From assembly GCF_036365525.1 (NCBI RefSeq), contig NW_027142006.1:10354001-10418000 (forward strand): 64,000 nucleotides of DNA, read 5' to 3'. The first letter of the stretch is position 1, and the number at the start of each line of letters is the position of its first letter. The stretch is from Heterodontus francisci. Lineage: Eukaryota. Made by a program: the position numbers and the translations under genes. Below are positions 1-64,000 of the stretch, in pieces. Below the pieces are notes generated by a model. That model ran no database searches, had not been told where the DNA came from, and worked only from the letters and a program-made list of their open reading frames with translations.

Positions 1-689
1 ATGCTGCGGGAAGTGCTGAGTGTTTCCAGAATCTTCTGTTATTATCCAGATTTCCAGTGTGTGCAAAAAGTCTCTTTTTGAATAAAATATTCCCTGGGAA
101 GGAATTGTAAGATTTAGGTTCTGTGTTCACAGATACACAAAGAAGCGGGTCGAGCTCATAATGTCGAGCTCATAATAGTTTATTAAGAAGCAACAGTTTA
201 AATATAATATTAAGAAGTAACAGTTTATATATGAACAGTTTAATTATGGTAATGCATAAGCCAAACAGACAGAAAAGACAAACGACCCGTAACAGATTGA
301 ATGGATGACCGGTCCCGGATCATACAGTGGGGAAGAACAGTGTTGACAGTCTCCCCGACGATGAGGCAGGTGAGGTGTTGGTGTCCTCAGTCTTCTTGAG
401 CCAACCAAAGTGTCAATCTGAAGGCGACTCTTTCCCTCCCGAGAACCCAAAAAAGTGGCTCAACTTAGAGAGGCCGGAATGTGAGAAACTGCTGAGAATA
501 AGGGACCCTCGCAGCCAGGACACATTTCCCGGTGGATTTTCCAATAGAAACTGCGACTGGAGAGAGTCTTTGGGAAATGGAATTCCTGAATGGAGTGAAA
601 GAGTTAGTGATTGGTTTGTAGATGTTAAATCTGATTGGATGGCTGAAGAGACCAATTGTAGTATTACAATATAAAACCGTTGTGACATC

Positions 690-768
690 ATTGCCAATCG
701 CCCAATCACAATCTTAACTTTCCCCCATCCCTCATTTGCAAAGAGCTGTGGGATTGTCTATTTAATCC
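690..768 (+). promoter_or_regulatory. H2B promoter: CCAAT boxes, octamer-like ATTTGCAA, TATA-like TATTTAA
   Basis: Two CCAAT (~694, ~702), ATTTGCAA at 734-741 (1 mismatch to the H2B octamer ATTTGCAT), TATTTAA ~759; mirrored upstream of the second H2B (ATTAGCAT). Confidence 0.7.
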
Positions 769-818
769 GCACTCGGAAGGGGTTTGGTTTATTTCTGTGT
801 CTGAAATTGAATCTGAAA

Positions 819-1193
819 ATGCCTGAAGAGAAGAAAACAGCTGCTAAGAAGGGCGCCAAGAAAGCCTTAAATAAACCGTCAGCAAAGGGCGGCAAGAAGC
901 GGAGAAAGTCGAGGAAGGAGAGTTACTCCATCTACATCTACAAAGTGATGAAGCAGGTTCACCCCGACACCGGCATCTCCTCCAAGGCCATGAGCATCAT
1001 GAACTCGTTTGTGAACGATATTTTCGAGCGCATCGCGGGTGAGGCTTCCCGCCTGGCCCATTACAACAAGCGCAGCACCATCAGCTCCCGGGAGATCCAG
1101 ACCGCCGTGCGCCTGCTGCTGCCCGGGGAGCTGGCCAAGCACGCCATGTCGGAAGGAACAAAGGCGGTGACCAAGTACACCAGCTCCAAGTAA
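819..1193 (+). CDS. H2B: Histone H2B (replication-dependent), intact
   Basis: ATG at 819: MPEEKK...[26 protein letters not shown]...[10 protein letters not shown]; stem-loop follows. Confidence 0.97.
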
Positions 1194-1230
1194 ATCTGCA
1201 CAATGGACTGAAAAACATCCCAAACACAAC

Positions 1231-1246
1231 GGCTCTTTTAAGAGCC
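1231..1246 (+). terminator. Histone 3' stem-loop (H2B)
   Basis: GGCTCTTTTAAGAGCC followed by ACCCA and a purine-rich HDE-like GAAAAAGCT. Confidence 0.93.
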
Positions 1247-2204
1247 ACCCACAATCTCTCTGAAAAAGCTACATCATCTCAATGGTATCGATTTGTTTTT
1301 TTTTATGAAGAGTCTGGAACTTTCTAATTGCCTTTCTGATCTCTGTTTTAACCCCATGGATTCTGGGTGATTCACTTTCACTGTTGAGATCTTTGTGTCT
1401 CTACTTATTAATGCCGTGTAAATTAATTACTGATCACTGACCCCAAGTGCGCTTGGATCTCGGACGCATTCATATTCGACCCCTTTCCTGTATCTCGTTA
1501 ATAAAAGCTGACAGATCAGTTCTCAGTCACTTGTTTCCCTTGTTCAAGCTCGGCCTCAATAATTAATAAGTACGTTATCTGGAAACCCCGCTGTTGTAGG
1601 AACCCTCAGTCTCACATTTCAACACCTGACAGTAAAAATCTTCTCTCCGCTTTTGTCTCCCACAAATAGGTTCAATCTAGAATCAGTGATGCGGTATCTT
1701 GACAAAGATTGATCTGAATTGTGTCAGCTTGCAGAATGCTGTGAATGAGACTTTCTGCCTCCGCTTACAGACTGTTTCAAAAAGGACTGAGAATAAACCC
1801 GAATAGATACCGGATTGTAAAAGTGTATCTGGAACTTGTGACGAAGTGTAGAATAATACAAGAGGAGAAAGATTTTAAATTTTTTTGCTGTAAAATGAAA
1901 TTGCCTGTTAATGCGATATTCTATATTGAAGCTGCTCCTTGTTTTACAGATATATTAGCGGGCTTTTCAAATGTAAAAAATCGGTTGGAGTCTGACAATT
2001 TAGCGCCGTTATTTTCCGCCGTTATTCAGCGTGGAATCTCCGGATTGGTGAATTAAGCAGCTCTGGGATTGGAAACATGAACCACATCATGAGATGCAGT
2101 AACAGAGTGACCAATCAGCAGCCTCCACCACTAACATCCCAGCCCAGAGGGACCAATGTCAGCAGATTTCAGCATTCTTTGTGAAAGTATTTGTGAGATT
2201 GTGG

Positions 2205-2999
2205 CCTGAGCAGACTGCCAAAGTCATTTGGCAGAATACCTCATCACCAGAACTTTCAAACAAGCACCAAGATGTAGCTTGGCTGGTGGTGAGAAGAGCC
2301 CTCCCCGTCAGATCCTTCCTGCATGCCCGAAGTCTCACCCCCTCCACACAATGCCCTCGAGGTGGCTGTGGTGGGGAAGAGATGGTTGCCCACCTCCTCC
2401 TGGAATGTGTCTTTGCAAAGCAGGTGTGGAAAGAGATGCAATGGTTTTTGGCGAGGTTCATCCCAAGCAGCTCTGTAGCACAGGGGCCTGTGCTCCACGG
2501 GCTGTTCCCAGGGACGCACACCGAGATAAACATCAACTGCTGCTGGAAGACTATCAATTTGGTGAAAGACGCCCTTTGGTCTGCACAAAACTTGCTGGTC
2601 TTCCAGCGCAAAGAGTTGTCCAGGACCGAATGTTGCGGACTGGCACATTCCAAGGTCCAGGACTACGTGCTGAGGGACGCACTAAAGATTGGGGCAGCCG
2701 CAGCAAAGGCTCAATGTGGAAAGATCACAGTGTAAGGTCCCCCCAGCAAAGTGAACGGAGGGGCTGGACCAATGGGAAACCCCTCAACTGTATCTAGAAA
2801 ATATTTGGTTTGCTGTAAAATGTACATAGCATGTAAAATGAAATGGAAGGGTTGTGAGGCAACTCACTCCTGTATTGAAAGAAACTAATCTCATTTGCAC
2901 TCCTTGTATTTTTCGACTTTGTGCTTTTTGGAACTGTTTGGTAATCTATTTTTTTTATAGTTTTTTATGAATAAAGTATACTTTGGAAATTTAAAAAAA
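2205..2999 (+). mobile_element. Tx1-clade non-LTR retrotransposon, 5'-truncated copy inserted at the H2A start codon
   Basis: ORF2 C-terminus with CPRGGCGGEEMVAHLLLEC zinc finger; 3' UTR ending ATGAATAAAGTATACTTTGGAAATTTAAAAAAA; preceded by H2A 5' UTR (CATTCTTTGTGAAAGTATTTGTGA) and followed by GTGTCTGGAAGAGG. Confidence 0.9.
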
Positions 3000-3000
3000 G

Positions 3001-3682
3001 TGTCTGGAAGAGGGGCAGCCACTGCAAAGTCTCAATGAGGTATAAACACTGTGTAAGGTTCTCCCACCAAAGTGAACTGAGGGGCTGGACCCATGGGAAA
3101 CCCCTCGGGCTGTATACACTGAATATGGGTTTGCTGTAAAATGGAAGGGTTGTGAGGAAACTCACTCCTGCATCAAAGAAAACTGATTTCCTTTGCACTT
3201 TTTGGGATGTCAACTTGGTGTTATTTTGAACTGTTTTGTACTGTATTTCTTTACAGATTTTTATGAATAAAGTATATTTTGGGGGAAAAGAGGAAGAAGA
3301 AAACACCAGCGGGAAAGCTCGGGACAGGGCCAAGGCCAAGTCTCACTCCTCCCGGGCTGGACTGCAGTTCCCGGTGGGCCGTGTTCACAGGCTCCTGAGA
3401 AAGGGCAACTATGCTGAGCGTGTGGGTGCCGGAGCCCCGGTCTATCTGGCTGCTGTGCTCGAGTATCTGACCACTGAAATCATCGAGCTGGCCGGTAACG
3501 CGGCCCGGGACAACAAGAAGAGCCGCATCATCCCCAGGCACCTGCAACTGGCCGTCCGCAACGACGAGGAGCTCAACAAGCTGCTGGGAAGGGAGGCCAT
3601 CGCTCAGGGCGGTGTGCTGCCTAATATCCAGGCCGTGCTGCTACCCAAGAAAACCAGCGCTCAGAGCTCCCAGAAAAAGTAA
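3001..3682 (+). pseudogene. H2A: Histone H2A disrupted at its start by two Tx1 insertions
   Basis: [34 protein letters not shown]...[14 protein letters not shown]; native ATG lost; several substitutions; stem-loop GACTCTTTTCAGAGCC at 3713-3728 is mutated. Confidence 0.9.
3014..3290 (+). mobile_element. Second, shorter Tx1 3' fragment in tandem in the same H2A gene
   Basis: Last ORF2 codons plus the 3' UTR (ACAGATTTTTATGAATAAAGTATATTTTGG) inserted after TGTCTGGAAGAGG; H2A resumes at GGAAGAAGAAAACACCAGC. Confidence 0.85.
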
Positions 3683-4437
3683 AGCGGCCAAAATGTCATC
3701 TAATAAACCAAAGACTCTTTTCAGAGCCACCCACAGTCTCTGTGAAAGGGTTGGTTACTGTCAGGAGGGAGTCAGAGATGGAGTTATTGTAATGGTGCAT
3801 TGACCAGTTTCACATCTGTCCAGGTGTGTTTTCCGTTCCCTCTCTGGATTTCGCTCTGCTCCTCTGCTCACACATCCCCCTGCACCCTTCCCCCACCCCT
3901 AATTAAATGAAGAACTGAACTACATGATGTCAATCAACAATTTAATAAATGCCGCCACCTTCAATTTCATAAATTTGGAGACCCTCCCGGTGCATTAATG
4001 ATAAGTGGTTTGGTGCTGATGAATTAATTTAATAATGGAAGTATCTGGGTCAATTCTGGTCTGTTTTTCATTGAGACAGTTTGAATTCTTTTTTCTCTCT
4101 CCGGTGATCAATGAGAATCTGCTCCCGGAACAGAGCAAGTGCAGGAAGGAAGAGGCCATTCTCGGGCTGTGTGTGGACAAGGTAAGGGAGACAGAACGGG
4201 AAGAATCTGCTATTGAAAATCATTGTTGTTTTCTGTCCTCAAACCTGTAATGCACGTTCCTGGTTTGGCTTTAGTTTCACACTGTTTGTTGTTCTTGAAC
4301 AGTGAATAGAGGAAATAGAGCCGGGCAGTAGGGATGTGGGCAGTTATGCGAACAACAACTATTGCTGTCACTCGGTAAGTATCGAGGAAATATTTTAAAC
4401 AGCGGCTGTCGATTTCGGTTGAATTGTTGGTCCAATG

Positions 4438-6158
4438 AGAAACAAGGAAATGGCAGAGACTTTGAACAAGTATTTTGACTCAGTCTTCATGGTAGAAAAC
4501 ACTAAAAGCATCCAAAGAATAGTATAAAATCAAGGGGAAAAGGAGGGAAGGAACTTGAAACGATCATTGTCGCTGGAAAAAATGTATGAGGAAAACTAAT
4601 GGGACTAAAATCTGACAGATCCCCTAGACCTGATGGCCTGCATCCCAGAGTTTAAAAGAAATGGCTCCAGCCATAGTGGATGCGTTGGTTGTAATCTTCG
4701 TCAATTCACGAGATTCTGGAACAGTGCCAGTGGATATTAAAACCACAAATGTAAAACCCCTATTCAAAAAGCAGGTAATGATAGGCCTGCTAGCCGAATG
4801 TCTGTCATTGGGAAAATGCTGGAATCCATGATTAAGTAAGTGGTAGCAGAACATTCAGAAAATTAAAGTACAATCATGCAGAGTCAACATGGATTTATGA
4901 AAGGGAAACCATGTTTGACAAAATTATTAGAGTTCTTTGAGGATGTAACAAGCAGGGTATATGAAGGGGAACCAGTAGATGTAGTGTATTTGGATTTTAA
5001 AAGCGTTCGATAAAGTGCCATGTAAAAAGTTACAACACAAGATAAGAGCTCATGGTGTTCAGGTGTAATATGTTAGCACGGATAGAGGATTGGCTAACTA
5101 ACAAGAAACAGAGAATTGGGTTAAATGGGTCATTTTTCAGGTTGGCAAACTAACTAGTGGGGTGCCACAGGGATTGGTGTTGGGGCCTCAACTACTTACA
5201 ATCTATATTAATAACTTGGATGAAGGGATCGAGTGTATTGTAATCAAATTTGCTGGGGATACAAAGATAGGTGGGAAAGCAAGTTGTGAGGAGGACACAA
5301 TGAGTTTGCAAAGGGATAAAGACAGGTTAAGTGTGTGGACAAAAATTTGGCAATGAAGTATAATGTGGGAAAATGTGAGGTTATCCACTTTGGTATGACG
5401 TATAGAAAAGCAGAATATTATTTAATTCGAGAGAGAATGCAGAATACTGTGGTACAGAGGGATCTGGGTGTCCTCATATATGAATCACAATATGTTAGCA
5501 TGAAAACACAGCAAGTAATTAGGAAGGCAAATGGAATGTTGGTGTTTATTGCAAGGGGGATGGGGTATAAATGTGCAGGTTGTTGGTTCGACCACACCTT
5601 GAGTGTTGCATGCAGTTTTGGTCTCCTTATTTAAGGAGAGATATATTTGCATTGGAGGTAGTTCAGTTAAGTACCACTAGGTTGATTTCTGGGATAAAGG
5701 TGTTGTGTTATGTGGAAAGGTTGACCTGGTTGTGGTGCACTCATTGGAGTTTAGAAGAATGAGAGTCAATCTTATTGAAATACATAAGATTCTGAGGGGG
5801 CTTGACAAGGTATTTGCTGAAATGATGTTTCCCCTCATGAGGGAATCGAGAACTATGGGGGAACAGTTTCAAAATAAGGAGTCTCTCATTTTAGATGGAG
5901 TCGAGGAGGAATTTCTTCTCACAAAGGGCTGCTATTCTTTGGAATTATCTACCCAAGAGGATGGTGGCGGTTAGTCATTGAATATATTCAAGGTTGAGTT
6001 AGACTGACTTTTGATCTACAAGGGAATAATTGGTTATAGGGGCAGGCAGGATAGTGGAGTTGAGGCCATGATTAGATCTGCCATGATCTTATTGAATGGT
6101 GGAACAGGCTCGAGTGGCAGAATAGCCTAATCCTGCTCTTAGTTATTATGTTCTTATG
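4438..6158 (+). mobile_element. Degraded CR1 LINE (ORF2 RT plus 3' end)
   Basis: Fragments PQGLVLGPQL...KFAGDTKIGG and LVRPHLECCMQFWSPY; TTATG-type tail. Confidence 0.85.
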
Positions 6159-6189
6159 CTATAATGCCAGATGGAAATAAAAATCTGAC

Positions 6190-6696
6190 AGAGACTGCAA
6201 TTTGAAGACAACAGAAGGCAGGTCTCTCTCTCTCTTTCACACACACATGCAGAGTCCCAGAGACCCATGGGAGTAGCTCAACCCTCAAGACAGAAGACCA
6301 GCGAAACAAGTTTGAAAGTGTGCACTGGTCCCCAACAAGAACTGCAAGCCATAACAGCAATCAAAGACTTTCCATCAAACCCAAAGCCAGCAACTGAACT
6401 CCAGCTATTGCTTCAAATCTTTTCCCCTTTTCCGTTTCTATTTGTGTGTCTGTTTATCACATATGCACGCTAGCGTGGTTGTGCTGCGTATCTTTATTCA
6501 TTTTAACTGAATTAGATTTTTAAGGTTAATAAACTTACACTGTTCTTTTTTAAATCTGAGAAAACATGCCTGGTTGATTTCTTTGCCATTAGAATTAGGG
6601 AGTAGTGAAGCTAAAACATGGTGTTTTAAAAAGTTAAACCCTGTTACAGGTAAGGAAGAGGCTGAGAGGGGGAGCCTTTCTCACCTGGTCGTAACA
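6190..6696 (+). mobile_element. Possible LTR remnant
   Basis: AATAAA-containing segment ending ...CTGGTCGTAACA; absent from the paralogous arm; no TSD identified. Confidence 0.3.
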
Positions 6697-8214
6697 ATGA
6701 CTTTTCTAGCTTCTACCTCAATTGATCTTGAGTTACAGAGATATTTTTCTTTCTCCCTGTAGGCAAAAGCTTGAAGGAACCTGAAGGAAGGTGGTGATTC
6801 CCCAGCACAAGGAAAAGTGCAGTCCACTCCTTCTAACACAGAGTAGGTACATTATCACACCCAGAGCACAGAGAAACAGACAGGCCATGAGTTCCACAGG
6901 CACAGAGAGCAGAAGTAGTCAGACTCGCACAGATCCCAAGTTCCAGAGACACATTTTCAATCCAGCAGACAATCAAACAATGCAGGAGTGGCAGAAGTTG
7001 TTTCCAATTCACCCCAACTCAGTACTGCTGAAAGGTAGGTCTATCAATCTCAGTTCAAAATCACACCCACCATCAGATTGAAAGGCACCGGATTAATCCC
7101 ACAAAAGTGCAGCCTAAGCTACAAATTAAATATCAGGTAGAGCAGCTGATGGAAAGGTACAGAATGAATCCTTAGCATGTAGCCCAGACTGCATACTCAG
7201 TGACAGATTACAATGTAGTACAAACATCTCATACAGTATCAAAAATAAAGTTATAGTATTATGTCAATTAGTGCACACTGCACTACTCATTTCATACCAG
7301 TCCAATAATCTCTGTAAGAGCTGTAACGAAAGATAGAGTATCAATTCAATGATTCTAATTGTACTGAGCACACCATTTGTGAGTTTGACATATATGCCAT
7401 CATTCACAAATGTGTTCAGTTAAAGACTAAATATTAGTCCAAAACAGATAGCAATGAGGAAAACCCTCTTTACTCAGAGCGTTGGTAAACATTTGGAATT
7501 CTGTACCCCAGAGGGCTGTGGAAGCTCAGTCATTGAGTATGTTTAAAGCAGAGAGTGACAGATTTCTAAATACAGATGACATAAGGGGAAATGAGGATAG
7601 TGTGTGAAAAAGGCATTGAAGTGGATGATCAGCCATGATCATATTGAATGGCAGAGCATGCTCAATCGGCTGAATGTCCTGCTCCTATGATCCTATGTTC
7701 CTAAAATTCTCACACCACAACTCAATAAAACACGCAGTTAAAATGTGATCCATATTTTGAAATACAAATGAGGCAAGCAAATCGTGACACATTATGGCAT
7801 TAAACAAATAGTTCTCAATACCATCACTGAGATACATATTAAGTGCAGGTACAGAGGAATCCTCTACCAGAATTTCATAGATACACAATGTATCACATTT
7901 GCAGACAATGGCAGTAGCTGAGAGATACAAAATTAATCCCACTGTAACTGACTGTCTGAGAAACAGACACATAAAAAATGAATTGTAACACACATTCAGT
8001 ACCAGAGACTGCCAAATGCAGAATGAGCCCTGGATGTGCACATGCAGAGTGTACCAGAAATTGACTGATACTGAATGAGACCCAGACTCATATGCAGTAC
8101 CAGAGACTAACAGCTGAAGAATAAAACCAACATTCACTTCCAGTACCAGAAAATAATATATGCATAACAGATATCACTCATGTACAGTAGCAGAGATTGA
8201 CAAACAACAGAATG

Positions 8215-11200
8215 CAGTTTGACAGTCGGGAAGGTGCGAGAGCGAGCTTACAGCTGGGAAGTCAATTTCAGTGGAAGTTTAAAAGTTAATTCCCTTTTGT
8301 TTTCAGAGGACCAGGGGACTGCTGGGTAAGTAAAAACTATATATTTGGGTGGTTTATAATCTCTTTCTTTTAGTTTTGGTGACTGCAGCTTGACAGTAGC
8401 GAAGGTGCGAGAGCGAGCTTACAGCTGGGAAGTCAATTTCAGTGGGAGTTTAAAAGTTAATTCCCTTTTGTTTTCGGAGGACCAGGGGACTGCTGGGTAA
8501 GTAAAAACTATATATTTGGGTGGTTTATAATCTCTTTCTTTTAGTTTTGGTGACTGCAGCTTGACAGTAGCGAAGGTGCGAGAGCGAGCTTGCAGCTGGG
8601 AAGTCAATTTCAGTGGGAGTTTAAAAGTTAATTCCCTTTTGTTTTCGGAGGGCCAGGGGACTGCTGGGTAAGTAAAAACTATATATTTGGGTGGTGGCTG
8701 TACCCGAGACACTACACGTGTAGTGTCTCCCACCCACCCTCCTCCTCTAACAAAAAAAAAGGACTCTGTTGTGTTGATATGGTAAGCTTTTTATTTAAGA
8801 AGTTCTGTCCGTTGGCTTGCTAACCTAACAAGTTTTGACAGTGTTTTGGTTTTTCAGTAGATTTGTTGGGAATTTAGAATAGAGGGAATGGAAGTGAAGG
8901 CAGTTGTATGTTCCTCCTGCGGAATGTGGGAGGTCAGGGTCGCCAAGAGTGTCCCTGCTGACTGCATCTGCGGGAAGTGCACCCAACTCCAGCTCCTCGA
9001 GAACCGCGTTAGGGAACAGGAGCTGGAGCTGGATGAACTTCGGATCATTCGGGAGGCGGAGGGGGTTATTGAGAGGAGTTATGGGGAGGTAGTCACACCT
9101 CAGGTAAAAGTAGGTAGATGGGTTACCGTCAGGGGAAGGAGAGGGAACCAGCAGGCAGTGCAGGGATCCCCTCTGGCCCTTTCCCTCAACAACAGGTATA
9201 CCGTTTTGGATACTGTTGCGGGGGACGACTTACCAGGGGTAAGCAATGGGGTACAGGTATCTGGCACAGAGTCTGTCCCTGTTGCTCAGAAGGGAAGGGG
9301 AAGAGGAGCAGAGCTTTAGTCATTGGGGACTCCATAGTTAGGGGAACAGATAGGAGGTTCTGTGGGAACGAGAGAGACGCACGGTTGGTATGTTGCCTCC
9401 CAGGTGCCAGGGTTCGTGATGTCTCGGATCGTGTTTTTGGGATCCTTAAGGGGGAGGGGGAGCAGCCCCAAGTTGTGGTCCACATAGGCACCAACGACAT
9501 AGGTAGGAAGAGAGATGGGGATTTAAGACAGAAATTCAGGGAGCTAGGGTGGAAGCTTAGGGCGAGAACAAACAGAGTTGTTATCTCTGGGTTGTTGCCC
9601 GTGCCACGTGATAGCGAAGCGAGGAATAGGGAGAGAGAGGAGTTGAACATGTGGCTGCAGGGATGGTGTAGGAGGGAGGGTTTTGGTTTCCTGGATAATT
9701 GGGGCTCTTTCTGGGTAGGTGGGACCTCTACAAACAGGATGGTCTTCACCTGAACCAGAGGGGTACCAATATCCTGGGGGGGGGGGGGAGATTTGCTAGT
9801 GCTTTTCGGGGGGGTTTAACCTAATTCAGCAGGGGAATGGGAACCTAAAATGTAGTGCCAGTGTACAGGATGTGGAGAAGTGAGGTCAGGGATAAGGTTA
9901 CAAGGACGCAAGAGGGCACTGGCAAGCAAGAAACTGGTTTAAAGTGTGTCTACTTCAACGCCAGGAGCATCCGGTACAAGGTGGGTGAGCTTGCAGCATG
10001 GGTTCATACCTGGGATCTCGATGTAGTGGCCATTTCGGAGACATGGGGAGAGCAGGGGCAGGAATGGATGTTGCAGTTTCCGGGATTTAGATGTTTCAGT
10101 AAGAACAGAGAAGAGGGTAAAAGAGGGGGGGGGAGGGTGTGGCATTGTTAATCAAGGAGAGTATGACAGCGACAGAAAGGACGTTTGAGGACTCGTCTAC
10201 TGAGGTAGTATGGGCCGAGGTTAGAAACAGGAGAGGTGAGGTCACCCTGTTGGGAGTCTTTTATAGACCGCCAAATAGTTCCAGAGATGTAGAGGAAAGG
10301 ATAGCGAAGATGATTCTCGACAGGGGCGAGAGTAACAGGGTAGTTGTTATGGGGGACTTTAACTTTCCAAATATCGACTGGAAATACTATAGTTCGAGTA
10401 CTTTAGATGGGTCTGTTTTTGTCCAGTGTGTGCAGGAGGGTTTTCTGACACAGTATGGAGACAGACCAACCAGGATGCCACATTGGATTTGGTACTGGGT
10501 CATGAACCCGGCCAGGTGTTAGATTTAGATGTAGGTGAGCACTTTGGTGATAGTGATCACAATTCGGTTAGGTTTATCTTAGCGATGGGCAGGGACAGGT
10601 ATATACTGCAGGGCAAAAATTATAGCTGGGGGAAAGGAAATTATGATGCGATTCGGCAAGATTTAGGATGTGTAGGATGGGGAAGGAAACTGCAGGGGAT
10701 GTGAACAATCGAAATGTGGAGCTTATTCAAGGAGCATCTACTGCGTGTTCTTGATAAGTATGTACCTGTCAGGCAGGGAGGAAGTTGTCGAGCGAGGGAG
10801 CCGTGGTTTACTAAAGAAGTTGAAGCGCATGTCAAGAGGAAGAAGAAGGCTTATGTTAGGATGAGACGTGAAGGCTCAGTTAGGGCGCTTGAGAGTTACA
10901 AGCTAGCTAGGAAGGATCGAAAGGGAGAGCTAAGAAGAGCAAGGAGAGGACACGAGAAGTCATTGGCGGATAGGATCAGGGAAAACCCTTAGGCTTTCTA
11001 TAGGTATATCAGGAATAAAAGAATGACGAGAGTTAGATTAGGGCCAATCAAGGATAGTAGTGGGAAGTTGTGTGTGGAATCAGAGGAGGTAGGGGAAGTG
11101 TTAAATGAATATTTTGCGTCAGTATTTACAGTAGAGACAGAAAATGTTGTCGAGGGGAATACTGAGAATCAGGCTACTAGGCTAGATGGGATTGAGGTTC

Positions 11201-12781
11201 ACAAGGAGGAGGTATTATCAATTTTGGAGAGTCTGAAAATAGATAAGTCCCCTGGGCCAGATGGGATTTATCCGAGGATTCACTGGGAAGCTAGGGAGGA
11301 GATTGCAGAGCCTTTGTCCTTGATCTTTATCGTCATTGTCGACAGGAATAGTGCCGGAAGACTGGAGAATAGCAAATGTTGTCCCCTTGTTCAAGAAGGG
11401 GAGTAGAGACAGCTCTGGTAATTATAGACCTGTGAGCCTTACTTCGGTTGTGGGTAAAATGTTGGAAAAGGTTATAAGAGACAGGATTTATAATCATCTT
11501 GAAAACAATAAGTTCATTAGCGATAGTCAGCACGGTTTTGTGAAGGGTAGGTCGTGCCTCACAAACCTTATTGAGTTTTTCGACAAGGTGACCAAACAGG
11601 TGGATGAGGGTAAAGCAGTGGATGTGGTGTATATGGATTTCAGTAAGGCGTTTGATAAGGTTCCCCAAGGTAGGCTACTGCAGAAAATACGGAAGTATGG
11701 GGTTGAAGGTGATTTAGAGCTTTGGATCAGAAATTGGCCAGCTGAAAGAAGACAGAGGGTGGTGTTTGATGGCAAATGTTCATCCTGGAATTTAGTTACT
11801 AGTGGTGTACCGCAAGGATCTGTTTTGGGGCCACTGCTGTTTGTCATTTTTATAAGTGACCTGGAAGAGGGTGCAGAAGGGTGGGTGAGTAAATTTGTGG
11901 ATAACACGAAGGTCGGTGGAGTTGTGGATAGTGCCGAAGGATGTTGTAGGGTTCAGAGGGACATAGATAGGCTGCAGAGCTGGGCTGAGAGATGGAAAAT
12001 GGAGTTTAATGCAGAAAAGTGTGAGGTGATTCACTTTGGAAGGAGTAACAGGAATGCAGAGTACTGGGCTAATGGGAAGATTCTTGGTAATGTAGATGAA
12101 CAGAGAGATCTTGGTGTCCAGGTGCATAAATCCCTGAACGTTGCTACCCAGGTTAATAGGGCTGTTAAGAAGGCATATGGTGTGTTAGCTTTTATTAGTA
12201 GGGGGATCGAGTTTCGGAGCCACGAGGTCATGCTGCAGCTGTACAAAACTCTGGTGAGACCGCACCTGGAGTATTGCAAGCAGTTTTGGTCACCGCATTA
12301 TAGGAAGGATGTGGAAGCTATGGAATGGGTGCAGAGGAGATTTACTAGGATGTTGCCTGGTATGGAGGGAAGGTCTTACGAGGAAAGGCTGAGGGACTTG
12401 AGGTCGTTTTCGTTGGAGAGAAGGAGGAGGAGAGGTGACTTAATAGAGACATATAAGATAATCAGAGGGTTGGATAGGGTGGATAGTGAGAGTTTTTTTC
12501 CTCGGATGGTGATGGCAAACACGAGATGACATAGCTTTAAGTTGAGGAGTGATAGATATAGGACAGATGTCAGAGGTAGTTTCTTTACTCAGAGTAGTAG
12601 GGGCGTGGAATGCCCTGCCAGCAACAGTAGTGGACTCGCCAACTTTAAGGGCATTTAAGTGGTCATTGGATAGACATATGGATGAAAATGGAATAGTGTA
12701 GGTCAGATGGTTTCACAGGTCAGCGCAACATCGAGGGCCGAAGGGCCTGTACTGCGCTGTAATGTTCTAATTCTAATTCTA
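8215..12781 (+). mobile_element. Full-length but frameshifted CR1 LINE (tandem-repeat 5' UTR, ORF1 zinc finger + SGNH esterase, ORF2 APE-RT)
   Basis: ORF1 CSSCGMW..CGKC, VIGDSIVRG, HIGTNDIG; ORF2 YFNARSI, ISETW, MGDFNFP, PQGSVLGP; (AATTCT)n tail; TSD AGAATG at 8209-8214/12782-12787; empty site in the other arm ~56640. Confidence 0.93.
8220..8695 (+). repeat. 171-bp tandem repeat (~2.8 units) in the CR1 5' UTR
   Basis: Units start TGACAGT at 8220, 8391 and 8562 and are near-identical. Confidence 0.9.
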
Positions 12782-13869
12782 AGAATGAATCCCACAATCT
12801 CATTCAGTGCCAGATACTGACAGGTACAGAATTAATCCCACCCGTACACACTGTACTAGGCACTGAAAGACATAGGAAGCATTGCACATTCACATACAAG
12901 AGCAAACATTGACAGATATTGTAGGAGTCACATGCTCACAGTCAGTACCAGATACTGTTGAAAAGAGAATTAATCCCACACTTGCATTCATTGCAAGAGA
13001 CTGACAGTTACATAAAGGTTTTCCCACACTCACATAGAGTAACAGAGACTGACATGCAGAACTTGATCCACACCCATATATAGTACCAAAACCTGAAAGA
13101 TATTGAGTCAATACCACAATCAGATACAGTGTCAAAGACTGACAGCCATATTATAGAGTTCACTTCCATAGAATGCCAGTTATTTACATGTGCAGAATGC
13201 ATCTTGTTTCACATTCAGTCTGGATACTGACAGATACACAATGAATCACTACAATCATACTCAATACCAAGTTCAGACAAACACCATATATATCCCCCAA
13301 TTATTCACAGTATCATAGACTGACAGACACAGAGTGAATCACAAAATCAATTAATTTCAGAGACCAGCAGATAGAGAATTAATCTCACTGTCACGGAAAG
13401 AACCAGAGAGTGACAGATATACAATGAGACCCAAGCTCACATAAAGTGACACACATAATTAAAACCACGTACATACATAGTACCTTAGATTGACACATTG
13501 AGAATGAATCAAACACATTCTGACAATAAGATTGATGCATACACAATGAAGCTCACACTCACATTTAGTTCCAGACATTGACAGATACAGAATGATATCC
13601 ACATTCAGCCACAGTAGCAGATAGATACAGAAGCTGCCCCACATTCCCATACAACACTCATGAATGACATACAGAATGAATCAAACAATCACATTTAGTT
13701 CCATAGACTGACACTCAAATAATCTCACACTCAGACACAGTACCACAGAGATATATTTAGAATTAAATTCACTGTCATATAATGTACCAGAAAGTGTGGC
13801 AAAATTAATCTCATACAGTACAAAGGATGGATGGAATTTGTCCCACACTCAATGTAATAGGTTTTAAGT

Positions 13870-15325
13870 AAGTGAAGTGGGGTTGTCGGAGGGATGGGGG
13901 TGGAGGTGGGGAAGAGAACAAAATGGAAGGTATGTGTTAGGGCAGAGGGCAGGAGAGATTAACTGACAAATAGGTCATGCGGTAAAGGGAGAGTGCTAAG
14001 GGTGCAGTGAAAGGCAAAACATTAGTATAGAGAGAGTGTTAATGACAGAATAATGAACAGTTCTGTCCAAAAGCACAAACTTGAAAAATCAAGATTAAGG
14101 CAGACACATGGTGACAAAAAATGATAAAATAAAATAAAATAATCTAAAAGAGCCAGTCATGCTCTGAAATTATTGTACTCAATGTTCAGTCCGGAAGGCT
14201 GTTGAGTGTCTAATCAGAAAATGAGGTTCTGTTCCTGGAGCTTGCTTCACAGGAACACTGCAGCAGGCCGAGGACAGAAATGTGGGCATGAGAGCAGGGT
14301 GGTGAACTGAAATGGCAAGCAACCGGAAGCTTGGGTTTATGCTTGCGGACTGAGCAGAGATGTTCCGCAAAGCAGTCACCCAATCTATGTTTGATCTCCC
14401 CAGTGTAGAGGTGGCTGCATTGTGAGCAGCGAATACAATGTATTAAATTGAAAGAAGTACAAGTAAATCACTGTTTCACCTGGAAGGAGTGTTTGGGGCC
14501 TTGGATGGTGAAGAGAGGGGAGGTAAAAGGACAGGATCTATGCCTCCTGCAATTACATGCAAAGATGTCATGGGAAGGGGACAAGGTGTCAGGGGTAATG
14601 CAGGAGTGGACAAGGGTGTCACGGAGGGAACAGTCCTTTGGATTGCTGACAGGGGAGTGGAAGATGGGTTTGGTAATGGCATCACGCTGGAGGTGGCAGA
14701 AATGGTGGATAATGATCCTTTGGATGTGCAGGCAGGTCGGGTGGAACTTGATTGCAGTTCTGGAAGGGAGGAGAAGGGATGAGGGTACAAGTGCAGGAAA
14801 TTTGTCAGACACGGTTGAGGGCCCTGTCAACCACAGCTGGGGGGAAATCCTCGGTTGAGGAAAAATGAAAACACATCAGAAGTGCTGTTGTCGAAGGTTG
14901 CATCATCAGAAATGATGTGTCTGAGATGGAAAAACTGGGAGAATGGAATGGAGTCCTTACAAGAGGAAGGGTGTGAGGAAGTGTAGTCAAGGTAACTGTG
15001 GTGGCAGAAATGGTGGAGAATGAATATTAGTGGACAGCCTTATCCTCAGAGATGGAGACAGAGAAGTCACAAAGGGAAGGGAAGTGTCGGAGATAGATCA
15101 TGTGAAGGTGAGGGAATGGTGGAAATTGGAAACAAAGTTGATGAATTTTTCCAGTTCGGGGCAGGAGCAGGAAATGACACTGACACAGTCATCATTCTAC
15201 CAGAAAAAGAGCTGGGGGGTGGGGCCCTGAGTAGGACTGGAGAAAGGAATGTTTGACATACACCACAAAAAGACAGGCATAACTAGGACCTATGCGGGTA
15301 TCCATAGCAAAGCCTTTTATGTTAT
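13870..15325 (-). mobile_element. Penelope-like element remnant (RT + GIY-YIG)
   Basis: GFAMDTRIGPSYACLFV RT motif and GIY-YIG region; paralogous copy on + at ~49545-55560. Confidence 0.75.
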
Positions 15326-15329
15326 TCTC

Positions 15330-16945
15330 TGAGTAACATACCTTCTGACTCACCAAACCCTGTCCATCATCTACAAGGCACAAGTTAGGTGTGTAATGGA
15401 ATACTCTCCACTTGCCTGGATGAATGCAGCTCCAACAACACTCTGGAAGCTCGACTCCATCCAGGACAAAGTAGTTCACTTGATCGACACCCCGTCCACC
15501 ACCTTAAATATTCACTCCCTCCACCACTGGTGGACAGTGGCAGCAGCGTTTAACATCCTAGACATCACCTTCCAAACACCCGACCTCTACCACCATTTTT
15601 TTTACAAGATGCACTGCAGCAACGCACCAAGGGTCCTTCGACAGCACCTTCCAAACCCGCAACCTCTACCAACTAGAAGACAAGGGCAGCAAATGCATGG
15701 AAACGCCACCAACTGCAAGTTCCCCCCAAGTCACACACTATCCTGACTTGGAACTATATCGCAGTTCCTTCACTGTCACTGGGTCAAAATCCTGGAACTC
15801 CCCTCCGAACAGCACTGTGAGTGTACCTACCTCACATGGACTGCAGTGGTTCAAGACAGCAGCTCACCATCACCTTCTCAAGGGCAGTTAGAGATGGGCA
15901 ATAAATGCTGGCCGAGCCAGCGACGCCCACATCCCATGAATGAATTTTAAAAAGGTGCACACTGCTGCCACTGTACATCAGTGGCGGAGGGAGTGAATGT
16001 TTGTGGATAGGGTGCCAATCAAGTGGGCTGTTTTGGCCTGGATGGTATCGAGCTTCTTGAGAGTTGTTGGAGCTGCACCTATCCAGCAAGTGGACAGTAT
16101 TCCATCACACTCCTGACTTGTGACTTGTCGATGGTGGACATGCTTTGTGGAGTCAGGAGGTGAGTTAATTGCCGCAGGATTCCTAGCCTCTGACCTGCTC
16201 TTGTAGCCACATTATTTTTTTGGCGACTCCAGTTCAATTTCTGGTCAATGGTAGCCCCTGGGATGTTGATAGTGGGGGATTCGGCGATGGTAATGCCATT
16301 GAATGTCAAGGGGAGATGGTTAGATTCTCTCTTGTTGGAGATGGTTATTGCTGGCACTTGTGTGGCATGAATGTTACTTGCCACTTATCAGCCCAAGCCT
16401 AGATATTGTCCAGGTCTTGCTGCATTTCTACACAGACTGCTTCAGTGTCTGAGCAGTCATGAATGCTGCTGAACATTGTGCAATTATCAGCGAATATCCC
16501 CACTTCTGACCTTCTGATTGAAGGAAGGTCATTGATGAAGCAGCTGAAGATGGTTGGGCCTTGGACACTACCAAGAGGAACTCCTGCAGTGATGTCCTGT
16601 AGCTCAGATGATTGACCTCCAACAACCACAACCATCTTCCTTTGTGCTAGGTATGACACCAACCAGCGGAGAGATTTCCCCCTGATTCCCTGGAAGGACA
16701 ATAGCAGCAGATACATGGGAACACTGCAACCAGCAACCTCCCCTCCAAGCCACACAACATCGTGACTTGGATCTATTTTGCCGAGGGCATATCAAAATCC
16801 CGGAACTCCCTCCCTAATAGCACTGTGTGTGTACCTATAACATGTGGACTGCAGTGGTTCAAGTAGGCAGCTCACCAAAACCAGGGCAATTAGGGATGGG
16901 CAATAAATGATGGTCTTGCCAGCGATGCTTACATCCCATGAAAAA
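15330..16945. mobile_element. L2/CR1-group LINE fragments in both orientations
   Basis: AGVPLGSVQGPTIFSCFINDLP..FADNCT, MEYSPLAW; 3' ends GGGCAATAAATGCTGGCC...CCCATGAATGAAT; inverse paralog at ~47960-49500. Confidence 0.7.
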
Positions 16946-18822
16946 AATAACAAAAATGAAATGGAGTTAAAATCTCTATGAAAGAAATCTTTATAAAATT
17001 CTGCAATCAGTCCATGTGACCAGGAGATACCCACCCCCTTCATTCCAGTTCCTGCTAATTTTACTTGCATTGATTCCACTTCATTGTCACACACGATTCT
17101 CTCATCCTCCTTTAAACCCTCTTCAATAAAACCACTCACTTTCAATAATTTGCAAATGGATTCATTTGCACATAACTCCTAATAAATAGGAGATACTGGA
17201 ACGGCTGGCTGTACTTCATGTTGATAAGTCATTAGGACTGGATGGGATGGAACCAAGACTGCTGAGAGCTGTCAGGGTGGAAATTGCCAGAATCTTCTGA
17301 ATTTTATTTTTTGGATTGACAGCTGCCAGCCATTTGTTTGTCCCAGGACACAATAACGAACTAAAATGAATCTGCACCGAGCAAATATTAACGTCCCACA
17401 TCTGCAGGTTTCTTCCAAAACATCAGGAATTTCAGTTTCAATCCTCGGACCTTTTATGTTCTGTTCCATTGATATTTTGTCCCCTGATTAAAATTGATTC
17501 TGGGAAGTCTGTCCTCTGAGCGGCCTGGCACTCCGAGTTCCTCTGCAGACATCCGGTTGCTGTTGGTGGACCAAAAGATCCCGAAAACCCGAGAAGAAAC
17601 GTCTCCCAAAGCCCTCCGAGTGTGTCTCCATTAGACCATGCAACCACTACCTGTATAATGGATAGCAATGGTGAGGAGTATGAGTTATTTCAGTGCCTGC
17701 GTTTTGTGGAAATAGAGGATTAAAGATTAAAAATAATTAAAATCACTGAATAGATCTTCTGTGAGCAGGACTTAAACCAAACTGGGATAAGTCCAGTGGA
17801 TTTCAATGTTGAAATCTTTAACCACTGGACCATGGCAGCTGAAATCACACCCCTTTTATACAGACCGAGAATCATCCTACACTGATCCACTTCTGTTCAG
17901 TTTTGTGTCCTGGGACAAAAAAGTTCTTCGTAGCTGTCAATCAAAAAATGGTTGGAAGGAACTTCATTTATTCAAATACCAGCAGCCGCCAGTTGTCAAT
18001 GAACTCAATCCCTTCAGCAATAGACTGGGGGAAAGAGAGAGAGAGACTGTTAGAGAACTTCCTGCATTCAGTCCTGACCCTGTCACACTCAGCAGTTTCT
18101 CACCCAGACCCTACTCTCATCAACACTGAACATTGTTACTGAGACCCTTCAAATACTGTTTATAAAATGAATAAAGGTTCAAAGTTTATGACAGCTGGAT
18201 TGACTGGAACCAAGTTTAATAAACTTTTCACTCTGACTTGATAACCACATTAGACAGTCCTTCAATTGGTAGCAAAGTTATCAGCTGTAAGAATGTTTTT
18301 ACTGTGTTGAATAATTTCTGTGTGAGGAATGTTCCAGCATCATAAACCAGGGGAACGTGCTGACTGAGCTGTGTCTTCATCACTTCTGGGCAATCAGACA
18401 GTTCATCCTTCATTCTGTTCTGATTCACTTTCCCAAAGTGGATCTCCAGATTCTCAAATCTGGGGACAAGGATTTCTTATTTGCTTCTTTTCAGTTTTTA
18501 TCATTCTCAACTGACAATATAATCCAAAACTCGGACAAATCCTCCACCTTGCATCGTGTCCCAGACTCAGTAGAAAGCAGCACATAGTGACGTGAACACA
18601 CTGACAGATACAATCCGTCACCCTCTGATTCAGTGAGATTAATGTCAAGAGTGGTTTCCAGATCAAATGCAATGATGAACAAATTTCTCTCAAAGGAGGT
18701 GTGGTTGACAGAGGTACCTTTATAGTATTTGCAGTGAATTTCTGTGCAAGAAGGGACAATCGTCAAACATCCATTCCGAAATCCTTCGCTCAGCAAAGAC
18801 AGATCGAGTCCTGTTTTAAATA

Positions 18823-19032
18823 AAAACAGAAAGTGCTGGAAATATTCAGCAGGTCTGGTAGCATCTGTGCAGAGAGGAGCAGAGTTAACATTTCAGCAGT
18901 TCTGATAAAATGTCACAGACCTGAAAGGTTAACTCTGCTTCTCTGTCCACAGATGCCACCAGACCCGCTGAGTATTTCCAGCACTTTCTGTTTTCATTTC
19001 AGATTTCCAGCATCTGCAGTATTTTGCTTTTG
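18823..19032. repeat. Hairpin (MITE-like) repeat built from Penelope-type terminal sequence
   Basis: ~74-bp inverted arms 18823-18896 / 18921-18994; same sequence as the end of the Penelope copy at ~59550-59620; paralog at ~45900-46110. Confidence 0.75.
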
Positions 19033-19829
19033 TTACTGTCCTGTCTTGTTGTGCTGCTCAATAAAGTAGTTGGAAAACCAAGTTACAGTCAGGCTGAAAG
19101 GGGATTTGAATCCAGGATTGATCTGTTCATTAAAGAGGTACTTCGACCAACTAAGTCAAAGGGACAAAATACAGTGTTTGAGTTTTTTGAGCTACAGATT
19201 AGTGCAGATCTTTCTAGCTGTGCTGAACATTGATTTCCATCTCCGGGTTCTTTCTGAATCTGTGAGTTTGCAGTTCTTTGCGAGTGAGTGGGACACATGG
19301 AGATATGTTTAGACGATTTCCTGGCAAATCATTTGCAACTCCATATTTTTCTGAAATTTGTACGAACACATTAATGACATACGTCACGCCATGAAATTTC
19401 TCCACAAAACACTGAAAGGTGACATTGTTAATTGTGAGGGGGGTTTTTCACTTATTCAGACATACATTTGGAAGGAGTGATCAGAACGTGATTCACACAT
19501 GACGTGATGACGTAATGGCGTGAAGAAACACTTCCTTGAACTGGCCATATTTGGTATCCATTTTTTCTGCTCGACCCACCTGAATATTATAGAGAAAATG
19601 GCAACAAGGGGAAGATAAAGTCTGTAAATATAGGCAGAAAACAGCAGCAGGGACTGCAGTAAACAAGATCAGCCAGTTCCTGGTGACTTCGTTGCTCGGA
19701 TAGTGAAGAATTTAGATGGGTTGTGGACAGCCTGAGCCTCAGACTGTCTCCTGAGTTGAATAGGATACCGCACGGTCTTCGTGCTCATTGAGGAAATTTG
19801 GCTGTACTCATGGGATACAGCTGAAAGAT

Positions 19830-22800
19830 GGCAACGAATGAGAGGGTTTGAGCAACATTCCGTTCCTGTATTGAAAGAATGGGCATGTTTTTAGAGTTAA
19901 GAATATTTTGGGACTGGAAGGTGAGGCGGTCAAGACTCATAATAAGGCAATTCCTGAGCAAAAGAAAACAATTTTGTTTGTGGAAATTGGCCTGGAAGTG
20001 TATGACATGCTAACAAAGCTTCCTGCTCTGAATAAAGCAAAATATGTGCCAGTCAAAACAAAATCACCAAGTTGGAGGAACATTTCAATCCTAAGCCACT
20101 AGAGATAGCAGAATGCTATAAATTTGGAACCAGAAATCAGAAAAGTAGTGAAGCAGTTGGTGAGTATATTGTGGCACTGAAGAATTTTTATTACGTTGCA
20201 ACTTTGGCACATTCTTAGACCATGCATTATGAGACATATTTGTGTGTGGATTTGTGAACAAAAGAATCCAATCGAAGCTACTAAACACACAAAATCTTAC
20301 ATTTGAGATCGTGTGTAAGATTGCTGTTTCCATGGAGATGGCATCAAAGAATGTTAGGGAATTTTGTCCTATGCAGGTAACTAGTACAGGCTTCTGTCCA
20401 CTGTTAAAGTGCTTCAGCCAAGTCTAAAGTGGACAGACATAGCCAGAAGAGTGCCAATGATAGCAGTTTAGTGTCGTTATCACCATCAGGGCAACCACAC
20501 AGCCCAATCATGTCAGTACAGAAATGCAAAATGTTTCAATTGTCAAGCAGAGGCCAAAGAAGGAAAGGGAACTAATTCCAGTGGTAATGGAAAACAGTGA
20601 TGTTATAAGGGTGGAGTTCACAATCTTGAAGTGAATCCAGAGTGCCTAACCAAAGAGGAGCAAGGGCTGTACAGCATCTATGCCACTAGCAATCACTCAA
20701 ATGATGGAGACTTTTGTAGAATGTTGTTGGTAAATAAACAGTCCATTGCTACGACCATGGATTGCTCCATCATGAGTAGAGAAATGTATGGGAGCAAAGT
20801 CAGTGATGTCCGTCAAACTGAGAGCACCAGTCAATTGAAAACCTACTCTGGTGAGGTGTGAGAAATGTGTGGGCAAATGGAGTGCCATATCCAACATAAG
20901 GGCAGGCCCCTCAAGTTACCCATTGTTTAAAAAATTAGGTCAGTGGAAGTAGGCATCACTGGCAAGGCCAGCATTTATTGCCCATTCCTAATTGCCCTTG
21001 ACAACTGAATTGCTTGCTAGGTCATTTCAGAGGACAGGTGAGAGTAAACCAAATTGTTGTGGGCCAGCATCACATACAGGCCAGACCAGGTAAGCACAGC
21101 AGATTGCCTTCTGTGAAGGGTATGAGTGAACCAGATGGTTTTTAATGAAAATCAATTATAGTTGCATGGCACCACTGCTCAGATTTTATATTATTCATTA
21201 ATGAATTGAATCTGAATTCCACCAGCTGCCATGGTGGGATTTAAACTCATATCCCCAGGGCATTAGTCTGAGTCGTGAGATTATTAGTTCAGTGACATTA
21301 CTGCTATGCCAGCCTCTCCACTACAAGGTAGTGAGATATGTCAACAAACCAATAATAATGGGGAAAGACTGGCTTTGAAAGCTGAAGTTAGACTGGAAGC
21401 ATGTTTTTTCAAGTTGAAACAACCAAGGAGCTTGATCAGGCATTGAATTGTTACAGGAACACTTTCGAGGACAGCTATGAAGGCATAATCAGTGTGAAAG
21501 CTCACATCTGAATCAGGCCTGATACCAAACCAGTATATTGCAAAGTTTGGCTGCTTCCTTATGCTTCCAAAACCAAGGTTGAAGAGGAGCAAAAGAATCT
21601 GGAGAGATATGGTGTGCTGGTGAAAACTGATCACTGTGATTGGGCAAACCCAATTGTCATTGTGCCCAAGTCAGACAAAACCATCAGTCTATGTGGGGAT
21701 GACAATGTCACAATGAACCAGGCAGTGGATTATGAGAAGTATCCACTACTGACCTCGAGATTTGTATGCGGATTTAGCAGGATCCAAGCTATTCACAAAG
21801 TTGGATTTATTCCATGCTTATGCACAGCTCAATGTGAATCAAGTGAATCTGCAGTATCTCACGATAAACACACACATGGGGTTATACTCCTACATAAAGC
21901 TGCCGTACGGTGTGAAGCCTTCTCCAAACTTCTTCCAAGTTACAATGGGTAAGATTTTACAAGGAGTGCTACATTGCTTGTGCAATCAGGATGATGTGTT
22001 GATCATGACTGTAACAAATGAAGAGAATTTTCAAGTGTTGGATGAAGTGTTAAAAAGGCTCAATGATCACAATGTGTCAGTTGAAAAAGAACAAGTGTGC
22101 CTTTGTACAATCTGAGGTGGTGTACCTTGGCCTGATAATCAATGAAAAGTACTGCAGCCAGTGAAAGAGAAGATAGAGGCTATGGTCAAAGCCCCTAAGA
22201 CAAAAAGATGTGTCTGAGCTTAGATCTTTTCTACGCATGGTCCAATACTACTTGCAATTTCTGCCTGAGCATGCAATGGTGTTAGCTCCACTACATGAGT
22301 TGTTGAAGAAAGATGTGAAATGGAAATGGTCTAAAGCACAGCAAGATGCTTATGATGCATGTAAGAGAAGCTTGACCAGTGACACACTACACATTCATTA
22401 CCACACAAATGGTGAACTGAAGCTAGCTTCAAAATATGGAGTTGGAGCAGTAATCAGTCATGTTGTGGATCATGGTCAGGAGAAGCCCAGAGCATTTGTG
22501 TCACGTACCCTGACCAAGAGTGACTGGAACTACACACAGATAGGAAAGGAAGTGTTTGGAATCATCTTTGGAAACAAAACGTTTCACCAGATTTTGTTGG
22601 GTGGTAACTTTACGCTAGTAACAGATCATAAACCACTAATAGCTATTCTGGGACCAAAGTCTACAATACTGACAATGGCAGTATCAAGGATGCTGCAGTG
22701 GGCTGTACTTCTCTCACTGTTTGACTGTAACATTGAATATCGTAGTTCAAAGGAGAATGCTATCGCTGACGCACTGTCACATTTACTGCATGAAGATTTA

Positions 22801-22845
22801 GATGTAGACTGTGAAGGTGCAATCTTCATAATAGAAATTGTGGCC
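19830..22845 (+). mobile_element. Degraded Gypsy/Ty3 LTR retrotransposon internal region (gag, RT, RNase H)
   Basis: WANPIVIVPKSD, FTKLDLFHAYAQL, LPYG, QDDVLI, ASKYGVGAVISH, FTLVTDHKPL, ADALSHL; many stops and frameshifts. Confidence 0.85.
20930..21320 (-). mobile_element. SINE nested in the Gypsy remnant
   Basis: tRNA-like head with B-box-like GTTTAAATCC; tail GGGCAATAAATGCTGGCC shared with the L2/CR1-group LINE; paralog at ~43577-43970. Confidence 0.55.
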
Positions 22846-23340
22846 ATGACTGAGTCGACCAGTCGGCAGGTTCACTGTGAGCCGATAACACTGCCGGGTA
22901 AAGGCCGCTTTCCAACTCCAATCTTAACACAGGAGATTCCCCAAACAGCTGTAATAAGGTGTTTGTAAACTGCTGGAAGCGGATGTGTGTGGAAATGGTG
23001 ATGTTACTGAGGAGGTTTCTTAGTATCGAATGGATTGCGTTTCGGTGGGAACATAACTGAGTGTTAATTGTAGCGGGACCATATTGAAAAGCTCCGGCTT
23101 TCTGGAAGGCTTTGACTACGAATGCCGAGTCTGGAAGGGTTTGTGTGGAGAGCTGGGTTTCGGTTCTACTGTTAATAAAGGGTTTGAAATTGGCAGCCCG
23201 GAGGAAACTGGAGGTGGATCTGAAAGATGAGGGGCCGTTCTCTCTCTGTCTTGTCACTCTGGGTGTCTCCTCCCTCTCGCTCTCTGTTTAATCCTCACTC
23301 TGTCTCCTCCACTCCCTGCTCTCACTCTGCCTTTCTCAGC

Positions 23341-23366
23341 CAGGTCCAGGGGGTCTGTATACAAAG
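23341..23366 (+). promoter_or_regulatory. H4 proximal promoter (GGTCC element + TATA-like TATACAAA)
   Basis: CAGGTCC at 23341 and TATACAAA ~23358, 60-80 bp upstream of the H4 ATG. Confidence 0.55.
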
Positions 23367-23412
23367 GATCCTGAAGGATTCTGTTACTCATGTACTGCAG
23401 TGATCTGAGTGA

Positions 23413-23733
<321 letters not shown>

Positions 23734-23767
23734 ACAACTTGACCCTTTCCAGCAAACGCACAACAAA

Positions 23768-23783
23768 GGCTCTTCTCAGAGCC
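23768..23783 (+). terminator. Histone 3' stem-loop (H4)
   Basis: GGCTCTTCTCAGAGCC + ACCCA; GAGAAAG downstream. Confidence 0.9.
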
Positions 23784-24438
23784 ACCCACCACCTCACAGA
23801 GAAAGCAGTGACCTGGAAATGGGAGCTGGGATAGGCTGTTCAGAACAGTTCAATCAATCTGCTGTGTTCGGGATACAAAACTGGAATCCCCGAGTTTGAT
23901 ATTTCATTTGTAGCAAGGATGTGCAGTGGATTTGATTTTGTAAACGTGCTGTGTAAACAGTGCCCGAGACTCTCCAGTTAGTTATTTCCCCAGTCGACAC
24001 ATGCCCTCAGTGAAAAGCCACATCACTCCTCCAGAATCACTCATTGTTTTCATAGAATTTCAAAATGATTTCGATGCAATGAGAGAATCCGGGAGTTTTG
24101 CAGCAGCCGTTGAATCGGTCACTGGAACCAGACCCACTTGTGATGTTATTTCTCCCGAGACGGTGTTTCCTGCACTGAAACTGAGAGGGTTTGTGAAACT
24201 GATCAGTTTCAGCTCAATCATTCAGGGACCTGGAATTCCCGCAGTTTGAGCCCGAGCCCACTTCTGATTGGTCACCCTCTTCCCATTCGTATGTCTTAAC
24301 CAATCGCAGAGCTTCGAATTGGAAAATGCAGCAAATCATTGGCTCAAATTGTCGACCTGACAAAGTTTGAATTCGAAAAAGCCGCCAATTTCAGTATCGG
24401 AAAGAAGCGATTACTGGAAAATCTATCCAAAGCTGATC

Positions 24439-24442
<4 letters not shown>

Positions 24443-24470
<28 letters not shown>
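24443..24470. repeat. (TA)n microsatellite
   Basis: About 14 TA units. Confidence 0.95.
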
Positions 24471-24478
<8 letters not shown>

Positions 24479-24851
24479 ACCATTAAAAAACATTTATATT
24501 CCGCTTTTATCAGCAAATTCCTGGCACCATTTTAAAGCTGTTCGTAAAATAGCGCCAGGAAATTGTGCTGATAAAAGCGGAATAAAAAACAAGATTTTGG
24601 ATGGTTATGTCCATATTTTACGAACAGCTTTAATCTGTAATATTATTGGTTACTCATCTGTAACTGCCGGCAAAATGTAACGGGACAAATAACTCAAATT
24701 CGGTGTGGAAGTAATAAATTGGACAGGGTTTCGGGGGACAGTGAGAAGTCACTGAAATAGTTGCTTGAACATTGTAAATAAATCTGATTCGGTCCTGTTA
24801 CTGACATTCTGGAATCAGACAGTAATCAGCCCTTTCACAGAGACTGTCGGT

Positions 24852-24867
24852 GGCTCTGAAAAGAGCC
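24852..24867 (-). terminator. Histone 3' stem-loop (H2A)
   Basis: Reverse complement GGCTCTTTTCAGAGCC. Confidence 0.93.
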
Positions 24868-24897
24868 TTTGGTTTATTCGATGATATTTTGGCCGCT

Positions 24898-25359
<462 letters not shown>

Positions 25360-26095
25360 TCATTGGTCGGTACTTAATTCACCTTATTTGCCTATATTCA
25401 TCACCAATCAGGTCACTGACAACAGAAGAGGGCGGGATTTACCCACCACAACCTCAGAAACAGAATTTGTCAATTTCAAAAAGCCCGCCAATTTCATTTT
25501 CGGAAAGGAGCGGATTAAAATAAATGTCATCCTTCGTCAAAGATTTAAAATCCCTTCTCTTTATTTTCTTTCATTCAACTCCTTTCGTCACCAATCAGAG
25601 ACGCGGGTTTTAAATGTTGTTTAAATTGTGGATCTTCCCACAATCCCTTTCAAACTGTCCCGGGAGGTACTAAATCCCTGTTCACAGCATTTCCCTGAAG
25701 CGAAACGTTCAGTTTATCTTCAATCAGAGCCCAGTGTCCTTCTCTGAAAAGAGGGAGCCGGATCGAATCCTCAAACTGCCCTTAATCTGCTCTATAATGA
25801 TCCCATTCCGGGCTGTTACACTGCGGAGAGTTACTGTAAATAAAATGATGAATCAGTTCACATTTCAGGAATGGAGTGAAGGAACGGAGGTCTGACTCTT
25901 CCCGCTGAAAGCAGCTGTTAAAGCGGTCATTCAGGGGCTGTGCAAAAAAAATAACAGCTTTAAGCAAAAAAGGAAAGGCGAATGAGCGCATTATGGGTTC
26001 ATGGGACAGGAGACACAAACACAGTATATTATACATTATCTTAAAGTGATTTAATAGAGATGTTCGGATGCAGCTTTTTCAGAGAGATTGTGGGT

Positions 26096-26111
26096 GGCTC
26101 TTCAAAGAGCC
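26096..26111 (-). terminator. Histone 3' stem-loop (H2B)
   Basis: Reverse complement GGCTCTTTGAAGAGCC. Confidence 0.88.
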
Positions 26112-26148
26112 GTTGTGTTTGGGATGTTTTTCAGTCCATTGTGCAGTT

Positions 26149-26526
26149 TTACTTGGAGCTGGTGTACTTGGTCACCGCCTTTGTCCCTTCCGACACGGCG
26201 TGCTTGGCCAGCTCCCCGGGCAGCAGCAGGCGCACGGCGGTCTGGATCTCCTGGGAGCTGATGGTGCTGCGCTTGTTGTAATGGGCCAGGCGGGAAGCCT
26301 CACCCGCGATGCGCTCGAAAATATCGTTCACAAACGAGTTCATGATGCTCATGGCCTTGGAGGAGATGCCGGTGTCGGGGTGAACCTGCTTCATCACTTT
26401 GTAGATGTAGATGGAGTAACTCTCCTTCCTCGACTTTCTCCGCTTCTTGCCGCCCTTTGCTGATGGTTTATTTAAGGTTTTCTTGGCGCCCTTCTTAGGA
26501 GCTGCTTTCTTCTTCTCTTCAACCAT
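26149..26526 (-). CDS. H2B: Histone H2B, intact ORF
   Basis: [13 protein letters not shown]...KYTSSK; near-identical to 819-1193, including promoter. Confidence 0.95.
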
Positions 26527-27084
26527 CTTCAGTCTCAATTTCAGACACAGAAATAAACCAAACCCCTTCCGAGTGCGGATTAAATAGACAATCCCACAGC
26601 TCTATGCTAATGAGGGATGGGGGAAAATAAAGATTGTGATTGGGTGACTGGCAGTGATGTCACAAAGGTTTCATATTGTAATTGTCTAATTGGTCTCTTT
26701 CGCCATCCACTCAGATTAAACATTTGCAACCAATCACAAACACCCTTCCTGCAATCAGGAAGTATATTTCCCAAAGACTGTCTCCAACCCCAGTTTCTGT
26801 TGAAAGAGCCGCTTCTTATGTAAAGCTCCCTGGAAATGTCCTGGCTGTTGTTGGGAAGACACATATTGGCTGATTCTGTGTCCTTGTGTCTCTGCTATTG
26901 CATGTGAGCGTGCAATTAATTTCATTTCTTTTTTCTCTGATCCTGTGTTTGAGCGTGTTGTGTAATTCGGTAGCTCTCAGTCTCTGGTGCAGTAGGGATT
27001 CATTCTGTATATTACAGACTCTGGTACTGTGATTGTGACATCCATTCTGTATCTGTCAGTCTCTGGTACTGTGTTTGAGTGTGA

Positions 27085-28310
27085 GGAGATGAGGTGGAAT
27101 GTTGCAGGGAGGAAGATGGAAAAGAGCGTTGGTGCGATGACACAGCCTTGCTTGAGCCCAGTTTGCATTGGGATTAGGTCAGTGGTAGGTCCGTTGCCAA
27201 TGATTACATGTCATGCAGTCGGCAGACGATGGTGCCGAATTTCTCCGGGCAGCCAAATTTGAAGAAGATGTTCCATAATCCCTCCCAGTTTGGAGAGTTG
27301 AAGGCCTTTGTCAGGTCAGAGAAGGCCATGTAGAAAGGTTGCTGCTGCTCCCTACATTTTTCTTGGGAATGTCTTGCTGTGAAGATTACGTTCACTGTGC
27401 CTCTTCATTGACAGAATCCGCATTGTGATTCCAGTAGGAGCTCTTCAGCCATGGGGAGGAGGCGGTTGAGAAGGACTCTTGTGATGACCTTCCCTGTGAC
27501 GGACAGCAGGGCTGCCCCTCTGTAGTTACTACAGTCGGGGTTGTCACCTTTTTTGAAGATGGTCACAATTATGGCATCTCGGAAATCCCTGACATGCTCT
27601 CTTCCTTCCACATGAGAGACGTGAGACGATGTATTTGTGTCAAGAGTGCTTCTCTGCTGTATTTTCGAATTTTGGTGGGAATTCCATCTATGCCGGTGGC
27701 CTTATTTTTTTTTTAGCTGTCAATCTCTGTCAGTCTGGGATTGTGCTGACGTCATGGTGGGTAGCATGCTGTGGAATGTAGTCAAGGGCACTCACATCAA
27801 AGACGGCATCGCAATTGAGGAGATATTCAAAGTGCTCCTTCCAATGAGTGCTGACTGCCTCTCTGTCCTTGATCAGTGTCACTCCATTCTTTGCTCTCAG
27901 TGGGGTAGGTCCTTTGATACTTGGGCCGTGAATGATCTTGACAGTGCCGAAGAAGCCACATATGTCGTGGCTTTCCGCAAGTTTTTGTAGTTCCAGCGTT
28001 CTTTCAGCCCACCAGCTGTTGTGTCAGTCGATCTACTCTATAGTACGAGTTGGAAACTATTGAACTGACTTTGCCTCCTGTCCAGAAGCAAGGCCATTCC
28101 AACATCTGTCATCTAGCTGCAATACGCTGACAACGCCTGCGGGTGCGCACACCCAGTGACCAAGCTTCAAACCCTGATCGATGCATTCAGTGAGGCATAT
28201 GAAAGAATTGGCCTTAAGCTAAATGTCTGGAAGACAAAGGTCCTCTGCCAGCCTGCTCCCCGACACTGCCCCTCTATATCAAGATCCATGGCGAACCACT
28301 GGACGATGTG
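27085..28310. mobile_element. RTE-clade LINE fragments
   Basis: Minus strand NYRGAALLSVTGKVITRVLLNRL, DLTKAF, GLKQGCVIAPTLFSIF; plus-strand piece LQYADNA at ~28115. Confidence 0.7.
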
Positions 28311-28363
28311 ATCACTGCTCATCCCTAGCGAGCATTGTCTCATCAAGGGCAGCCATCGACAAT

Positions 28364-28704
28364 AGGGCAGCACAGTGGCGCAGTGGTTAGCACAGCAGCC
28401 TCACAGCTCCAGCGACCCGGGTTCAATTCTGGGTACTGCCTGTGTGGGGTTTGCAAGTTCTCCCTGTGTCTGCGTGGGTTTCCTCCAGGTGCTTCGGTTT
28501 CCTCCCACATGCCAAAGACTTGCAGGTTGATAGGTAAATTGGCCATCATAAAAATTGCCCCGAGTAGAGGTAAGTGGTAGGGAAATGTGGGGATGTGGTA
28601 GGAATGTGGAATTAGTGCAGGATTAGTATAAATGGGTGGTTGATGGTTGGCACAGACTCGGTGGGCCGAAGGGCCTGTTTTAGTGCTGTATCTCTAAACT
28701 AAAG
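28364..28704 (+). mobile_element. tRNA-derived SINE (HE1-like)
   Basis: A box TGGCGCAGTGG, B box GGTTCAATTC; tail GGGCCGAAGGGCCTGT shared with CR1. Confidence 0.85.
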
Positions 28705-28709
28705 ACTAT

Positions 28710-29355
28710 CCAACATCCCAGGAATCAGCCGAGTGAACTTTCTCTGAACTGATTCAAATGCATGTGCACCTCTCCTTAAATAAGGAGACCAAAACTGTGT
28801 GGAGTCCTTTAGTTGGGATGTCACTAATGCCCTGTACAGTTATAGCAAAACTTCCCCACTTTTATACTCCATTCCCCTTGCTAAAAATGCCAACATTCCA
28901 TTTGCCTTCCGAATTACTTGCCTTAGCTGCATGCTAACGTTTTTGTAATTCATGTACCTGGACACCCAGATCCCTCGGTACAGCAGCAATCTGCAGTCTC
29001 TCTGATGCAAGTAATATTCTGCTTTTCTATTCTTCCTGCCAAAGTAGACAATCTCACATTTTCCCGTATTATACCCCATCTGCCAAATTTTTGCCCACTG
29101 ACTTAACCCATCTATATCTCTTTGCAGACACTTTGTGGCCTCCTCACAACTTGCTTTCCTACCTATCTTTGTACCGTCCATAAATTTGGCAACAAAACAC
29201 TCAGTGCCTTCATGCAATTATTAATATAGGCCATAAATAGTTGAGGCACAAGCACTGATCCCTGTGACACTCCATTAGTTACAGTTTGCCAATCTGAAAA
29301 TGCCCCATTTATCCCCACTCTCTGTTTCCTGTGAGTTAGCCAATTCTATATCCAT
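28710..29355 (-). mobile_element. CR1 RT fragment
   Basis: AKFMDGTKIGRK..W AKIWQM..KCE. Confidence 0.75.
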
Positions 29356-29500
29356 GTGTGTGTAGTTTTCAGATTGTGTCTGTCAGTGTCTGGTACTCTG
29401 AGTTTTGGACTCTTTCACAATCTCTCAGTGCTACTATTTGTGTGTTAGGTTCCTTTAGATGACACAGGCTGAGATACTGTGAGTATAGTAATCAACCTAT

Positions 29501-29842
29501 ACAGTGGCGCAGTGGTTAGCACCGCAGCCTCACAGCTCCAGGAACCCGGGTTCGATTCCGGGTACTTCCTGTGTGGAGTTTGCAAGTTCTCCCTGTGTCT
29601 GCGTGGGTTTTTTCCGGGTGCTCTGGTTTCCTGCCAAAAGACTTGCAGGTTGGTAGGTAAATTGGCCGTTATAAATTGTCACTAGTATAGGTAGGTGGTA
29701 GGGAAATATAGGGAAAGGTGGGGATGTTTGGTAGGAATATGTGATTAGTGTAGGATTAGTATAAATGGGTGGTTGATGTTCGGCACAGACTCGGTGGGCC
29801 GAAGGGCCTGTTTCAGTGCTGTATCTCTAATCTAAAAAAAAA
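29501..29842 (+). mobile_element. tRNA-derived SINE (HE1-like)
   Basis: A box, B box GGTTCGATTCC, CR1-like tail. Confidence 0.85.
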
Positions 29843-29872
29843 ACCTTTCAGCATCTGGCACTTCGCATGTGT

Positions 29873-32529
29873 TTCAGACGATAGAGGTCGAGGTCAAGGA
29901 GGACCTCCATGAGGTGAAGAGTCAGGAGGCCTCACTCTTTGCCACAGAGGCCTCCAAAATCATCTTCCGGTCCAGAGTCCACTCCATCGAACAGGATGAG
30001 ATGTGTTTGCACTACCTCTTCCAAAAGCTTCCACAGCTTCATCAGAAGCCTGAAGGAAGAGGATGGCTCGGTAACGTCTTCGCAGTCCGACATACTAAGA
30101 ATTAGCAAATCATTTTATGCCGGGCTGTCTGACGCGAAGCGCACAGACAGCAGAGCTTCCTGTGATCTATCACAGCTGTCTTAGATGATAGCATGAGGGA
30201 GAGACTGGACATGCCGCTAACTCTGGACAAGCTGACAAAGGCCGTCAAGTCCTTTGAGACGAGTAAAACTCCCGGAAGCGATGCCTTACTGGTTGAGTTG
30301 TATTCGGCCCTGTGGGACTGGATCGGCCCAGACCTGCTGGAAGGATACGAGAGTATGCTCCTGGCCGGCAGAATGTCAGAATCCATGAGGAAAGGCATCA
30401 TCACCCTCATCTCCAAGCGGAAGGGGGAGAGGGCAGGAATCAGAAATTGGCAGCCCATCTCACTACTTAATTTTGACTACAAGATGCTGTCCAAAGTCAT
30501 AGCCAGTCGAGTCAAGTCTGCTCTGGAGTTGGTGATTCACCCTGATCAGACCTGTACTGTACCCGGCAGGAAAATCTCTGATAGTCTCGCGTAACTCAGG
30601 GATACGATCGCCTATGTACGGGACAGGAGGGTGTACACCTGCCTCATCAGCCTGGACCAGGAGAAGGCTTGTGACAGGATATCGCACACCTTCATGATGG
30701 ATGTGCTTTCCAAAATGGGGTTTGAGGAGGGAATCTGCAATTGGATCAAACTGCACTTCACAAATATCAGTAGCGCTGTCTCAATCAATGGGTGGGAATC
30801 AGAAAGTTTTCCGATCCAATCTGGAGTCAGACAGGGCTGTCCTCTCTCCCCGGTCTTGTTTGTTTGCTGTTTGAACCCTTTGCTGAGTATATTAGGAAGG
30901 ATGTGAACATAAGAGGGGTGACAATCCCAGGCAGCAGAGCCACTCAGGTTAAAACCTCCCTGTACATGGATGACGTCGTCGTCTTCCGCTTGGACCCGCT
31001 GTCTGTGTGCATCTGCAACCAGTTCGAACTGGCCTCAGGGGCCAGAGTTAACCAGGGCAAGAGCGAGGCCATGTTCTTTGGTAACTGGGCTGACCAATTC
31101 TTTGTCCCCTTCACCATTAGGTCACAGTACCTGAAGATGCTGGGGATATGGTTCGGAAGGGCCGGGGCGTGCACCAAAACCTGGGAGGAGTGAGTAGCCA
31201 GGGTACAACATAAGCTGAGCATGTGGGAGCAGCGATCTCTCTCCAATATGGGTAAGAACCTGGTCATCAGATGCGAGGTGCTCACGTTGTTGCTGTATGT
31301 GGCGCAGGTCTAGCCCATACCCCACTCCTGCGCTCTGGTGGTCACCCAAGTCATTTTCCACTTCATCTGGGGATGCAAAATGGACCGGGTCCGGAGGGAC
31401 ACGATGTTCAAACCTCTGGATAAGGGCGGGAAAAATGTACCCAACATTGCCCTCATCCTGATGACTACCATCGTGTGCGGCGGCATCGAGCTGTGTGTAG
31501 ATCTCCAGTACGCAAACACCAAGTGTCACTATGTGCTGAGGTTCTATCTGTACCCGATGTTGAGAAGGATGGACTTCGTCACATTGCCGCGGAATGCTCC
31601 ATCCAGTTGGGCCGTGCCGTACCACCTATCCTTCGTGGGAAAATTTCTGCAGAAAAACACCTTTGACCACCAACCCATCAGGCAGTGGTCTGCATGGAAT
31701 GTCCACAAGGCCCTACGGGAAAAGGAGATGGTGGATCCTGTTGGATGGTTCCCCAAGCAGACTGCCAAAGTCATTAGACAGAATGCCTCATCACCAGAAT
31801 TTTCAAACAAGCACCAAGGTGTAGCTTGGCTGGTGGTGAGAAGAGCCCTCCCCGTCAGATCCTTCCTGCACGCCCGAAGTCTCACACCCTTCGCACAATG
31901 CCCTTGAGGTGGCTGCGGTGGGGAAGAGACGGTTGCCCACCTCCTTCTGGAATGTGTCTTTGCAAAGCAGGTGTGAAAAGAGATGCAGTGGTTTTTGTCG
32001 AGGTTCATCCCAAGCAGCTCTGTAACACAGGAGTCTGTGCTGTATTGGCTGTTCCCAGGGACATACACAGAGATAAACATCAACTGCTGCTGGAGGGCTA
32101 TCAATTTGGTCTGCCCCACGAAACTTGCTGGTCTTCCAGCACAAAGAGTTGTCCACGACCGAATGTTGCAGACTGGCACATTCCAAGGTCCAAGACTACG
32201 TGCTGAGGGACGTACTAAAGCTTGGGGCAGCCGCAGCAAATGTTCAATGGGGAAACACCACTGTGTAAGGTCCCTCCACCAAGCTGAACTGCGGGGCTGG
32301 ATCCATAGAAAACCCCTCGAACTTTATCGGGAAAATATTTGTTTGCTGTAAAATGTACATGGTACGTAAAATGAAATGGAAGGGTTGTGAGGCAATTCAC
32401 TCCTGTATTGAAGGAAACTGATCTCCTTTGCACTCTTTGTATTGTCTGACTCGATGATGTTTGGAACTGTTCTGTATTGTTTTTTCTTACAGATTTTTAT
32501 GAATAAAGTATATTTTGGAAATAAAAAAA
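29873..32529 (+). mobile_element. Tx1 5'-truncated copy (RT + C-terminus) inserted at an H2A start codon
   Basis: KTPGSD, NWQPISLLNFDYK, SLDQEKA, GVRQGCPLSP, SLYMDDV; tail ...GGAAATAAAAAAA joined to GTCAGGAAGAGGAAAGACC. Confidence 0.92.
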
Positions 32530-32900
<371 letters not shown>

Positions 32901-33110
32901 ATGGCCAAAATGTCATCTAATAAGCCAAAGGCTCTTTTCTGAGCCACCCACAGTCTCTGTGAAAGGGCTGATTACCGTCTAATTCCAAAACATTTGTAAC
33001 AGGAATGGCAACTATTTAAAATGTTTAAGCAACTATTTCAGTGACTTCTCACTGTCTCCCTGAAGCCTGTGTGAAGGGGAATTACTAATTGTCCATAATT
33101 TATTACTTCC

Positions 33111-33632
33111 AAAGGATGTAGGTGCTTTGGAGAGGGTGCAGAGGAGGTTCACCAGGATGTTGCCTGGTATGGAGGGCGCTAGCTATGAAGAGAGGTTGAG
33201 TAGATTAGGATTATTTTCATTCGAAAGACGGAGGTTGAGGGGGGACCTGATTGAGGTGTACAAAATCGTGACAGGTATAGACAGGGTGGATAGCAAGAAG
33301 CTTTTTCCCAGAGTGGGGGATTCAATTACTCGGGGTCACGAGTTCAAAGTGAGAGGGGAAAGGTTTAGGGGGGATATGCGTGGAAAGTGCTTTACGCAGA
33401 GGGTGGTGGGTGCCTGGAACGCGTTGCCAGCGGAGGTGGTAGACGCGGGCACGATAGCGTCTTTTAAGATGTATCTCGACAGATACATGAATGGGCAGGA
33501 AGCAAAGAGATACAGACCCTTCGAAAATAGGCGACATGTTAAGAAAGAGGATCTGGATCGGCGCAGGCTTGGAGGGCCGAAGGGCCTGTTCCTGTTCTGT
33601 AATTTTCTTTGTTCTTCGTTCTTTGTTCTTTG
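33111..33632 (+). mobile_element. CR1 3' fragment
   Basis: ERVQRRFTRMLPGMEG...; (TTTGTTC)n tail; same family as 49862-53872; empty site at ~24710. Confidence 0.9.
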
Positions 33633-34070
33633 TTCCACACGGAGTTTGAGTTACTTGTCCCATTATAGATTGCTGAACAGAGTTGTTTACCGCCAGTTCG
33701 AACAGTTGACAACAATTGACAAATTAAATCTGCTTGTGAAATAGCGCCCGGAATTTGTGACAGTAAAAGTGGAATATGGAAACAGGTTTTTAACTTGTTA
33801 CTGGACTTTTTTTTATTACTTCCAAAATATGCATTATTCATAAAAATCTGTAAAAAGTACATGACTAAACAGTTCTAAACAGCACCAAGTCGAAAATTAC
33901 AAACAGTGCAAAGGAGGTCAGTTTCCTTCATTGCAGGAGTGAGCTGCCTCACAACCCTTCCATTTCATTTTCCATGCCATATACATTTTACAGCAAACGA
34001 AAATTTTCCTGATACATTTCGAGGGGTTTTCCATCGACCCAGCCCATCCGTTCAACTTGGTGGGGGGACC

Positions 34071-37000
34071 TTACACAGTGGTCTTTTCCCATTGAACATT
34101 TGCTGCGGCTGCCCCAAGCTTTAGTGCGTCCCTCAGCACATAGTCCTGGACCTTGGAATGTGCCAGTCTGCAACATTCGGTCGTGGACAACTCTTTGTGC
34201 TGGAAGACCAGCAAGTTTCGGGCAGAACAAAGGGTGTCTTTCACCGAATTGATAGTCCTCCAACAGCAGTTGATGTTTATCTCAGTGTGCGTCCCTGGGA
34301 ACAGCCCGTAGAGCACAGACTCCTGTGTTACAGAGCTGCTTGAGATGAAGTTCGACAAAAACCACTGCATCTCTTTCCACACCTGCTTTGCAAAGACAAA
34401 TTCCAGAAGGAGGTGGGCAACCATCTCTTCCCCACCACAGTCACCTCGAGGGTGTTGTGCAGAGGGGGTGAGACTTCGGGTGTGCAGGAAGGATCTGACT
34501 GGGAGGGCTCTTCTCACCACCAGCCAAGCTTCATCTTGGTGCTTGTTTGAAGGTTCTGGTGATGAGGCATTCCGCCAAATGACTTCGGTGGTCTGCTTGG
34601 GGAAGAGGATCCGCCATCTCCTTTTCCTGTTGGGCCTTGAGGACATTCTGTGCAGACCATTGGCTGATGGACCGGTGGTCAAAGGTGTTTTTCCGCAGAA
34701 ACCGCTCGACGAAGGATAGGTGGAACGACACAGTCCAACTGGATGGAGCATTCCGCGGCAATGTGACAAGGCTTCGCAACACCGGGGACAGATAGAACCT
34801 CAGCACGTGGTGACACTTGGAGTTTGCGTCTACACACAGCTTGATGCAGCCACACACGAAGGTAGTCATCAGGATGAGGGTGATGTTGGGTACATTTTTC
34901 CCACCCTTATCCAGAGGTTTGAGCATCGTGTCCCTCCGGACCCGGTCCATTTTGGATCCCCAGATGAAGCGGAAAATGGCTCGGGTGACCGCCACAGCGC
35001 CGGAGTGGGGTATGGGCCAGACCTGCGCCATGAACAGCAACAACGTGAGCGCCTTGCACCTGATGACCAGGTTCTTACCCACATTGGAGAGAGATCGCTT
35101 CTCCCACATGCTCAGCTTGTGTTGTACCTTGGCTGCTCGCTCTTCCCAGATTTTGGTGCACACCCCGGCCCTTCTGAACCATATTCCCAGCACCTTCAGG
35201 TAGTCTGAGCTGACGGTGAAGGGGACAAAGGATCGGTAAGCCCTGTTCCCAAAGAACATGGCCTCTCTCTTGCCGTGGTTAACTTTGGCTCCCGAGGTCA
35301 GTTTCAACTGGTCGCAGATGCTCATCAGTCTGCACACAGACATCGGGTCCGAGCAGAAGACCGCGACGTCATCCATGTAGAGGGAGGTTTTAACCTGAGT
35401 GCCTCCTCTGCCTGGAATTGTCACCCCTCTTCTGCTCACATTCTTCCTAATAGACTCAGCAAATGGTTCAATACAGCAAACAAACAAGACAGGGGAGAGA
35501 GGATAGCCCTGTCTGACTCCAGATTGGATCGGGAAACTTTCCGATTCCCACCCATTGATTGAGACTGCGCCACTGATGTTTGTGTAGGGCAGTTTGATCC
35601 AATTGCAGATTCCCACGTCCATCATGTATGTGTGTGATATTCTGTCAAAAACCTTCTCCTGGTCCAGGCTGATGAGGCAGGTGTCCACCCTCCTGTCCCG
35701 TACATAGGCGATTGTATCCCTGAGTAGTGCGAGACTATCGGAGATCTTCCTGCCAGGTGCAGTACAGGTCTGATCAGGGTGGATCACCAACTCCAGAGCA
35801 GACTTGACTCGACTGGCTATGACATTGGACAGAATCTTGTCGTCAACATTAAGCAGTGAGATGGGCTGCCAATTTCCAATTTCTGCCCTCTCCCCGTTCC
35901 GCTTGTCAATGAGGGTGATGATGCCTTTCCTCATGGATTCTGATATGCTGCCGGCCAGGAGCATACTCTCGTATACTTCCAGCTGGTCCAGGCAAACCCA
36001 GTCCCACAGGACACAATACAGCTCAACCGGTAAGCCATCGCTTCCGGGAGTTTTATTCGTCTCGAAGGACTTGACGGCCTTTGTTAGCTCATCCCGAGTT
36101 AGCGGCTTGTACAGTCTCTCCCTCCTGCTGTCATCTAAGACCTCTGTGATAGATGACAGGAAGGACTGGGAGGCTCTTCTGTCTGTGGGCTTCGCGTCAT
36201 ACAGCCCAGCATAAAAGGATTTGCTGATCCTTAGTATGTCGGACTGCGAAGATGTTACCGAGCCATCTTCTTCCTTCTGGCTGCTGATAACAGAGCTCTC
36301 TCTGTGTACCTTTTGGAAGAAGTAATGCAGGCACATCTCATCCTGCTCAATGGGGTGGACTCTGGACGGAAGATTATATTGGAGGTCTCCGTGGCAAAGA
36401 GCGAGGCCTGCTTTCTCTTCACCTCTTGGAGGTCCTCCTTGACCTCAACCCCCATCGACTGTAGCCGGAGCAGATTTTGCATACTTTTCTGGAGTCAGGA
36501 CATTTCCCTCTGTCTCTCTCTCGCCCTCTGAACACCTTTTGAGGAGAAAGAACCTCTTGATGTTCTCCTTGATCGCGTCCCACCTGGGAACTGGAGACTC
36601 AGGAGGGGTTTCACGGTTCTCCAACCTTTGTAATCCCTTTTAAGTTCCTCAACGTTCTCTGGGTTTAGCAGTGTAGCATTGAGCTTCCACGTCCCTCTGC
36701 CAACCCGCCAGTCGTCCTATAAGTGACAGTCGGCCATTACGAGGCAGTGGTTCGACAAGAACACCGGCTTGACGTCAATGGATCTGACCGTGACGGCATG
36801 GGCCACAAACAGGAAGTCAATCCTGGAATGGGCAGACCCGTCCAATCTTGACCATGTCTGTCTACGCTGCACTCCGTCTGCAGGTTTGCTGAAAACGTCG
36901 TGCAGTTTTGCATCTTTTACTGTTTCTATTAGGAATCTGGACATAGCGTCCAGTTTGCTGTCGTCTCTGCCAGATCGCCCAGCTGCATCGATGATGCAGT

Positions 37001-38428
37001 TGAAGTCACCGCCTAGGATGACTGGCCTGCACGTTGCCAGCAGCAATGGTTGATGGCAAATGTTCATCCTGGAGTTGAGTTACTAGTGGTGTACCGCAAG
37101 GTTCTGTTTTGGGGCCACTGCTGTTTGTCATTTTTATAAATGACCTGGATGAGGGTGTAGAAGGGTGGGTTAGTACATTTGCGGATGACACGAAGGTCGG
37201 TGGAGTTGTGGATAGTGTCGAAGGGTGTTGTAGGGTACAGAGGGACATAGATAGGCTGCAGAGCTGGGCTGAGAGATGGCAAATGGAGTTTAATGCGGAG
37301 AAGTGTGAGGTGATTCACTTTGGAAGAAGTAACAGCAATGCAGAGTACTGGGCTAATGGGAAGATTCTTGGTAGTGTAGATGTACAGAGAGATCTTGGTG
37401 TCCAGATACATAAATCCCTGAAGGTTGCTATCCATGTTAATAGGGCTGTTAAGAAGGCATTTGGTGTGTTCGCTTTTATTAGTAGGGGGATCGAGTTTCG
37501 GAGCCACGAGGTCATGATGCAGCTGTACAAAATTCTGGTGAGGCCGCACCTTGAGTATTGCGTGCAATTCTGGTCACCGCATTATCGGAAGGATGTGGAA
37601 GCTTTGGAAAGGGTGCAGAGGAGATTTACTAGGATGTTGCCTGGTATGGAAGGAAGGTCTTACGAGGAAAGGCTGAGGGACTTGGGGTTGTTTTCGTTAG
37701 AGAGAAGGAGGAGGAGAGGTGACTTAATAGAGACATCCAAGATAATCAGAGGGTTAGATAGGGTGGATATTGAAAGTCTTTTTCCTCGGATGATGATGGC
37801 AAACACGAGGGGACATAGCTTTAAGTTGAGGGGTGAAAGATATAGGACAGATGTCAGAGGTAGTTTCTTTACGCAGAGAGTAGAAGGGGCGTGGAACGCC
37901 CTGTCTGCAACAGTAGTAGACTCGCCAACTTTAAGGGCATTTAAGTGGTCATTGGATAGACATATGGATGAAAATGGAATAGTGTAGGTCAGATGGTCGG
38001 CGCAACATCGAGGGCCGAAGGGCCTGTACTGCGCTGTAATGTTCTAGTTCTAATTCTAATTCTAATTCTAAAGACGGTCAACCGTTCGCTGCATTGAAAC
38101 GGGGCGTACATGCTGATCAACCAGAGCGAAGCATTGTTGTACATTACATCTGCGATGAGGAGGCGACTGCCCACCACCTCCTTAACTTCGGAGATGGTGA
38201 AGTCACCTCCCCGCAGCAGAAGACCCAGGCCGGAGGAATGGCAATCATTACCCCCTGACCAGATCGATGGCCCGTGGGACCACCATTGCGACCACTGCCT
38301 GTCGGTGCTGAGATGTGGTATTCCACACTCCTGCAGAAACAGGGGGTCGGCTTTGACCTTGGCGAGGTAATCCATCGCATAGTGGATTTAATGCTACGCA
38401 CATTAATTGAAGCAATCGTTATACCCAT
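34071..38428 (-). pseudogene. Tx1 ORF2 (APE endonuclease + RT + C-terminal zinc finger), disrupted
   Basis: MGITIASINVRS, FLQEC, ILGGDFNC, SRIDF, SNHC; KTPGSDG, SLYMDDV; HLLLE; frameshifts and a nested CR1. Confidence 0.9.
37046..38070 (+). mobile_element. CR1 3' fragment nested in the Tx1 endonuclease domain
   Basis: FADDTKVGG, RPHLEYCVQFWSP; (AATTCT)n tail; same family as 8215-12781. Confidence 0.92.
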
Positions 38429-38438
38429 TTTTTTAAAG

Positions 38439-39981
38439 TTAGTTGTTGCTTCCCATACCATTTGTCCTTCCTAGTCCCAGTCCTTCAGGATGTTCCTGTA
38501 TACCCATAGTGTACGCAAGCTGTTTCACACTCGTTGGGCTCAGAAACCCCTCCTGGTTTTTCATGCAGGGTTTCTTCCACTGAGGTGACATCGGTGGGGG
38601 GGCGGGGGTCTTGTTGGCAGCAGGGATTGGGCTGTTCTCTGCTGTTCCCCTCTGTTCCTCCTCGAAAGCATCACTGCTGCCGGCTTTCCAGAGCTGAAGT
38701 GCGCCAGATGTGTCTTTGCTCTCAGTGTCCCAGAGCTGGGATGTGTTGGCCATGTCGCTAGGTGTGGCGCTTTGGGTTTGGGGCTTGACAGGCCCATCAC
38801 AGCTTCCAGTGCCCGGGGGCTGGGGGGCTTTATCTTCCAGCTCCTTTTGAGTTCTGCCGCTTCTTTTGAAGGTGCTGTCGCTCCGGCACTTCCTCATTCA
38901 GTGAAGAGGAGCTGCTGTAGTCTGTCTCAGACGGTAGCCTCCTCTTGCCACTGGTTTGGGTGGTGGCCTGTTCCGCTTTTGGAGGTCTTTTCTTTGTGGT
39001 TTTCCTTTGGACAAACTGCCACTGACCTGTTTGTCCATCTGCTGCCTCCTCCTCCATTGATTCTGTCTGTGGAGGAGGGGTTTCCGGGTGCAGGGTAGGT
39101 GCCGGGTTGCTGGTTTCAGTTGCCTTCCCTTTCTTCTCCTTCTCAGGTAGAAGTTCCTCACTGCAGAGAAGGTTGCTTGTCTCCTTTCCAACACCGGACG
39201 CCTTCGTCGAACCTTCTCCCGGCCTTTCCTTGGACCTTGCCGCCTGAGCATAACTGAGGCAGCGTTTGGGGCAGGTTTTGTAGAGATGGCCTGCCGCACC
39301 ACACAGGTTGCAACACTTACTCTGCTTACAGTCCTTGGTCTGATGGCCTTCCTTCTTGCAGTTCTTGCAGACAACCGTGCTGCAGTTAGCTGCCACGTGA
39401 CCAGATTTGCCACAGGTGCTACAAACTTTGGGCTGCCCAGCGTAGACCAAGAAGCCTCGACTTCCCCTGATAGCGAAGCTGGAGGGAGGGTGGATGATGG
39501 CTCCATTGGCATCGACCGTCAAGGTCACCTTGACTTGCCGCTTATTGGTCCAAATCCCAAAGGGGTCTTTGACATCAGTGCTGGCCACCTCGACGTACCT
39601 GGCGAGAAAGGTGAGTACATCCACCACAGGAACATGGGGGTTGGAGAGGTGAATTGTCACCACCCGGTCATGTTGTGACGGAAGCGTGAAGAGCGGCTCC
39701 ACTGGGAGGATCGACAGCGGCGCCCGGTCCCCTTTCTCCTTGAACGCCTTCAGGAACTTGATGCACCCCGCCACATTCTTGAATGTCATGTCGATATACC
39801 CACTGCTGGGGAAATCCTGCAGGCAGAAGATGTGCCTAGCTTGAAATCCACAGCAATCGATGAGGATTTTCTTGATGAAGAAGGTGCGATCGACCAGTGC
39901 ATCTCCTTCCTTGTCCTTCACCACCACCCGAATGGTGTTCCGCACTCCCTGGCCTGAAGCTCAAAGATTAGTTATAGCCAT
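38439..39981 (-). pseudogene. Tx1 ORF1 (gag-like, three CCHC zinc knuckles, ZCCHC3-like)
   Basis: ATG at 39981 with a TGA at codon 7; CSTCGKSGHVAANC, CKNCKKEGHQTKDC, CNLCGAAGHLYKTC; frameshift near 38850. Confidence 0.85.
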
Positions 39982-40014
39982 TTTACTCAAAGCCTACCCA
40001 GGATCAAAAGCCAC

Positions 40015-40045
40015 TGATCATGGTTTCTCCTCTGCCAAGTAAGTA
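40015..40045 (-). ncRNA. RNU1: U1 snRNA 5' fragment (nt ~2-32) within the Tx1 5' UTR; not a complete gene
   Basis: TACTTACtTGGCAGaGGAGAaACCATGATCA vs U1 TACTTACCTGGCAGGGGAGATACCATGATCA: 28/31. Confidence 0.85.
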
Positions 40046-40094
40046 CTGATAAGAACAGATACTACACTTGATCTTAGCCAAAAGGCTGAGAAGC
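40045..40094 (-). ncRNA. RNU2: U2 snRNA 5' fragment (nt ~4-53) within the Tx1 5' UTR; not a complete gene
   Basis: GCTTCTCaGCCTTTTGGCTAAGATCAAGTGTAGTATCTGTTCTTATCAGT: 49/50 to vertebrate U2 as recalled. Confidence 0.92.
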
Positions 40095-40380
40095 TCCACC
40101 ACTGGCGGTCCTGCCTTCAGTTGCCTGGACCCCAAGCTACTGGACATAGATTTTCCAGGAATTCGCTTCTTTACTGCACTGAAATTGGAGGCTTTTTCGA
40201 TTTAAAATATTCTGTCAGGTCGACAATTTAAGCCAATGCTTGGCTGCATTTTCTAATTCAAGGCTCTGTGATTGGTTAAGACGTGTGAATAAGAAGAGGG
40301 TGACCAATCAGAAGTGGGTTCGGGTAAGCATGGGCTCAAACTGTGTGAATTCCAGGTCCCTGAATGACTGAGCTGAAACT

Positions 40381-42050
40381 CTGTCCAAAGTCATAGCCAG
40401 TCGAGTCAAGTCTGCTCTGGAGTTGGTGATTCACCCTGACCAGACCTGTACTGTACCCGTCAGGAAGATCTCTGATAGTCTCGTGCTACTCAGGGATACG
40501 ATCGCCTATGTACGGGACAGGAGGGTGGACACCTGCCTCATCAGCCTGGACCAGGAGATGGCTTTTGACAGGAAATCGCACACCTACATGATGGACGTTC
40601 TTTCCAAAATGGGGTTTAGGGAGGGAATCTGCAATTGGATCAAACTGCTCTACACAAACATCAGTAGCGCAGTCTCAATCAATGGGTGGGAATCGGAAAG
40701 TTTCCTGATCCAATCTGGAGTCAGACATGGCTGTCCTCTCTCCCCTGTCTTGTTTGTTTGCTGTGTTGAACCCTTTGCTGAGTCTATTAGGAAGGATGCG
40801 AGCATGAGAGGGGGTGACAATCCCAGGCAGCAGAGGCACTCAAGTGTGGTGGTCACCCGAGCCATTTTCCGCTTCATCTGGGGATCAACAATGGACTGGG
40901 TCCAGAGGGACACGATGTTCAAATCTCTGGTCAAGGGCGGGAAAAATGTACCCAACGTTGCCCTCATCCTGATGACCACCTTCGTGTGCGGCTGCATCAA
41001 GCTGTGTGTAGACCTCCAGTATGCAAACTGCAAGTGTCACTACGTGCTGAGGTTCCATCTGTTCCCAGTGTTGCGAAGGATGGGCCTGGTCACATTGCCG
41101 CGGAACGCTCCATGTAGTTGGACCGTGCTGTACCACCTATCCTTCGTGGAGCAGTTTCTGCGGGAAAACACCTTTGACCACTGATCCATCAGGCAGTGGT
41201 CTGCACGGAATGTTCTCAAGGCCCTACGGGAAAAGGAGATGGGGTATCCTGTCGGATGGTTCCCCGAGCAGACCACCAAAGTCATTTGGCAGAATGCCTC
41301 ATCACCAGAACTTTCAAACAAGCACCAAGATGTAGTTTGGCTGGTGGTGAGAAGAGCCTTCCCCGTCAGATCCTTCCTGCACGCCCGAAGACTCGCCCCC
41401 TCCGCGCAATGCCCCCACGGTGGCTGTGGTGGGGAAGAGACGGTTGCCCACCTCCTCCTGGAATATGTCTTTGCAAAGCAGGTGTGGAAAGAGATGCATT
41501 GGTTTATGTCGAGGTTTATCCCAAGCAGCTCTGTAACACAGGAGTCTGTGCTCTACGGGCTGTTCCCAGGGACACACACCGAGACAGACATCAACTGCTG
41601 TTGGAGGACTATCAATTCGGTGAAAGACGCCCTTTGGTCTGCCCGAAACTTGCTGTCTTCCAGCGCAAGGAGTTGTCCACCACCGAATGTTGCAGACTGG
41701 CACATTCCAAGGACCAGGACTACGTGCTGAGGGATGCACTGAAGCTTGGGGTAGCCGCAGCAAAGGCTCAATGAGGAAAGACCACTGTGTAAGGTCCCCC
41801 CACCAGGCTGAACTGAGGGGCTGGATCCATGGGAAACCCCTCGAACTGTATCGGGAAAATGTTCATTTGCTGTAAATGTAAAACTGTAATTGGCATGACA
41901 AATGTGAAATGGAAGGGTTGTGAAGCAACTCATGATTGTGTTGAAGGAAACTGATCTCCCTTGCAATGTTTGTATTTTTTGGTGCTGTTTGAAACTGTTT
42001 GGCAATGTAATTTTTACAGATTTTTATGAATAAAGTATATTTTGGAAATT
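40381..42050 (+). mobile_element. Tx1 5'-truncated copy with an internal deletion, intergenic
   Basis: VIHPDQTC..GVRHGCPLSP..CPHGGCGGEETVAH; tail GGAAATT; empty site GAAACTGATCAGTTTC at 24195-24210. Confidence 0.9.
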
Positions 42051-42524
42051 GGTCAGTTTCACAAACCCTGTCAGTTTCAGTGCAGGAAACACCGTCTCGG
42101 GGGAAATAACATCACAAGTGGGTCTGGTTCCAGTGACCGATTTAACGGCTGCTGCAAAACTCCCGGATTCCCTCATTGCAGCGAAATCATTTTGAAATTC
42201 TTTGAAAACAATGAGTGATTCTGGAGGAGTGATGTGGCTTTTCACTGAGGGCATGTGTCGACTGGGGAAATAACTAAGTGTGGAGCCTCGGGCACTGTTT
42301 ACACAGCCCGTTTTGAAAATCAAATCCACTGCACTTCCTTGCTGCAAATGAAATGTCAAACTCGGGGATTCCAGTTTTATACCCGAACACAGCACAGATT
42401 TATTCCAGTCAGTTCTGAACAGCCTATCCCATCTCCCGTTTCCAGGTCACTGCTCTCTCTGTGAGGCGGTGGGTGGCTCTTCGAAGAGCCTTTGTTGTGT
42501 GTTTGTGGGAAAGGGGCTGGTTTC

Positions 42525-43130
<606 letters not shown>

Positions 43131-45070
43131 CATGATCCACAACATGACTGATTACTGCTGCAACTCCATATTTTGAAGCTAGCTTCAGTTCACCATTTGT
43201 GTGGTAATGAATGTGTAGTGTGTCACTGATCGAGCTTCTCTTACATGCATCATTAGCATCTTGTGTTTCAGACCATTTCCATTTCACATCTTTCTTCAAC
43301 AACTTATGTAGTGGAGCTAACACCATTGCATGCTCAGGCAGAAATTGTGAGTAGTATTGGACCATGCCGAGAAAAGATCTAAGCTCAGACACATCTTTTT
43401 GTCTTTGGGGCTTTGACCATAGCCTCTATCTTCTCTTTCACTGGCTGGAGTTCTTTTCATTGATTTTCAGGCCAAGGTACACCACATGAAAAAACATGCT
43501 TCCAGTCTAACTTCAGCTTTCAAAGCCAGTCTTTCCCCATTATTATTGGTTTGTTGACATATCTCACTACCTTGTAGGGGAGAGGCTGGCACAGCAGTAA
43601 TGTCACTGAACTGATAATCTCACGACTCAGACTAATGCCCTGGGGATATGGGTTTAAATCCCACCATGGCAGCTGGTGGAATTCAGATTCAATTCATTAA
43701 TGAATAATATAAAATCTGAGTAGTGGTGCCATGCAACTATAATTGATTTTCATTAAAACCCATCTGGTTCACTCATACCCTTTACAGAAGGCAATCTGCT
43801 GTGCTTACCTGGTCTGGCCTGGATGTGATGCTGGCCCACAACAATGTGGTTTACTCTCACCTGTCCTCTGAAATGACCTAGCAAGCAATTCAGTTGTCAA
43901 GGGCAATTAGGAATGGGCAATAAATGCTGGCCTTGCCAGTGATGCCCGCCTCCCATGAAATAATGAATAAAAAACAGGTATCTTGAGGGGCCTGCCCTTA
44001 TGTTGCACATTACACTCCATTTGCCAACACATTGCTAACACCTCACCAGAGTAGGTTTTCAATTGAGCTGTGCTCTCAGTTAGAGGTACATCACTGACTT
44101 TGCTCCCATACATTTCTCTACTCATGATGGAGCAATCCATGGTCGTAGCAATGGACTGTTTATTTTCCAACAACATTATACAAAAGTCTCCATCATTTGA
44201 GTGATTGCTAGTGGCATAAATGCTGTACAGCCCTTGCTCCTCTTTGGTTAGGCACTCTGGATTCACTTCAAGATTGTGAACTCCACCCTCATAACATCAC
44301 TGTTTTCCATTACCACTGGAATTAGTTCCCTTTCCTTCTTTGGCCTCTGCTTGACAATTGAAACATTTTGCGTTTCTGTACTGACATGATTGTGCTGTGT
44401 AGTTGCCCTTATGGTGATAACAACACTAAACTGCTATCATTGGCACTCTTCTGGCTATGTCTGTCCACTTTAGACTTGGCTGAAGCACTTTAACAGTGGA
44501 CAGAAGCCTGTACTAGTTACCAGCATGGGATAAAATTCCCTAACATTCTTTGATGCCATCTCCATGGAAACAGCAATCTTACACACGATCTCAAATGTAA
44601 GATTTTGTGTGTTTAGTAACTTTGATTGGATTCTTTTGTTCACAAATCCACACACAAATATGTCTCAAAATGCATGGTCTAAGAATGTGCCAAAGTTGCA
44701 ACGGAATAAAAATTCTTCAGTGCCACAATATACTCACCAATTGCTTCACTACTTTTCTGATTTCTGGTTCCAAATTTATAGCATTCTGCTATCTCTAGTG
44801 GCTTAGGATTGAAATGTTCCTCCAACTTGGTGATTTTGTTTTGACTGGCACATATTTTGCTTTGTTCAGAGCAGGAAGCTTTGTCAGCATGCCAGACACT
44901 TCCAGGCCAATTTCCACAAGCAAAATTGTTTTCCTTTGCTCAGGAATTGCCTTATTCTGAGTCTTGACCGCCTCACCTACCAGTCCCAAAATATTCTTAA
45001 CTCTAAGAACATGCCCATTCTTTCAATACAGGAACGGAATGTTGCTCAAAGCCTCTCATTCGTTGCCAGC
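43131..45070 (-). mobile_element. Paralogous Gypsy remnant (partly deleted)
   Basis: Inverse of 19830-22475 with ~21410-22115 missing. Confidence 0.8.
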
Positions 45071-48000
45071 TTTCAGCTGTATCACATGGGTACAGCCAAA
45101 TTTCCTCAATGAGCACTAAGACCCTGCGGTATCCTATTCAACTCAGGAGACAGTCTGAGGCTGAGGCTGCCCACAACCCAGCTAAATTCTCCACTATCCG
45201 AGCAACTAAGTCACCAGGCTGATCTTGTTTACTGCAGTCCCTGCTGCTGTTTTCTGCCTATATTTACAGACTTTATCTTCCCCTAGTTGCCATTTTCTCT
45301 AATATTTTCAGGTGGGTCCAGCAGAGGAAATGGACACCAAATATGGCCAGTTCAAATAAGTGTTTATTCACGCCATTACATCATCACGTCATTACATTAT
45401 TAGCATAATATACAAATACACTACATATGTGAATCACGTCCTGATCACTTTTACTAGATATGTGTCTGAATAAGTGGAAACCCCTCACAATAAACACTGT
45501 CACCTTTCAGTGTTTTGTGGAGAAATTTCACGGCGTGACTTATGTGATTCCCTCATTTAATGTGTTTGTACAAATTTCAGAAAAATATGGAGATGCAAAT
45601 GACTTACGAGAAATCGTCTAAACATATCTTCATGTCTGGCACTCACTCGCAAAGAACTGCAATCTCACAGACTCAGAAGGAACCCGGAGATGGAAATCAA
45701 TGTTCAGCACAGCTAGAAAGATCTGCACTAATCTGTAGCTCAAAAAACTCAAACACTGTATTTTGACCCTTTGATTTAGTTGGTCGAAGCACCTCTTTAA
45801 TGAACAGATCAATCCTGGATTCAAATCCCCTTAAAGCCTTACTGTAACTAGGTTTTCCAACTACTTTATTGAGCAGCACAATAAGACAGGACAGCAACAA
45901 AAGCAAAATACTGCAGATGCTGGAAATCTGAAATGAAAACAGAAAGTACTGGAAATACTCAGCGGGTCTGGTGGCATCTGTGGACAGAGACGCAGAGTTA
46001 ACCTTTCAGGTCTGTGACATTTTATCAGAACTGCTGAAATGTTAACTCTGCTCCTCTCTGCACAGATGCTACCAGACCTGCTGAATATTTCCAGCACTTT
46101 CTGTTTTTATTTAAAACAGGACTCTATCTGTCTTTGCTGAGCGAAGGATTTCGGAATGGATGTTTGACGATTGTCCCTTCTTGCACAGAAATTCACTGCA
46201 AATACTATAAAGGTACCTCAGTCAACCACACCTCCTTTGAGAGAAATTTGTTCATCATTGCATTTGATCTGGAAACCACTCTTGACATTAATCTCACTGA
46301 ATCAGAGTGTGACGGATTGTATCTGTCAGTGTGTTCATGTCACTATGTGCTGCTTTCTACTGAGCCTGGGACACGATGCAAGGTGGAGGATTTGTCCGAG
46401 TTTTGGATTATATTATCAGTTGAGAATGATAAAAACTGAAAGGAAGCAAATAAGAAATCCTTGTCCCCAGATTTGAGAATCTGGAGATCCGCTTTGGGAA
46501 AGTGAATCAGAGCAGAATGAAGGGTGAACTGTCTGATTGCCCAGAAGTGATGAAGACACAGCTCAGTCAGCGCGTTCTAATAAATAGGAGATACTGGAAC
46601 GGCTGGCTGTACTTCATGTTGATAAGTCATTAGGACTGGATGGGATGGAACCAAGACTGCTGAGAGCTGTAAGGGTGGAAATTGCCAGAATCTTCTGATT
46701 TTTATTTTTTGGATTGACAGCTGCCAGCCATTTGTTTGTCGCAGGACACAATAACGGACTAAAGTGAATCTGCACCGAGCAAATATTAACGTCCCACATC
46801 TGCAGGTTTCTTCCAAAACATCGGGAATTTCAGCCTCAATCCTCGGACCTTTGATGTTCTGTTCCACTGATATTTTGTCCCCTGATTAAAATTGATCCTA
46901 GGAAGTCTGTCCTCTGAGCGGCCTGGCACTCCGAGTTCCTCTGCAGACATCCGGTTGCTGTTGGTAGACCAAAAGAGTCCTAAAACCCGAGAAGAAACCT
47001 CTCCCAGAGCCCTCCGAGTGTGTCTCCATTGGACCATGCAGCCACTACCTGTATAATGGATAGCAATGGTGAGGAGTATGAGTTATTTCAGTGCCTGCGT
47101 TTTGTGGAAATAGAGGATTAAAGATTAAAAATAATAAAAATCACTGAATAGATCCTCTGTGAGCAGGACTCAAACCAAACTCGGATAAGTCCAGTGGATT
47201 TCAATGTTGAAAACTTTAACCACTGGACCATGGCAGCTGAAATCACACCCCTTTTATACAGACCGAGAATCATCCTACACTGATCCACTTCTGTTCATTT
47301 TTGTGTCCTGGGACAAAAAAGTTCTGTGTAGCTGTCAATCAAAAAATGGTTGGAAGGAACTTCATTTATTCAAATACCAGCAGCCGCCAGTTGTCAATCA
47401 ACTCAATCCCTTCAGCAATAGAGAGGGAGAAAGAGAGAGAGAGACTGTTAGAGAACTTCCTGCATTCAGTCCTGACCCTGTCACACTCAGCAGCTTCTCA
47501 CCCAGACCCCAATCTCATCAACACTGAACATTGTTACTGAGACCCTTCAAATACTGTTTATAAAATGAATAAAGGTTCAAAGTTTATGACAGCTGGATTG
47601 AATGGAACCAAGTTTAATAAACTTTTCACTCTGACTTGATAACCACATTAGACAGTCCTTCAATTGGTAGCAAAGTTATCAGCTGTAAGAATGTTTTTAC
47701 TGAGTTGAATAATTTCTGTGTGAGGAATGTTCCAGCATCATAAATGAATCCATTTGCAAATTCTTGATGGAAAGTGAGTGGTTTTATTGAAGAAGGTTGA
47801 AAGGAGGATGAGAGAATCTTGTGTGACAATGAAGTGGAATCAATGCAAGTAAAAACTGGAATGAAGGGGGTGGGGATCCCCTGGTCACATGGACTGATTG
47901 CAGAATTTTATAAAGATTTCTTTCATAGAGATTTTAACTCCATTTTATTTTTGTTATTTTTTTTCATGGGATGTAAGCATCGCTGGCAAGACCATCATTT

Positions 48001-49883
48001 ATTGCCCATCCCTAATTGCCCTGGTTTTGGTGAGCTGCCTACTTGAACCACTGCAGTCCATATGTTATAGGTACACACACAGTGCTATTAGGGAGGGAGT
48101 TCCAGGATTTTGATATGCCCCAGGGAAGGCACGGCAAACTAGTTCCAAGTCAGGATTTGGATTGGAGGGGAGGTTGCTGATTGTAGTATTCCCATGTGTC
48201 TGCTGCTCTTGTCCTTCTAAGGAATCAGGGGGATATCTCTCCGCTGGTTAGAGACATACCTAGCAAAAAGGAAGATGGTTGTGGTTGTTGGACGTCAATC
48301 ATCTGAGCTCCAGGAGATCACTGCAGGAGTTCCTCAGGGTAGTGTCCTGGGCCCAACCATCTTCAGCTGCTTCATCAATAACCTTCTTCAATCATAAGGT
48401 CAGAAGTGGGGATTTTGGCTGATAATTGCACAGTGTTCAGCACCATTCGTGACTCCTCAGATACTGAAGCAGTCTGTGTAGAAATGCAACAAGTGCTCGA
48501 CAGTATCCAGGACTTATCCAATGACCACTTTCAACAAGAGAGAATCTAAGCATCTCCCTTGACATTCAATGGCATTACCATTGCCGAATCCCCCACTATC
48601 GACATCCTAGGGGCTGCCATTGACCAGAAATTGAACTGGAGTAGCCACAAAATACTGTGGCTACAAGAGCAGGTCACAGGCTAGTAATCCTGCAACGAGT
48701 AAGTCTCCTCCTGACTCCCCAAAGCCTGTCGACCATCTACAAGGCACAAGTCAGGAACGTGATGGAACACTCTCCACTTGCTGGATGGATGCAGCTCCAA
48801 GAACATGCAAGAATCTTGATACCATGCAGGACAAAGCAGCCCACTTGATTGGCACCCCATCCACAAACATTCACTCCCTCCACCAGCGCGCACAGTGGCA
48901 GCAGTGTGCACCATCTACAAGATGCACTGCAGCAACGCACCGAGGATCCTTCGACAGCACTTTCCAAATCCACAACCTATACCAACTAGAGGTACAAGGG
49001 CAGCAAATGCATGGGAACACCACCACCAGCAAGTTCCCCTCCAAGTCACACACTATCCTGATGTGGAACTATATTGTCGTTCCTTCACTGTCACTGGGTC
49101 AAAGCCCTGGAACTCCCTTCCTAACGGCACTGTGAGTGTACCTACCTCACATGAACAGCAGCGGTTCAAGAAGGCAGCTCACCACCACCTTCTCCAGGGC
49201 AATTAGGGATGGGCAATAAATGCTGGCCTAGCCAGCAACACCCACATCCCATGAATGAATTTTTAAAAATGGTGGTAGAGTTCACGTGTTTGGAAGGTGC
49301 TGTCTAGGATTGTAAACACTGCTGCCACTGTGCACCAGTGGTGGAAGGAGTGAATATTTAAGGTGGTGGACGGGATGTTGATCAAGTGAGCTACTTTGTC
49401 CTGGATGGGGTCGAGCTTCCAGAGTGAAGTTAGAGCTGAACTCAGCTAGGCAAGTGGAGAGTATTCCATTACACACCTCACTTGCGCCTTGTAGAGGGTG
49501 GACACGGTTTGGTGAATCAGGAGGTGTGTTCCTCAGAGAATAACATAAAAGGTATTGCCATGGTTACCCACATGGGTCCTAGTTATGCCTGTCTTTTTGT
49601 GGTGTATGTCAAACATTCCTTTTTCCAGTCCTACTCAGGGCCCCACACCCCAGCTCTTTTTCCGGTAGAATGATGACTGTGTCAGTGTCATTTCCTGCTC
49701 CCGCCCGGAACTGGAAAACTTCATCAACTTTGCTTCCAATTTCCACCCTTCCCTCACCTTCACATGATCTATCTCCGACACTTCCCTTCCCTTTGTGACT
49801 TCTCTGTCTCCATCTCTGAATTTAAGGCTGTCCGCTAATATTCTTTCTAAGCCCACCGACTAAGTTTAAACTTAAGATTAAAA

Positions 49884-50831
49884 ATGGCAGGAGATCTCAG
49901 ACCCGTATCATGCTCCTCTTGCTCAATGTGGGAGCTCAGGGACATGGCTGATGACCCTGACTCCTTCACGTGCAGGAAGTGTGTCCAGCTGCAGCTCTTG
50001 TTAGACCGCATGACGGCTCTCGAGCTGCGGATGGACTCACTTTGGAGCATGCGCGATGCTGAGGAGGTCGTGGATAGCACGTTTAGTGAATTGGTCACAC
50101 CGCAGATTAGGATTGCTGAGGGAGAAAGGGAATGGGTGACCAAAAGGAAGAGAAAGAGCAGGAAGGCAGCGCAGGAGTCCCCTGCGGTCATCTCCCTCCA
50201 AAACAAGTATACCGTTTTGGATACTGTTGAGGGAGATGGCTCACCAGGGGAAGGCAGCAGTAGCCAGGTCCATGGCACCGTGGCTGGCTCTGCTGTTCCG
50301 AAGGGCGGGAAAAAGAGTGGAAGGGCTATAGTCGTAGGGGATTCGATTGTAAGGGGAGTAGATAGGCGGTTCTGTGGTCGAAAACGAGGCTCCCGAATGG
50401 TATGTTGCCTCCCAGGTGCACGGGTCAGGGACGTCTCAGATCGGCTGCAGAACATTCTAAAGGAGGAGGGTGAACAGCCAGTTGTCATTGTGCACATAGG
50501 CTCGAATGAGATAGGTAAAAAACGTGATGAGGTCCTACATGCAGAGTTTAGGGAGTGAGGAGCCAAGTTAAAAAGTAGGACCTCAAAGGTAGTAATCTCA
50601 GGATTACTACCAGTGCCACGTGATAGTCAGAGTAAAAATGAAAGAATAGTCAGGATGAATGCGTGGCTTGAGAGATGGTGCAGGAAGGAGGGGTTCAGAT
50701 TTTTGGGACATTGGGACCGGTTCTGGGGGAGGTGGGACTATTACAAATTGGACGGTCTACACCTGGGCCGGACTGGAACCAATGTCCTTGGAGGTGCTTT
50801 TGCTAACGCTGTTGGGGAGGGTTTAAACTAA
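49884..50831 (+). pseudogene. CR1 ORF1 (zinc finger, coiled coil, SGNH esterase) with one in-frame TGA
   Basis: CSSCSMW..CRKC, VVGDSIVRG, HIGSNEIG, DGLHL; stop at 50556-50558. Confidence 0.85.
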
Positions 50832-53785
50832 TGTGGCAGGGGGATTGGAACCAATTGAGGTCAGTTGACAGTAAGGAGGCAGTAACTAAAGCCTGTAAGG
50901 AACTAGATAATGAAGTCAGTGTGACTAAGGGGAAGAGCAGGCAGGGAGCAGATGATGAATATAAAGGGACTGGTGGTCTGAGGTGCATTTGTTTTAATGC
51001 AAGAAGTGTAGTAGGTAAGGCAGATGAACTTAGGGCTTGGATTAGTACCTGGGAGTATGATGTTATTGCTATTACTGAGACTTGGTTGAGGGAAGGGCAT
51101 GATTGGCAACTAAATATCCCAGGATATCGATGCTTCAGGCGGGATAGAGAGGGAGGTAAAAGGGGTGGAGGAGTTGCATTACTGGTCAAAGAGGATATCA
51201 CAGCTGTGCTGAAGGAGGGCACTATGGAGGACTCGAGCAGTGAGGCAATATGGACAGAACTCAGAAATAGGAAGGGTGCGGTAACAATGTTGGGGCTGTA
51301 CTACAGGCCTCCCAACAGCGAGCGTGAGATAGAGGTACAAATATGTAAACAGATTATGGAAAGATGTAGGAGCAACAGGGTGGTGGTGATAGGAGATTTT
51401 AATTTTCCCAACATTGACTGGGATTCGCTTAGTGTTAGAGGTCCAGATGGAGCAGAATTTGTAAGGAGCATCCAGGAGGGTTTTCTAGAGCAGTATGTAA
51501 ATAGTCCAACTCGGGAAGGGGCCATACTGGACCTGGTGTTGGGGAATGAGCCCGGCCAATTTGTTGAAGTTTCAGTAGGGGACTACTTTGGGAATAGTGA
51601 TCACAATTCCGTAAGCTTTAAAATACTCATGGACAAAGACGAGAGTGGTCCAAAAGGGAGAGTGCTAAATTGGGGGAAGGCCAACTACACCAAAATTCGG
51701 CAGGAGCTGGGAAATGTAGATTGGGAGCAGCTGTTTGAAGGTAAATCCACATGTGATATGTGGGAGGCTTTTAAAGAGAGGTTGATTAGCGTGCAGGAGA
51801 GACATGTTCCTGTGAAAATGAGGGATAGAAATGGCAAGATTAGGGAACCATGGATGACAGGTGAAATTGTGAGACTAGCTAAGAGGAAAAAGGAAGCATA
51901 CATAAGGTCTAGGCGGCTGATGAAAGACGAAGCTTTGAAAGAATATCGGGAGATTAGGACCAATCTGAAACGAGGAATTAAGAGGGCTAAAAGGGGTCAT
52001 GAAATATCTTTAGCGAACAGGGTTAAGGAAAATCCCAAAGCCTTTTATTCATATATAAGGAGAAAGAGGGTAACTGGAGAAAGGATTGGCCCACTAAAGG
52101 ACAAAGGAGGAATGTTATGCGTGGAGTCAGAGAAAATGGGTGAGATTCTAAACGAGTACTTTGCATGGGTATTCACCGAGGAGAGGGACATGACGGATGT
52201 TGAGGTTAGGAACAGATGTTTGATTACTCTAGGTCAAGTCGGCATAAGGAGGGAGGAAGTGTTGGGTATTCTAAAGGGCATTAAGGTGGACAAGTCCCCA
52301 GGTCCGGATGGGATCTATCCCAGGTTACTGAGGGAAGCGAGAGAGGAAATAGCTGGGGCCTTAACAGATATCTTTGCAGCATCCTTAAACACGGGTGAGG
52401 TCCCGGAGGACTGGAAAATTGCTAATGTTGTCCCCTTGTTTAAGAAGGGTAGCAGGGATAATCCAGGTAATTATAGACCGGTGAGCCTGACGTCAGTGGT
52501 AGGGAAGCTGCTGGAGAAGATACTGAGGGATAGGATCTATTCCCATTTGGAAGAAAATGGGCTCATCAGTGATAGGCAACATGGTTTTGTGCAGGGAAGG
52601 TCATGTCTTACCAACTTAATAGAATTCTTTGAGGAAGAGACAAAGTTGATTGATGAGGGAAGGGCTGTCGATGTCATATACATGGACTTCAGTAAGGCGT
52701 TTGATAAGGTTCCCCATGGCAGGCTGATGGAGAAAGTGAAGGCGCTTGGGGTCCAAGGTGTACTAGCTAGATGGATAAAGAACTGGCTGGGCAACAGGAG
52801 ACAGAGAGTAGCAGTAGAAGGGAGTTTCTCAAAATGGAGACGTGTGACCAGTGGTGTTCCACAGGGATCCGTGCTGGGACCACTGTTGTTTGTGATATAC
52901 ATTAATGATTTGGAGGAAAGTATAGGTGGACTGATTAGCAAATTTGCAGACGACACTAAGATTGGTGGAGTAGCAGATAGTGAAGGGGACTGTCAGAGAA
53001 TACAGCAGAATATAGATAGATTGGAGAGTTGGGCAGAGAAATGGCAGATGGAGTTCAATCAGGGCAAATGCGAGGTGATGCATTTTGGAAGATCCAATTC
53101 AAGAGTGAACTATACAGTAAATGGAAAATTCCTGGGGAAAATTGATGTCCAGAGAGATTTGGGTGTTCAGGTCCACTGTTCCCTGAAGGTGGCAACGCAG
53201 GTAAATAGAGTGGTCAAGAAGGCATACGGCATGCTTTCCTTCATCGGACGGGGCATTGAGTACAAGAGTTGGCAGGTCATGTTACAGTTGTATAGGACTT
53301 TGGTTCGGCCACATTTGGAATACTGCGTACACTTCTGGTCGCCACATTATCAAAAGGATGTGGATGCTTTGGAGAGGGTGCAGAGGAGGTTTACCAGGAT
53401 GTTGCCTGGTATGGAGGGCGCTAGCTATGAAGAGAGGTTGAGCAGATTAGGATTATTTTCATTAGAAAGACGGAGGTTGAGGGGGGACCTGATTGAGGTG
53501 TACAAAATCATGAGAGGTATAGACAGGGTGGATAGCAAGAGGCTTTTTCCCAGAGTGGGGGTTTCAATTACTAGAGGACACGAGTTCAAAGTGAAAGGGG
53601 AAAAGTTTAGGGGGGATATGCGTGGAAAGTTCTTTACGCAGAGGGTGGTGGGCACCTGGAACGCATTGCCAGCGGAGGTGATAGATGCGGGCACGATGGA
53701 GTCTTTTAAGATGTATCTAGACAGATACATGAATGGGCAGGAAGAAAAGAGATACAGAACCTTAGAAAATAGGCGACATGTTTAG
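50831..53785 (+). CDS. CR1 ORF2 APE endonuclease-reverse transcriptase, intact 984 aa
   Basis: CFNARS, ITETW, IGDFNFP, SDH, KSPGPDG, PQGSVLGP, FADD. Confidence 0.95.
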   Translation: MWQGDWNQLRSVDSKEAVTKACKELDNEVSVTKGKSRQGADDEYKGTGGLRCICFNARSVVGKADELRAWISTWEYDVIAITETWLREGHDWQLNIPGYRCFRRDREGGKRGGGVALLVKEDITAVLKEGTMEDSSSEAIWTELRNRKGAVTMLGLYYRPPNSEREIEVQICKQIMERCRSNRVVVIGDFNFPNIDWDSLSVRGPDGAEFVRSIQEGFLEQYVNSPTREGAILDLVLGNEPGQFVEVSVGDYFGNSDHNSVSFKILMDKDESGPKGRVLNWGKANYTKIRQELGNVDWEQLFEGKSTCDMWEAFKERLISVQERHVPVKMRDRNGKIREPWMTGEIVRLAKRKKEAYIRSRRLMKDEALKEYREIRTNLKRGIKRAKRGHEISLANRVKENPKAFYSYIRRKRVTGERIGPLKDKGGMLCVESEKMGEILNEYFAWVFTEERDMTDVEVRNRCLITLGQVGIRREEVLGILKGIKVDKSPGPDGIYPRLLREAREEIAGALTDIFAASLNTGEVPEDWKIANVVPLFKKGSRDNPGNYRPVSLTSVVGKLLEKILRDRIYSHLEENGLISDRQHGFVQGRSCLTNLIEFFEEETKLIDEGRAVDVIYMDFSKAFDKVPHGRLMEKVKALGVQGVLARWIKNWLGNRRQRVAVEGSFSKWRRVTSGVPQGSVLGPLLFVIYINDLEESIGGLISKFADDTKIGGVADSEGDCQRIQQNIDRLESWAEKWQMEFNQGKCEVMHFGRSNSRVNYTVNGKFLGKIDVQRDLGVQVHCSLKVATQVNRVVKKAYGMLSFIGRGIEYKSWQVMLQLYRTLVRPHLEYCVHFWSPHYQKDVDALERVQRRFTRMLPGMEGASYEERLSRLGLFSLERRRLRGDLIEVYKIMRGIDRVDSKRLFPRVGVSITRGHEFKVKGEKFRGDMRGKFFTQRVVGTWNALPAEVIDAGTMESFKMYLDRYMNGQEEKRYRTLENRRHV

Positions 53786-54890
53786 AGAGAGGATCTGGAT
53801 CGGCGCAGGCTTGGAGGGCCGAAGGGCCTGTTCCTGTGCTGTAATTATCTTTGTTCTTTGTTCTTGTTCTTTGACTCCCACAGTTACCTTGACTACACTT
53901 TCTCACACCCTGCTTCCTGTAAGGACTCCATTCCATTCTCCCAGTTTCTCCATCTCTGACACATCATTTCTGATGATGCAACCTTCGACAACAGCAGTTC
54001 TGATATGTCTTCCTTTTTCCTCAACCGAGGATTCCCCCACACTGTGGTTGACAGGGCCCTCAACCGTGTCTGACCTATTTCCTGCACTTCTGCCCTCATC
54101 CCATCCCCTCCCTCCCAGAACTGCAACCAAATTCCACCCGACCTGCCTGCACATCCAAAGGATCATCCTCCACTATTTCTGCCACCTCCAGCATGATGCC
54201 ATTACGAAACACATCTTCCCCTCCACTGCCCTGTCAGCATTCCCCTTCCCATGGCCTCTTCCCATATAATCGCAGGAGGCATAGATCCTGCCCTTTTACC
54301 TCCTCTCTCCTCACCATCCAAGGCCCCAAGCACTCCTTCCAGTGAAGCAGCGATTTACTTGTACTTCTTTCAATTTTGTCTTCTGTGTTCGCTGCTCACA
54401 ATGCGGCACCTCTACATTGGGGAGACCAAACGTAGATTGGGTGACTGCTTTGCGGAACATCTCCGGACAATCTGCAAGCATGAACCCAAGCTTCCGTTTG
54501 CTTGCCACTTCACTTCACCACACTGTTCTCATGCCCACATTTCTGTCCTCGGCCTGCTGCAGTGTTCCAGTAAAGCAAGCTCCAGGAACAGAACCTCATT
54601 TTCTGATTAGACACTCAACAGCCTCCCGGACTGAACATTGAGTAAAATAATTTCAGAGCATGGCTGGATCTTTTTTATTATTTTATTTTATTTTGATTGA
54701 TAATTTTTTGTTACCATGTTCCTGCCTTAATCTTGGTTTTTCAAGTTTGTGCTTTTGGAGCGAGCTGTTCATTATTCTGTCATTAACACTGTCTGTACAC
54801 TAATGTTTTGTCCTTCACTGCACCATTAGCACTCTCCCTTTGTCTTTGCCGCATGACCTGCTTGTCAGTAATTCTCTCCTGCCCTAACAC

Positions 54891-55470
54891 TTTTTTTAAA
54901 ATTCCAAAATATATTTTATTCATAAAAATCTGTAAAATATACATTACAAAAATACAAACAATGCAAAGGAGATCAGTTTCCTTCAATACTGGAGTGAGTT
55001 GCCTCACCACCCTTCCATTTCATTTTACATTTTTTCGCAAACAAAAATTTTCCAGATTCAGTTCAAGGGGTTTTCCATGGATCCAGCCCCTCCGTTCATC
55101 TTGTTGGGGGGACCTTACACATTGGTCTTTCCCCATTGAGCCTTTGCTGCGGCTGCCCCAAGCTTTAGTGCGTTCCTCAGCACGTCGTACTGGACCTTGG
55201 AATGTGCCAGTCTGCAACATTCGGTGGTGGACAACTCTTTGCGCTGGAAGACCAGCAAGTTTTGTGCAGACCAAAGGGCGTCTTTCACCAAATTGATAGT
55301 CTTCCAGCAGCAGTTGATGTTTGTCTCGGTGCGCGTCTCTGGGAACAGCCCGTAGAGCACAGACTCTTGCGTTACAGAGCTGCTTGGGATGAATCTCAAC
55401 AAAATCCACTGCATCTCTTTCCACACCTGCTTTGCAAAGACACATTCCAGGAGGAGGTGGGCAACTGTCT
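54891..55470 (-). mobile_element. Tx1 3' fragment inserted in the Penelope remnant
   Basis: ETVAHLLLEC...AQWGKTNV plus tail; ~16-bp imperfect TSD (54875-54890 / 55468-55483); empty site at ~13934. Confidence 0.9.
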
Positions 55471-58397
55471 CCTGCCTGAACACACACCTTCCCTTTTGTT
55501 CTCTTCCCCACCTCCACATATCCTCCCCACCCCTCCACCATCCCCACTTCACTTACTTAAAACCTATTACATTGAGTGTGGGACAAATTCCATCAATCTT
55601 TTGTACTGTATGAGATTAATTTTGTCACACTTTCTGGTACATTATATGACAGCAAATTTAATTCTAAATCTATCTCTGTTGTCCTGTATCTGAGTGTGAG
55701 ATTATTTGAGTGTCAGTCTATGGAACTAAATGTGATTGTGTGATTCATTCTGTATGTCAATCATGAGTATTGTATGTGAATGTGTGGCAGCTTCTGTATT
55801 TATCTGCTACTGTGGGTGAATGTGGATATCATTCTGTATCTGTCAGTGTCTGGAACTAAATTTAAGTGTGAGATTCATTCTGTATGCACCAGTCTTACAG
55901 TCAGAATGTGATTGTTTGATTCATTCTCAATGTGTAAGTCTAAGGTATTATGTATGTGTGTGGTTTTAATTAAGTGTCTGTCACTTTATGTGAGCTTGGG
56001 TCTCATTGTATATTTGTCAGTCTCTGGTTCTTTCTGTGAGAGTGAGATTAATTCTCTATCTGCTGGTCTCTGAAATTCATTGATTTTGTGACTCACTCTG
56101 TGTCTGTCAATCTATGATACTGTGAGTAAGTGGGGGATATATATGGTGTCTGTCTGAACTTGGTATTGAGTATGATCGTAGGATTCATTGTGTATTGGTC
56201 AATATCCAGACTGAATGTGAAATAAGATGCATTCTGTCCATGAAAATCTCTGCTATTCTATGCAAGTGACCTCTGTCAGTCTTTGACACTGTTTTATTGA
56301 ATGTGTAAGATACTGATTGTTTTATTGATTTAATACCTTTCAGGTTTTGGTACTATGTATGGGTGTGGTTCAAGTTCTGCATGTCAGTCTCCGATGTGAG
56401 TATTGATATCATTTATGTATCTGTCAGTCTCTTGCAATGAATGCAAGTGTGGGATTAATTCTCTTTTCAACAGTATCTGGTACTCACTGTGAGCATGTGA
56501 CTCCTACAGTATCTGTCAGTGTCTGCTATTGTATGTGAATGTACAATTCCTCCTATGTCTTTCAGTGCCTAGTACAGTGTGTATGGGAGTAATTCTGTAC
56601 CTGTTAGTATCTGGTACTGAATGAGATTGTGGGATTCATTCTGTTGTCTGTCAATCTCTGCTCGTGTATGTGAGTGATATCTGTTATGCATATATTATTT
56701 TCTGGTACTGGAAGTGAATGTTGGATATATTCTTTAGCTGTTAGTCTCTGGTACAACGTATGAGTGTGGGTCCCATTCAGTATTAGTCAATTTCTGGTAC
56801 AGTCTGCATGTGCACATCCAGAGCTCATTCTGCATTTGGCAGTCTCTGGTACTTAATGTGTGTTGCAATTCACTTTTCATGTGTCTGTTTCTGGGACAGT
56901 CAGTTAAAGTGGAATTAATTTTGTATCTCTCAGCTACTGGTATTGTCTACAAGTGTGGTACATTCTGTATCTATGAGACTCTGGTGCAGGATTCCTCTGT
57001 ACCGGTACTTAATATGTATCTCAGGGATGGTATTGAGAACTATTAGTTTAACGCCATAATGTATCACAATTTGCCTCATTTTAACTGTGTGTTTTATTGA
57101 GTTGTGGTGTGAGAGTTTATGAAACATAGGAGCAGGACACCCAGCATGCTCTGCCATTCAATAGGATCAGGACTGATCATCCACTTCAATGCCTTTTTCC
57201 CACACTATCCTCATATCCCCTTATGTCATTTGTATTTACAAATCTGTCAATCTCTGCTTTAAACATACTCAATGACTGAGCTTCCACAGTTCTCTGGGGT
57301 AGAGAATTCCTAATGTTTAACAACCCTCTGAGTAAAGAAATTTCTCCTCATCTCTGTTTGTTTTGGACTAGTATTTAGTCTGTAACTCTGAACACATTTG
57401 TGAATGATGACATATATTTCAAACTCACAAATGGTGTGCTCAGTCTAATCAGAATCATTGAATTGATACTCTATCTTTCATTACAGCTCTTACAGAGATT
57501 ATTGGATGGGTATGTAATGTGTAGTGCAGTCTGCACTAATTGGCATAATACTGTAACTTACCTTTTGATACTGTATGAGATGTTTGTACTACATTGCAAT
57601 CTGTCTCTCAGTCTGCACTCTGGTCTACATTCTTAGGATTCATTCTGTACCTTTCCATCAGCTGCTCTACCGCATATTTAATTTGTAGCTTTGGCTGCAC
57701 TTTTGTGAGATTGATCCGGTGCCTTTCAATCTGATAGTGCATGTGATTTTGAACTGAGATCAATGGACCTACCTTTCAGCAGTACTGAGTTGGGGTGAAT
57801 TGGAAACAACTTCTGCCTCTCCTGCATTGTTTGATTGTCTGCTGGGAGAGTGGAGTGTGGTGGTGCGTGGGGGGAGGGTTGCGTGGGGAGGGGGGAGCGT
57901 AATGCAGTATCTTACACATTCAATGTCTCTTGATCATCTCTATTGACAACCCCATCTGGCTAATTGAATCAGGGAGCACTCCCACTGTCTTGTTTAGTCT
58001 TTTAGAATGCAAATGTGCAGCCATATTTTCAGCCATTGTTGTGGTCTTTTTAAACAAGGTATTTCAAGTCCATAACAGTTCAAAAAATAATGTTCCATAT
58101 GACAAATTAATATGTCTCGTTTTTGGCAGGTGTGGTTTTCGGCATAACACGAATGTAATATTTCAATTAATAATCATTATGACCAACCACAAAGGATGAT
58201 CAGTAATACAAAGAGCGTCAGTGTCTGATTCCACTGCAGCACTCAGCTTCTGCTAATCAGGTTTTCTTTGGTAGTTTTACAACAAATTAGTGACATCCAG
58301 GAACAACCCAACATCTGCACTGCTCCATGAATGGGAATACCTGCTGGAGCAGGGATGTATGCATAAGTCAGGATTTTATTTCCATCTGGCATTATAA

Positions 58398-61180
58398 CAT
58401 AAGAACATAATAACTAGGAGCAGGATTAGGCCATTCCACCAATTGAGCCTGCTCCACCATTCAATCAGATCATGGCAGATCTAATCATGGCCTCAACTCC
58501 ACTGTCCTGCCTACCCCTATAACCCTTCACTCCCTTGTATATCAAAAGTCAGTCTAACTCAGCCTTAAATATATTCAATGGGTGGAGAATTCCAAAGAAT
58601 AGCAGCCCTTTGAGAGAAGATATTCCTCCTCAACTACATCGAAAATGAGACCCCTTATTTTGAAACTGTTCCCCCGAGTTCTTGATTCCCTCATGAGGGG
58701 AAACATCATCTCAGTAAATACCCTGTCAAGCCCCCTCAGAATCTTATATATTTCAATAGGATTGACTTTCATTCTTCTAAACTCCAATGAGTGCACCACA
58801 ACCAGGTCAACCTTTCCACATAACACAACACCTTCATCCCAGAAATCAACCTAGTGGTAATTGCCTGAACTACCTCCAATGCAAATATATCTCTCCATAA
58901 ATAAGGAGACCAAAACTGCATGCAACACTCAAGGTGTGGGCGACCCAACAACTTGCACATTTCCCCATTGGAATAAAGGCCAACATTCCATTTTCCTTCC
59001 TAATTACTTGCTGTACTTTCATGCTAACATTTTGTGATTCATATACAAGGACCCCCTGATTCTCTGTACCACAGCATTCTGCAGTCTCTCTCAATTTAAA
59101 TAATATTCTGCTTTTCTTTACATCATACCAAAGTGGATAACCTCACATTTTCCTACATTATACTTCATTGCCAAATTTTTGTCCACACACTTAACCTGTC
59201 TTTATCCCTTTGCAAACTCTTTGTGTCCTCCTCACAACTTGCTTTCCCACCTATCTTTGTATCACCAGCAAATTTGGTTACAATACACTCGATCCCTTCA
59301 TCTAAGCCAGTAATTATAGCTTGTAAGTAGTTGAGGCCCCAACACCGATCCCTGTGGCACACCATTAGTTAGTTTGCCAAACTGAAAAATGACCCATTGA
59401 ACCCAATTCCCTGTTTCTTGTTAGTTAGTCAATCCTCTATCCATGCTAATATATTACACCTGAACACCATGAACTCTTATCTTGTGTACCTTTTACATGG
59501 CACTTTATCGAACGCCTTTTAAACTCCAAATAAACAACATCTACTGATATAAAAACAGGAAATGCTGGAAATACTCAGCAGGTCTGGCAGCATCTGTGGA
59601 AAGAGAAGCAGAGTTGATGTTTCGGGTCAGTGACGCTTCTTCGGAACTGGCAAATATTAGAAATGTCAAAGGTTATAAGCAAGTAAAGCGGGGGTGGGGC
59701 AAGAGATAAGAAAGGAGAAGGTGTAGATAGGACAAGGTCACAGAGAATAACTGACCAGAAGGTCATGGAGCAAAGGCAAACAATATGTTAATGATGTGTT
59801 GAAAGACAAAGCATTAGTACAGATTGGGTGTTAACGGACTGAAAATTGAATAGCAGCAAGTACAAACCTGAAAATAAACAGTGGGTAAGCCAATTGAACA
59901 GACTAAGATGAAATAAAATAAACATACAAAAAAATGTAAAAAGAAAAAATAACTAAAAATGAAAGTAAAATGGGGGGCTGTCATGCTCTGAAATTATTGA
60001 ACTCAATGTTCAGTCCGGCAGGCTGTAGTGTGCCTAATTGGTAAATGAGATGCTGTTCCTCGAGTTTCGTTGATGTTCACTGGAACACTGCAGCAATCCC
60101 AGGACAGAGATGTGAGCATGAGAGCAGGGGGGAGTGTTGAAATGGCAAGCAACCGGAAGCTCAGGGTCCTGCTTGCGGATTGAGCGGAGGTGTTCCGCAA
60201 AGCGGTCACCCTGTCTGCGTTTGGTCTCCCCAATGTAGAGGAGACCCCATTGTGAGCAGCAAATACAGTATACTACATTGAAAGAAGTACAAATAAGTTG
60301 CTGCTTAACCTGAAAGGAGTGTTTGGGGCCTGGGATAGTGAGGAGAGAGGAGGTAAATGGGCAGGTATTACAGCTCCTGCGATTGCAGGGGAAGGTGCCA
60401 TGGGATGTGGACGAGGTGGTGGGGGTAATGGAGGAGTGGACCAGGGTGTGGTGGAGGGAAAGATCCCTTCAGAATGCTGACAGGAGAAGGGAGGGGAAGA
60501 TGCGTTTGGTAGTGGCATCATGCTGGAGGTGGCGGAAATGGCGGAGGATGATCCTTTGGATATGGAGGCTGATGGGGTGGAAAGTGAGGACAAGAGGAAC
60601 CCTGTCACGGTTCTGGGAGGAAGGGGAAGGGGTGAGGATAGAGGTGCGGGAAATGGGCCCGACACGGTTGAGGGCCCCGTCAACCACGGTGGGGGAAATC
60701 CTCTGTTGAGGAAAAAGGAAGACATATCAGAAGTGCTGTCATGGAAGGTAGCATCATCAGAGCAGATCACTACATCTACTGGTTCCCCTTCATATACCCT
60801 GCTTGTTACATCCTCAAAAATAATTTTGTCAAATATGATTTCTTTTTCATAAATCCATGTTGACTCTGCATGATTGTACATTAATTTTCTGAATGTTCTG
60901 CTACCACTTACTTAATCATGGATTTCAGCATTTTCCCAATGACAGACATTAGGCTAGCAGGCCTATCATTACCTGCTTTTTGAATAGGGGTTTCACATTT
61001 GCGGTTTTAATATCCACTGGGACTGTTCCAGAATCTCGGGAATTTAAGATTACAACCAATGCATCCACTGTAGCCATTTCTTTTAAACTCCAGGATGCAG
61101 GCCATCAGGTCCAGGGGATCTGTCAGCCTTTAGTCCCAATAGTTTTCCTCATACATTTTTTCTAGCGATAGTGATTGTTT
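58398..61180 (-). mobile_element. Degraded CR1 (paralog of 4438-6158) interrupted by a Penelope-like element
   Basis: KFAGDTKIGG, RPHLECCMQFWSP. Confidence 0.85.
59547..60768 (-). mobile_element. Penelope-like element 3' part
   Basis: GIY-YIG region; TSD ACATCTACTG (59537-59546 / 60772-60781); absent from the left arm. Confidence 0.8.
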
Positions 61181-61675
61181 CAAGTTCTTTCTCTTACTCT
61201 GCACTCACTCTGTTCCGTGAGCAGATTCTCAGTGAGAAGCGGCGCTCAGATCACCGGAGGAAAAAAAGAACAGAATTCAAACTGTCTAAATGAAAAACAG
61301 ACCAGAATTGACCCAGATACTGTCATTATTAAATTAATTAATCAGCGCCAAACCACTTATCATTAATGCACCAGGAGGATCTCCGAATTTATGAAATTGA
61401 AGGTGGCAGCATTTATTAAATTGTTGATGGACACCCTGTAGTTCAGTTCTTCATTTAACTGGGGGTGGGTGGGTACAGGGGGATGTGTGAGGAGAGAAAC
61501 AGAGCGCAATCCAGAGAGGGAACGGAAAACACACCTGGACAGATGTGAAACAGGTCAATCCACTGTTACAATAACTCCATCACTGACTCCCTCCTGACAG
61601 TAACCAGCCCTTTCACAGAGACTGTCGGTGGCTCTGAAAAGAGCCTTTGGGTTATTGGATGACATTTTGGCTGCT

Positions 61676-63133
<1,458 letters not shown>

Positions 63134-63643
63134 TGAGAAAAGCTCGAGTAGACTATGCTAGAATTCCCCAGAATGTAGAAGAATGACAAGTAATCGTACT
63201 GACAAATAAAAATCTTAAGTGGTTTGACACAATAGATACTGGGAGGCTGTTTCCTCTGGCTGGCAAACCCAGAACAAAGGCTCATAGTCTCAGTGTGAAG
63301 GGCTCAGTCATTCAGGACTGAGAAGAGATTTTTTTTCACTCTAATGGTTGTTAATCTTTGGAATTCTCTTCCCCAGAGAGCTGTGGATGCTCAATCATTG
63401 CGTATATTCAAGAGAGAGATTAATAGGTTTTTGGACACTTAGGTGATCAAGGGATCTGTGCTATTGTAGTGGGATGGAGTTGAGGTAGGAAATCAGCCCT
63501 AATCTTATCGAATGGCAGAGCTATTTCGAAGGGCCGAGTGGCCGAATCCTCCTTCTTATGCAAAGTTCCATTCTGGAAGAAATGGGACCTTTAATAACTG
63601 GTTCTTCTCATAATAATGTCGAATGCTTATAGCAATATATTAT

Positions 63644-63957
63644 AGCGGCACAGTGGCGCAGTGGTTAGCACTGCAGCCTCACAGCTGCAGCGACCCCGAT
63701 TCGATTCTGGGTACTACCTGTACGGAGTTTGCAAGTTCTCCCTGCGACCATGTGGATTTTCGCTGGGTGCTCCGGTTTCCACCCACAGCCAAAGACTTGC
63801 AGGTTGATAGGTAAATTGGCCATTATAAATTGCCCCTTGTATAGGTGTGGGGATGTGGTAGGAATATAGGATTAGTATGAATGGGTAGTTGATGGTCATC
63901 ACAGACTCAGTGTGCCGAAGGGCCTGCTTCAGTGCTGTATCTCTTAAATAAATAAAA
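63644..63957 (+). mobile_element. tRNA-derived SINE (HE1-like)
   Basis: A box TGGCGCAGTGG, B-box-like TTCGATTC, CR1-like tail. Confidence 0.85.
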
Positions 63958-64000
63958 GTAGCAGACAGAGCATGAGACCACCCATAAAAAAGCAGTTCTT

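Follow-up and report, generated by a model that had tools for sequence, protein, structure and literature searches.

On its minus strand, the window (the whole 64,000-nt stretch of Heterodontus francisci DNA analysed here; NW_027142006.1, positions 10,354,001 to 10,418,000) carries a dead copy of a Tx1-type LINE that begins with pieces of two snRNAs. Read 5' to 3' on that strand, one copy of a putative 8-bp target-site duplication, GTCCAGTA (40138..40145), is followed by a copy-specific 43-nt leader (40095..40137), by nt 4-53 of U2 snRNA (40045..40094; 49/50 identical to the genome's own U2) and by nt 2-32 of U1 snRNA (40015..40045; 28/31 identical to the genome's own U1), an older head that is now internal and diverging. 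The two snRNA pieces are joined without a spacer and overlap by one T (40045). The remaining 33 nt of the 5' UTR (39982..40014), for which folding predictions give a fold-back onto the U1 piece in old U1-first copies, lead to the ATG of ORF1 at 39981. Behind them lie the remnants of ORF1 (38439..39981) and ORF2 (34071..38428), a 3' UTR with a poly(A) signal and a short A tail (33807..34070), and the second copy of the putative target-site duplication (33799..33806, a direct repeat of GTCCAGTA at 40145-40138). A preliminary description of this locus had given the composition of the head and its distance from the ORF1 start as we find them. It had also called the element full-length, which holds for the extent of the copy but not for its coding capacity: ORF1 has a stop at codon 7, ORF2 is in pieces, and about 1 kb of foreign LINE lies inside it. 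This insert (37050..38070, plus strand) is the 3' end of another LINE, presumably CR1-like, that arrived later; it is absent from the dispersed copies of the element and is 93% identical to positions 11763-12782 of the window.

The head itself is no functional snRNA, as it holds only U2 4-53 and U1 2-32, neither of them full length and neither extending as far as the Sm site. The Rfam search that the preliminary description had proposed recognized it in part, with U2 as the single match (55.4 bits, E 5e-10) and no match reported for the U1 piece. The leader, formerly taken as part of the 5' end of the element, is peculiar to one insertion. It corresponds, in antisense, to part of the ORF2 C-terminus of a common LINE, presumably L2 (33/41 positions matched in a repeat at locus L059, E 4e-5; the plus strand reads STTGGPAFSCLDPK), and it is found in none of the dispersed copies and present only in segmental copies of the window insertion. 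Because it is missing from the dispersed copies and matches a common repeat in antisense, the leader was likely a single addition at the 5' joint of this insertion. As for the position of the head inside a target-site duplication, the 8-bp direct repeat is present, but a genome search for the empty site gave 0 matches.

The region around the copy is part of a large segment, present in at least 37 copies at 98-99.8% identity (L001-L030), that holds histone genes and dead LINEs. The 37 near-identical best matches were rejected as independent evidence, being segmental copies of one insertion; among the 30 best matches examined, the window included, 27 share 1.5 kb upstream at 97.6-100% identity and 3 share the nearest 441 bp.

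To what extent the head is a trait of the family was judged from searches of the 6.0-Gb genome. A 28-nt pattern spanning the U2/U1 junction is matched exactly at 78 sites, and the reversed control at 0; 26 of the 78 sites lie in the amplified family of the window segment and 52 are dispersed. Together with one further copy, the dispersed matches make 53 copies, all of which continue as the same element (identity mostly 85-93%) and have flanks that differ from copy to copy (by eye); 10 of the 53 follow the 3' end of another element. A search with the ATG region, blind to the U2 piece, gave at least 773 matches, most of them dispersed, and the U2 piece is present in 29 of the 30 examined, the remaining one ending inside the U1 piece. 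The comparison of 5' ends that had been suggested thus shows the U2+U1 head to be a trait of the family, and the refuting condition named in the preliminary description, an absence of the snRNA pieces from other full-length copies, does not hold. The U1 match, the significance of which had been left to be checked, is likewise genuine, as attested by the junction pattern and by older relatives that carry U1 1-32 with 0-1 differences. At one dispersed locus (L070, 5120-6367), a full copy is followed by a short 3' piece that shares its target duplication, so an off-target site was reused.

The preliminary description had also proposed to look for copies inside real snRNA genes, and these exist. 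The U2 genes lie on contig C41, partly as a 577-bp tandem array. We found 125 junctions of the element directly behind the flank of a U2 gene; every one of the 100 that were listed maps to C41, within 6.3-10.5 Mb. There are also 312 element 3' ends, with tails of varying length, that run on into the remainder of U2, and C41 accounts for 94 of the 100 listed. A contiguous 200-kb sample, picked in a dense part of the array, contains 99 U2 units, of which 59 are intact and 40 are interrupted, by 14 copies with full heads, 1 with an internally deleted head and 25 truncated ones (classified by eye). Both ORFs are intact in 11 of the 14 full-headed copies. Such intact relatives encode an ORF1 protein of 508 aa, with two ZCCHC3-type RNA-binding domains and CCHC knuckles, and an ORF2 protein of 1135 aa with AP endonuclease (Pfam PF03372, E 3e-14), RT and zf-RVT domains. 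The mean identity among 15 array copies is 99.2%, and an intact array copy is 87-89% identical to the window copy, in the same family.

In the 200-kb sample, U2 resumes at nt 35 or 38 behind each of the 47 element 3' ends: among those scored automatically, 27/38 join at nt 38 and 11/38 at nt 35, and the 9 others were assigned to 35 or 38 by eye. In a separate set of 3' ends, 15/34 join at nt 38, which is the main joint; nt 33, 35, 48 and 56 are used less frequently. Among the truncated array copies, 13 of 17 distinct 5' joints fall at U2 nt 50-57 (by eye, in the 200 kb). Given the 3' joint at nt 38 and these 5' joints, nt 38 to ~53 is the target duplication and, since the duplication ends at nt ~53, the U2 1-53 in front of an insertion is host DNA. 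The U2 1-53 of the array copies is, then, host 5' flank plus target duplication. Array copies are inserted also into the U2 piece of earlier array copies. One truncated 5' joint recurs 6 times among the 25 truncated copies, and the array copies may multiply in part by duplication of the array. Four copies in the array (L204, L207, L208, L210) consist of the U2 head, 6 nt of the U1 piece and then the 3' 2.1 kb; this internally deleted form is possibly a non-autonomous derivative. Two types of U2 genes occur on C41 (6.8-7.5 Mb and 21.6-22.0 Mb): those of the 577-bp array and those of a U1-U2 unit of 23 kb. The types have different 3' halves and different sequences upstream, and each of the 100 listed full-head insertions carries the flank of the 577-bp type.

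The element shows the hallmarks of the Tx1 clade, namely, CCHC knuckles in ORF1, AP endonuclease and RT in ORF2, a poly(A) tail and target duplications, and its protein matches are annotated 'transposon TX1' at 41-47% identity. In an RT tree, the query clusters (0.99) with proteins from amphibians and with unnamed ones, and the deeper nodes lack resolution; no match is named Keno, although one Takifugu RT (BAD04856.1) may be a Keno. Keno is described as a U2-specific Tx1-clade element with a 3' joint 37 nt into U2 and the flank TCTGTTCTTATCAGTTTAAT (PMC6136364). Like Keno, the present element has an AP endonuclease and RT, and its 3' ends join U2 mainly at the same point, 37 nt in and with the same flank (PMC6136364, PMC4640811). 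In contrast to Keno, it has hundreds of dispersed full-length copies, insertions in U1 genes and at histone starts, additional U2 sites (33, 35, 48, 56) and an internal U1 piece. With most of the at least 773 ATG-region matches dispersed, its U2 specificity is loose; for this reason, and given the poorly resolved deeper nodes of the RT tree, we provisionally file it as Keno-like.

The dispersed copies point to the origin of the element RNA. The set comprised 80 distinct loci, of which 77 passed the head filter, and none of the 77 contains upstream flank of a U2 gene, whereas 58/77 start within U2 nt 1-7, and 27/77 at nt 1-2. Because most of the dispersed copies begin at U2 +1 to +7 and none has upstream flank, it is likely at the U2 promoter that the element RNA starts. 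The upstream region of the 577-bp array resembles the U1 upstream element only faintly, and its presumed activity is deduced from where the dispersed copies begin. One array copy (L199) has U2 1-44 followed by a second head, U2 1-53, and two copies within one U1 gene carry U2 3-53, so the U2 head travels with the element. The majority U2 piece is identical to host U2 in each of three groups, namely, old dispersed copies (n=52), copies picked by their ATG region (n=28) and array copies (n=30), whereas the U1 piece differs from the host at 3, 8 and 8 of 30 sites, respectively. This amounts to 0/53 fixed changes in U2 against 8/30 in U1 (p 1.5e-4 if the 8 changes were spread evenly over the 83 sites). 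Renewal of the U2 piece from the host gene at each on-target insertion would account for its constancy without selection.

The reading that we consider highly probable is that the source copies reside in U2 genes and produce RNA from the U2 promoter, with U1 being an older head that became internal when the element landed in a U2 gene. Under this scenario, intact copies of a Tx1-type LINE, inserted in host U2 genes at the Keno site, would use the U2 promoter, and U2 nt 1-53 would thereby form the start of every element RNA; the U2 piece would be renewed from the host gene at every on-target insertion, and the dispersed copies would mostly be promoterless dead ends. The U1 head would probably have been gained by the same route or by a template switch and would have become internal later, after a U1-headed copy entered a U2 gene. 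The window copy would be a decayed off-target daughter. The preliminary description had suggested that the stacked heads record earlier snRNA-gene targets captured by read-through; for U2, the comparison supports this idea, although the target is a current rather than a past one, and for U1 either route may apply.

The order in which the heads were gained can be traced through copies that start with U1. In 45 copies, U1 1-32 is matched at all or all but one site, followed by the next two bases of the element. We examined 30 such U1-first copies and found none of them inside a U1 gene. Nothing derived from an snRNA precedes the head in 28 of them; the other two are preceded by U2 1-47 and by a U1-like 1-51, respectively. 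A DNA tree of the RT region, rooted at the midpoint and built from the 75 of 87 copies that had enough sequence, places 13 of the 16 U1-first copies outside a clade (0.91) that comprises all 59 U2+U1 copies and the other 3 inside it. The median terminal branches shorten from 0.055 in the U1-first copies (n=16) through 0.033 in the dispersed U2+U1 copies (n=35) to 0.001 in the array copies (n=15); the branch of the window copy is 0.054. Judging by this placement and the shortening of the branches, the U1 head was likely acquired first and the U2 head second. A sister subfamily (L216, L224, L226, L232, L235, L240, L241, L243) has a U1 1-32 head and a T-rich 5' UTR that is ~150 nt longer; in related copies, the extra part shows CAG/GT at one end and pyrimidine-CAG at the other, and it is possibly an intron or the undeleted ancestor.

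The element also inserts in U1 genes. Three young copies lie in two real U1 genes on C41, with joints at nt 38-40. One of these genes (C41, 6.047-6.058 Mb; L279 3065-8470, L280 474-5930) retains its upstream region and harbors two different intact copies in tandem, with the 5' flank U1 1-54 and 3' joints at U1 38 and 40; duplication of a single insertion was rejected given 45 differences between the copies and their different 3' joints. The other gene contains a truncated copy with U1 1-55 in front and a 3' joint at 40. The gene with the tandem copies now reads U1 1-54, U2 3-53 and the old U1 piece, and this U1-U2-U1 arrangement is a third head in the making; an exact-match genome search for daughters with such a head returns only the 2 copies at the locus. 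Older insertions precede U1 nt 40 or 41 at other loci. Element ends that run into U1 from nt 31 have 0 matches in the genome, so the insertion site lies further into U1. A subsequent U1 search gave 182 element ends, with most of the 100 listed belonging to one amplified family, and the 7 loci of this family that we examined (L286-L292) are a decayed U1 gene that had been entered at nt 41 by insertions that are now old. Two further candidates (L284, L285) were rejected as U1-gene insertions, as they show no U1 continuation beyond ~15 nt. In the amplified family (on C28, C35, C39, C50, C334, C712 and others), the decayed U1 gene was entered repeatedly by Tx1, near nt 20-41, with a U1-first element 134 nt further on, and was amplified ~170 times with the surrounding segment.

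Whether the old U1 piece itself derives from such a landing is another matter, since it ends at nt 32 whereas insertions in U1 genes leave nt 1-54 or 55; being shorter, it may as well have been captured by a template switch. The bases that follow U1 32 fit a shortened or decayed U1 38-51 (in an alignment) and a fold-back of the head equally well. Template switching onto snRNAs, the other route raised in the preliminary description, is thus fully available for U1, and it has been argued for the heads of SINEU elements (Kojima 2015, PMC4494074). For U2, we deem it unlikely that the head came from a template switch onto U2 snRNA, once or at each insertion and helped by the shared nt 38-53, in an element driven by its own promoter. 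The leader of the window copy shows that foreign sequence can be joined at the 5' end, and three copies (L176, L235, L263) display a second U2/U1 joint, at U2 1-47 or 49, although this joint fits independent insertion at the same U2 site equally well. The regular joint, at nt 53, coincides with the end of the target duplication as measured on truncated copies. A single founding switch would have left U2 to drift as U1 did, yet the changes number 0 and 8, and a switch at each insertion would have to operate at near-full efficiency (29/30).

It seems to us highly improbable that the U2 piece is kept constant by selection on the head as a functional RNA module, acting in stability, branch-point masking or nuclear routing; renewal from the host genes suffices to explain it. 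The pattern in the U1 piece is suggestive all the same: the 8 fixed changes are all confined to U1 nt 3-18, leaving 19-32 untouched, and their effect is to lengthen the stem predicted between U1 and U2 nt 25-45 (-25.1 kcal/mol, compared to -18.6 for host U1), a gain matched by 3-5% of random placements in a test made post hoc, after the pattern had been seen. The UTRs of two types of old U1-first copies are also predicted to fold on themselves (z -3.65 and -2.2), but the commonest young UTR on its own folds like its shuffles (z -0.4), and the youngest type is less stable than the preceding one (-25.1 versus -26.8). A role through splice-site pairing of the U1 piece is disfavoured because the active subfamily has changed ACTTAC to GCTTAT. 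The stem-lengthening changes are a weak hint at selection on the predicted structure, which can add to U2-promoter read-through with renewal but not replace it.

A broader and more speculative possibility concerns the choice of landing sites. In the window, 4 of 7 Tx1 3' ends (2970, 3266 and 32502 on the plus strand, 62093 on the minus strand) are followed by the first codons of H2A, three of them right at the start codon. The window copy sits at AT^GTC, behind a CCAAT-/TATA-like stretch (40146-40330, minus strand) and ~36 nt past a possible initiator; the stretch has a paralog at 24205-24426 (plus strand) and no histone frame behind it. It is conceivable, although we are inclined to doubt it, that a Keno-like LINE collects promoters serially, cutting ~35-40 nt past the starts of short and highly active Pol II genes, those of U2, U1 and histones, partly by position, with the buried head selected into a branch-point-masking stem. 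If so, each landing in an snRNA gene would provide a new outer head along with a new promoter, an snRNA promoter would make a 5.3-kb polyadenylated and translated RNA, and the U1-U2-U1 copies in the U1 gene would be the next round caught in the act.

Several known systems invite comparison. R2, which uses a restriction-like endonuclease, relies on the transcript of its host gene, as the present element is proposed to do; in contrast, the present element has an AP endonuclease and would keep the host 5' piece on its RNA. The co-transcription of R2 with 28S rRNA is cited in PMC4494074. In the same source, the crocodilian Tx1-Mar group, which clusters with Keno and targets Mariner-N4_AMi, is described as including elements with U1 heads (Tx1-2_Crp, Tx1-2B_Crp, Tx1-4_AMi) and one with a U2 head (Tx1-11_Crp), and these heads are ascribed to template switching (Kojima 2015, PMC4494074). 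Tx1-Mar and SINEU-1C/H share with our element the snRNA 5' heads, the order of U2 ahead of U1 (in SINEU-1C/H) and tandem insertion (PMC4494074). Unlike Tx1-Mar, however, the present element has source copies inside U2 genes and a stacked head on an autonomous, intact element and, unlike SINEU, which is short, non-autonomous and devoid of ORFs, it is 5.3 kb long with two ORFs. Utopia occupies the same U2 site, with 20-bp duplications in reptiles, but has a restriction-like endonuclease rather than an AP endonuclease (PMC4640811). Dada-U1 also inserts in U1 genes but is a DNA transposon with another site and an unrelated enzyme (PMC3706591).

The U2 site of Keno and Tx1 elements with a U1 or U2 head are already in print (PMC4494074). 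Our searches of an open-access collection without Kojima and Fujiwara 2004 and Repbase Reports turned up neither an account of Tx1 elements in U1 genes nor one of U2-promoter read-through for such elements. How snRNA-headed retroelements are transcribed has been an open question, U1 and U2 having no internal promoter (Kojima 2015, PMC4494074); for Tx1-Mar and SINEU, the promoter was left open in this source, and co-transcription with the target was raised as a possibility. The window copy itself is a dead by-product, but the genome that contains it shows the whole series: intact copies in U2 genes, off-target daughters that begin at U2 +1, U1-first copies and fresh insertions in U1 genes. This series makes the transcription of snRNA-headed retroelements directly testable and offers a simple origin for the heads of SINEU and Tx1-Mar, namely, host 5' flank plus target duplication. 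The system also supplies an intact LINE of the AP-endonuclease type whose multicopy target is defined. Normally, snRNA promoters are coupled to Integrator 3' processing; the implication of the read-through proposed here is that an snRNA promoter can yield a long coding RNA.
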